Shown here piece by piece: positions 1 through 64,000 of a DNA stretch of 64,000 nucleotides. Source of the stretch: Octopus vulgaris (Eukaryota). The DNA lies in assembly GCA_951406725.2 (NCBI GenBank), contig OX597814.1, positions 39,866,001-39,930,000 of the forward strand. The letters run 5' to 3'. Position numbers and translations under genes: made by a program. The first letter of the stretch is position 1. Every line of letters begins with the position of its first letter. Below the pieces are notes generated by a model, which was not told the origin of the DNA, made no database searches, and was given only the letters and a program-made list of their open reading frames with translations.

Positions 1-140
1 ACTGGTACTTAATTTATCGACCTCGAAAGGATGAAAGGCAAAGTCGACCTCGGCGGAATTTGAACTCACAACGTAACGCAGACGAAATACCGCTAAGCAT
101 TTCGCCCGGCGTGCTAACGTTTCAGCCAGCTCGCCGCCTT
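1..140 (-). mobile_element. tRNA-derived SINE (family A, Meta-domain-like centre), truncated by window edge
   Basis: Minus strand reads ggcggcgagctggc..gttagcacgccgggcg..gagttcaaattccgccgaggtcgactttgcctttcatcc, with A/B-box-like motifs. Same sequence recurs at ~491, 20252, 41790 and 61819. Confidence 0.85.
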
Positions 141-291
141 TTGTACATATGCAGTAATCTATACCACTAAGCCAATATATACACAAACCAGTAGCAAGAG
201 CGACTTCAGCAGTGACACACATTCACCAATAAACAGTTCGCACACACATAAATACGCATATACGCAAATGAAAGGCAACGGATGTGTGTGT

Positions 292-363
<72 letters not shown>

Positions 364-424
364 GTGCGTGTGTGCGTGCGTGCTCACTGACAAAGCTTCG
401 TGCTGCCTCACTTTTGTGAAGTTT

Positions 425-471
425 TGTCAGCGAATAGCTCGCGGTTTCAAAGCGACGAAAATACTTTGACA
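425..471 (+). ncRNA. Decayed type I hammerhead ribozyme (G3-C8 family relic)
   Basis: tgtca|gcgaata|gc tcgc..gcgac|gaaa|atactt|tgaca. Homologous to the intact copy at 15437-15484(-), with shared downstream sequence (635-705 vs 15297-15430). Confidence 0.5.
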
Positions 472-490
472 CAAATGAAATTTTAATGTT

Positions 491-623
491 CTTTTCTGTT
501 CTGGGCACAAGACCCGAAATTTTAGGAGAGGGGGCCAGTCGATTAGATTGACCCCAGTACGCGATTAGTACTTAACTATCGACCCCGAACGGATGAAAGG
601 CAAAGTAGACCTCGGCGGGTGAG
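491..623 (-). mobile_element. SINE family A fragment with 11-bp TSD
   Basis: Flanked by attttaatgtt at 480-490 and 624-634; interrupts the HHR-bearing module. Confidence 0.8.
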
Positions 624-964
624 ATTTTAATGTTGAAGTGAAACTGGTAATACTTGCAGCACATGATCTCAGATCAAGTCACTTGCAATGCTAGTACATC
701 TCCGTATTTTTTTAATCAATGGGGACAAGTGCCTGTAACGGCCTTCTCAGTCTCTCTAATATTTTACTATCTAAAGAGAAACAGTTCAGAGCGTGTGGAT
801 TTTCCGGAACTCCTCTCTCCACCGCTCGCAAAAATTATTTCCCATAAATCTCAGAAGCCACAACGTTTAAGCAGTGTTTGTGGAAAATTTTGTTGAAACG
901 TATCCATTTTTCTGAATGTTATAAGGCAACTAAGTCATGGCCGCATACCTCTGAGTTAGAGTAA

Positions 965-1432
965 TAGCTCTATTATTAAAGCTGCAAATACATCACAAAA
1001 AACCGTTACTCAGATATTCATGTTCACGTTCATCGGACAGTTTTTGGTTTAGATTGGAACAATATATATTTATATGTATAAATATAGAAATAGTTTGATA
1101 GATACACATTTGAAAATAGTTCTGTTTTATTTGTCTTTAAAATAACGGCTTTCAATAACCGGTTATATGAAATGAGAATTACGGTTTAAAATCATGTTAT
1201 AAAAATCGAAGCAAACTTCAACAGAAGGAAGAAAACCTGTAATCCCTGGGTGAATTAAGTAAAAAACAATAATAAATTTAGATAGATATGCCCGTTTAGC
1301 ATAAAACATTTACAGAGAACTAACATCGAGTTCTGAATCAAATCTGTCCAAGAAACGAGAACGTGAAACTCTGAGTAACAGTTTTTTCTTTGTGATATTT
1401 TTGTTATGCTTTTGCAGATTTGATAATAAAGC
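965..1432. repeat. Inverted pair of an HHR-like module (965-1045 / 1340-1432)
   Basis: The arms are reverse complements. Each contains ctgt|ccRaNRa|acg..cRt|gaaW|(c/a)tctga|gta|acRg. Confidence 0.6.
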
Positions 1433-1538
1433 ATATTATTCTAACACCGGTATTCCGCTACTATTTTGACCCAGCTTGTTTCACATTCATGTGCTTACAC
1501 TCGCATATATACACATATATATACACATACATACATAC

Positions 1539-1622
<84 letters not shown>

Positions 1623-1831
1623 ATATATATATATATATATATATACTAAGCAATAAAGGGTTTGGCAACGAATTGCCTTACCACATACCGAATTTAGAAA
1701 TAGCAGTCAAAGAGTTATAGCTATTTCTTCTACTAAAAAGGGAGATCTCAGTAAAAACAGCAATTGGAAGGCAGACACAAACAGGTAAGAGGGAATGAAT
1801 TGACGGCAATCTATCATACAATTTTAAGTTA

Positions 1832-1932
1832 TCTACGGACGTACGTTTCGAAATCAAGTTTTTAGGAAAGCATAAGAATTAAATATTAAATAATTCTATC
1901 TTACCAAGAACTTCTTTTCTCTTCAGCGTAGA
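1832..1932 (-). ncRNA. Minimal type I hammerhead ribozyme, canonical core
   Basis: Minus strand: stem I tctacg|CTGAAGA|gaaa..long loop..tttc|GAAA|cgtac|GTC|cgtaga. Stem III is the palindrome acgtacgt. Confidence 0.8.
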
Positions 1933-1989
1933 ATACTATAATCATAAATGTTATTGATAATTATTCCAAATTAATTAATTTCACCCTTC

Positions 1990-2064
<75 letters not shown>

Positions 2065-2179
2065 GAAGTAGAAAAAGGGATTTTCTTATTACGTATATTT
2101 CAAATGATAACCGATACTTGGGTAGCAAAAATCACAACAGAAAGAGCACGGTTGAAGTTACGACCATGGGGCATAAAAA

Positions 2180-3821
2180 CCGTGCCTTAGTGCGGAAATT
2201 TGAAGTTTTACCTACAGAACACCCCGAATAGAATGATACGGAAAACTAAAAATAGATTAGCTAGGTTCTTTAGTAGGATGGGAATGAGCATAATTTTTGA
2301 TAACGAACTTACCAAGGCAAATTTCTTAGAAGTCACACTAAACCTGCATAGCAATTCTTACTGCCCCTACCATAAACCTTCCACAAACCTAAAGTATGCC
2401 AGTGTTTTCTCTAACCACGCAAAAACTATAACAGATAATTTAGTTAAAAATATTTCTCAAAGATTATCAAATTTATCTGCTAACGTCGACATTTTAAAGC
2501 ATAAAGCGGAATTCTATAATGTCGCCCTGTCAAAAGCCGGTTATAGGGATAAGGTAACATATATAGACCCGGCTCTTCCGAAACCAGTATTCTATCAGCA
2601 GGATAAGTAACTTACAATAATATAAATAATATAAGTAGTGATGGTAGCCTTAGGAATGTCGATACAAGAACAACTAACATAAATATAGATAACATAAATA
2701 ATTTGCGGTCCATGGGAGGCCATCGTAGGCCAAAACCCATTATTCAACCCAGAGATACCCCCCTTAATGTTAGAGTTGACTCTCCGAGCCAGTACAAGAA
2801 CAGGAAAAACTATATCTTGTTTGTAATTGCCTTTGGTAAACAAATAAGATCTAAGCTACCGTTATAGTTTCGCCAAGCAATTGCCAGAAATTTTCCCAGA
2901 AATTCGAGATATTACTCCACTGTAAATTCGCACAAAGTAAGGATAGCTTTCTCCAATACTAAAAATCTTACACAGATAATTGCCTCCCATAACAATAAGC
3001 TGCTAAATAAGGCCCTCTCACCCATGAGCAGAGACTCTGCCCCGTCAAATTCCAACATAACGCATAGTAATAATAATAATAATAATAGAAGTAGCACAGA
3101 TATTAGCAGTCTTCATACCAATATTGGAGTTAGTAATAGTAATAAGGATAAGAGCACTGATCTCGTCATTAACGTAGGGAGTCCAAACAATAATATTAGC
3201 AGCGGTTTTAACAACAGTAGTTTTACGGGCATTATCAATCACAGCATTCCCAATAACAGGGAATATGCAGGTGATATTGCCTTAAATAGTAATGATAATG
3301 GGGTGAATAATATCGAATCCAGCGGTAGTTTTTACAACCATCATAGTAATAAGAACGCTGTATTAGTATCGGAAACCAATCCCAATAGATTAAGGTTCTT
3401 ATCTAGTAACTCCAAAATTAGAAACGCCATTTATCAGTGCAGAGTTTATACTGAATCCGATGTCTTTCTTTATATCGGAGCTACTTCATCGAAATTGGTC
3501 ACTAGAATATCGAATCATTTTTCCACGTTCCGAAATAAGGATAAGCAACACGCTACGGGGCTAAGCAAATTAGTCTGGCGTTTGAAGAACGTGAATTCAA
3601 CTTTTAGACTGGAATGGTCAATTTTATCGGTGTCTTTACTGTTTGATAAGGGCAAAAAAATCTGTGCCCTTCGTAACTCAGAACTTTTTCATATTTTGTT
3701 CGCCCGAGGGCAGCTTGTTAACTCGATTGTGCAAAATTGTTTCAGATGCCCCCACTGGAAACGGCATACCGTTTCTCTCATACCAATGAAGTCTAATTTA
3801 GATAATCCCTGGATTTCCTAA
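2180..3821 (+). mobile_element. Penelope-like element, 5'-truncated and frameshifted (RT C-terminus + GIY-YIG endonuclease)
   Basis: NFLEVTLNL..YCPYHKP..SNH thumb region (2200-2610); AIYQCRV..LYIGAT..RISNH..TGLSKLVW..LEWSIL..CPH GIY-YIG domain (3024-3821). Confidence 0.85.
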
Positions 3822-4371
3822 TAAAATTTGAATAAAATTTGAAAGGTGATATCTCATCCCTGTTAGTATAAGAACTACTAGTTGTCAAGAACTGTTGCCA
3901 TCCCTTACAGCAACACTGTATCCTGTCATTGCCAGTGTGGACACCCCCTCTCTCCATTAAGTGGTCACATACGAACACACAGACACGGCTTTTTCTGTTT
4001 CTTGACCGTTAATCCCTGCTGTCTCTCTCTCTTCCTGCCTTCGAAACACACTGTCACACATACAAAGACGCACACACACATACATTAAAGCAATTTCTCA
4101 CACTCAAACACTCTAGCACTCATTCTTAAAATAAATCAAATATAAACACCAGTCATACAGAATACATTCACACTCTTTGATTTTCCTGTACCCCCCTTCT
4201 GCCAACCGGATTCTGACCTTCAACTATCTCAACGGACAATCTCTTCTGCTTTCACCCAGCCTGGCGTCAACGCATATAGATAGAAATTTTGTGTCATTAA
4301 TTTCATGGGCTCCTCGTGAGCGTTTGTCGAAAAGCTTGTTGTGCATTTTGTTGGAGAATTAAGTTCCTGGA

Positions 4372-4455
4372 TTTTCCTGAAGAGAAAGCTGCATAATGGA
4401 CTCCTTATTCAATCGGAATTAGGGACTTTGCAGACTTCGAAACATATGTCGAAAA
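4372..4455 (+). ncRNA. Minimal type I hammerhead ribozyme, canonical core, in PLE 3' region
   Basis: ttttc|CTGAAGA|gaaagctgca..tgcagacttc|GAAA|catat|GTC|gaaaa, with palindromic acatatgt. About 550 nt 3' of the GIY-YIG ORF, same strand. Confidence 0.85.
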
Positions 4456-4502
4456 CAAAATAAAGGAATTTGGTTAAATCTTCGTTCAGCTCCATTCTTT
4501 TA

Positions 4503-4554
<52 letters not shown>

Positions 4555-4564
4555 TATATAATAT

Positions 4565-4808
4565 AACAAGAACGTCAATCTAACAAGTAGTAGGGGTACA
4601 CCACTGCTGTATAGCCCTAGGAAGCATCGAACGCCTCCTGATAGCTTTGACACATTTTTTCCCTGTGTCCTTATATACATATACGTATATGTATATGTAT
4701 ATAAGGACACAGGGAAAAATGTGTCAAAGCTATCAGGAGGCGTTCACTGCTTCCTAGGGCTATACAGTGGTGGTGTACCCCCTACTGTCACGTTCTTGTT
4801 AGATTGAC
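4565..4808. repeat. Long near-perfect inverted repeat (~95-bp arms) around a TA/CA-rich centre
   Basis: 4589-4683 is the reverse complement of 4692-4786 with few mismatches; flanked by (TA)n arrays. Confidence 0.9.
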
Positions 4809-4870
4809 AGTATACAACCATTCTATCGGCCCACCACCGTACATGTCTCTACGAGAGATTTAGAAATTCA

Positions 4871-4935
<65 letters not shown>

Positions 4936-4954
4936 GTATATATATACATATAGA

Positions 4955-5560
4955 CAGACTGATCAATGAGTATCAATATGGTTGCCATAGTAACAAAGTT
5001 GTAGCACGCAAAGTAATGCCACTTGGCTCAGATTGACTTTGAACGCTGCTGTAGATGCGCACCAAGTTTTAACATTCCAGCTTACTTCCGTTATTTACAG
5101 TTGTATTTGGAAGGAAGGTGTGTAACTTGTGATCGTCGAATTGAAAATGACAGAGAAAGATGTTATGGTGATACCTGCTCAGAGGCCTACGCATAGTTGC
5201 CAAAGTTTACGGAGAGGAGTTTATGAGACGCACACATATCTACGAGTGAAATAGATGTTTCAAAATGACCGAAAAGAAGTCGATATTGATGACCGTTCTG
5301 GGAGACTACAGATGTGCGTGCAGCTATGAGGGGAAATCATCGAATCACAATTCCTGAGTTATCAGAGGATTTGCAGATTAGTTACGGTTCATTTCATTCC
5401 GTTATCACTGAATATTTGGGTACGAGATGCGTGTCTGGCACATTTGCGCAAAACTGTTCTCAGCTGACCAAAAATACATTTGGGTTTCAGTTGCACAAGA
5501 TTTTGATTTTGCCAAGAACGACGAAAACTTTTTGAAAAATTTGCGTAGGTTTCTGAGCAG
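4955..5560 (+). mobile_element. Decayed mariner/Tc1 transposon 5' portion
   Basis: HTH-like remnants (..DDRSGR.., NHRITIPELSEDLQISYGSFHSVITEYLG) with stops and frameshifts. Confidence 0.7.
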
Positions 5561-5722
5561 GTACCACCAAGCTTTTGGGAAACTTTGATGCAGACTCTCT
5601 GCCCAACATTCTGTGATGTTCAGTGCGACGATCACACACTACACATGTTAATTCAGAGCCGGGTGTAAATAGGGGAAGTATATATATATATATATTCCCA
5701 AAAGATTGATGGTACCAGACAC

Positions 5723-5768
<46 letters not shown>

Positions 5769-5773
<5 letters not shown>

Positions 5774-6264
5774 AAAGCAAATAGATGGCACAACGAAGTA
5801 CCGATATTTACTGGAAAATAGCGAACGTAATAAATACGACGCTAATGTATAGCTTCACTGCGTATGTAGTAGCAAAAATGCGTGTGTGCAACAAACTTGA
5901 AAAAAAATGTCTTACCTCCAGGGAGAACATCTGAAAGATGAAATACCTAGAAAGGGATAATGTGGTACCGGTTTCAGATTTTTCAAGATATGTCTGCCCA
6001 CATATACTTGAGTTATCTTCATCAGCCAACATATACCTCGACAACATTTCAAATGTTGCCACATCTATGCCAATGCACTCGACTGAACGCCGAAACACTG
6101 ACAGAACGAGAACAGTGAAGAAGTTTCAATAAAAATAGTAATGCAATACGAGAGTATTGCTTTCCAGTAAAGAATAGCTCGTGATTGAAAATTATACATA
6201 AAAGCAAATAAATGGCACAATGAAGAACCGATATTTACTGGAAAATAGCGAACGTAATAAATAC
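5769..6264. repeat. 69-bp direct repeats (period 427 bp) bracketing a hammerhead
   Basis: 5769-5837 vs 6196-6264 differ at 3 positions. Confidence 0.85.
5960..6032 (-). ncRNA. Minimal type I hammerhead ribozyme, canonical core
   Basis: Minus strand: atgttgg|CTGATGA|agat..tcaag..atatg/catat..cttga..atct|GAAA|ccg|GTA|ccacat, with palindromic accggt. Confidence 0.8.
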
Positions 6265-6529
6265 TTTCAATAAATACGATAGCCTCTTCCATATCCTTCC
6301 ACAAAGCCGGTGAGACCTACATGGGGTTGAAATATGCGCCTTCAAAAGCAAAACTAGATTCCCTCCGGTCAAGAGTTCCGGAAGAACCTAACTTACGTCC
6401 AGAAACGCAAATGAGGGCAGCAGCATCAGCAAATGCCACACATCGGAGGAGGTTTTGTGACAGTGTCGCATGACTATAACTGTTAAGTTGTGACTAGAAA
6501 AGAAAAAATAATATATATATATATATATA

Positions 6530-6918
6530 TATACATACAAAGCTGAAGTGGTCTGTGTGTATCAGGTTTGGCAGCTTTCAACTAACACTATCTCCTCCGA
6601 GACCCTGCGGGGCAAGTTCACCAAAATTGAGAGTGTGATAGCAGAAGTCTTGCTCTTTATTCCTTAGAAGATAAAATTCAAATCGGACCATGTTGAGACC
6701 AACAATTATTTACATCGAAAAGGTGCTTTTATTCTATGAAAATCCCTATTTTTAAAGATGTTTTTGACTGTTGTGTCGCCTTTTTTCAGTGTATTGCTAC
6801 TAGAAAAATATTCACTTAAAGAAAATAACAAGCTACATAATGCAAAACTTTTATTTTTCAAAAATTCTAATTCTAAAGGGTTGAAACAAACCGGAGCATC
6901 GCCGGGTGATACTGCTAG
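6530..6918 (+). mobile_element. Non-autonomous Helitron-like element
   Basis: 3' hairpin ccgg-agcatcg-ccgg (6891-6905), then CTAG (6915-6918) and T; lies in a (TA)n context. Confidence 0.65.
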
Positions 6919-8519
6919 TATATATATATAAATTTGATATCTCAACAAAACACCAAAAAATGAAAATTCATTTCAAACGTCTTAGAATGACAGAAGAGGT
7001 TATAGGAAAATGATATTTGATGAGATTTGGTACGTTTTCATTGAAATATAATGAATGATGGCTCAAATGCAAGGAGATATTCCTAAAGTTCCCTGGGTGT
7101 TTGGGGCGAAATGTTAGATGAAATAAAACTGTGAAAAGGACCGACACCAACAAAAAATGCTGGTGTAGATACAGAATATTATCAGAAATCGTATGAATAT
7201 TAGCCATAATTATTAATCTATAAATAAGGATCAATTTCATAAATATTCTGGGAAAGTGTAATTGAGAAAATAGTAAATAGATGAATGTTTAATATCAGAA
7301 ATGTACTTACATTACAATAAAGATAAACAAGCTAATAATTGCTGCTACAATTTAGATGATAGAGCAAGTCAACTTTCATATCACAACACAATACAGACAT
7401 CAGAAATTGGTATTGATGAATTGAAAGTATATTGATTAAGAATCTCTCTTTCGGTAGAAATTACCTAAATTAAATTATATCCTATATGAAATGGGATATT
7501 GCGAAAACGGATGTCGAAAGTTTCTCTAATTGACTGTTCTAAACATAGTTACACTATTCAATAACGTAGATCGATAACGTATTTCCTAATAACGCGGGAA
7601 ATAACGCCGATTAAATATTAACTAATATAATAAACAAATATATAAATTGGCTGCATATATTAAATTCGGATGGTTGATTATGGCAAAGGAAGTGACGATA
7701 TTTTTGCAATGAAATACTGGCTGATGAATATTCACGAATTACATTAACCGACTTATAATTCATGCGTGGCTTATAGATGTGTATGTTGTGTCATGATTTA
7801 CGTTATGAGATGCTTTTAAATAATCAGGATCATAGGGAATATAGAAAAGTCTTTAACTAAATCCATGCTAGAATTAAGCTAATCTGATGCAGAGGCAGGA
7901 AAAGTTTCCGTTAACAGAAAATATATTCTGATTCACAGATTTTATATTCTTCGTAGTGTTAATATGGATAATTAAAATTGCCATCGAAAGATAAGACATC
8001 AGCACTATGTAAAATCCATATAAATAGTGTTTGAAAATACATAAATATTGCGACTGTAAAGTGAAAGGTATTATGAGGAAAATAAAAAGGAAGTAAGTGC
8101 TAGGATGTAAACACTCCGTATAGAAATCATAGAAACAAATTCATACAGAAAACTCAAAATACTTAGATTTTTAAGAGAGATAGATTGAAGTAAATTAATT
8201 TACAAGGAAGATAGAATTGAGAAGTAGCTCTTGCTAAAATACTGTATCCAAAAATGTCGTATCATTATTAATTAGTTTAAGACTGTGAGCAGACAGAATC
8301 GTTACCATGCTGAAGAAATTGATTAGCGCCACTCGTCCGCTATTTTTTCTTTTTTATTTCGCTAGCCGTGTATGAAATTTAAATATTAATAAAGTTGAAT
8401 ACAAAAGCGTATGATACACTACTTACAGAGAAGAGAATAAGCAATTCTTACGAATAGAATGGAGTATTTATCGTTAGAGAATGCACTATTCAGTTAATTA
8501 AGGTCATGTACAAGAATTT

Positions 8520-9046
8520 TTCTCTTAAATTTTAACTGTTTCAGTCACTTAACTGTGGCCAAGCTCGGGCACCACCTCGAAAATATTTTTTTTTTTGTAT
8601 TTGAATGGAACAAGTCGCCCCCAGGATATTTTATATGCTGGTACTTTTCTATTATCTCGTTTGCAGAACAGGTAAGTTACAGAGACGTGAACACACCAAC
8701 ACCAATTGTCAAGCTGTGATGGGAGAAACACGGACACAGACAAACACATTCATAGATATATACATGCCAGTCTTACGCCAGTGTATATATATATATATTG
8801 GCGCACTAGTGGCCGCATAGTAAGAAGCTTGTTTCCCAACCACATAGTTCCGGGCTCAGTCCCACCTCGCGGCACCTTGGGAAAGTGTCTTCTACTATAT
8901 CCTTGGGTCAACCAAAGCCTTGTGAGTGGATTTCGCGGACGGATATTGAAAGAAAACCGTCGTGTACATACACACACACACACACACACACACGCACGCA
9001 CGCACATACACACACACACATATATATGTGTATATAAATATATATT

Positions 9047-9100
<54 letters not shown>

Positions 9101-9112
9101 CACACACACACA

Positions 9113-9163
<51 letters not shown>

Positions 9164-9515
9164 ACATATATATATATATATGAAGATGTATTCGTGTATT
9201 TGTGTTTGTACCCCAACCAACCATCACTTGGCAATCGATGTTGGTGCTTTTACATCCCAAATTAGCTGTTCGGCAAAAGAGACTGATAGACGAAGTATCA
9301 GGGTAACAAAGAATAAGTCTTAAGGTCGGTTTGCTCGACTAAAGGCGACGCTCCACCGTGGTCACAGTGAATTGACTGAAGGAAGTAAAAAAAGGCTTTG
9401 GTCGGCCCCGACTATAGTAGAATAAACTTGCCCAAGGTGCCACGCAAAGGCACTGAACCTGGGACCATGTGTTTGGGGAGTAAGCTTCGTACCACACAAC
9501 CACACCTGCGCCTAT
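8520..9515. mobile_element. Cluster of tRNA-derived SINE family B pieces (tail - 8520-8750; head + 8800-8963, microsatellite, tail + 9200-9390; head - 9392-9512)
   Basis: ggcgca..tggc..gtaagaagctt..cccaaccac..gttccgggYtcagtccc head and shared tail; another copy at 44060-44470. Confidence 0.8.
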
Positions 9516-10440
9516 AGTAAAAAAAAAAATAATCTAGCATCATTTCTTCCCTACTGAGATCAAATTCCACCGGTGTCGACATCGCATTTCGTACTATATG
9601 GGTAGATGTAATAAATGCCAGTTGATTAATTCACTAAAATTATTTCCCAAAAGTACTAGACTTTTGCCAAACTTTGAAACTTCGTATGTCATATATTTCT
9701 TTTGCGAAACAACAAGTTGTGATTTAAGACACATGGTTAAACTTCAATAATGGTATGTTTTTTTCCCATGAATACGTTTCCATTGGCTACGTATAGTATT
9801 GTTATGCATCAGAAATGGATTATTATTTCCTCTAGTCTGTGTCAGATTACGTTTTAATTTCAACGATAGTGTTATTTCAGCTGTAAATTGCTGAGATATT
9901 TTGCCACAATTTCTAACATGTGAAAATACCGTAAATGAGACTTTTGTGGGCATTTTAAAGTTACGAGATAGCCGGCAATTGCAATTCAAATTTACATAAA
10001 ACGCTTACATTATTTTTCCTATTTTTATGTATTAATCATGATTTATCATAATTTTTAGAAAAATATATCCGTTCAATCTTACCTTGTAAATATAATTTAA
10101 ATTCAGCAATAAAATATGGTATGTATTAGGGGGTTTATACAAATACGACATGATATATGCACATCCTTTTATACTTAATTTTCAGTTTTGCAATAATATC
10201 AGTAATTGAAATACTTTCGATCAAATTGATACAAGAGCTTAATTTGTAAAGTCTTGAACTCAATATATAAATTCTTTTTGTATATCCACTAATTAATGAG
10301 GGCAGAAACAAGCCAAAGCTTCCATCAAACACCTATCATACTTTAACAGAAGAACCACTAATTCACACTTACAGACATATATACAAGCATATGCATACAC
10401 AGACATACCTATACTTAGGTATAAAAACACTCATACACTC

Positions 10441-10514
<74 letters not shown>

Positions 10515-10553
10515 ATATATATATATGTATACATATGTATAAATACATAAGTG

Positions 10554-10622
<69 letters not shown>

Positions 10623-10769
10623 AAGTTGGTTTGTGAAAGCAAATATATAGAAAATAGTAAAAGGTGAAATAACTACAGAAGGCTTGTTTTAAAAGGTTAA
10701 AAAATATATATTTGTGTCAATATGTCTGAAGAATGTTATCAATTTTTTTCCTACAATGACATAGTTTAG

Positions 10770-10809
10770 AAGAAATGATCGGTTTCGCGTTCAGCTTTTC
10801 AAATTTCTT
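10770..10809 (-). ncRNA. Hammerhead-like fold with U3-A8 core variant
   Basis: Minus strand: aagaaat|TTGAAAA|gc tgaac gc|GAAA|ccg|ATC|atttctt, downstream of a PLE GIY-YIG fragment. Stem III has one mismatch. Confidence 0.6.
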
Positions 10810-10899
10810 ACATCGTTATGTTTACGTTGAGTAGAGTTATCTTTATGTTTATGTTGAGTAGAGTTCCAAATAAGGGGAGGTAATAAGTGATTTCTTCCG

Positions 10900-11140
10900 G
10901 TGTAAGGGAGATAATCGCTTAAATTTTTTTGTCTTTCACATTGGTAAAATGGAAAGATTAAAAATTGTGGTAGTAGTTGCTTTGCGCATTTCTCAATGTG
11001 CTCACTAAAGGGTATCATTCTGTATTCTGGGAATGCAATCTGTTGTCGATGCAGTGTGCAGCTACGTCTGAGTGATAGTCCCGTGGATCCCACGTAGTCT
11101 TGGTGGCAGCCCGAGCATTTTATGACATAAATTATGGGAA
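10900..11140 (-). mobile_element. Penelope-like GIY-YIG endonuclease fragment
   Basis: IIYVIKCSGCHQDYVGSTGLSLRRSCTLHRQQI..HIEKCAK; resembles 53100-53427. Confidence 0.8.
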
Positions 11141-12043
11141 TTTCACGTATAACATCTATAAAAAAGCTAAGTTTATAATACATCTCAATACATCTCAACA
11201 TTTCCCTCAAAGCAAACTTTGTTTACATACATCGTAACTAGAATTTCACTTAGCTGTTTGACACACCATTGATTAGCTGTTTGACACACCATACCAGAAT
11301 TTTTTCTCATTGTCAACACAGATCTTGCAACCCGCGAGACTACTTTCTCCTTTGTTTCTTGTCACATTCAGCCTAAACACACCACGCTTAGGTTGCAGTT
11401 TCTTTCTCAATATAATTCTTTCCCGCTTTTTTCTGCCCATTTTCTCAAGTTCGTTTCCTGTCCACCTAACAATATCTATTGCATATCACATTAAGGAAAC
11501 AGCGCATATATTCCTTGCCTTAATCTTGTTCTTTCCTTTGAGAATACTTTCTATATTCATCTGGTTCACCTAAGATATTCTCGTCTAAATCTATCCTTCA
11601 TCTCATTCTCGATTATTTTTCCATATTCTGGAATAACCAGATATTAAATTATTCTACAACAAGTCTAAATCTGTACTTTACGGTAAGAAGAGGCTTAACT
11701 CCAATTTCTCATTTTTCTTTCCGTTTTTCATCACTCTTCTACATTTTACATCAACCTTCTCGTGAACACTCATGCATCATCATCCTGAATTTCAAATATA
11801 ACATATCATGTATTCAGATCTTGAAGATTAATTGGAGACAGAAGGTGTGTTAAAACACCTACCTAGACACGCGTCGTCGCAGAAAGAAGCTATTAGTTGT
11901 TCATCCTCTTACTTTTATACATTAAATGCTATTTAACTCTCGTTGAACGGAGTATAATTTTCTTCATTTTAACTTAAACATCTTCATCTTACTTTAAAGT
12001 ACATAAATAGTAAACTATAAATTAAAACATCAATAAACAAATG

Positions 12044-12110
<67 letters not shown>

Positions 12111-13019
12111 ATGCATATGTGTACGTATGTATATAAAGTTAAAAAATTTATGCGTAAATGTCCTAACACAACATGAATTATGGGTAATATTTTATTCTGG
12201 AATTCAACACACATACGAGTTTCTGTGTAGGACACGAACCGAGAAAATATCTTGGAAAACATCTCGAGAAATATGTTCATTCTCATCTTATTTAAATCTC
12301 TAAACATTGTTGCAAATAACCGGTATTTAATTTGTATTCGTATCACGAATATTTACTACAAACTTATCTGAAAAAATACTTCAACCTGCTCACGTACACA
12401 CAGACACACACACACACAGACAAACACACACGCACACACATATTATATATGTGTTTGTGTGTGTATATGTCTGCATATGCGCATATATATGTATATATAT
12501 GTATGTATGTATATATATATATATACATATAAACACACATACATATATATTCACATACACACATACACACACACACATACACATATATATATATATATAT
12601 ATATATATCCGAGTGTATATATATATATATATGTGTATGGGTATTAATATGCAAATAAATTTAGTTACACTTTATCACCACTAACTGTCTGCTGTATTAT
12701 ATATTCTGATTTCTATTAATTCCCTAAGGAATTCTTTGACCGACTGCTTTGCTTGTTTTATTTGCTGTTTTAAAATGTTTATTGTTTGTCTAAGACTTCA
12801 AATGTTTTTTGAAAGCAAAGTTTTTCCATGGGCCCCTTACGTACTATCATCGGCCTTTGTATATGGACTCTAATGTCGCTGGAGGGTTGGTGGGGCACAT
12901 GTCATCGGAAAAGCTGACAAATTGGCCATTTATATTTTCCTTTTCGCGAATGCTTTCTTTGTTTTTGACTTTGCGACTACACAGTATAGTAGGGTTAGTT
13001 GGGCAACATCTGTAAGAAA

Positions 13020-13773
13020 ACCACTACCATAATGCATATCACACTTCCAGAAATTTAGAAACGACATGCTATGCTGCTTGATATTAGCACTGGAATCTCC
13101 AACACGAACGGATGTTGAACATACAGAACAACCGTTGGTTTGCTGTGTCCCCAAAACATGTACCGAGAGTGGTAAAAAATGAAGCATGCAGTCAACATCA
13201 CGGAGATTGGAATGATCACTTGTGAGGGCGAAGTTATGCTTCCATTCATCTTTCCACACGGCCTCAGACTCAAAATAGAGTACGACATCAAGTGCCTGGA
13301 AGTTGTAGTCCTGTCCTGAGTGAAGGGGGGTGTGCTACTGGAAGAGCCAATGTCTAGCAACAGGACTCTGCAGCACCCCACACATGCAGGAGAACCCAGT
13401 CATGCTTGTCAGACAATTTCTGCGACTACATCATCCATAATATTTGGCCAGCTTTCACCCCAAACAGCAACACATTTGATTATTATGTGTGCAGCGCAGT
13501 AAAGCGAGAGAGCAAAAAAGGTTCTTGTAACACCAAGGATGACTGAAGGCAAGCATTATGGCAGCGTTCACCAACTAAAATAAGGAAAAAGTCCAGAAGA
13601 GTTGCAGAATATTCTGTAGTGGTCTTGTGGCCGTGGTAGAAGCCAATGGCGATTCTATTGAATGAATTAACTCTTTAGTATTTCAAGATATTTTTATGCA
13701 ATTTTGGTAAATATATCTGTCAAAATGAGATGTTATTTATATTTTTTCGTAATTTTGACACATTATATTCACC

Positions 13774-13783
<10 letters not shown>
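13020..13783 (+). mobile_element. Decayed Tc1/mariner-superfamily transposon 3' part
   Basis: Broken frames read KHAVNI..GMITCEGEVMLPFIFPHGLRL..IKCLEVVVL; ends attcaccgcattctg|ta. Confidence 0.65.
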
Positions 13784-13838
<55 letters not shown>

Positions 13839-13845
<7 letters not shown>

Positions 13846-13918
13846 AAAATTAAGGGTAAAAATTGATATTAGTCAATTAATTGACTAATATCAATTTTTA
13901 CCCTTAATTTTTAAATAT
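13839..13918. repeat. Perfect 80-bp spacerless palindrome
   Basis: atatttaaaaattaagggtaaaaattgatattagtcaatt|aattgactaatatcaatttttacccttaatttttaaatat. Confidence 0.95.
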
Positions 13919-14107
13919 GAAATATATGTTCTCAAACCGATATATTGACTGCTGCTAATTATTAGCTGCAGGCTGGTTTTTCGATTATCAGCGCGCCAAA
14001 AGTAGAGACATTTGAAATATACATCCGAATGTAATATGTCGTACTTTTTGCATACGGGACTCCGGTACCGTTTTTCATCTAGTACGGCATATTATGCTCA
14101 TAACAAA

Positions 14108-14169
14108 CTACGCTGACGAAGCTACAGATATCCTTGTGATATTAATAGCTGAAACTGTACGGTACGTAG
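14108..14169 (+). ncRNA. Minimal type I hammerhead ribozyme, canonical core
   Basis: ctacg|CTGACGA|agcta..gatatc/gatatt..tagct|GAAA|ctgtacg|GTA|cgtag; stem III is quasi-palindromic actgtacggt. Confidence 0.85.
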
Positions 14170-14329
14170 GTGATTATCCCATTTCGTATATTTTTTTTGT
14201 CTCATCCTTTTGCTTTAGGTCGTGCTGAATTTTATTTTTATTTGAGAACAAAATCTTTGTAGAGAATGGCGATTTGACGTCTATATCTAGCATGTTGACT
14301 GTCCACCTTTTCGTGTTCAGTCCTTAATT

Positions 14330-14396
<67 letters not shown>

Positions 14397-14524
14397 CGAC
14401 CTCGAACACACAAGTGCAAACAAGGGATACAGAGAAAGGCAGAATGCCACTTATATTTGAACACTATACAAATATTCCTTTAAAAACACTTTTCTTCTAA
14501 TTTTTCTAAATTTAATTATTTAAT

Positions 14525-14572
14525 CGTTACAGTTGAAAAGGTCTCAAAATGACCGAAACCGGTACTGAAATG
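14525..14572 (+). ncRNA. Type I hammerhead with U3-A8 core variant
   Basis: cgttacag|TTGAAAA|ggtc tcaaaat gacc|GAAA|ccg|GTA|ctgaaatg, with palindromic accggt. Confidence 0.75.
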
Positions 14573-14618
14573 TTCTTTATAAAATTATTTTAGCATTTTC
14601 TATTTTGACTTGTTTTTT

Positions 14619-14657
<39 letters not shown>

Positions 14658-15252
14658 AAACTATGTACTATAATACTATTCCTCAGCCATACCAACAATC
14701 CAACATAACTCCATCATCAGCTGCCCCACAGATATCATTATGTTTTCCAAACCTAAGTAGTACCATTCAATCCAGCGGTGTCAACAGCACTAAAACAAGT
14801 ATTATTTGGAAACAAACAAACCAAAGAAATCACACCTTTCAAACACATCAATCCAATATACAACCGTATCCATAAACAAATTCTATAAGTAAATTACAAC
14901 CCCTCCTAAATACGTAGCTAAACAGCGACTCTATTAAGTCACAAGCAATTATAATGCCTATCGTCTTCCGGAGTGCAATATTAAAGTATAGCTTACTAAC
15001 CACATTAATTCAATCAATAAAGATTAAACACTAACTTTACTAAAATTACAACAAAAGATATTGAAACCAAAGTACATTGTATCGGTATTAATAGAAAACT
15101 GCAATAACTGAATTTCATTATCCAAACACTACATACTCTTTAATATATCATCACTATAAGTTATATATATATATATGTGCGTGTGTGTGTGTGTGTGTGT
15201 GCGTGTTTGTGTGTATATTATGTATGTTTGTAGGAATATATGTATATATATG

Positions 15253-15297
<45 letters not shown>

Positions 15298-15436
15298 CGG
15301 AGATGTACTCGCATAGCAAGTAATTTGATCTGAGATCGTGTGCTGAAACGAAGACAATTGCAGCGTGGAAGGTGTTTATAAGCCATTTAAGAAACACACA
15401 AAAGCCGTTCGATTCACTTCAACATTTAAGTTTAAT

Positions 15437-15484
15437 TTGTCAAAATATTTTCGTCGCTAAAATCCGCGACCTGTTCACTGACAA
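15437..15484 (-). ncRNA. Type I hammerhead with G3-C8 core variant
   Basis: Minus strand: ttgtca|GTGAACA|g gtcgc ggatttta gcgac|GAAA|ata|TTT|tgacaa, with palindromic aatatt. Confidence 0.65.
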
Positions 15485-15876
15485 TATATATATATATTTA
15501 GTGAGAGTTTACAGAAAAAAAACAAAAGACGAAGACGGGTTTGTAAACAACAAAATGATGTATTAGTTTAACGCTCGGGAAGTGAGAAAGTCTTTTACGT
15601 TTCGAGATAATCAGGGAGAAAAAATAGTAAAGATTTAGTGGCTGCCGATCTATAAGTGTGTGTGTGTGTGTGTGCGTGTGTGTGTACGTGTGTGTGTGTG
15701 TGGGTCATTGTTTGTGCATGTTAACCATCCATATCAAAAAGGCAATCGTTATATCCAGCTGAACTTAGATCATGTGTTAGAACACCGAATACACTATTAT
15801 TTCCTTGACAGGGCCTCTCATATGAACATTGGGCGTAAAAAGTAAGTCATATTTAACGTATGTACGTATGTATGAA

Positions 15877-15973
<97 letters not shown>

Positions 15974-15974
15974 C

Positions 15975-16037
<63 letters not shown>

Positions 16038-17548
16038 ATATATGTATATATATTCAGATATAGATGTAGAAACAATGCTCTTAGATTACTTTATTTTGAG
16101 GTTGGCCAGATTGGACAAATCTCGCGTATAACCAGCCGAAATTGCATGATAATCTGGAACTCGACTGAGGAAATATAACTCCGAATGACCCGTCCTTCTT
16201 TTCTTTGTATTGTATATCTGGATGTTTTGCTTTCTTGTCCTATTTTGTACTTTTCATATATAAAACATATAACATAGTGATGCGTGTGTATTCACTTTTT
16301 GCTCGAAATCGTCTTCACCAGTTGCTTTAATACTTGTGATGATGAATAATTCCACCTCGGACAAATAATCGACTTTTCATTTAGTTTTTTGTTTTAAATA
16401 AACAATATTGTTTTATATTGATGATTCACTTCTTTAAATGGTTTGTCAATATCAACTTCCAGTATTGACGTAAAAAAGGCGAAGTCTATCACTGTCTAAC
16501 GTTTATGTCTTCGTTTCGAGTTTTCATTCGCTATTTGTAAAGAACTACGATAAATTACTGAAAGAAATATTTACACTATTTTAAATATTCGGTAAATGAT
16601 AGTTTTTAACGTGCATTTATTTATAGGACTTTTTCATCCTATGTCTATCTCATTCATTGTTTGCAAAGTTTTGTCTCTCTCTCTCTATCTCGCTACCTCT
16701 CTCTCTCTCTCACACACACACACACAGACACATACTCCAGATTTGATTTCTTTATTACACTAATATCACGTTAAAATTTTGCAATTCGACATGGGTCGTC
16801 CAAAGATTATAGGCATTATTTTGCTTGAAGTCGCACGCTTCGTTAATCTCCATGGAACAATTTTCTTTTGTTTTCACGCCGTGTTCATCTCTATGTATTT
16901 GTAGTCAGTCAAACCCGCACACGTATGTTTTTGCATGTGCGCTTGTATATATTTATATGCCTGTGTGAGTGGGTGAAGGGGTATGTTGTCATGTATACGT
17001 ACATATATAAATACATATGCATACATCTTTTTTGTATGCGAGAGAGCGACTTAGGTCTAAGGGGTAATCTCTCTCTCACACACACATACATACAAGAAAT
17101 ATTATGTCTTGTTATTTAGGTATGTATTATACATGACAGCACAACCCTTCACTCGCTCTCTCTTTTTCCCTCACACACACACACACACATACACACAATC
17201 ACGTCAATTTCTTCTGATGTTTGTTACTGTATCTGTATATATCTGTGTATGGCTGTGCATATGTCCCAAAGTGTGTGTCTTTCTGCTTTAGGTATGTTAC
17301 CATACACACTATCTGTTTGTAAGTGCTGATCAGTGTCAATACGAAATTTTAGTTTCATTTCCAATATTTTAATCTCCATTTAAACAATATAACATTTCAT
17401 AGAGATAATCTTTCTATTGTCAACAGAATATTTTATACCACAACAACAACACATTTTGTATATGTCTGTGAGAGTATGTGTGTAAGTGTATGAGTCTGTA
17501 TGTGTCTCATGGTGGGTGTCTTTCCGCTTTGGGTATTTTATTAAACAC

Positions 17549-17579
<31 letters not shown>

Positions 17580-17951
17580 CTCACATCTACACATACATAT
17601 ACATATGTGACGACTGACATGCGTAAATGTATTCTTTACGTATATTTCGTTAATTTACACTGCATATAAAAATACAGATATACTATATACATACTACGCC
17701 TTATTTTTTCGCGTAATTCATTGCTACATATTCTCGTGACAACATAGGCTCACTTTATGTTCCTTATTCTACAGCCACATCACCAATCCAGTGTCAGCCC
17801 ATCATCTTCTGCAACATTTCAATATTTCACTTCGTCGTTGCCGTCTCCGATTGCAGCCATTTTCGAAATGTACCAATTTACGTACAACATCTTCATTACA
17901 CCTCCATTCATTTGACTTTTAACCATGCGATGGGACGTGTTAGACGCAGTG

Positions 17952-18015
17952 CTTACCGCCTCAAAGACGAGTATATCCACTGAGAAGCTTTTCCGTGGGT
18001 TGAAAACTTATATAA
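17952..18015 (-). promoter_or_regulatory. Possible TATA + Inr core promoter with a 25-nt first exon and splice donor
   Basis: Minus strand: TATATAAG (18014-18007), TCAGT (17983-17979, A at 17981), G|gtaagc donor at 17957/17956. Motif spacing only. Confidence 0.3.
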
Positions 18016-18311
18016 CCCCACAACACAAAATTTTTCCAAGATAGTTTAGGGCATGGAATCCTCCACACGTACGTATTTTATGACTCTTAGTCGAATATTT
18101 ACTCCACAAATATTTTGTCCCCAATGCAACACTTTCCAGTATCACCTGTTTCAAAATAACTGCAATATATATATATATATATATAAATACAACCTATACC
18201 ATTTTAATCCCGAGCAACGCCTGTTATCTCTGCTTGTTATCAATACCCATATCTATATATCTCTATCTCTATCTCTCTAACTTCCTATCTATCTATCTAG
18301 AAGCTAGCTAG

Positions 18312-18361
<50 letters not shown>

Positions 18362-18689
18362 GCACGCATCCATTTCTAAGTAAGATTGTTCTTAATATTA
18401 ATAATGATGCGCACTCTTAACATTTCGCTCTTCCTCCCTTTCTCAGCCTTCATTCTTTTGGCTTTTCTTTTCTTCTACCTTACTGTCTCTCCCCCCTCTC
18501 TCTCTCTCATTCTTCATTCTTTTCTCTACAACCATTCCTTGTTTCTCTCCCTTTCTCTTACTTCTTCTCCTCCCTCCCGTCGCGGACACGTGATGAGAAA
18601 GCTACTACTGTCTTTCTTCTCCTGGCTACATTTAAGTCGAGACGGCCAATCTGTTGATCCCTCGCCGTTCTCAAAAAATAGCGTTCGTA

Positions 18690-19100
18690 AAAAATTTTAT
18701 CTCGTTCGGCTTAACAGCTCTTCTTGTTTGTGTTACTGTTATTCTCTGTGTCCTGTGTTTTACTGTTCATATGTTGTACTGTCGTTACTGTACTGTTTTT
18801 GTTACCATTTTTTACCCCTCCACCAAAAAATCTCAAATTTTATTGAATTTGATTTTCGCGGGAAGGAAAGTTTCATTAAAGTCATGTATCGCCTTGGCCT
18901 TCGAAACGTGGAGTAGATGAAACAAAGGCGACTGAAGAAGGGGAATTTTCCTTGTTTTGTATGTCCTGTACTCTATTTTTTCGTTGTTTAACAAAAGTAT
19001 CCATTTCCTTGGTTTTGTGTTTATGTTTTCGTTTCTCATTTTGTTCGAGGTTTGTTTTGGATGTCCTGTACCCATTTATGCATGTATATATACATGTAGA
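18690..19100 (+). mobile_element. Non-coding interspersed repeat carrying a permuted hammerhead-like motif (copy A)
   Basis: Homologous to 46590-46880(-): shared ..ctccac.aaaaaatctcaaattt.. and ..atgtcctgtacccat.tatgcatgtata; abuts (TA)n. Confidence 0.7.
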
Positions 19101-19167
19101 GGTAGGTACGTACATATATGTATTTATATATGCATATGTTTTATTTATTTATTAATTTATATCTATA

Positions 19168-19220
<53 letters not shown>

Positions 19221-20251
19221 TGTGTTAAAGTTATTGCGTTGCTTCATTTGCTTTTAAAAAACACACATTTTCTCAGCGTTTGTGATTCGGTGAAATGTAG
19301 TGATGTAGTATCGCTTTCTCTTATAAAATGATAACAGCGTTTGCCAGTTAAAGCCATTTAACACTGGTTATTTCCTAAGATATTTGAATGAAAATCTTTG
19401 TATTATATTACAGTGCTTTATTATTAGAAAAATATTTATCCATTTATACTCTGTTGATAACTCGTTCTTTAATTCGTTACTCTCACTGATATACTTAGGT
19501 ATATATATATATACATTCGTATATGTATATATTGTATATTTGCGTATATTTATACAAACACACACACATATACACAGGACTAAGTCAACTAAGAAATGAT
19601 TATAAATGAATGAAAATCAGTAATTTATTTATGTTCTCCGGAGCATGCTCTTAGCTATCTAAACTAAGTATTAGGTGTACTTTTATTGGTTGCCATCACG
19701 TGTCTTATTATTACTGTCTAATCCTTTCCTGATATTTTTAGTTACTATGTTAAGATTATAAGGTGTATATAGATATACAATTTTTTTCCTGTGGCAAGGT
19801 AATTAAATTCATTGAAACGGAAACTAAACTCCTTATAAATATTCCGGAAATAAACTTTTATGATGAATCTCAGCAAACATAAATCGTGAGGGAATTGCTT
19901 TTACTTACAGTCAAGTATACATTGGGAGAAAGCATTGAGGCATGTATATATGTTAATAATGATTAAAGTAATGTGATATAAGGATGAAGAGTGCAGCAGG
20001 GGCCATTAACTTTAAAATCTTTAGGTCATTACTCTGTTGTATAAATTTGAAACCATATAAGGATTTAGACGGAGATCTTTAGTGCCGCAGTCTACTAGTT
20101 TGAATATTGTTATTTACAAATGAGCCATCTGTCTTGTGTAACAATTATAATTTCATTGTTTTCGTTCATTACATATGCCATATGTTAGGATAATAACAGC
20201 TTTATCTAATCATGAAGTTAATCACTATCATTTATAATATTTACTGCAGGT

Positions 20252-20465
20252 ACGGCAGCGAGCTGGTGGAATCGTTACAGCACCGGGGAAAATGTTTAGT
20301 GGCAATACTTCTGACGTTACAATATGAGTTCAAATGCCGCCAAGGTCGACTTTGCCTTTCATCATTTCGGGCTCGATAAAATAAGTACCATTTGCACTCT
20401 AGAATCGATGCAATCGACTTACCGTTCCCCTAAATTGCTGCCGTTGGGCCAATGATTCGAAACAA
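20252..20465 (+). mobile_element. SINE family A, diverged
   Basis: ggcagcgagctggtggaatcgtt..gagttcaaat..ggtcgactttgcctttcatc. Confidence 0.75.
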
Positions 20466-21774
20466 ATACATTCTGAGGAACGATAACATACGAAATTTTA
20501 ACCTGAATGCAATGGAATCATTCAAGAAAAACTGTTAACTAACGTATTGCTAACTGTCCTGCTTCCTTGAGTTGAGCTCACTTTAATCTTATACATTAAA
20601 AAGCAAGTAATTTTTTTTCTGACAGTGTATTGTTAATTCATGCAGGGACTAGTCTTTGCTAAATAACTCTATCCTGGTGTGTATATTTTTAGTTATGTTT
20701 TTAGTTATGTGCACACCTTGTAGTGTACGATGTATACTGTATATTCTCGTCATATATTTCAATTTGTGGAGTGCAGTATAGGTTTTATATTTTCGATTTA
20801 ATTTACGCTCTTATTGTGTTTCGTACATGAGGAAACATTCTTGGTATTAACAGGATAGCTTAAATTAGAAACAATACATTTATGTTACAGTAACTATATT
20901 GGAAATGGTATTTCTTTATTTCTTATATCTTAATTGCTTGAAAACTCGTCACGATAAGAATTATAAATTGTGTCATTAAACGAACGCTAAGATGCAAAAA
21001 TAAATTATGTATTTTATTTATTGTTCAATTCACTGCTGTGAATATAATTTTCAATTAGCAATAACATAGTACATTTGAAGCTCATTGAGTTACGGGAGAC
21101 AACTAAACAAGTGCGATAATGTGTGACAGCTATAGATACAACTCATTAGAAATAGCTATAATCATGTATAAAATAACGAATTAAGAAATTGCACGATAAT
21201 CCAAATTGATTGCAGATTTGATTAGACTTCGTCAATGTCTTTCTCGTGAGTATTAAGTATGCTTAAAACATGAAATATTTGTATGGCTGCATTCAATTTC
21301 TCTAGTGTATACTATGTCTAAATCTTCAAATTATTAAACTTTATAGCTTCATGAATTTAATCGCATTCTCCCATAAAAATAGCAATGAAACATTGCTAAA
21401 ATATATTTTAGAAAAAGATTAGCAGATTATGCATCAAGTTTATGCATCTCGCGTTATAAAAGTGGCCAGAAAAACGGAAAAGAAGGAAAAAATAATTGTA
21501 GATGTGGCCACCTAAGGGAAAAAGCACATACAGAGATCGTGACATGAAATACCACAACTCAGCAAAAATCAGCCGAAAAAGAAGAGGAGTCGATGCTAAA
21601 TGTGTCGAAACAATTGTTGTGATTAATAATATATTCTCGTATATTCCATCTTCTGTCTTTAATTTGTTATTCACTTACGATCACTGTCAAAGTGACCGTA
21701 CTTTGCCAGTAAGCTACCAGGTGTAAACCATTCATTTTATTATTCATTAAGAAGGCGCTTTATGTTAGCGTACC

Positions 21775-22515
21775 AAGATGGTGAATAAAATAACACTGGA
21801 TGTTTCACTAAAGGTCAAACCTATACCCAGCAGGAAGGATTATATACGAGATCTCTTGTAGAAAACGAACCGATTTATGCGTAGAATACGGTGGAAAGCT
21901 TTCTTTTTCGACAAGGAGCGTAAACATAACGACAAACCTAAACATGGTGAACTACTAAAAAAGTATTCAAATCTAGGAGGAACCTACCGAAAAATCAACA
22001 TCTAACCAGATTTGAAAGAGAATTATATTGTATTGTCAAGAATGTGAATTTCAGGAAGTGCCATAGACGGTGTAATATACATCAGCAGAAAATCAGAAAA
22101 TTACTTGTCGACTTCAAGAAAGCTCCGGGGATATTTGTAGTGGCGGACAAAACAAATAATGGTTACATTGTTGATATTGATCTACATAGGTCTATGATTA
22201 GGAAGGAAATATGCATAAAATATACACATGCTAATAATGACGTATTAAAGAGAATGAACAATACAGGGCTAGAAATCGTCAAAGATCTAACCATTGATGA
22301 TAAAACAGATCGCTACATCCGCCGCAAACCCCGGATTTTCCTTAAGGACCATTAACTTTACTTTCTTATCGATCCCTCAGTTAGATTGATTCGTCCTTCT
22401 AAATCCTTTTAAATATTATTAGTAAAAGTATCATTGACAGGTTAATAGCCGTCCTTAAGTCTAAAATTAGATTAGCCCTCTGGTCTGATACCTAAGAGGT
22501 GGTTGCATGGTTCAA
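21775..22515 (+). mobile_element. Penelope-like element N-terminal/RT-proximal remnant
   Basis: ..SLKVKPIPSRKDY..RFMRRIRWKAFFF..; VVADKTNNGY..IFLKDH; stops and frameshifts. Confidence 0.75.
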
Positions 22516-22693
22516 GCTAAATCTGCTAATTTGGAGAAGGTTATGCATCGCATATACAATAGCAAAATGCAACAAAGGTTCAATTTATATAGGTATATAA
22601 CTCATATATACCTATACCTACAACTATATATGCCTGTATATACACACACAAATGTATATATATATATATACATTTATATATATATATATATAC

Positions 22694-22729
<36 letters not shown>

Positions 22730-22829
22730 TTACACACAAACATACGCACACATGCATATATACCTATATACGCACATATATAGACATACATGCATATACA
22801 TGTATATATACACTCAAACAATGCAGGTT

Positions 22830-23265
22830 TGGACAAAACTAGAAACATCTACAATACTGAACATCAACATATACCACGAACTCATCCATAGGGAAATCAC
22901 GAAAAAGTATAAGGTAGTCCCTAATAACACATTAAAGAAGATAAACATAGAAGGCAGAAATATAATGTTGGATTTTAATTTAGGAGATTAGACCGAGCCA
23001 TTTCCACCAATTCGATCCCGCATAACAATTAAAGACCATAAGGGCAAATTCCTAAAAAGAACACAGGTTATATTAATATGTCCTAATAAATCTTACATAG
23101 GTAAGCTTAGTAAATAATGTTAGATAATATTTACCAACGCTGAAGTTAAACTAGAACTATGATGTAACACCCAAGTTGCAATATATTGGATCTACAATAT
23201 TCAGTCAGAAAATAGATGTACCCAAAAATTCTGACAATCGACATACAGAACTATTACTCCTCTAT
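22830..23265 (+). mobile_element. Second Penelope-like remnant
   Basis: YHELIHREITKKYK..KINIEG..ITIKDHK..LICPNKSYIGKLSK..IDIQNYYSSI. Confidence 0.65.
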
Positions 23266-24469
23266 AATACTATTATTCTTAACAGTGTTCCGATTTGGTG
23301 TAAATAGATGTGTGTTATTTAAAAAATTTTTGGGGGTAGAATGGTGTGTGTATATGTGTGCCCGTTTGTGTGTGTGTATATGTGTGGGCACACATATACA
23401 AACACCATCCTACTCCAAAAAATTCGTTAAATAACACGCATCTATTTACACCACCCTGGAACCAATCAAAAACAGCCTCCACACACACACAAACACATGT
23501 ATACATATATATGCACAAACACACACACACATCTCTCCTCCATACCGACACACATATACACACGCAGCACCATGCCAAATGCCATCCACACACATACATA
23601 CATACACACACACACACAACACCAAGACAACCACACACGCGCTTGACAAACGGACACACCATCCTACCAGGTCTTCCAGACACACAGACACATCTATTCA
23701 CACCACTTATGTACGTATACACGCACACACACACACACACAAGGACACAAACACTCACCCCATCCTGACCCCAAAATCATTGATACTTGAAGGAGAGACA
23801 AAAAAAGAAAAAGAGTAAATTATTTTCAGTTCTATATTACTCCTCCTTTTACACTACCATATCGGACAGGTCAGTTTTAGCTTCACTACTATTATAATGC
23901 AAATATTTTTGAACTCATAATATTCTGTACGTGTATACTGGACTTTTTAAATAATTCCTCCTGGAAATTATCTTGAGATGTATAATATATTTGTTGTAAT
24001 CTTTTGTGCCCATTATTTCAATGAGCTTGTTAAACATTTTTATATTCTCAACATACTCTTCTCACTAATGAATGTATATTTATATGGATTATAGTACTCT
24101 GTGTCAACCAATATTCTGTGCATGTTTGAATATACAGATACAATACCAATACCTATATCAATTCCTTCTGGAAACTATCTTAAGCATGTCCTACAATTAT
24201 TTATGTAGTAATCTTTTGTGCCCAATATTTTAAGGAAATTGTTGAACTTTTTTATGTCCTTAATATGTCCCTGTTACCAAAGACTGTATATATGTAATGT
24301 AGCAATTTGCAACAACCAACAATTAACGCAACCAAACTTCTACATGTTACTTTTGACAATCTTTTTCCAAAGAGTGGAACCGGTACAGTAAATAAACATC
24401 TTTTAAATTGCATTTTCAAACCTTCTTTCGTATATAATTCCACTCGTGCAGTACCCCACAACTCCACTT

Positions 24470-24560
<91 letters not shown>

Positions 24561-24829
24561 TAGATAGATAAATAGATAGATAGATAGATATATAGATACA
24601 TAGATATAGATGTGTACGTATATGTATATATTTGTGTGTGTGTATGTATATACAGACATATATAGATATAGGTATAGGCATGTGTATATATATTTCCATA
24701 GTTTTCAAATTCAAGTGACATTTTTCCTTTTCTCAGCCTGTTTCTGTCTCTCTTTTTTACTCTTGTGTGTTCTAGGTAGTTATCAGCAGTTAGTTTGAAA
24801 TGAAATCCTGTTTTATTGTGTATGAAAAT

Positions 24830-25660
24830 CTCAAAATAATTAAATAAGTGATGATCAGTAGAAGAAATATGCAGGTAGTTGCGAAATTTCATAATTCATG
24901 CGTTGCATCTGTTGTGAGAAGTGTGAGAACATGCACTGTCGTGGAGCAAAATTGGGCCATCTCTCTTCACTAGTCTGGATTTTTCTCGTTTTCAAATTCT
25001 CATGCTTACAAACAATTTCCTGGAAATATGTTGTTGCTGTTACACTTTTACTTTGTTGCAAAAATGAATAAGGAATAACCCCTTTCGCAGACCACTATAC
25101 AGTGACTATACAGGTTTTGGATGGTTTTAGATGACTCTCCTGCATCTAAACCCTGTCCTGTTTTCCTGTTGTTGTCAAAGAGTATCCATCTCTCATCATA
25201 TGCAATGATTTTGATGCAAAAATGGTTCTTTTTCCAGTCGAGAAAATAATAAGCAGCCCAATTTGACGCACCTGTTTCCTTTTCTTTTTAATTTCGTTCA
25301 GTTAACGTGAAACAAACCTACTCATTTTCTTGACATTTCCAATTGTTTTCAGGTGCCGAGAAACAGGTATGCGAAATGTTTGGAGTTCTGATGGAAGTTT
25401 TGGAACGTTGTTCTCGGATTTTGTTCAACCAAAGTATTTCAGCCATCATGCTGAGTGACTAAGTTTGCCCCCCCCCCCAATTATTTCATTTTCAAGGGTA
25501 TCATCTTCTGAAAGAAATATTTAGAACCATCTCGGAGCTGTTCTGATGTCAACAAGACAACTACCAAATCCCACTTGATATTGTGTAGGGCTTCTGTGTG
25601 TACGAGATTTGTATACCAATATTATTTGGAAAGGAAAAAAGTGTCAAGATTAAACGAAAG
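24830..25660 (-). mobile_element. Decayed mariner transposase remnant
   Basis: Minus strand gives EPFLHQ..AYDERWILFDN-like and D-NA..H-like motifs. Confidence 0.55.
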
Positions 25661-26838
25661 GATATATATAATTGAGTTTTTAAATGCCTGATATAACAAG
25701 TAATAAAAAATGTGACATTTCATAATAAACACACGTATACATTCATGCATTTATTTACACACATAAACACGCGCGCACACACAGATGCATACACACACGT
25801 GCACACATATGCATGCACACACACACACGCGCACACATGTGTAAACACACATATATGTTTTTCACTCACACTTATACATTAGAATATAGTGTTTTGCAGT
25901 GTTAGATTATATATTAAAATTAAAACTTTGATGGTCTTTGAATTAATTTAATTTTTCACTGATTTGTCATATATTATCAATGCAATTCATCATTTAATGT
26001 CCTTTCCAAGTGGTTTAATTTTTAAATATTTTTCTATTTAAGTACATTATTTTTTCAATAATCTATTATGAATTTGATCTTTGAATATTTCTGAATATAA
26101 TTTTCTGCAATATCATATATAAAGGCATTCCACACTTATACATGAGAATATATTTTCTGCTTCATAAAAGAAAAGAAATGTTCATATTGCTTTTCACCAC
26201 GGCCTAAATATTCTAAATATAAACAGAAGGTTATATTAAAGTTGTCCACCATTTTAACATACCATATCTATTTATCGTTATGCTATATGTCTGTCATCTT
26301 TGTATATTTAAACTCTGAATGAATAGAAACACACACAACAGTGTAGCCATAGAGGGGAAATCTCAAGTGAACTTTGTTTAATAGAATCGACTACTGTATA
26401 TTTTCAAGCTATCTATGATAGGAAATTGTTATATTTAAATGAGTTATGATTACCCAATACCTATAGATAGAAAAACAACTGTTATGTGTTTGAAATTAAC
26501 ATACAAATTCCAAAGGCTATAATGTTAAGAAGATTATGCGATAAAGTTTTTTTATTTTTATTTCATAAACGAGGTAGAACAGTGTGTATATATTTTAGAG
26601 CATACATTTATCTACCTGGTTCACAGGGTTAACAGTTATTATGCATTACATTCGTCATGATAGATCTCTACCCACAACTCATTCTTTATTTTTTCTTCTT
26701 GTTTATTTATGTGTTCATTTCTATAGAAGAGCATAGGCGCGAAAAGAAAAAGACATTTTTCACTTCCCGAGCGTTAAACCAATACATCTGCTCATTGTCT
26801 ACACCACCTGTCTTCGTCTTTTGTACTTTTTTGTTAAT

Positions 26839-26918
<80 letters not shown>

Positions 26919-27517
26919 TTGTGTGTGTATGTGTGTGTGTGTAGCTGTGTATGTGTGTGAGTGTGCTTCAGTATATATGTGTGCACGGATAAATATGAAA
27001 ATATGTATATGCATAAAAATGTACACACACGCGCGCGCACACACACTCACACACACACATACACACATCCATGCATGAATGCCACCATATATGTGTGTGT
27101 GTTTGTGTGTGTATGTATCGAGAGTGAGTGAAATAGAGAAAATGAGTAAGAGAAAGAAACATTTGCCTACGAAATTTACCTCCGAGATGCGTTATGCCTA
27201 CTAAATAGAGTAATGTCTCATTTAGTGAGATGAACGCATTTTATCATGTGAGATTTTACAATAAATTAATAGAATGAATCTGAAATATGCAACATGGAAA
27301 ATTCCATTGAGATCGGTTAATAAGAATTTAGAATAGCATATAAATACCCATTGCAAAATTATTTGAATTGATCTGTTGCTCCCAATGCTGCTCTCAAAAA
27401 TTACTTTCAGTTTCACATGTAAACAAAGTTTAACACACTTTTATGAACGGATTTATGACATTGCTTTTTCCGCTTTAAAGGGAAAGAAGATAAATCTGAG
27501 AAGAGAGACAGAGAGAC

Positions 27518-27634
<117 letters not shown>

Positions 27635-27799
27635 TATAGATAGATAGAGAAAGAGAAATGAAATAAATGAAGAGAGTTTTAAAATGCACAAGAAAATAAT
27701 ATTTTCCATTTTCTTCTTTGTGTTATTCATACAAACTCAAAACAGTGAAGAAAATGCACAATTATTGAATGAGAAAAAAGCAGAGGAGAAACAACAGAG

Positions 27800-29300
27800 A
27801 AGAATATAATTTGCTTGGTTGCATCAAAGCTAAAATATTTGGATTAAAACTGAGAGCCAATCACATTTTAGAACACACTTTGTAAAAATTATTTTTCCTC
27901 AATAGAACTTGACTCAGGGATGGAGCGGAGGGCATCAACTGTACCTGAAGTCCATCACTGCAGTTGGTCTCTCATCGAAGTAAGGAAGTTTAAGGATACA
28001 CTATTCTGGATCTTCTTAGCTGAAGAACCACACTGTATTGGTAGCTTTGTCTATTGCTTCGCTGCATCTATCTCTTATACGTGTGATCTTATTTTGCACG
28101 TATGTTGCTTTGGCTCTGCTGGCCAGGGATGATTCTTAATGTACAAACAGATTCCTATAGGCCGCTTTCCGAACAATATTCGTGTAGGTGTAGCTTTCCA
28201 CTGTGATCCTGATTTGGTAATCGAGCAGGGAGATTTCCGGACATGTCCGAGTATTCGATTTCAAATTTGATGTGGTTGTCGTCGTCGTTCAAGTTTTGGC
28301 GGTCACCTCTTCCCGGGAGGAGGTGAGCAACAAAATGTCGTCGACGTACACTGGGAATACGGCAGGTGATAAGGGCCATGCGTTCGAGTTGATCCAGAGA
28401 TGGACTAGTGGCCTGAGAGATGGATCCCATCGGCAGACCTGACATCTGCGTATATGATTCACAGTCATATTGGAAGGAAACGTTACCTTCAATAATAACT
28501 AGAAGTTAACGGATGTGGGTAAAACTAAAAAGTTGAGGGTTGGTGAGAGAGGAAGAGGAATAAGAAAGTAGGAGAAAGTGAAGAGGAGTAAGAAGAAAAG
28601 TGTAAAGGAGGAGGGGAAGAAATTAGTGTCAGAAAAGTGGGATTAAAGGAGAGATACGATGCGGTCAGAAATGTTATCGACATCCAGAAGAGCGGGTACG
28701 GAATTATAGAGGGAGACAACGTCTGAGTTGACAGGGTATCGGTTAATCCTGATTACAGAAGAGTCGATACCCTTGATTCTTTTAAAGATCTCCTTGTCAC
28801 TGCCGACATTTCCGTGGAATGCATGAAGTAGAGGTTTGAGGAGTTGAAAGAGAAACGAGGAAATTTTATAAAAGCGGCCGCCAATTCCCGAGACAATAAT
28901 TCTAATTTTAAGATTGGGCCCAGGATTGTGAGTTTTACTAAATGATAAAAAGAGGGAAGGTAGGCATTTTTAGATGTGAAATTGAGTCTAGGATTCTTGG
29001 AGAGCTTTCTGTTATGGCAAAAGATGGGCCAGCAGGTGTAAATTTTGGCTTGAAGCTGATTAGGTGTGATGTGTGATTTTTCGTATAATGTGCTGTCATT
29101 GAGATGTTCGATTGCTAATTTGCCGTAAGTGGACTTACCTATGACACTGAACAACTTTCCCTAGTTTGAGGGTAGGTAGACAAGGTTTTTAGATTGTAAG
29201 TTTTGTAAGGGGAGGTTTTGGGATTTTGTAAGGTTATGTCCTTGAGCGGGGTGATTATCTAGACCGTCAAAATGAATCGTTTAAGTCTAGCTAGTTTGTT
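27800..29300 (-). mobile_element. Penelope-like reverse transcriptase remnant
   Basis: HLNDSTLYEK..LPSFYHLVK.., GLPMGS, YVDDILLL, IKFEIE; fragmented frames. Confidence 0.7.
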
Positions 29301-29714
29301 TATGAGATCGGAGTTGTGCGAAGGAGGGTGAAGTAGTTTATGATTGCAAGTGGGAAATATAGAAGTGTAAGGAGAAGCAGTAATGAGTAGGATGAGGAAG
29401 AAGACGAAGAAGAAAAGTAGTAGTAGTTGTGGTGGTAGTAGTATCAGCAGCACAGCAGTAGAAGAATAAGAAAGAGGGGGGAGGAGGAGGAACTGAAAGC
29501 GATGATGATGATGATGATAGTGATGATGATGATGATGATCATCATCATCATCTATTATCATGATGATCATAATGCTGAAGATGATGTTGAGAATAAATAG
29601 GGTGCAGATGATGATGAGAATGAGGATCGTGAAGGGGAATAAGTCTTTTAAGGCAAAATTTAGTTTCTTCGCAAAGTCTGAGTTTATCATTGAAACATCA
29701 TGATGAATACTTAA

Positions 29715-29866
29715 GTACATTATTTACACTATTTACATTTGACGGATGTTTGTCCTCATCTTGTTTGTTATTAGCACAATGTTTCGGCTGATACACACTC
29801 CAGCTTTCTTCGGGGGCCCTGTGGTAATTTCGAATTTGGGCTCTCATTCCTAAGGTATTTTCGGTG
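29715..29866 (-). mobile_element. Tail of SINE family C with decayed hammerhead
   Basis: Reverse complement of 31930-32100: ccgaaga a agctgg..tcagcc gaaa catt gtg. Confidence 0.7.
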
Positions 29867-29867
29867 T

Positions 29868-30022
<155 letters not shown>

Positions 30023-30039
30023 TAATAATAATAACAATA

Positions 30040-30256
30040 ATGATCTCACACGTATTGAGAAGAGCATTGTCGATGTGAGAACTGTTGCTGCTCATGTATT
30101 TTAATTTAACTTATAAAAAAAAAAGATTTTTTAATGAACGAACTATTGAGTTTGGTTTAATGGCCTACCAATGTATACTATGAGTTTCTTTGCCCTAGGA
30201 GTCGGGAAGACACTCGGCAAGAAATGGAAGCAAATTTGAAAGAAGAAAAAAAAAAG
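30040..30256 (+). mobile_element. 3' end of R4/Dong-like LINE (subfamily B) in (TAA)n
   Basis: Encodes HVLRRALSM*; 3' UTR shared with 41690-41775 and 58770-58866. Confidence 0.7.
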
Positions 30257-30267
30257 TAATAATAATG

Positions 30268-31755
<1,488 letters not shown>

Positions 31756-31786
31756 ATAATAATAATAATAATAATAATAATGCACG

Positions 31787-31859
31787 CGGGCATATAGCGT
31801 AGTGGTTACGAGCGTGGGCTACTAACCCCAAGATTCCGAGTTCGATTCCAGCAGTTACT

Positions 31860-31931
<72 letters not shown>

Positions 31932-32105
31932 TCGAAAAATACCTTAGGAATGAGAATCCAGGTTCGAAATTTCCTCCAGGACGCCTGAAGAAGGCTGGAG
32001 TGTATATCAGCCGAAATTTTGTGTTAACAACAAACTACAAGATGAGGACATATATCCGTCAAATGTAAATAATGTACATAATTCCTCATCTCTCAAATAT
32101 AAAAC
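31787..32105 (+). mobile_element. SINE family C: tRNA-like head + (AAT)n + hammerhead-bearing tail
   Basis: A box tagcgtagtgg (31795-31805), B box gttcgattcc (31840-31849); gacgc|CTGAAGA|a ggctgg..tcagcc|GAAA|tttt|gtgtt at 31980-32025. Confidence 0.75.
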
Positions 32106-32114
32106 TGAAAAACT

Positions 32115-32764
32115 TAGGTAATCGAAAAATATCGTCTCTATCAATGTGAAACGTAAACGATCACGAGTGAGGAAAAGTGAACCTTCACAAACAACCCCCA
32201 AAACTACTTCATCAAAGAAGTTTATGCTTTCATTTTGTTGGAATTGGGAGGTTGTTTTCTTTCATGAGCTTCTTCCTGCGAACAGGACCATCAATTCAGA
32301 TATGTACTGTGACGAGCTAGACAATTCATACGCAGCGATACACCAGAAGCCTCCTGCACTCTGTTATCACACGGGCATTGTCTTTCATCACGACAATGCC
32401 AGACTACATGCCCCTTTGAAGTAACGGCTGGATTTACAGGGGCTTAGCAAGGAAGCTTTGCCGCACCTTTCATATTTGCTGAATCTACACCTTCAGACAT
32501 TCACCAGTTTAAGTATTTTTAATATTCTACATGCAAATATTCATTGAATGGATAGACCTTTAACTATGAAGAGCATGAAAAAATTCACAAGTACAGTTTT
32601 TTGCCAGTAAAGACAGGAAATACCTTGAACGGGGAATAATATTCTGTCCACAAGACAAAAGAAGTTACAGGGACGAAGCAGTAATTGAATTAATATCTTC
32701 GTTGTTAAAACGTGTGTCTAATTTCCGCTTTAAAAAACGAACGGACTTTTTAGCCAGTCCAATA
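32115..32764 (+). mobile_element. Decayed mariner transposon 3' half with TIR
   Basis: KFMLSFCWNW..HELL..TINSDMYC..IVFHHDNARLH; TIR-like cggactttttagccagtccaa|ta. Confidence 0.8.
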
Positions 32765-33561
32765 TATAAATAATTAAGGCATATTACTGGAAAACTATAC
32801 TGAGATACGTGATTAAAATCCTGATAAGTGTCGTACTCTGCTACACATGTTCCATCAAACTTTAAGCAATAGTACAAGGCCCAAGGCTGACATTCTTCAT
32901 AGCATTAAGCATAACAAACAAGTAAATGTGTTAGTGAAATGTCTATTTTGACGGCTGATATAATAAAGCAGTGAATTTATGAATCGATAATGACGTTGAC
33001 AGTAATGTTGAATGACGAAAGTGAAGTTTAATTTGATTTTATTTTGAAGCCAAAGCTGAATAGAATGCAAGTTCCATGCAGAGGAAGAAAACAAAAGAGA
33101 AACTTGGTAAATAAAATAAAATAAAAATTTAAATATTGATCGTGCCGAATTTGTTTTTATAGGTCTATAATATTCTTTGAAATAAAACGCATACATATGA
33201 TTATAAGACGAAGCAAGTCAATATTGACGTGCCATTAACATTCCTAAGGCAAACAGAGCTGCGAATAAATGCAATAACCAATGACCTTTTGGAAATATGC
33301 ACAAAACAGTGTTGCCTTCAAAAATACCTCAAACATATTCGCTTCCCGACATACTTTAATTTCCAATTTCTTCTTCATGCCATCTGTCTATTTTGTGCGT
33401 TTCCGAACTATTTTCGTCTTTATTTTATCGTTTCCATTTCATTTCCATTTCTATTTACTTCGGTCTTTCATTTTACTGTTAACTTTATCAATATAGATCC
33501 CTTTTTCTGTCACTTCATCTCCATCATCATATCATCATCATCGTCGTCATCATCATCGTTG

Positions 33562-33605
<44 letters not shown>

Positions 33606-35930
33606 GTCGTCGTCGTCATCATCATCATCATCATCATCACCACCATCTACTTCTTTTTCTTCATCTTCTTCTTCTTCTCCTCCTCCTACATCATCATCAT
33701 AATCGACATTATTTTACCTGCAACGGAATCCGTTTGTCCATTTTGCTAGTGTTTTCTCTCCTTATTTTGCTTCATCCATTGTGTTTTAATATTTACCAAA
33801 CTGCCCTGTCGATTTTTTTCCTATCGATTTGTATATTATCATAATTCATTCATTATTACTATCATTACTAGTTATGTGTGTCTTTTAACTTATTCACATC
33901 ACTCTTCTGCTGTTTCATGTGTGCATAGATTTAGTTTTTCTAGCATCACTTGTTTCATTGATATTACAAATTGTCTTCATTCATCGATATTTTACTCCCT
34001 TCATCTTCATGCTCATCTTTATCTCCATCTTTTTCTACAAATATTTTTCTTTCCTTCCTGATCTTATTCGATAATGCTTTCTTCTCGATCACAATTTCAA
34101 CATGTAACATATTTTAGAAATAGTCATTCGTTTCCTTTGCATTTCGATCTTACCTTCTTACTCTCATAAATGTATCTATTATTCTTTTTAGCTTTTCTTC
34201 TATGAATTATTTCTGCTTCCTGTATTCTATTTCCTATTTCCATATTCTCTTTTCATCTTTCATTCTCTAAGTATTAATATTTCTTTCTGTCTTTTATTTT
34301 CTCCATTCGTTCTATTCTTTCTATATTGTTTTCCTTCTTAATATTTCACGGATCTCTGTCATCTTCGATTTTATCCCACATGTTTCTTTTCATCCCACTT
34401 TATCTCTTCATCTCTCTTACTTCAACCTGATCAATAGAAAATGACACGTTTGTCAATGTTTTCACAATCAAAGATCCTAGAATAACAATCCAAAGAAAAC
34501 GAATTGTCTTGTGTCACATTGCTTTGTTTATTCATCTTAGATATTTCAATATTGCAACATTATTTGTTATTGTAGTTTTTCAAACTCGTGATTGATATTT
34601 CCATGGAAGAAACACAGGCAGGACACAAACGATGTGAATAGCTGAAATAAATGCCTCGCAGTATTTATTTACTTTCCTCAAATTTCTTGAAATATCAGCA
34701 TTGTTGCATTCGCTGTTCATACCATCAAATAAGGTAAAATATGCTGCTGTTTCACGCTGGGCATAGTTGAAGCAACCGTATATTAATTTACATAAATATA
34801 TAGTGTTTTACTTAGAAAAAATCAATATGTCCTATTGAAATAATTCACAAGAGCTGAAAGGATTATGATTTGCCGTTGGGAGATCAAATTCCATTCTACT
34901 TTGTCATCTATGTTCCCAATTTTCGTATTTGTTACTAAAATATATACTAACAAATATATAAAATATTGAAGAAAAACGACTCTGGTTACGAAAATATACC
35001 TTGTTTCTAAAAAACAAAAAAAGTTTTTTGACTTAATCGGGGATTCTTGTTGATTGTAACAGACCTGATTATATTTCGTATATCAAGCGAGCTTGCTGGC
35101 AAGAGCAGAGGGGAGTTAAATCACCGGAGATATCAAGAGAAATAATAAAAAAAAAACTATTGAATTCAATATTCCTTATTTCATAAAAACACAGAAACAA
35201 TGAAATTTTCCATAAAAGTTTTTTCGAGATACTCGTGTTCGTATTCATATATTTGTTGTTATTATTGTACAAGGATTGGGATTATCGTTCCTAGTTTTAA
35301 TAATGATTACTAATATATTCACATAACTACATGTTTTACGGGTGAAGTCGAGTAGTAAATACAATTTCAATTTTTGATTGGAGTTTAGAATACTACGCAA
35401 AAAATATGAAGGGAACAGTTTAGCTTTGCAGGCGTGATCGGTGAACGTAAAAAAATTTTTAATAAAAAAACACTGATCATATTCGCCATTCCTTATGATT
35501 TAGCTATCTAATGTATTCTAGCGGTTAATAATAATTAAGTAGAACGTATATTACATCTCTAATTATTAGAATTTGCATACTTATTTAGTAGTGGTTGATA
35601 ATGCAAAAGTTATAATAATATTTACTTAAATTTCTGTAAAGTGGTGACGGAGAAAAAAGAAACATAGGAAACAGTTGCAGTTTACTAACTGTACATCTGT
35701 GCGAAAGTGGTAATAAATTCAAGTATGAGATATAATTTAAATTTTAGCTATTTTAAGAAGAAACACAATTGCCGAAACACCTTAAGTCAGTTTTTTCGAT
35801 GTTATACAGATTATATTATCGAGCGGGAGAATTACTAAATACTACTAAAAATATAAAACTAATATATTTACTATGATAAATCTCAGAGCGAGTTATAAAC
35901 AGCAGCGGTAACACATCGTGACGCATATTT

Positions 35931-36100
35931 GCCATTTGAATATGGCTAACCCCTAAGGGTGGATACTACTGCAGTTTGTAGGCCCAGGAAGGTATCTCCT
36001 CCAGCTGGCTATAAACACACTATCTGTGCCCTATCAGTATTTGTGAAGGGAAGTCACCCTTCCCGTCTTCAACTTATGATACACACGGATTCGAGTTTCA
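35931..36100. repeat. Unclassified interspersed repeat, second copy at 54416-54588
   Basis: gccatYtRaatatggctaacc.ctaagRgtggat..ctccagctggctat..tctgtgccctatc..cacggaYtcgagtttc in both copies. Confidence 0.7.
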
Positions 36101-36225
36101 AGGTGTTTACCTTTCATCAGCGTGTGACAATCATATGCGTCATAATATTTCTACTGTTTAATGTAAAAGAAGAACCACTTATACTGACCCTGAAATGGTT
36201 AATTGCAATTTTGAATTTGGTGTGC

Positions 36226-36807
36226 ATTGGATTCTGACTTCAGATGGCTATAACGAAATATTGCCTTTCGTCTATGCACTATCTAATGTTATATAACGCA
36301 TGTGGTCTAATCCAGAAGGAAATAAAATACATTTTTTAAAACTGGGATAGAGCAAATAGACAATATAATTCTCAAAGTAAAAAAGGTTACTGGAATTAAA
36401 ATGACATATGTCGCCTCTCGACAGCTCTGCATATATGTAGTAATAATAGCATTCCAATTTTGGACATAGGTTAAGCACCTACATCTCCATGGATATTAGA
36501 AAGAGGAAAACCATTCATTACAAACAGATTCAGGGAATAGCCTTAGCAGATTAAAAACGAAACCATTTTGTAGATTAGCAAAGTCGAAACAATACACACT
36601 GATATGAGCATCACATATGGCCTTTTTCGTATATTATTATTATAACGGCAACCGTTTCTTTGATTTTGGTAAGTAGTCATCCAATCTCAGTTTTTGATTT
36701 GCTTCTAAATTAGACTATGTCTCAATACTACATGCACTATATACCGTTAGACAGTATATAGACGAAATGCCATATTTCGTTATAGCCGTCTAGGGTCATA
36801 ATCCAAT
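36226..36807. mobile_element. MITE-like element with ~80-bp imperfect terminal inverted repeats
   Basis: Core 36242-36275 vs reverse complement of 36758-36791 match 31/34; similarity extends on both sides. Confidence 0.7.
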
Positions 36808-37169
36808 ACGTCGTACTTCCAGCCAATGATTCCTTATCTTACTGTTTTGAATCAGTTCTAAAACCTTCCACCTATACTCCCATGCTTTTCATTTTGTTAT
36901 TATCATTCTCAGGTAAAATCTGTAATCGACCGACGAGTGTATAGCGAGAAAAGCGAAACTCTTCTTCTTCTTCTTCTTCTTCTTCTTCTTCTTCTTCTTC
37001 TTCTTCTTCTTCTTCTTCTTCTTCTTCTTCTTCTTCTTCTTCTTCTTCTTCTTCTTCTTCTCCTCCACCTCCTCCTCCTCCCCTCCTCCTCCTCATCTTC
37101 CTTCTCCCTCTTCTTCTTCTCATCCCCCTCCTCCTCCTTCCTCTTCTTGTTCTTGTTCTTCTTCTTCTT

Positions 37170-37217
<48 letters not shown>

Positions 37218-39009
37218 ACTAACTAGCTAACTACCTACCTACTTAACTACTTACCAGCCGGCCAACCGCTATAGGTTATATATTACTCTTTACATGCGTA
37301 CACGCACGCACGGACGCACACACACACACACATATATACACGCACACATACACACACAAACACACATGGTGTGTATATGTGTATGCATGTCTCGGTGTCT
37401 ATCTAATAGAATGAATGTATAAAGAGACAGACAACTAATATCAGAGCAGATGATGAAACATATATCTAAACATTGACACAAGACGAGGGTGGAATCAGAT
37501 GTTAAAGAAGTTCACAGCACCTGACGTCCATTAAAATCACTTGAGAAATGATGTAATTTTAGTATAGGAAAAGAGTCGTTATGATAATGATATTGAAGTC
37601 ATTAAGAAGTTTTACTTCATATTAAATGATCTTCAATGTAGTCATATAAATTTATATTAAATTTTAAAGTAGAGCCAATTCTAAATATTATAGAGTTCTA
37701 GTATTATATTATGAAAGCATTGATTTATAAACATATTGATTTAAAGCGAATTATTTCCCCTGAAAATAAGAAATGTTTATTTATTTATGTAAAATTGGTA
37801 TAGATAAAATTCATTCTTGCATAAATAATATTGTGCACAATATTAAAAACATACTTTGTATATTTTTTTTTTAAATTATGTCCCTTCTATTCTTCCGTAA
37901 GTATAAATGCATGTAAACATTACAATGAGAATTTTCCTCTAAAAAAACTATGTAATTTTAATTCTAATTTTAGCATTATTTTCTCGTGTGGAAATGAGTA
38001 ATTATCAAAAGGATTTTTAGGAAGTCCTTATGATTGAATTGTTTAAAATTACTTTTGGATAACTGGTTACTTGAGTGTTTATTAAATTCCTACGATAATA
38101 ATTTTATTACGATGTTATCTTTCAGAATGTTTCTTATCTAAACTACGTAATTTTTAAGTATTACTCTTTGATTTCTAATAATGATCATTTTGAAATAATT
38201 AATGCAATTTAATTGCAATATTATTTGCTACTTGACTAGAGATGATAGAGTATTCTAAATAGATCGTTTTTTTTTCTATTTACCCATAGATAAATAGCTA
38301 TGTATTTTTTAATATGAAAGAATGAAAGGGATATTTCGTTTTACTTCATGTTTATTTTTTAATATATTTTTCAAATATTAAAAAAATATTGTGCCTTGTA
38401 ATTAGAAAAACTAATGCGCTTATATATTTAGATTATAATACATAATAGTATACGAGTATATTTTATGGCCGTTATATTAGTTTTTTTCATCCTTGTGTTT
38501 GTTTTTAATTATTGACACATCCGATTGAAAACTAATATATTTGAATTTGGTCTTTTCTAGAATCTATGAATCATACATAAAACATTGCCTTGGGGACATT
38601 CTTGCTGAGTGGATTGTCATAATTTTATTATGGGTAAGAATCGAAACAACTGCCTGTAATATGTATTTAATATTTATTATTATATTATGATATATTATTA
38701 TAAGCATATAATATAATATGTTAATAAATTTTAAATTTTGAATTGACAATTGTCATATGTATCTCCATTTGTTATTCAGTTTCATAAATTGAACATATAC
38801 CCATGTGATTTGTAATGTTTTCTCTGCAAAAATGGGCTTTTCACAGTGGAGCCAGTGAGAGATTGGATGTCTTCATCCCTATTTTCCTTGCATGGATTTA
38901 ATTTAAAATCTGGTGCTCCACTATGCCCGCAGCTGCATGGCTGAAACGAGTAAAAGAATAAAAAATTAAAAGAATATTTTTATGTATTTATATGTGTGTG
39001 TTCGTGTGT

Positions 39010-39090
<81 letters not shown>

Positions 39091-39499
39091 ACTGGTATAC
39101 TGTATTCCAGTACAACCTGTTAGATGGTCGGATCGTCAGTGTGTAATAGGGCAACCCACCAAGCACGCTTGGTGGGGAGGGTGATTATTGGACACCCTGC
39201 GGGACAAAATAATAAGACCCGTCAAAAGGCGGAAGAACTACAGCGCAATCAACGGCCATTCAACAACGCGTGTTTTTGGACATGTGTGTGGAGTGTTTGT
39301 GTGACTGTTTGTTTATATTGTGTATACTGTATTTCAAAATGTGTGTGTGTGCATATTGTATGTATTGTGCTTTTAATTTTATATATTGTATCTCAATTTC
39401 ATTATTAACTTTATACAATGGTATCTCAGTTTTTATATTTTATTTTATTTTATCTTACTTTTTGATATGATAAATAGATAAGAAGTGGATAGATCTCCT

Positions 39500-40780
39500 T
39501 TGTTTGCCCAAGCCGTGGCAAAGGCAGTCTATCTAGGAAAATCTAACTCTGAATTTAAATACTTCACTGCTGTCCTGTAGCTAGCCTTTGTTTGGGCAAA
39601 GTCTTGGTGAAGGACACTGATATAAAACCTGCAACTGGAAATGCACCCAATGATGTCGACTTCCTCTTCTTTTTGGATCATGCCTTGTAGTTTAGAGAGT
39701 GGGAATGGTTTCAGGGCAAAACTTTTCCTCACTTTAAAAAGATTCAAGCACAGGTATTGCTGAGGAGGAAAATGAAATAAACACCTTGTATGTACATGGC
39801 TGGCCGAAGCCTAAAAATGGAAGTTGAAAGCCATTCAAAAAAAGAGTATACACGGTTTGTAGTAACATTCTTGTATTTGCTGGAAAAAAAAAGGACCTAG
39901 AATGGTTTAACGATAATGATGAAGAAATTAACCTTGTTTTTGAAGAGAAGCGAAAGGCAATTAACATGTTACAAAATGTGTACATGTCAGCGAAAAGGAC
40001 AGTGGCTACATATTTCAAGGCTGTAAATATAACAGTGCAGAGGGAGCTGAGAATGTTGGAGGAAAACAATGCCAGTTGATATTGATAATGATACAAATTG
40101 GTAAAAGGGTTCTGGAACATTTTGATCTGTGGTCTGGCCCGGCACGTGTCCCAGAGCACCACGGCTTTGATCCAGTCGTCATCCTGCAACTGTGAGTAGA
40201 TTCATGTGAAGATGTTTGAATGTTCGAACGTTATTAGATACCTATTGTCTGACATTTTTTCCGGGGAGAAGATCCGTGCTTGTTGCTAATGAGTTACTGC
40301 GATATGATATGGATGTTTTAGCATTAACTGAAAAAAGAATTCATAGGAAAGGGAATTTTGTAGAGAAATCTGCTGAGTATTATTTATTTTGGAGCAGTGG
40401 AGAGGAAAATTGTGAGAGAAAATCAGAAGTAGGATTTGCAATCAAAAACACTGTGATTTCAAAACTTGAGGAACTACCATGTGCTCATTCTGGTCGTTTG
40501 ATGCTTTTGAAACTCCTCTTACGAAAGGGTTGCTATGCAACACCCATAATTGCATATGCATCAACTATGAATTCATCAGAAGATGATAAACTTGCCGTCT
40601 ATCTATCACTTAGGTTAGAGAGATTATTCGCAGTATCACTCATGATAACAAAGTTGTCATTTTATTGATTTTAATGGTTACGTTGGGGCAGATTGGGAGA
40701 ACTGGTATGTCTTGGCAAGGCATGTAGCGGGGAGTTCCAAAATTATTGGTTTACTACTATTAGAAATATGCGTAAATTTG
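39500..40780 (+). mobile_element. RTE-clade LINE remnants (post-endonuclease piece, then APE endonuclease piece)
   Basis: WFNDNDEEINLVFEEKRKA (~39900); NVRTLLD..ANELLRYDMDVLALTE..LFWS..VGFAIKN..AYAST (40216-40668). Confidence 0.8.
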
Positions 40781-40849
40781 GTTTTTATTTATAATACCAG
40801 GTTGAACAGCATAATGTAGCAACTGTAGATGTAAAGAAGATGAAATCAG

Positions 40850-41775
40850 TAGCAAAGCAAAATGCGTCTCGGCAGTGGGCTGATAGGTGGGAACAAAAAC
40901 CTCTGCATGGCAGATATGTGGCCTGTAGCAAATAATCTGATGTAGGCGAGAAACACACACATCAGTGTCTATGGCGCTCAGGGCCAAAAGCAAAGCATGG
41001 AGGCTTTATCTTCGCTGCCCAAATTCAGAGATTATTGACCCGGAACTATTGCGCCAATAAGATGAAAAATGGTTTAGACCCAAAGTACCGATAGTGCAAC
41101 GATGTAAGGTTTTAGCACTTGTAGAGAACAAGTCAAGACATGAGAGAGCTGGCCAACATCTACAATGGATAATGTGTCGGCATTATAAAATCAAACTACT
41201 GACAAATGGTACAAGCACTACACTGAGTCTGTAACTGAAGAAGAAACTTTAACTATTCTTTAGGAGTTCACAGTATGTACAGATGTGGCCATCGAAGCAA
41301 ATAAGCCAGACGTTGTTGTGAAAGACAAAACATCAATAAAGTCTGTTTATTGATTGACATGAACGTATTTTGTGACCATAATATATCGGTAAAAGACTTT
41401 GATAAGCTCAGAAATTATGAGGAGGATTTGCTAATCGAAATCGAAATGATGTAGCTTCTCAAGACGGTTAAAATACCATTGATTGTGGGAGTATTTGGAA
41501 TAATCAAAAAATAAACTGCAGGCTTACCATCCATTCCAGAAGCGCAAAAGATTATCTTAATTAATTTGTTTACTCTTTTTATTTTTTTTTTCCTGTATCT
41601 GTCAGTCTTCCCCTTTTTCTCTGTCTCTGTCACATGATTTTGTAAATGAACAATCTGGTGGGGTTTTTTTTGTCTTTTTTTGTGCAATGGACTACCGATG
41701 TATACAGTACATTTCTTTGCCTTAAGTGTCTGGAAGACACCGCAAGAAATGGAAACAGAATTGAAAGAAGATATT
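40850..41775 (+). mobile_element. Decayed R4/Dong-like LINE 3' part (subfamily B)
   Basis: W.QKPLHGRY, GFIFAAQ, ANKPDVVVKD, CLLIDM, FDKLR.Y remnants. Confidence 0.75.
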
Positions 41776-41789
41776 AATAAAAATAATCT

Positions 41790-42310
41790 TTTCTACTATC
41801 GGCACAAGTCTTGACATTATGGTGGGAGGAGACTAATTGAATACTTCGACCCTAGTGTTTCACTGGTATTTAATTTATTGCCCCTGAGAGGATGAATGGC
41901 AAAGCCGACCTCGGCAGAATTTGAACTCAGAATGTAAGGACAGACAAATGCCACTAAGCATTTTGCTGGGAGTGCTAACGATTCTACCAGCTCGCCGCCC
42001 TAAAAATAACAACAACAGCAACAACAACAACGACAACAGCAGCAGCAGCAACAACAACAACAACAACAATAGTAATAATAATAATAATGGTGTCTGATTT
42101 TTTCCCATCAAAATAGAAGTTTTGATGGGAACAGATTAGATTAGACGATATCATTGACCTCGTTACTTAACTTTTACATTACTTTATTGACTCTGAAACG
42201 ATGGAAGGTAAATTTTGACCTGCTAGTACGTGATCTCAAGACATAAATAGCATTAAAAGATATGACAGTTACATTATCCGACACTTATGATCCTACCAGC
42301 TCGCCGACCA
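41790..42310 (-). mobile_element. Two SINE family A copies (41790-42000; diverged 42100-42310)
   Basis: Both end ccagctcgccg on the plus strand. Confidence 0.7.
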
Positions 42311-42349
42311 AATAATAGTAATGATGTTGACAACGACGACGACGACGAC

Positions 42350-42410
<61 letters not shown>

Positions 42411-43943
42411 TGATAATGATGGGGATGATAATTATAATAATACATTCTTTACTGGATTCTTTACTTCGGTGATTGCACTCTCACGGAAGAAATTCATTGA
42501 TCGCGTTTCTGTAAACACTGCATGCCGGCAATGACGCGTTAAGATTCTAGTGAGGGGGTCCTTGCTTTGAACCACAGAGGTGAAAATTGGTGATGGGCTT
42601 AACAGCTTGCATTAAATTATGGATAGACTATACTATTGTTATATATTGCTGACATATAACACCATATAGATACCAACCAGATGACACGATGCGGTGCATC
42701 CATGTCAATATTAGTACATTCAGGAAATTAAGTCGGTAGTTTTCACTAAGTTTGAGACGACCGAGCACATTTTCGAAGCTTTTGTCCCCACTTCTCTATT
42801 AACATCATAGTGTCTAAACGTGCTTTTAAGATGGTGATCCATCCATGCACTAACACAAAAGAGCAGGACGTGAAATTTATTGTTACTACAGTGGTGGACA
42901 TGGCCCTCAAATCCTCTCATTTCCAGGTAATTTATGATACACGATGGTGGTTTTGATACTGTCTCCTCTTCCTTTGTTTGACATATTGCATCTCAAGTTG
43001 TTGCCACTGGTATTGTTGTTGTTGCTGCTATCGTTGACTGCGAAGTGCATACTTTAAACTATCCTCCATTTACCTCACTTGCTACCCTACGGGTAAGAAT
43101 AAATGTGTAGAAGTCAGTTATTATTGTATTCCAAAAACTTTGATTCAAAATTTATGTGAGCCGAAGAAGAAAGGAAATAGATACGTCCTTACTGTTCCTG
43201 TAAGAATTTAAACTTTACTAACCGATAATATCCGCAATCTATCTCGTAGTAAAATTTACTGTAGCTATAAATAGTCGGTTATAGAGTGTGGCCGGGCCAG
43301 TCGGAGGTGGGGTTGTCTCTGCGGACTGTGCAATAAAGAAGGATCTGAGTTCCTTTAGGATAGCATTTTAATTAAACGAAATGAGTTAATGACATTTTGT
43401 ACAATGAGAAAATGTTGGACATCTCGCTACTATGGGCCGGCGACAACATTCAACATGTTAAGAAACGAAATTATTCTGCCACAAACCATGTTACAGATCT
43501 GCTGACTAATAGCCATACTACATTCTTTTGTGGAATACTTTGACCTGAAAATGACACACGTAAACATAAACACCTAATTATAAATCTATTCATGCATGAA
43601 TAAATTCTAACAACTAGCACTTCCCCAATTTAATCAATAAAAATTCTCCATATCTTCTTACCATTTCAACCCAACGTACAGTCTAATTATTATTCAACAG
43701 AATTCAGGTCATCCAGAGAAGTTTTCCACTTAAGGGGGACCATATAAAACTGAGATGAAACTAAATGATTTGCAGCCCGATGATGGCTTAGGTGACTGAA
43801 ATTTCGAAATCACTGTCAATACGGTTCTTGTTAAAGAATAATAAATTTGTACTAAATGTATTGAGTAATTCTTCAATTCACCCAAAATTGGTGTAATTAT
43901 AACATAAAAACAAACATCAATGCACACACACTCACAAGCAGGT

Positions 43944-43994
<51 letters not shown>

Positions 43995-44059
43995 AACACA
44001 CATAAGAAACGCATACAGATAAACGCACACGGACACAGACTTAAATATTTGTTGTATAT

Positions 44060-44470
44060 TCTTTTATTCTTTTATTTGTATCAGTCCTTTCCCTGCAACC
44101 ATGCTGGAGCATTGCCTTTTTTCGAACCAGTCGACCCCCAGGACTTATCCTCTGTAAGCCTAGTACTTATTCTTTCGATATCTTTTGCCGAAACACTAAG
44201 TTACCGGGGCACAAACACAAACCTATACATATATATTCATACATACATACACATATATTATATTATATTACCCCCCACACACACACACACATACATACAT
44301 ATATATATAAATATATGACGGGCTTCTTTCTGTTTCCGTCAACCAAATCTAATCACAAGGCTTTGACTTGCCCGAGGCTAGAGTAGAAGACACTTGCAGA
44401 AAGTGCCATGCAGTGGGACGGAACCCGGAACCATGTGACTGGTAAACAGGCTACTTACCAAACAGCCTAT
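44060..44470 (-). mobile_element. SINE family B, full length with internal microsatellite
   Basis: Reverse complement of the 8800-9390 copy. Confidence 0.75.
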
Positions 44471-45402
44471 ACGAAGACAAGTTGCTTGTGTGTTTATGTG
44501 ATTGTGTGCATAATTTGTAATATAAAATCTTTCCATTGAACCATAACAGACGCAGTTGAAATGATTAATCATTGGTGTTACATTTAGTTGTCCCGAGCGT
44601 GAATTAGTCTTATCTACTCTTTATACGAGTTACATGTGTTATTTTCATAGACCTGAAGTATTTCCTAAATTAGGTTTAAACGTGAAATAGGATTTGACTG
44701 ATAAAGCCTATATTATTGCATTGCGTGGTGTTTCTTTTTCTCTTTTTTTTGTTCGAGTTTAGTACGTTCTAACATGCTCTTTTGTTGTCCAACGTCCACT
44801 GCTACATATCTAACAACAGATATAGAGATTTACTGGTGAAATATCGTATCACTGTCACTGAATGCCGAAAGAGATTTAATTGACTTTACTTTCCCGAATA
44901 CTATGAAGTGTTGTGCGAATCGTTGAGGTGAAAATTACCAAAAGAAAATTTCTTGTTAAAATCATTGGCTGTCTATCTATTTTAGAATTTAATGCAAATT
45001 TAAACGGTTTTGGGAATAACGAATAAATTTATTATTTAATGCTACATATAATCAATATAATTAACGACTTTCCATCTTGGTGCATTTCGTGTTTACATTA
45101 TTTAATATCTCAATTATCTTCCAATTGCACAATGCCAAAATTTAGAATGGCAAAATGTTAAACCACTATGGGTATGTTTCTAACGTGTTAAGTAATTATT
45201 AAACAAAATATCTGGAAATTATTAATATATTTACGTCCTTGTGCTACAGCTTTTCTAAGCTTTCGAACAATGAATATAATTTAATCGCGAATATATAAAC
45301 ATTACTCGATTACAATTAAGGGGATATCGGAAAAGAGTGTATTTGTGATGGTTGTAGAAAATAAATAAATAAATAAATAAATAAATAAATTATAATAATA
45401 AC

Positions 45403-45504
<102 letters not shown>

Positions 45505-46451
45505 GCTACTGCTGCTGCTGTTGCTGCTGATGATGATGATTATAATGGCAATAACAAATATAATGATGATAATAACAATAATAATAAAAAGATCTCCGCG
45601 TGAAAGTATGTTATTTAATTCAAAGAAGTAAACGGTATTGATTTTCGAGTAACATTGATAATTGTCATGCGTTACAAGCGTACATTTGACGGTAAACAGT
45701 AAATTACGTTGATGCTAAACAAAGACATGAAAGATATAATTATTCCACCCTTCCAAAAACATTGAAATTATAGTATTTTCAGAGATTTTATTGCACAATT
45801 AAGATCGAACTGCTCATGAACACGGAAACACAGAACACTTTAAAAACAGAATAAATACAATAATCTAACCAAACGCAAAATGAAATCAGCCAAACAAAAG
45901 GAGCCAGAAACTAGAAGCATAGTAATGTTTGCATGCAGCTTCAACTGATACTGATATCCCTAATTGATATAGAGTTTATATTTTAATTTCCAACGTTTAG
46001 TGATAAGGAGCGAGACAAATAAAGAAAGCAATTTAGCCACCTTGATTTGGAAATCATTTGAATATATCGATTTATATAACAAGTAGTAATATGAATAATT
46101 TTAACTGCAAATAATTTATTATAAAAGCAAGAGTGAGGTTAAAATGCGAAAATTCGACGGAAGGTAGTGTAATATTTGACGGCTAAAACAGCGATTTGTA
46201 AAGATAACAAAAACATCCAACTTAAACTAAGCTCTCAAGCGAAAATAATGAAAAAAATCAAAGGTCGCTTGGAGAACGCACGTAATACATACATCTCACA
46301 TCCAACATACTTGTATTTCATATCAAACACACCGCGAGTTATATAAAGTGATTTTTCATTATGATAAAATTCATTATACCAAACCTCATGTATACACACG
46401 TACACTAATGCATGTGTGTACATATGTGTTTATGTATGTATGTTTGTATGC

Positions 46452-46490
<39 letters not shown>

Positions 46491-46536
46491 CAATATAAAT
46501 ATATGCATATATATACATATATGAACATACCTACAT

Positions 46537-46589
<53 letters not shown>

Positions 46590-46880
46590 TATACATGCAT
46601 ATATGGGTACAGGACATGACAAAAAAACGTAGACAAAATGAGAAACGTGAACATAAAAACAAAAACAGAGAAAATGAACTTTTTCGAACAACGAAAGAAT
46701 CACACAGACAGAGAAACGAGACAGGCAACATAAAGAACGTTCCCTTCATCAGTTGTCACCTGTTTTATCTACTCTGCCTTTTGAAAGTAGGGACAAGACG
46801 CGACCTCGTTAAACCAGTCCTTCTCGTAAAGCAAATTAAATGAAATTTGAGATTTTTTTGTGGAGGGTGAAAGTGGTAAC
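46590..46880 (-). mobile_element. Non-coding interspersed repeat carrying a permuted hammerhead-like motif (copy B, decayed)
   Basis: Homologous to 18800-19100; abuts (TA)n. Confidence 0.7.
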
Positions 46881-46999
46881 AATTTCGGGCTTACAATATC
46901 TTCATTCGATTTTGTATTCATGCAGTTTTGGCGAAGCAAATCTTGGAATTCAGCCTTTGATAGTCCTATTTAAGTATAATTTAAGCGGGGGAGGTTTAG

Positions 47000-47570
47000 A
47001 TGAAAATAGAGATTGCTGTGAAATACGATATTACTATATTCTGGTAATCATTCAAAGTTAAAGTGATGGTTCATGATCTAAGGAAATAGATTGAAGCCTT
47101 CACTAGTTCGAGTAGATATCACACTGGCTGCGAGAAAATCTATAATTGTATTCGAGGGAAAATAATGAAAAAGCAACGATAGGCTTCAACAGATCGACAT
47201 TACCATCGGCTCCAGCGATTCCACTCAGGCAACAAACTTTGTGAGTATTTATGCTTTATATGTATCAATAGAGAATTTCCTGGAACGGTGGTGGGGAGTT
47301 ATATAGGGAAAACGCTCGCTTTAATGTATATAAATATAGCAATATAATGAGAAATAATGGGAAAAAATGTTATTTAATTTATTTAAAGACTTATACGTGA
47401 TTATTTTCACTGAAAACGGACAGTAAAATGAATATTCTAGATGTCACTTTGGATTTGGCTTCATGAGAATATCAACTCTATGATACACGGAATGATTTTA
47501 CGTGAGTAAAATTTCAAATCATCCTGAAACTATTATTGGCTCCATCTTTCAAAAGAATATTTCTATTCGT
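47000..47570 (+). mobile_element. Highly decayed Penelope-like RT remnant
   Basis: KMNILDVTLDL..SNHPETI thumb-like remnants. Confidence 0.5.
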
Positions 47571-48015
47571 ATATCTTATTCGTATATATAATTAAATTGC
47601 GTATATACATCTACGCTGCATGAATATATACTGCAATTGAAGTAACTGGATGCCCATATATGCTACATCAAGGAACATTAGGTCGCCTATGCCTCAGAAA
47701 AACGTGTCGGGCTGAAATACAGCGTGATTCTATTGAGAGTAAAACTGTGATAAACAAGGTTTGAAGATATATAAATCTCAGTTTCTTTTATTTATATCTT
47801 GAATATATAGTCGTTGTGCCTTATAACATGCAAGAAAGGGGTCTCACGATTTATCTGTTCAATGAAATATCATACAATTCTTATTTTTAAACAATTTTAT
47901 GTCTTCCTTATCATTCGATGGGATTAACGACGCCTGGATAATATCACAATACCACTAATACCACTATTTGACTGGATTATAAATCTCTAATCTTTAAAGG
48001 TTTAAACACACACAC

Positions 48016-48068
<53 letters not shown>

Positions 48069-49775
48069 TTTATACAAATATAGGTTTTAATTGAAACTTA
48101 AACTGCGGGCGAGTGTTTGTCTCGAGACCCAAGCTTCATGTTATTGCGAAATACGTTTTATATTTTATATTGTAACATCCAACATTTTAACGGTTTTAAT
48201 AAGCAATCCTCTATTACTTGTTAGTTGCATCTTTGCTATGTATGGCTGCCAAATAATTACGCACGCATGTAATAATAATATCAGAAAATTCGCTTTTGAA
48301 CTTGAACAATTTAGACCAGTACTGACGTTAGAGAAATTGAAGTAACATTATTCCATACAAAATAGTGTACGAAACTTATATGGAAAATTGACTTAGCGAA
48401 AGAACATCACAGTGGTTTATTTAGCAACAGATCTCAAATACCCATTCTGTATAACAGACTATCATACGTAGTTTGAAACTATTTTCTTTTGAGTAAATGT
48501 ATTGTTTCTCAGCATACAGGTTTCTATACTAATTACGAGAGTAATATTAAGAATTCTTCTGTCTCAGTAACATATCTGGAATTATATATATATAATTTGC
48601 AATCTGTGATATTGTGGGTGCCGTACATACTGTGATATGCGTGTATGCTACAACAACACACACAACGAAACATTGTATAAAGATGAACAATTATAATATG
48701 TGGTAGTATAGCGCATCGTATAACGTATTCTTGTATACGTATATAATCAAAATGAACACCAAGTGTAAAGAAATTGAAAATTATCTAAATTTGGGATAAT
48801 TCGTTTCATAAAGGAAAAACAGAATTATTTAGAAAATATATCATAGTTATGACGTCGGTTTACATTGAGAGAATTGTGTAACAATGCATTAAATGTATAC
48901 TTAAGAAGTAAGGGACGTGAGGTTACAATCAATGTGGCAATATGATTAAACGAAAAGACTGAGAGGGAGGACGTGTGGGAAAGACAGAAGGTGTGCAAGG
49001 AAGAAATACGAGAGAGGGACAAAAGAAGCAGTTTGTGGAGGAAACAGAGAAGTCTTAAGAACAAAAATGGAGGGAAAGAGAGAGAGAGTGATACGAAGTA
49101 ATTAAGTGTGACAAGCTATAAATGTTACAATATGCTTACATGTGTAGAAATAAATGCGTAATGTGGCCATAAATGTAGTTCTTGAAAAGAATTTTAATGT
49201 TTAATCACGAATATATAATTTGTTAATTTACTTATGTAGCAATCATTCTTGTGCAATTTTAAACAGCCAAGAAAAACTGTAATGTATATATTGGGTGTGT
49301 ATATGTGTACCACTAAATATATATATATGTGTGTGTGTGTGAGTGTGTGTATAGAGAGAGAGAGGGGGTGGAAGAGAGAGATAATAAATAAATATAGATA
49401 TATATACGTACGGAAATTTCTATATCCGTATGTATCAGTCTCTGTGTGTGTGGCTTCTAGGTTCTCGGGCATCCTCCATCCGATTACGCTCATATTTGAT
49501 TTGTAGATACCGACGGTATCATGGCGTGTATAAATCTTGAAATAATTACAAATATCGCTTCCAGGTGAGAATGCGATCGATAAAGCCGTGGGTAGTCGTT
49601 TTTCTTTGGAATATGATCAAAATCTATCGTTATTTCTTCCTTTGCTGGAGTATCAAATTTAGGTTAAGTGTTTCTCAAAAGAGACGCCTATGGGACGGTC
49701 GGACAAGTTGATTTGAGAAAAATTGGTTTAGATGTTTGATAACTGAGTACTGTCCATTCGACGGGGTGGGGAGGC

Positions 49776-49853
<78 letters not shown>

Positions 49854-50443
49854 GTATACATACATGTAAATGAAAAATTGACCATGTAATTTATTAACAG
49901 TCTGTCTAGCAGTTCGGTTAATAGATATGAAATTGTACATGTGTGATCTATAGTACATACGTAGATGTTTAAGCGTATGAGAGATACATATCTTATGTAT
50001 AATCACTCAAGATGTCTATTTATTATACACTTAGAGGGTAAGAGAAAGAACAGCTCAACTACATGCGTGTCATGTGTTTGTGTATGTATGTGGGGTTGTG
50101 CGCGCACGTGCGTATGTGTGCACGTTTGTGTATATTTGTGTAAACCTTGTCTGTGTATGTGAGTGTGAGTTTTTGGTAAGCTGAGTGGTATGCCGAGTGC
50201 TATGTTTGTGCTTGTGGAACAAGTGTGCTCATTGGTTTTATGTGTGTATTTATGACAGTGTTCGTGTGTGAAGTTATGATGTTTCAGTGCCCATGTGTAA
50301 TAAGTTCATTGGATGCAAATTTAAGGATAGCACTTGACGGACTGCTAGTTTATGTGGACGGAAATACGCAAACACTGAATGTGGGTTACAGAAACAGAGA
50401 AAAATACACAGAGTTATCAGCTTACTCCTACGAATATAAACAC

Positions 50444-50484
<41 letters not shown>

Positions 50485-50487
<3 letters not shown>

Positions 50488-53400
50488 CTTCCACAATTAT
50501 GAAACACAATTCATATTAAACCATAAATCCAAAAACCCATTCTTATAAGGACCCACAACACAGACTTCCAATGTCCCCCATAAACACCACCCCAAACCAC
50601 ACCTCAAACACACATACTCTCCAAACCCCCTCTAAACAGGACAAAACCTCCCCCAACCATACAAAAAGCCCACCCCAAAACCTGGATCTCTAATCATTCT
50701 AACACCGCTCCCCCACCGACAAGAACCATCAAGAACCTCCCATGCACTAGGAATTATCTCTCCCTCAATACTCCCCTCTCTCACACTAATAATAAACAAG
50801 GCATCCTACCTACACCGATACATATAATACCCACCCAACGAACCCCTTACAGTCCACCCATCCAACAACCACATTACTACCACATTTCCTACAGATCTCC
50901 AAACCCTCACATCCCACACGAACCCAATCACCACAACTTCATACCCCCCAACATCCTCCCATACAATCTACCATACAAACACCCAAAAACCCACCGCATT
51001 TCTCACAAAACCTTACACCAACACATCCCATACCAACATAAGCACTACAACTATCTACCTCCCCACCCAAAAACACCCCCACTCATACAACCAGAACATT
51101 AATAAACAATACACCCCTTAATTTAACCACCATTTTTTAGACAGAGGAGAAAAATACAAACACCATCTCTAACACAGACCCAAACTAAGAAAACAAAAAT
51201 TATAAACCTATCCAGCAAAACACTGACAACAACCCAAATCAACATCCTAGCAAGAGGTTTGAAATTCACACCCACCCCAAGAACACCCAACCCCCCCCCA
51301 GAAGTAAAGGACGACGTTTCTGAATTCTGCAGAAAACTTCGATTAACAGAAGCTCTGACAGATCTCAACAATGAGGACGATTCATTGATCAACAACAAAA
51401 GTCACTTCCTACCATCAAAAGGAAGAAATAAGGCACTGGACGATTTTTGCAAACACATCCAGCGTCTCCCCTTTACTTCAGACAAAACCAAGGTAAAATC
51501 CAATTTCAATATGGAGGAATGGAAAAACTTACGTGACTTACAACTGGACAAAATCCTTACCATCAAAGAAGCCGACAAAGTGAGCGCTGTGGTCCTTATA
51601 GTTACGGAATTTTATAAACATCTAGTGGTTTCCCTGCTAAACAACAACACCTTCTATGAGGTTATTACAACTATAAACAACAAAAACAATCAAAAACCAC
51701 ACTACACTTATACTCCAACACGGTCAAGGACTCACAGAAAAAAGAAAGGGATTATATCACTAATTTCAAATGCAAGCCTAGCCTTTTTTATGGCCTTCTT
51801 AAAGTCCATAAATACAAATACATCACCAAAATCTGCAAACTCTCCTCTGACATCCACATCAACATCAAAGCACCGGAGGACCTAAAACTAAGGCCCATCG
51901 TGGCTGGCACCTCCTGTGAAACACGCCGCTTGAGTAATTTCCTAGACATCCTTTTGAAACCTTTCCTTACTCACATAAAAGTTTCATTAGGGATGATCTG
52001 GACATGCAAAAACACCTCCCGAAATCAGTAACCGAGGAGGCGCTCCTGGTATCCTTTGATGTCATCAACCTCTACACCAACATCCCACATAAATATAGTA
52101 TTGAGGCAATTGATTTCTGGCTAGAAAAAAACCCAGAGACATTCCCTGACCGCATCCACAAGACCTTTATTACGGAATCACTCAAGTTCATTCTGACAAA
52201 CAATTATTTCCTCTTCAATAACACACACTACCATAAAAAATGTGGTATTGCGATGGGTACCAAGGCTGCACCAGCCCTTGCGAACCTCATAATGAGCTTC
52301 TTCGAACTATCACTCTATGAAATATCACGCCAGAAATTTGGACGTTTTCCACACCTACCTAATGGAAAACTGGAAAAGTTATATTGATGATTGTTTCATC
52401 ATATGGAAAGAATCTTATGAAAAGCTTCTGGAATTCAAAAGCATACTGAACAACATACATCCCAACATCCAATTCACTATGGAATGCAGCAAACAACATC
52501 TCCCTTTTTCCATGATCTCCTAGTTATAAAAACACCTAAGAACCAAATCATAACAGACATCTACCACAAACTTTCAGACTCACAACAATACCTCCTCTTT
52601 AGTTCATGCCACCCAAAACACACCAAGACAAATATCCCTCTCAAATTAGCTAAAAGGGTATGCACCATTGTCTCGGATCCAAAAACTCGAGAAATACGCA
52701 TTCAAGACCTCAAAAAACACTATTACAACGCCAATATCCCTCCACCCTTATAGAGTATGGAATAAAACGCACCAAAGAACTTGACAACATTACACTGAAA
52801 ACAACCCAACCCAACAACACACACAACCCCAAAATACTTCCATACATTTCCACCCACAACCCCAAAACTACCGAAGCATACACCACAATCATACAAAATC
52901 TCACTCTACTGTCAACAGATCTAAAATTATAAATACACACAAAATCCTCAAATGTAAAAGGCAACACAAATCTTTAAAAAAACTGTTGACAAATGCCACA
53001 TCCACTCCCAGCAGTTAAAAAATGTGCACGCCCAAACTGTGGCACCTGCCCCTTCCTACTTGAAGGCTCTGAATTCATCTTCAAACAAGGAACGAAGTTT
53101 AAAATCAAGATCAACTTCTCCTGTTCCTCCGAGAACCTTATCTACGTTCTCACATGCGCCGGTTGCCAACACAATTATGTTGGACAAACGAGCCTCCCTT
53201 TACGTAAAGGTGTAGCGATCCATAAAAAATAAATAAATCTCCCGGAATACCGGCAAATTCCACTGAGTCGCCACATAGACTCATGCGCTAAAGACAAAAA
53301 TCTCAAATTTTACATATTACCCTTCTGCCAATGTAAAGACGGAATCACCACACAGGTGAGAATTAACAAGGAGAATCTCTTTATTGAAAAATTCAAAACG

Positions 53401-54200
53401 CATCTTAATATGCAAACTCCTCGTTGATCATACTTCTTTTTTCTACCTCATTCTTCATGGTTGGACTAATACAAATAGAAAAGGATACCATACAGTCATC
53501 ACTTCAAGCTAAAACTTATATTCTTTATTTATCATTATTCTTATGTTATTATTATTATTTTAATTTTTATTATATATGACATAACAATCTGAAATGTAAT
53601 CATAAATTGGTTTATGTAAATTTGTATAATTAGAAAACAATATAAATAAAGTGTTAAAATCTAAATGTTAAGTTAGCTACCAATTATATATAAAAAAATA
53701 ATGCAAATGATAATGTTATAATTTAAGGTTTATTAACACCCTTTATCACAAAAAATTGATCACCCCAATTTGAAGAGCTTAAAACCCACAGAGTTGTCTC
53801 CCCTTACTCACAGGAACTGAACAACTACTTCCTGTTCTGATATTCACTTAACATACATGCTTAATTAAATTAAACAGCACATGGATTTAATCACAAGGAT
53901 CTCAATCCTCCAAGGTAATTTTTTCAAGAACTATCATTAAACTCGATATACACAAAGACTTTACAATGTATCGGTGGACCTATTTTTTTATTTTTGTATA
54001 TGTTTATTATTATTTTTTTGCAAAAATCAATGTAATTTTCTTTTGTTCCCCTCCTCAAACGTAAAAAAAAATTATTTACAACTTACAATTCTTGAAAAGT
54101 CACATTGTGACGAAAACCGGGTTGAATTAATATATATATATATATATATATTATTAATTCTTCAAAATTTTCCATACACCCATTTTCAGTAAGATTTTAC
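50485..54200 (+). mobile_element. Near full-length decayed Penelope-like element (Neptune-like Cys-rich linker) between (TA)n arrays
   Basis: IINLSSK..LARGLKFTPTP; IKEADK; LVSFDVINLYTNIP; GIAMGTKAAP; YIDDCF; CARPNCGTC; NLIYVLTCAGCQHNYVGQT; stop at 53427; several frameshifts. Confidence 0.9.
54087..54128 (+). ncRNA. Type I hammerhead with U3-A8 core variant in PLE 3' region
   Basis: aattc|TTGAAAA|gtcac att gtgac|GAAA|accgg|GTT|gaatt; stem III has one mismatch. Confidence 0.65.
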
Positions 54201-54238
54201 TTAAATCTAGCATTCTGACTTTTTATAATTTTTCGTTG

Positions 54239-54296
<58 letters not shown>

Positions 54297-54317
54297 GCTA
54301 TATACATACATACATAT

Positions 54318-54393
<76 letters not shown>

Positions 54394-54589
54394 GTGTGTG
54401 TGTGTGAAGTATATTTGCCATCTAAATATGGCTAACCACTAAGAGTGGATGTTACTACAGCTTGTAGTCCCAGGAGAACATTTTCTCCAGCTGGCTATTG
54501 ACATAATTTCTGTGCCCTATCTGTATTTGAAAATGGTAGCCAACCTTCTCATCGTCAACCTGCGTGATTCGCACGGACTCGAGTTTCTG

Positions 54590-54810
54590 GGCATTATCTG
54601 ATGTAAAAGTGACATCAATGGAGCTGGACTCAATCCCATTGAAATTTCAAAACTTCTTAAGACAACTGGAAATCCCACGCAAGATTGATTTCTTGCAAAA
54701 AGCAACCTTATTGGGCACTGCATGCATCTTAAGGAAAGTATTATGCTTGAGCTCCTTGTTGAGACTTAACAGATGACTAGAGGCTCCGGTGCATTTTTAC
54801 CTACACTGTG
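54590..54810 (+). mobile_element. RLE-LINE 3' remnant
   Basis: LQKATLLGTACILRKVL. Confidence 0.6.
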
Positions 54811-54881
54811 TTACTAGGGAAAAATAATAATAATAAGAAGAAGAACAACAACAACAAGAACAACATCAACAACAACAACAG

Positions 54882-54913
<32 letters not shown>

Positions 54914-54969
54914 GCAGCAGCAGCAGCAACAACAACAACAACAGCAACAACAACAACAACAGCAACAAC

Positions 54970-55027
<58 letters not shown>

Positions 55028-55030
<3 letters not shown>

Positions 55031-55719
55031 GCCCTGATGCAGTACCAGGCAGTGGTTCTCATGGCTTCTGATCTTTACTGATTGGAAGTGTTTTCATGTA
55101 CATTGTTTTGTCTTGGTATAAAAGATGGGCTACAGCAAATATTCTGCTCTATACCACAGATTATGCCCCGATGCAGTACCAGGCAGTGGCTCTCATGGCT
55201 TCTGATCTTAACTGATTGGAAGTGTTATCATGTACATTATTTTGTCTTGGTATAAAAGATGGGCTACAGCAAATATTCTGCTCAATACCACAGATTTGCT
55301 TGTCAGTTGTTTGACCGTAACCAGTTAAGCATGTCCCTTAGTGGCTGACGATATGTGCATCTCTGATCACGAGCAGAAGTAGTGGGGAAGCATCATAGCC
55401 ATGTGTTGAGAGGGACTCTTTGGGGGTTTGAATAATTCACCTCTGGAAACATGGGTGGTTCTTTCAACATCCTTAAACAACCATTATTCAGGGGCCTTTT
55501 GAGTGGGATGTGCTACTCAACCTGAAGAAAATTCTAACTGGTCCCCACCTGCAAGGTCATGTGCTGTTTATCTTGATATGAAAACACCATGTCGCGCACA
55601 TATGGTTGTGATGCATGTGCCTGATGTACCCTTATCAGACGGGTAGTCATGATGTGTATATTGGGCTTCGTATATTTTACCCCAGTATCACTTTGATGGC
55701 ATGAACTGCTCTCTCACTC

Positions 55720-55720
<1 letters not shown>
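55028..55720. mobile_element. Non-coding ~560-bp element in (TAA)n, with a ~134-bp terminal tandem duplication
   Basis: Near-identical copy at 60648-61205; 55030-55162 is repeated at 55164-55296. Confidence 0.8.
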
Positions 55721-55759
<39 letters not shown>

Positions 55760-55762
<3 letters not shown>

Positions 55763-56262
55763 TAACAAAAACACCAGGACTTACAAACAACAACAAGAAG
55801 AAGAAGAAATACTAATCGATATAAACGTATAAACATATCTGTCAAGACCTACCATAAACTGAGCAAATATAAAGATTTTGAAATATAAATTAGCAAAATG
55901 TGGATCCTGAAGACTGAAACAATACCTGTTGTCATAGGTGCCCTGGGAATGATAGCAAAAGGGGCTGATTACTACATTGTTCAGATACCAAGAAACACCA
56001 ACATGGAAGAAATTCAAAAGATAGTGCTCATGGGAATTGCTCATATCCTACGAAAAATACATTCTATGTAATCTCAAGTTTTAAATCAAACATCATTTTC
56101 TCATGGCTTCTTAAACATTCTCTTGTAGAACACTAGGTACAAAACCAAATGTATGGCACCCTAGGCATAACACCATCATGAACTTCCAACCTGTTGTCTC
56201 TTGAGGTCTCTGGGTGAGACTTGGAGCCAACTTGTACGAATGTAAAGCAAAAGTCGAACATA
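55760..56262 (+). mobile_element. R4/Dong-like LINE 3' fragment
   Basis: Matches 31280-31755; followed by (TAA)n. Confidence 0.85.
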
Positions 56263-56267
56263 TTATG

Positions 56268-56346
<79 letters not shown>

Positions 56347-56360
56347 CAACAACAATAATG

Positions 56361-56435
<75 letters not shown>

Positions 56436-58374
56436 GGGTAACAAACATGGCGGACGCGTACGTGCAAACTCCGTGCCATGTTGGTATGAGTCTGTAATCA
56501 TCGGCAAGCATGATTTAACAAACAGCAAAAATATTAAAGAAATTCATTCTAAATGTAAATCATTTTAGGACGCAAAAATATTTTTCTCATATATAAAACA
56601 CAGTTGCTCTCAGGCACGTTGTCACAGAAAGACAAGTGTGTGAAAATGTAAACAATTCGCAGAGATGCGATTTGCCTAAAGAAGAAATGAAGCAACACGC
56701 GAGAATGCGATGTCGGTACAGCAAAAAAAAAAAAAACTGTGAAAATAAATAATAATCGTATATGCTGTTAATTTCTACACAAATACACAAAAATGTAATG
56801 TTTATAATATTCACACATGCAGTCGTTTATTTCGCACATAAATAAGGATACGAAGAACAGACAGTATTTAAACGGATTAAACGAAACAAATAATAATAAC
56901 AAAAAATATATACTGCAACTCGTCTCATTTTAAATAGAGAGAAAAAAACCCAGATATGCCCAGTAATAAAACTTAGAAAACGAATAAACGCGTATTTTAT
57001 TTATGAGATTGAGGCGCTGGAGATACGAAAATAAAAATAGACGGTGCTCTGCTAAAATGTTTACTCTCAACAGGTAGTCCTCCCTTCTAAAGACACCGTC
57101 CAAGTGAAAAGCAAAAGCAAAAGAGAACGGTGGACAGATACGACTACATCGAAGTGATATATGCATTGTACACTGCAAAACTATACAGGATAGAAAAGAA
57201 GTATACCAAATATGGAAAAGAAGAAATACTGATAGAAGGGGAGGTGTTTCAAAAAATACCCTTGCGAATGTCCGGCGATATATCCTGCGAGAAGGAAAGG
57301 TAACCCAAACCGAAATAGACAAACTAACATAAAATACACACTGGAAATAAAGCAAAATACTTCGTAGCTAAACACAATGGGTCGCAATCAGGCAAAAACA
57401 GCACACCAGGCATTATATCTACGGAAAGCGCATACGACACCACAAAAGGAAGATGAGAGCACAACTGAGATAACACTGCAAACAGTAAATAAAAGGCTAA
57501 GCCAATGTAAAATCTCTACACAGCTACCGAACCCAGAATTATATAGAACAACACAGCAAATCAACAACACGCATAGATAGGTGAATACTGAAGCACAAGG
57601 CAACAAACAAAATAACACATACCATAAATGATCTGCTACAACGGAGGACGGAGGCGAACTGAATTAAGAAATAACAAAAGTAGAACTAAGCATCACGCTG
57701 TCGATATATATGGAGCACCTTAAAAATCACCCCAGGCTATAATAAATATGAACTGCTCAATGGAAGGATACAACATTGCCTTGCATGTAATACTGACCAT
57801 ATCAAAACATACACAAAGATGTTATCCTTATGAATAAACGAATACACTGCAGCAGTGTAATAACAATATAATCAAAACAAGAAGTAGTAACCGTACGGAA
57901 CGTAACAACAATGTTTTAAAACCAACAATCCAACACGTTAACTCCAACTGTAAATTTTCAAGTATCAACACACAAACTACCTCACTTACTCAGACAGCTA
58001 CTCTCTATGTGTAGTGGTCCAGTCTTTGTCACTAGAGGGCGTCGCATTCTCGCACGAGTTCTGAACTTTTGAGATTTCGTGATCCAAAGGAATACATTTC
58101 TCTTTGTTTGCTTCGTATCTCTTTCGGTTTGGGCATTATCTCAAAGTGGTTGGTCAGCTTTCTTTTTCTCATGCTGGTTCTACGTGATTTTGTTACTTTT
58201 GGTACCATTACACAGAATATTTCACAGAATACTTAATGGGAATTTCTTCTTGATCTTGGGTACGTCTCTTCCTTAGTTGGTTTATCCCTGTTTTATGCTC
58301 ACCGCGTGACCCTTTAATTAGATACATCATACTTTCAATTTTTCTGGTAACATGGTTTAATACCTACTATTAGG

Positions 58375-60511
<2,137 letters not shown>

Positions 60512-60574
60512 ATAATAATAATAATAATAATGATAATAATGATGATGACGATGATGATGATGATGATGATGATA

Positions 60575-60623
<49 letters not shown>

Positions 60624-60647
60624 CCATGATCATGATCATGATAATAA

Positions 60648-61204
60648 ATGCCCTGATGCAGTACCAGACAGTGGCTCTCATGGCTTCTGATCTTAACTGA
60701 TTGGAAGTGTTATCATGTACATTGTTTTGTCTTGGTATAAAAGATGGGCTACAGCAAATATTCTGCTCAATACCACAGGTTTGCTTGTCAGTTGTTTGAC
60801 CGTAACCAGTTAAGCATGTCCCTTAGTGGCTGACGATATGTGCATCTCTGATCACGAGCAGAAGTAGTGGGGGAGAATCATAGCCATGTGTTGAGAGGGA
60901 TTATTTGGGGTTTGAATAGTTCACCTCTGGAAACATGGGTGGTTCTTTCAACATCCTTAAACAAACCCTTATTCAGGGACCGTTTGAGCGGGATGGGCTA
61001 CTGAACCTGAAGAAAATTCTAACTGGGCCCCACCTGCAAGGTCATGCGCTGTTTATCTTGATATGAGATCACCATGTCGCGCACATATGGTTGTGATGCA
61101 TGTGCCTGGTGTACCCTTATCAGACGGGTAGTCATGATGGGTATATTGGGCTTCGTATAATTTACCCCAGTGTCACTTTGATGGCATGCACTGCTCTCTC
61201 ACTC

Positions 61205-61205
<1 letters not shown>
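60648..61205. mobile_element. Second copy of the non-coding (TAA)n-associated element
   Basis: High similarity to 55164-55720. Confidence 0.8.
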
Positions 61206-61266
<61 letters not shown>

Positions 61267-61283
61267 TAATAATAATGATGATG

Positions 61284-61404
<121 letters not shown>

Positions 61405-61410
61405 CAACAA

Positions 61411-61442
<32 letters not shown>

Positions 61443-61818
61443 ACAACAACAAAAACAACAACAATAATAATAATAATAATAATACAGCTAGCGTTTGTTG
61501 ACCAGCAGAAAGCAAATGTAATACAGCTAGCAATTATAGACCAGACAAAAGCAAAGGTATTACAACTAGCAATTAGACACCAATAACTTGCTTACCATTA
61601 GTGTGGAAGTTGTTATTAGGAATGTGTTCAGAAAGCATTTACGAGCACCTTGACGACCAAATATTGGTAATAAATATATTAATGATGATGATGATGACGA
61701 CGACGACGATGACAACGACAATGATAATGATGATAATAATAATAATAATAACAACAACAATAATAATAATAATAATAACAATAATAACAACTACTGCTAC
61801 TACTACTACTACAATAAT

Positions 61819-61972
61819 GGTCGCCGAGGTCGACTTTGCCTTTCATCCATTCGGGGTCGATAAATTAAGTACCAGTTTCGCACTGGGGTCGATATAATGG
61901 ACTTAATCCGTCAGTCTGTCCTTGTTTGTCCTATCTGTGTTTAGCCCCTTCTGGGCAGTAAAGAAATAGGTA
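61819..61972 (+). mobile_element. SINE family A, 5'-truncated
   Basis: cgccgaggtcgactttgcctttcatcc..gataaattaagtaccag. Confidence 0.8.
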
Positions 61973-61987
61973 TAGAGAGAGGCAAGA

Positions 61988-62410
61988 CGTGGTACGAGCA
62001 CAAACTTCAGAGTGTAGCAATATACAGTCACCGGAAGTAACTTGCACGGACACCGGAAATACATCTGCCATCACCAGAGAAAACAAAGCAACTACCTCCA
62101 GCGACTTGCCTGACCTTTCATTGGACAAAAGCTACCTACCTGCTATTCTATTGGACACTGGCTAAACATCACTGCTGATATTTTTGTATAAATAGACATC
62201 ATAAATCGCTGTAAAGGCAGTTGGCTTTTTGGATCTCGACCGATGTAAATCGTGTCCCTCTCGTCTGCCACGCTCGCCACTCACGCCGCCTCGAACATTT
62301 GTACTGCCATTTCACGCCTGAAATAAATCGCTGTATAAACTTACACCTCTTGTCTGCTCGTCATTTCAACTACTGCTTTCGTCTGTCCAGTTTTGCTGAT
62401 TACGACCACA
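61988..62410 (+). mobile_element. Solo-LTR-like block
   Basis: Two attgg (CCAAT) boxes, tataaata (~62187), cagtt ~30 nt downstream, aataaa (62322), ends gaccaCA. Start (cgtggt at 61988 or tgtag at 62013) uncertain; no TSD seen. Confidence 0.5.
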
Positions 62411-62665
62411 GTCCTTTTCAGGGCTAATTCAAGTCTGATCTGAATCCGATAACAGTCCTTTTTAGGACTACTCTGAGATCCGATCTAATTTCGATAACAG
62501 TCCTTTTTAAGACTATTCTTGGACCGGATCTGAATGTGATAACAGTCCTTTTTAGGACTACTCTCAGATCCGATCTAATTACGATAACAGTACATTTTAG
62601 GACTATTCTTGGATCGGATCTAATTGCGATAACCGTTCTTTTAAGGGCTACCCTCAGATCAGACC
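62408..62665. repeat. 45-bp minisatellite, ~6 units
   Basis: Units start at 62408, 62452, 62497, 62542, 62587 and 62632 (acagtcctttttaggacta..gatc..gatct..gata). Confidence 0.9.
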
Positions 62666-62979
62666 AGAGTAGTGGCCAAGAATCATACCCGCTACAGCAG
62701 TGTCGGAGTCAAGCAAAATTGTCTGGAATTTCCCACTCCAAAAAGATCAGGTGCGAGAACATACAAACTGGATCTAGTAGTGGTGGATGAGATTCTAGAC
62801 AATCATCACAATTGAACGTATAACCCAGTTACTGAAAATATTAAACAACTGGAAAACACCTGAATACGTTAGAATTGGCAGGGCCGTTCAATGAGATTCT
62901 AACGGAGCCAGATCGGTCATCTGAATGCCTCACAGATGGAAAAACCAGCCCAATATTCAAATTTACTGAAACTATAACA

Positions 62980-63110
62980 TTTCTCATTCCTAAGGTATTT
63001 TCGATATTGTTAGCCCGCGTTCTTAACCACTACTCCATATGCCCGTTGTGTTAACAACAAACAAGGTTAGGACAAATATAGGTCAATTATAAATAATGTA
63101 AATAATGTAT
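62980..63110. mobile_element. Rearranged SINE family C copy (inverted head fused to tail)
   Basis: 62980-63045 is head/body on the minus strand; 63044-63110 is tail on the plus strand. Confidence 0.7.
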
Positions 63111-63658
63111 TTGGAAATGTTTAAGTGAATGTGATTTCAAAAACGTGAGTTGTTTGTACAGTAAGAATTTATATTTTAGCTTTCTTCAAACGGATAATAT
63201 TCTAATGTTTTATTTAAAATTATTTTCAAGTGAATGCCATTACAAAATGTTTTTGGCATACTTAAATACATTTCATCGTGAAAATGACTTTAAAAATACT
63301 GTAAATATTTTTAAAAAGACCCGTTCGTAAACTTGGTGTGAAATATGTTTTTTTTACCCTATTTATTTTTTCGAGTGCATTCAATGTATCTCACATACAA
63401 AGTTTTGGCTGCACACCCAGCTAGAACGTGACAGGTATTTGCGACAAAGGACCGGATAAAACTGTTATGCGATAGCAATGCGCGCAAGAAATAGCAGCCA
63501 AATCTTTCGTTTCGGGAGAAAGGAGCCGTTTACGCATGATTTCAATATGAAATTTGCTGAAGGCATGCGAAATAATATGGAGAAGAAAATAACCCCCACA
63601 GCTCCGTTGCTGGGAAACTCTGTGTTGCCTAGTGACCCAACTGGTGAAATGTAGTGCA

Positions 63659-63692
<34 letters not shown>

Positions 63693-63695
63693 CTA

Positions 63696-63744
<49 letters not shown>

Positions 63745-63888
63745 GGGTAAGATTAATGAATTAGTTAATAATTAATAATTTTACCAAGTAGTAAGGTATG
63801 TTATAAGAAATATTATCGGAAGACATACAAAAATTCTATAATTATTTCATTTTTGTATATATATATATATATGTGTATGTATGTATGC

Positions 63889-63921
<33 letters not shown>

Positions 63922-63946
63922 TACATACATACATACATACGTATAA

Positions 63947-64000
<54 letters not shown>

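Follow-up and report, generated by a model that had tools for sequence, protein, structure and literature searches.

Window positions 18815-18943 (the window is the whole 64,000-nt stretch of Octopus vulgaris DNA analysed here, to which all coordinates refer) probably hold an active hammerhead ribozyme with a split core, for which self-cleavage is predicted after A18888. The motif spans 129 nt and all the core nucleotides of the hammerhead are present on covarying helices, in the 5′ to 3′ order X′-Y-II-P4′-III′-UH(cut)-I′-II′-GAAA-III-P4-I-CUGANGA-X. It is a real topological variant of a known ribozyme, found in a Penelope/retrozyme-like family, and its fold is supported by covariation. According to the initial annotation, a pseudoknotted hammerhead with its strands in a non-circular order lies at the centre of a multi-copy animal mobile element and would be cut 3′ of A18888; our reading retains that proposal, including the predicted cut. 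The parts of the ribozyme are as follows:

18815-18819, forward strand: 5′ strand of helix X, which pairs with 18939-18943 and closes the ribozyme; two of six pairs changed on both sides
18820-18861, forward strand: hairpin Y, with an A-C mismatch at the third pair in this copy
18862-18866, forward strand: 5′ strand of stem II (the leader), with G10.1 at 18862; five Watson-Crick pairs with 18898-18902
18870-18877, forward strand: 5′ strand of helix P4, which pairs with 18916-18923
18882-18888, forward strand: strand III′ (18882-18887) and the triplet GUA (18886-18888); predicted cut 3′ of A18888
18889-18895, forward strand: strand I′, which pairs with 18925-18931
18898-18911, forward strand: strand II′ (18898-18902), GAAA core (18903-18906) and the stem III strand (18906-18911), from sequence and covariation
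18916-18931, forward strand: 3′ strand of P4 (18916-18923) and the stem I strand (18925-18931), from covariation and subfamily majorities
18932-18943, forward strand: CUGAAGA core (18932-18938), followed directly by the 3′ strand of helix X (18939-18943), from sequence and covariation

In this fold, the catalytic strand is broken between A9 and G10.1, and X and Y abut these two nucleotides directly; hairpin Y takes up the whole stretch from X′ to G10.1, leaving no linker on either side. Because stem II is supplied by the upstream leader, the catalytic strand is split at the A9/G10.1 step and the RNA is not of type SGC, one of the six block orders defined by Eckert et al. (2023; PMC10085705; used here and below from excerpts of the article and its supplement), who assume that block C (I-CUGANGA-II) is unbroken. 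Helix X has 4-7 bp in 15 of the 15 subfamily majorities described below and is almost invariant within the repeat family (3 bp in the local Naiad element); in the automatic parse of X and Y, a one-base slip occurred in J2 and decayed bases were met in subfamily I. Stem III has 5-7 bp across subfamilies and is not a short palindrome, and P4 is the equivalent of the helix that bridges stems I and II in hammerheads of types SGC and CSG. By eye, a putative kink-turn between III and P4 looks standard in Naiad and J-type sequences, but not in subfamily A.

The initial annotation had bounded the motif at 18882-18943 and had placed the three core strands, in the order cleavage block, GAAA block and CUGAAGA block, where they are indeed found; its stem I of 7 bp and stem III of 6 bp were likewise confirmed in the sequence. 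The motif itself starts 67 nt further upstream, at 18815, and the weak 4-bp stem II drawn there (gggg with cttc) is superseded, since the strand before GAAA pairs far better with the leader at 18862-18866. As drawn, the fold would be type SGC (Eckert et al., 2023; PMC10085705, as excerpted), and a construct limited to 18882-18943, which leaves out G10.1, would be expected to show weak activity or none. The annotation correctly set the order apart from hammerhead types I, II and III, as neither their cyclic order (CUGANGA, GAAA, UH) nor their Rfam model is matched, and its mention of natural non-circular permutations agrees with the description of such forms in the same excerpts (Eckert et al., 2023; PMC10085705).

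A split-core descriptor found 18888 as its sole site in the 64-kb window and had no match in 200 shuffles. The search with permuted-order descriptors that the annotation had suggested, run with all six orders, also found this site, in SGC order (stems 7/4/6), along with one weak 4/4/4 match in GCS order elsewhere in the window; 60 dinucleotide shuffles gave no match. An Rfam search of the whole window returned no family at gathering score. Pseudoknot-free folding of constructs without X′ and most of Y gave an ordinary stability (z from -0.93 to +0.68) and drew the CUGANGA strand into competing hairpins formed with the U-rich tail.

To describe conservation, 313 motif instances were collected in the loci, of which the 227 with an intact leader were clustered, giving 17 clusters of at least two members, and 47 singletons were set aside; the 15 subfamilies used here comprise 14 clusters and subfamily I, whose 4-5 copies were chosen by motif. 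Over the motif, copies diverge on average by 0-5% from their subfamily majority, a range biased low because many of the loci are best hits. CUGANGA, GAAA, A15.1-U16.1 and C11.1 are unchanged in all 15 majorities and the pair G10.1-C11.1 is kept; the cleavage triplet is GUA, GUC, GUU or AUA, so that each majority carries NUH, H17 is never G, and N7 is A or U. The conservation of CUGANGA, GAAA and UH across family copies, on which the initial annotation had staked its claim, is therefore present in every subfamily majority, and with it the complete hammerhead core.

Covariation was scored on a MAFFT alignment of 19 natural copies, the rows of which are related and were picked near their majority; the counts use a structure read from the same rows. 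Stem I is paired in 96% of cells, with five of six pairs changed on both sides, stem III in 96% (four of five pairs) and P4 in 78% (seven of nine pairs, with rows H and I displaced by one column). For these three helices no shuffle out of 500 equalled the real alignment in percentage, pair count, cell count or score, although in further pair types the alignment did not exceed the shuffles. Four of the five base pairs of hairpin Y changed on both sides among subfamilies, and X, Y and II combined are 88% paired, with 28 cells changed on both sides (0/500 shuffles equal). On a tree built from the flanks, varying pairs change one to five times, mostly one to three; with related rows lying near their majorities, this means that the number of covariation events is modest. 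All three core-flanking helices thus covary. The annotation had asked for such a check of its own three helices: stems I and III covary as drawn, and stem II does so through the leader, its tail version being mostly G-U.

The choice of stem II bears on a plain type-SGC hammerhead, in which the G run after CUGANGA would pair with the strand before GAAA and the leader pairing would be an off-state. With the leader (18862-18866/18898-18902), stem II is 97% paired and nine cells are changed on both sides, which none of 500 shuffles equalled. The tail version can also pair in 97% of 74 cells, rows B and B2 having been shifted in its favour, but mostly as G-U; three cells change on both sides, two of the four pairs are G-U, and subfamilies B and B2 lose the fourth pair. 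Across 223 of the 227 copies, 1030/1115 leader cells are Watson-Crick, as compared to 394/1115 (with 422 more as G-U) for the tail. The same stem II pair flipped in two separate lineages of the tree, B2 and H/I; in B2, where this is pair 10.4-11.4, position 11.4 changes along with the leader and not with the tail, and in six B2-type copies the leader pairs in 6/6 and the tail in 1/6. A type-SGC fold does agree with the extra A followed by G10.1-C11.1, which is the pattern of Penelope hammerheads (PMC4209133), and with the 2-nt I′-II′ linker, as found in type SGC (PMC10085705, as excerpted). However, the G run has a Watson-Crick partner of its own in X′, and none of the excerpted Naiad tails (see below) has, by eye, a strand after CUGANGA from which stem II could be made. 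A type-SGC fold that uses the G run for stem II was rejected, and we regard it as very unlikely to be the functional one.

Other candidates were also tried and set aside. A helix between leader purines and pyrimidines 3′ of the G run had a covariation score that was also reached in 190 of 500 shuffles. A local hairpin downstream of CUGANGA, in the role of stem II, showed no change on both sides, and for an origin of the GAAA block as a Pol III B-box, T runs count against Pol III transcription. As a separate observation, splice-donor-like GTAAGT/GTAAGA sequences occur in the unit (window 18378-18386, coordinates given together with 18850-18862; loci L052, L250 and L240), and a polypyrimidine-YAG, acceptor-like end lies exactly 5′ of G10.1 in subfamilies D, E, F, J and K. 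Splicing at that end would take out X′ and Y; in the Penelope element of D. virilis an intron ends at its hammerhead (PMC4209133).

The split-core motif is carried by an interspersed repeat, for which the window holds the following features:

18360-19168, forward strand: ORF-less repeat copy of subfamily A, about 810 nt (about one tandem unit), from BLAST and alignment to 30 genomic copies
18313-18359, no strand: (TA)n run at the 5′ junction, from sequence
19169-19220, no strand: (TA)n run at the 3′ junction, the likely target and priming site, from sequence
46460-46882, reverse strand: 5′-truncated, decayed copy of subfamily B, core C3 at 46752, G12 lost (73% identity; family alignment)

The copy at 18360-19168 runs through the predicted cut site. 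The multi-copy, interspersed nature of the family, claimed from the start, is evident from the genome (2.8 Gb, 227 contigs searched), where 40 of 40 scored matches to 18860-18960 have 97-100% identity. Exact patterns, which give lower bounds, yield at least 2,291 core matches genome-wide: at least 920 to one GAAA-linker pattern (control 0) and at least 1,371 to a disjoint core pattern (control 8); a third, overlapping pattern has at least 161 (control 8) and a downstream 26-mer at least 2,246. The repeat is also present in contigs of sequencing runs from organisms labelled A, B, C and D. Other copies have the right end in common and the left end cut at varying places, and several extend into another unit or include a piece in inverted orientation; such inverted 5′ pieces were counted in 38 of 98 copies, a figure that may include low-complexity false positives. 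The 3′ ends of 71 of 97 copies fall at +260 to +279 from the cut and 13 at +300 to +319, and a TA run follows the 3′ end in 71/97. Head-to-tail units of 749-898 nt were found in subfamilies A, B, E and K. Subfamily K (L245/L477, L476), with near-identical 898-nt tandem units at 1.5% divergence, is the youngest sampled.

We found no conserved ORF in the unit nor, in the loci examined, any RT or endonuclease frame linked to it. A search for an autonomous partner (tblastn of ten RT/endonuclease pieces from the window, together with ORF scans, over loci L001-L110, L231-L350 and L471-L486) gave scattered, unlinked insertions, and in these loci no sequence was found in common with the terminal repeat of such a partner. 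The unit thus has the ORF-less tandem organisation with one hammerhead of non-LTR retrozymes, without their type I hammerhead and 170-400 nt monomer; it has the Penelope-like traits of 5′ truncation, partial tandems, inverted 5′ pieces and microsatellite targets, without the Naiad ORF, which joins an N-terminal GIY-YIG endonuclease to an RT. The carrier is a Penelope/retrozyme-like, (TA)n-inserted, ORF-less tandem unit.

If the RNA is cut, the 5′ ends of genomic copies may record it. We sampled the first 100 listed of the 2,246 anchor matches, all on one contig (C1) and 98 of them distinct; the anchor lies 136 nt 3′ of the cut, and the point where each copy stops upstream was mapped. Of 72 copies at risk, 16 stop at -1 to +14, where 2.8 are expected from the background rate (p 1.4e-8; because this window was chosen after looking, a best-window simulation was used, which gave 0.0002), and 0 of 56 stop at -2 to -59 (7.5 expected). 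In an independent GAAA-anchored sample (90 position-ordered of 920), 34 copies start at 0 to +13 and eight in -2 to -30. Separately, 22 of 90 G-anchored copies still match the split-core descriptor. The pile-up of 5′ ends fits templates with a 5′ end made at the predicted bond and is thus indirect support, drawn from genomic sequence, for cleavage in vivo. Contig depth dips near the site in all eight sequencing runs, three large ones of unrecorded kind among them; the contigs of these runs, none on record as RNA, show neither molecule ends nor circle joints and speak neither for nor against expression.

The same pile-up could arise from a conserved fold that cuts negligibly or not at all, through an element recognised by, or stalling, the reverse transcriptase, or through a coincident transcription start. 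Such a reading could draw on the absence of a break at A9/G10.1 from descriptions in the literature examined, part of which was used as excerpts, and on the position of the peak, which lies 2-13 nt 3′ of the site and not on it. Yet the peak stops at the predicted bond, and an enzyme moving 3′ to 5′ would first meet the fold near +55, where the breakpoint hazard is at background. Moreover, the catalytic bases, A15.1-U16.1 and G10.1-C11.1 are kept while the helices turn over, and H17 is never G. We consider a fold of this kind unlikely. Less likely again, and in our view extremely so, is a genuine ribozyme that works only between two copies, as tandem halves or in trans: tandem units are common, and minimal Penelope hammerheads act as dimers (PMC4209133), but here all six helices close inside the 129 nt of one copy and stem III, at 5-7 bp, is no short palindrome. 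The split core acting within one copy remains the preferred reading.

The same fold recurs in the window in unrelated sequence, at the end of a second type of element:

14660-14840, reverse strand: 3′ end, in decayed form, of a Naiad-type octopus element that has the split-core fold, core C3 at 14720

This segment matches the 3′ ends published for Naiad_Obim and Naiad_Ovul (PMC8557442, here and below from excerpts of the article and supplement). The Naiad-type 3′ end as a whole (14660-15140, reverse strand) is AT-rich and terminates at (TA)n, with 1,584 first-look candidates genome-wide. The octopus Naiad tail is a decayed genomic family, in which 8 of 30 loci match the split-core descriptor, with X and Y short. 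An RT piece matched 0 of the 30 Naiad-tail loci within 1.5 kb, and five Naiad endonuclease loci did not extend to a ribozyme. No homology was detected between the ORF-less unit and the local Naiad tail, so that what the two share is the fold.

Naiads were reported to be without canonical hammerheads, although cores and unfoldable 'half cores' were flagged, in the excerpts at hand, by Craig et al. (2021; PMC8557442). By eye, we could fold stems I, II, III, P4, X and Y in nine of the 54 Naiad consensus records (PMC8557442): Bfor, 3_Chem, Amil, Aacu, Anas, 2_Movir, Plae, Obim and Ovul, the names having been deduced from the header that follows each supplement passage and from the order of the table. 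Bfor is from a ctenophore, with a stem I of only 2 bp and a long P4; 3_Chem, Amil, Aacu, Anas and 2_Movir are cnidarian, the three coral records being near identical; Plae is acanthocephalan; and Obim and Ovul are near identical to each other. In all nine tails, again by eye, the bases after CUGANGA do not provide stem II. A tenth supplement passage (near part 13) folds by eye as an unsplit type CSG with the bridging helix; it is probably a record from the nematode Pristionchus. Only two sequences of type CSG, both metagenomic, are known (PMC10085705, as excerpted). The unit described here resembles the excerpted Naiads in (TA)n targeting, 5′ truncation, partial tandems, inverted 5′ pieces and the split-core fold in the 3′ UTR, and differs in being without an ORF and without detected similarity to the local Naiad tail.

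The window contains further retroelement sequences. We take the frames at 2191-4500 (forward strand) to be Penelope-like RT-end and GIY-YIG frames, families recognised from their motifs; a Pfam search of these frames gave no match. After them, at about 4370-4457 (forward strand), a type I hammerhead of canonical form can be drawn by eye; its stem III is palindromic and it has the extra base after A9. Penelope-like RT/endonuclease fragments lie at 10791-11222 (reverse), 21951-22355 (forward), 28753-29160 (reverse) and 51127-52387 (forward), the last with a weak RVT_1 match at 51938. An ORF end of R4/Dong or Hero-like type (zf-RVT) lies between (AAT)n runs at 30240-32030 (forward) and is followed at 31985 by a canonical-order CUGANGA-stem II-GAAA motif, of which a better kept, type III hammerhead-like relative is found at L097:4054-4130. 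Two repeat copies with CUGACGA lie upstream of R4/Dong-like fragments at 55345 and 60830 (forward), and a 45/90-nt tandem repeat occupies 62408-62660.

Compared with known hammerheads, the split-core wiring matches none of the six permutations that Eckert et al. (2023; PMC10085705, as excerpted) define and is yet a circular permutant of the SGC/CSG ring. With types SGC and CSG it shares the reversed cyclic block order, the pseudoknotted stems, an I′-II′ linker of 2-3 nt and a fourth helix (P4 here), which in those types links the sequence following stem II with the sequence preceding stem I; the SGC order applies to the I-CUGANGA half of block C. It differs in that block C is split and the chain opens in the added helix X with hairpin Y: the stem II strand of SGC directly 3′ of CUGANGA is missing, and I-CUGANGA stands at the 3′ end, whereas CSG begins with I-CUGANGA-II at the 5′ end, followed by S and G. 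In the same excerpts, SGC and CSG come from metatranscriptomes and metagenomes and neither type is found in genomes of known organisms (PMC10085705), in contrast to a split core in a high-copy animal retroelement. The hammerheads of Penelope-like elements also lie in the terminal repeat of the element and also have an insertion between positions 9 and 10.1, but it is a single base in a canonical order acting as a dimer (PMC4209133), whereas here two helices hold the chain ends. Pseudoknot (pistol-like) hammerheads share a stem II made through a pseudoknot and an extra helix; in the excerpts of Zhan et al. (2024; PMC11300833) they keep the core order and continuity of a standard-form circular permutant, with only stem II re-wired.

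Non-LTR retrozymes, as excerpted (Cervera and de la Pena, 2020; PMC7229834; Li et al., 2026; 10.64898/2026.07.22.740005), are likewise ORF-less tandems of low GC with one hammerhead per unit and a proposed Penelope-dependent spread through circles, but their units are of 170-400 nt with type I hammerheads, as against 750-900 nt with a split core here; unlike them, the copies here are dispersed, in one to two units. A split-core hammerhead, or a non-circular hammerhead in an animal retroelement, was absent from the full-text, largely open-access literature searched, and likewise from the excerpts of PMC13282606, PMC13725137, PMC10162972 and 10.64898/2026.07.22.740005; the excerpted supplement of Eckert et al. 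(PMC10085705) nowhere mentions octopus or molluscs. A metagenome scan with a loose G-to-C pattern gave at least 120 stretches; among the 120 listed, none fits the six-order or the split-core descriptor.

The A9/G10.1 step of the hammerhead is a metal site, formed by the A9 phosphate and the N7 of G10.1, and both groups are kept in the split core. The same step takes a one-base insertion in Penelope hammerheads (PMC4209133), and this tolerance makes it a plausible place for the chain to exit. Tandem duplication can circularly permute a ring (PMC10085705, as excerpted), which offers a route between CSG and the split core. In the mechanism we propose, X and Y would hold the two core halves together and P4 would tie the far ends of stems I and II, and read-through transcripts would be cut at the ribozyme. 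From a single copy, the cut RNA would run from the cut to a (UA)n tail about 270 nt on, and target-primed reverse transcription at (TA)n could then give short, leaderless copies starting at +0 to +13; since these are without the upstream strands, their ribozyme can no longer fold. From tandem copies, cutting would give monomers of 750-900 nt, likely circularised, and copying round the circle or over an uncut multimer could produce those copies, observed in the genome, that run through the cut and are in some cases longer than one unit, and these would keep the family alive. Copying of the ORF-less repeat probably depends on the reverse transcriptase of a Penelope-like element, possibly a Naiad. 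In this scheme the cleavage, the circles and the choice of enzyme are inferred; spread of retrozymes through circular templates was proposed earlier (PMC7229834, as excerpted).

Taken at its widest, the reading is that the discontinuous-strand hammerhead is an active and ancient form, a permutant of CSG and the ribozyme that Naiads from ctenophores to octopuses supposedly lacked, and that it drives a large, ORF-less, circular-RNA retroelement family; we find this rather likely. If true, a seventh wiring would stand beside the six of Eckert and co-authors, with a core that can be built from two strands split at the metal-binding step A9/G10.1, and non-circular permutations, so far met in metatranscriptome contigs of no named source, would gain a place in the genomes of animals, where many diverged natural variants exist. 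As standard descriptors and Rfam models miss the split core, ribozyme censuses of invertebrate genomes undercount. The breakpoint pattern provides a genomic read-out of the role of the cut in retrotransposition, an open question in the field. The statement that Naiads lack hammerheads would be overturned, and the ribozyme would be near-universal in endonuclease-bearing Penelope-like elements.
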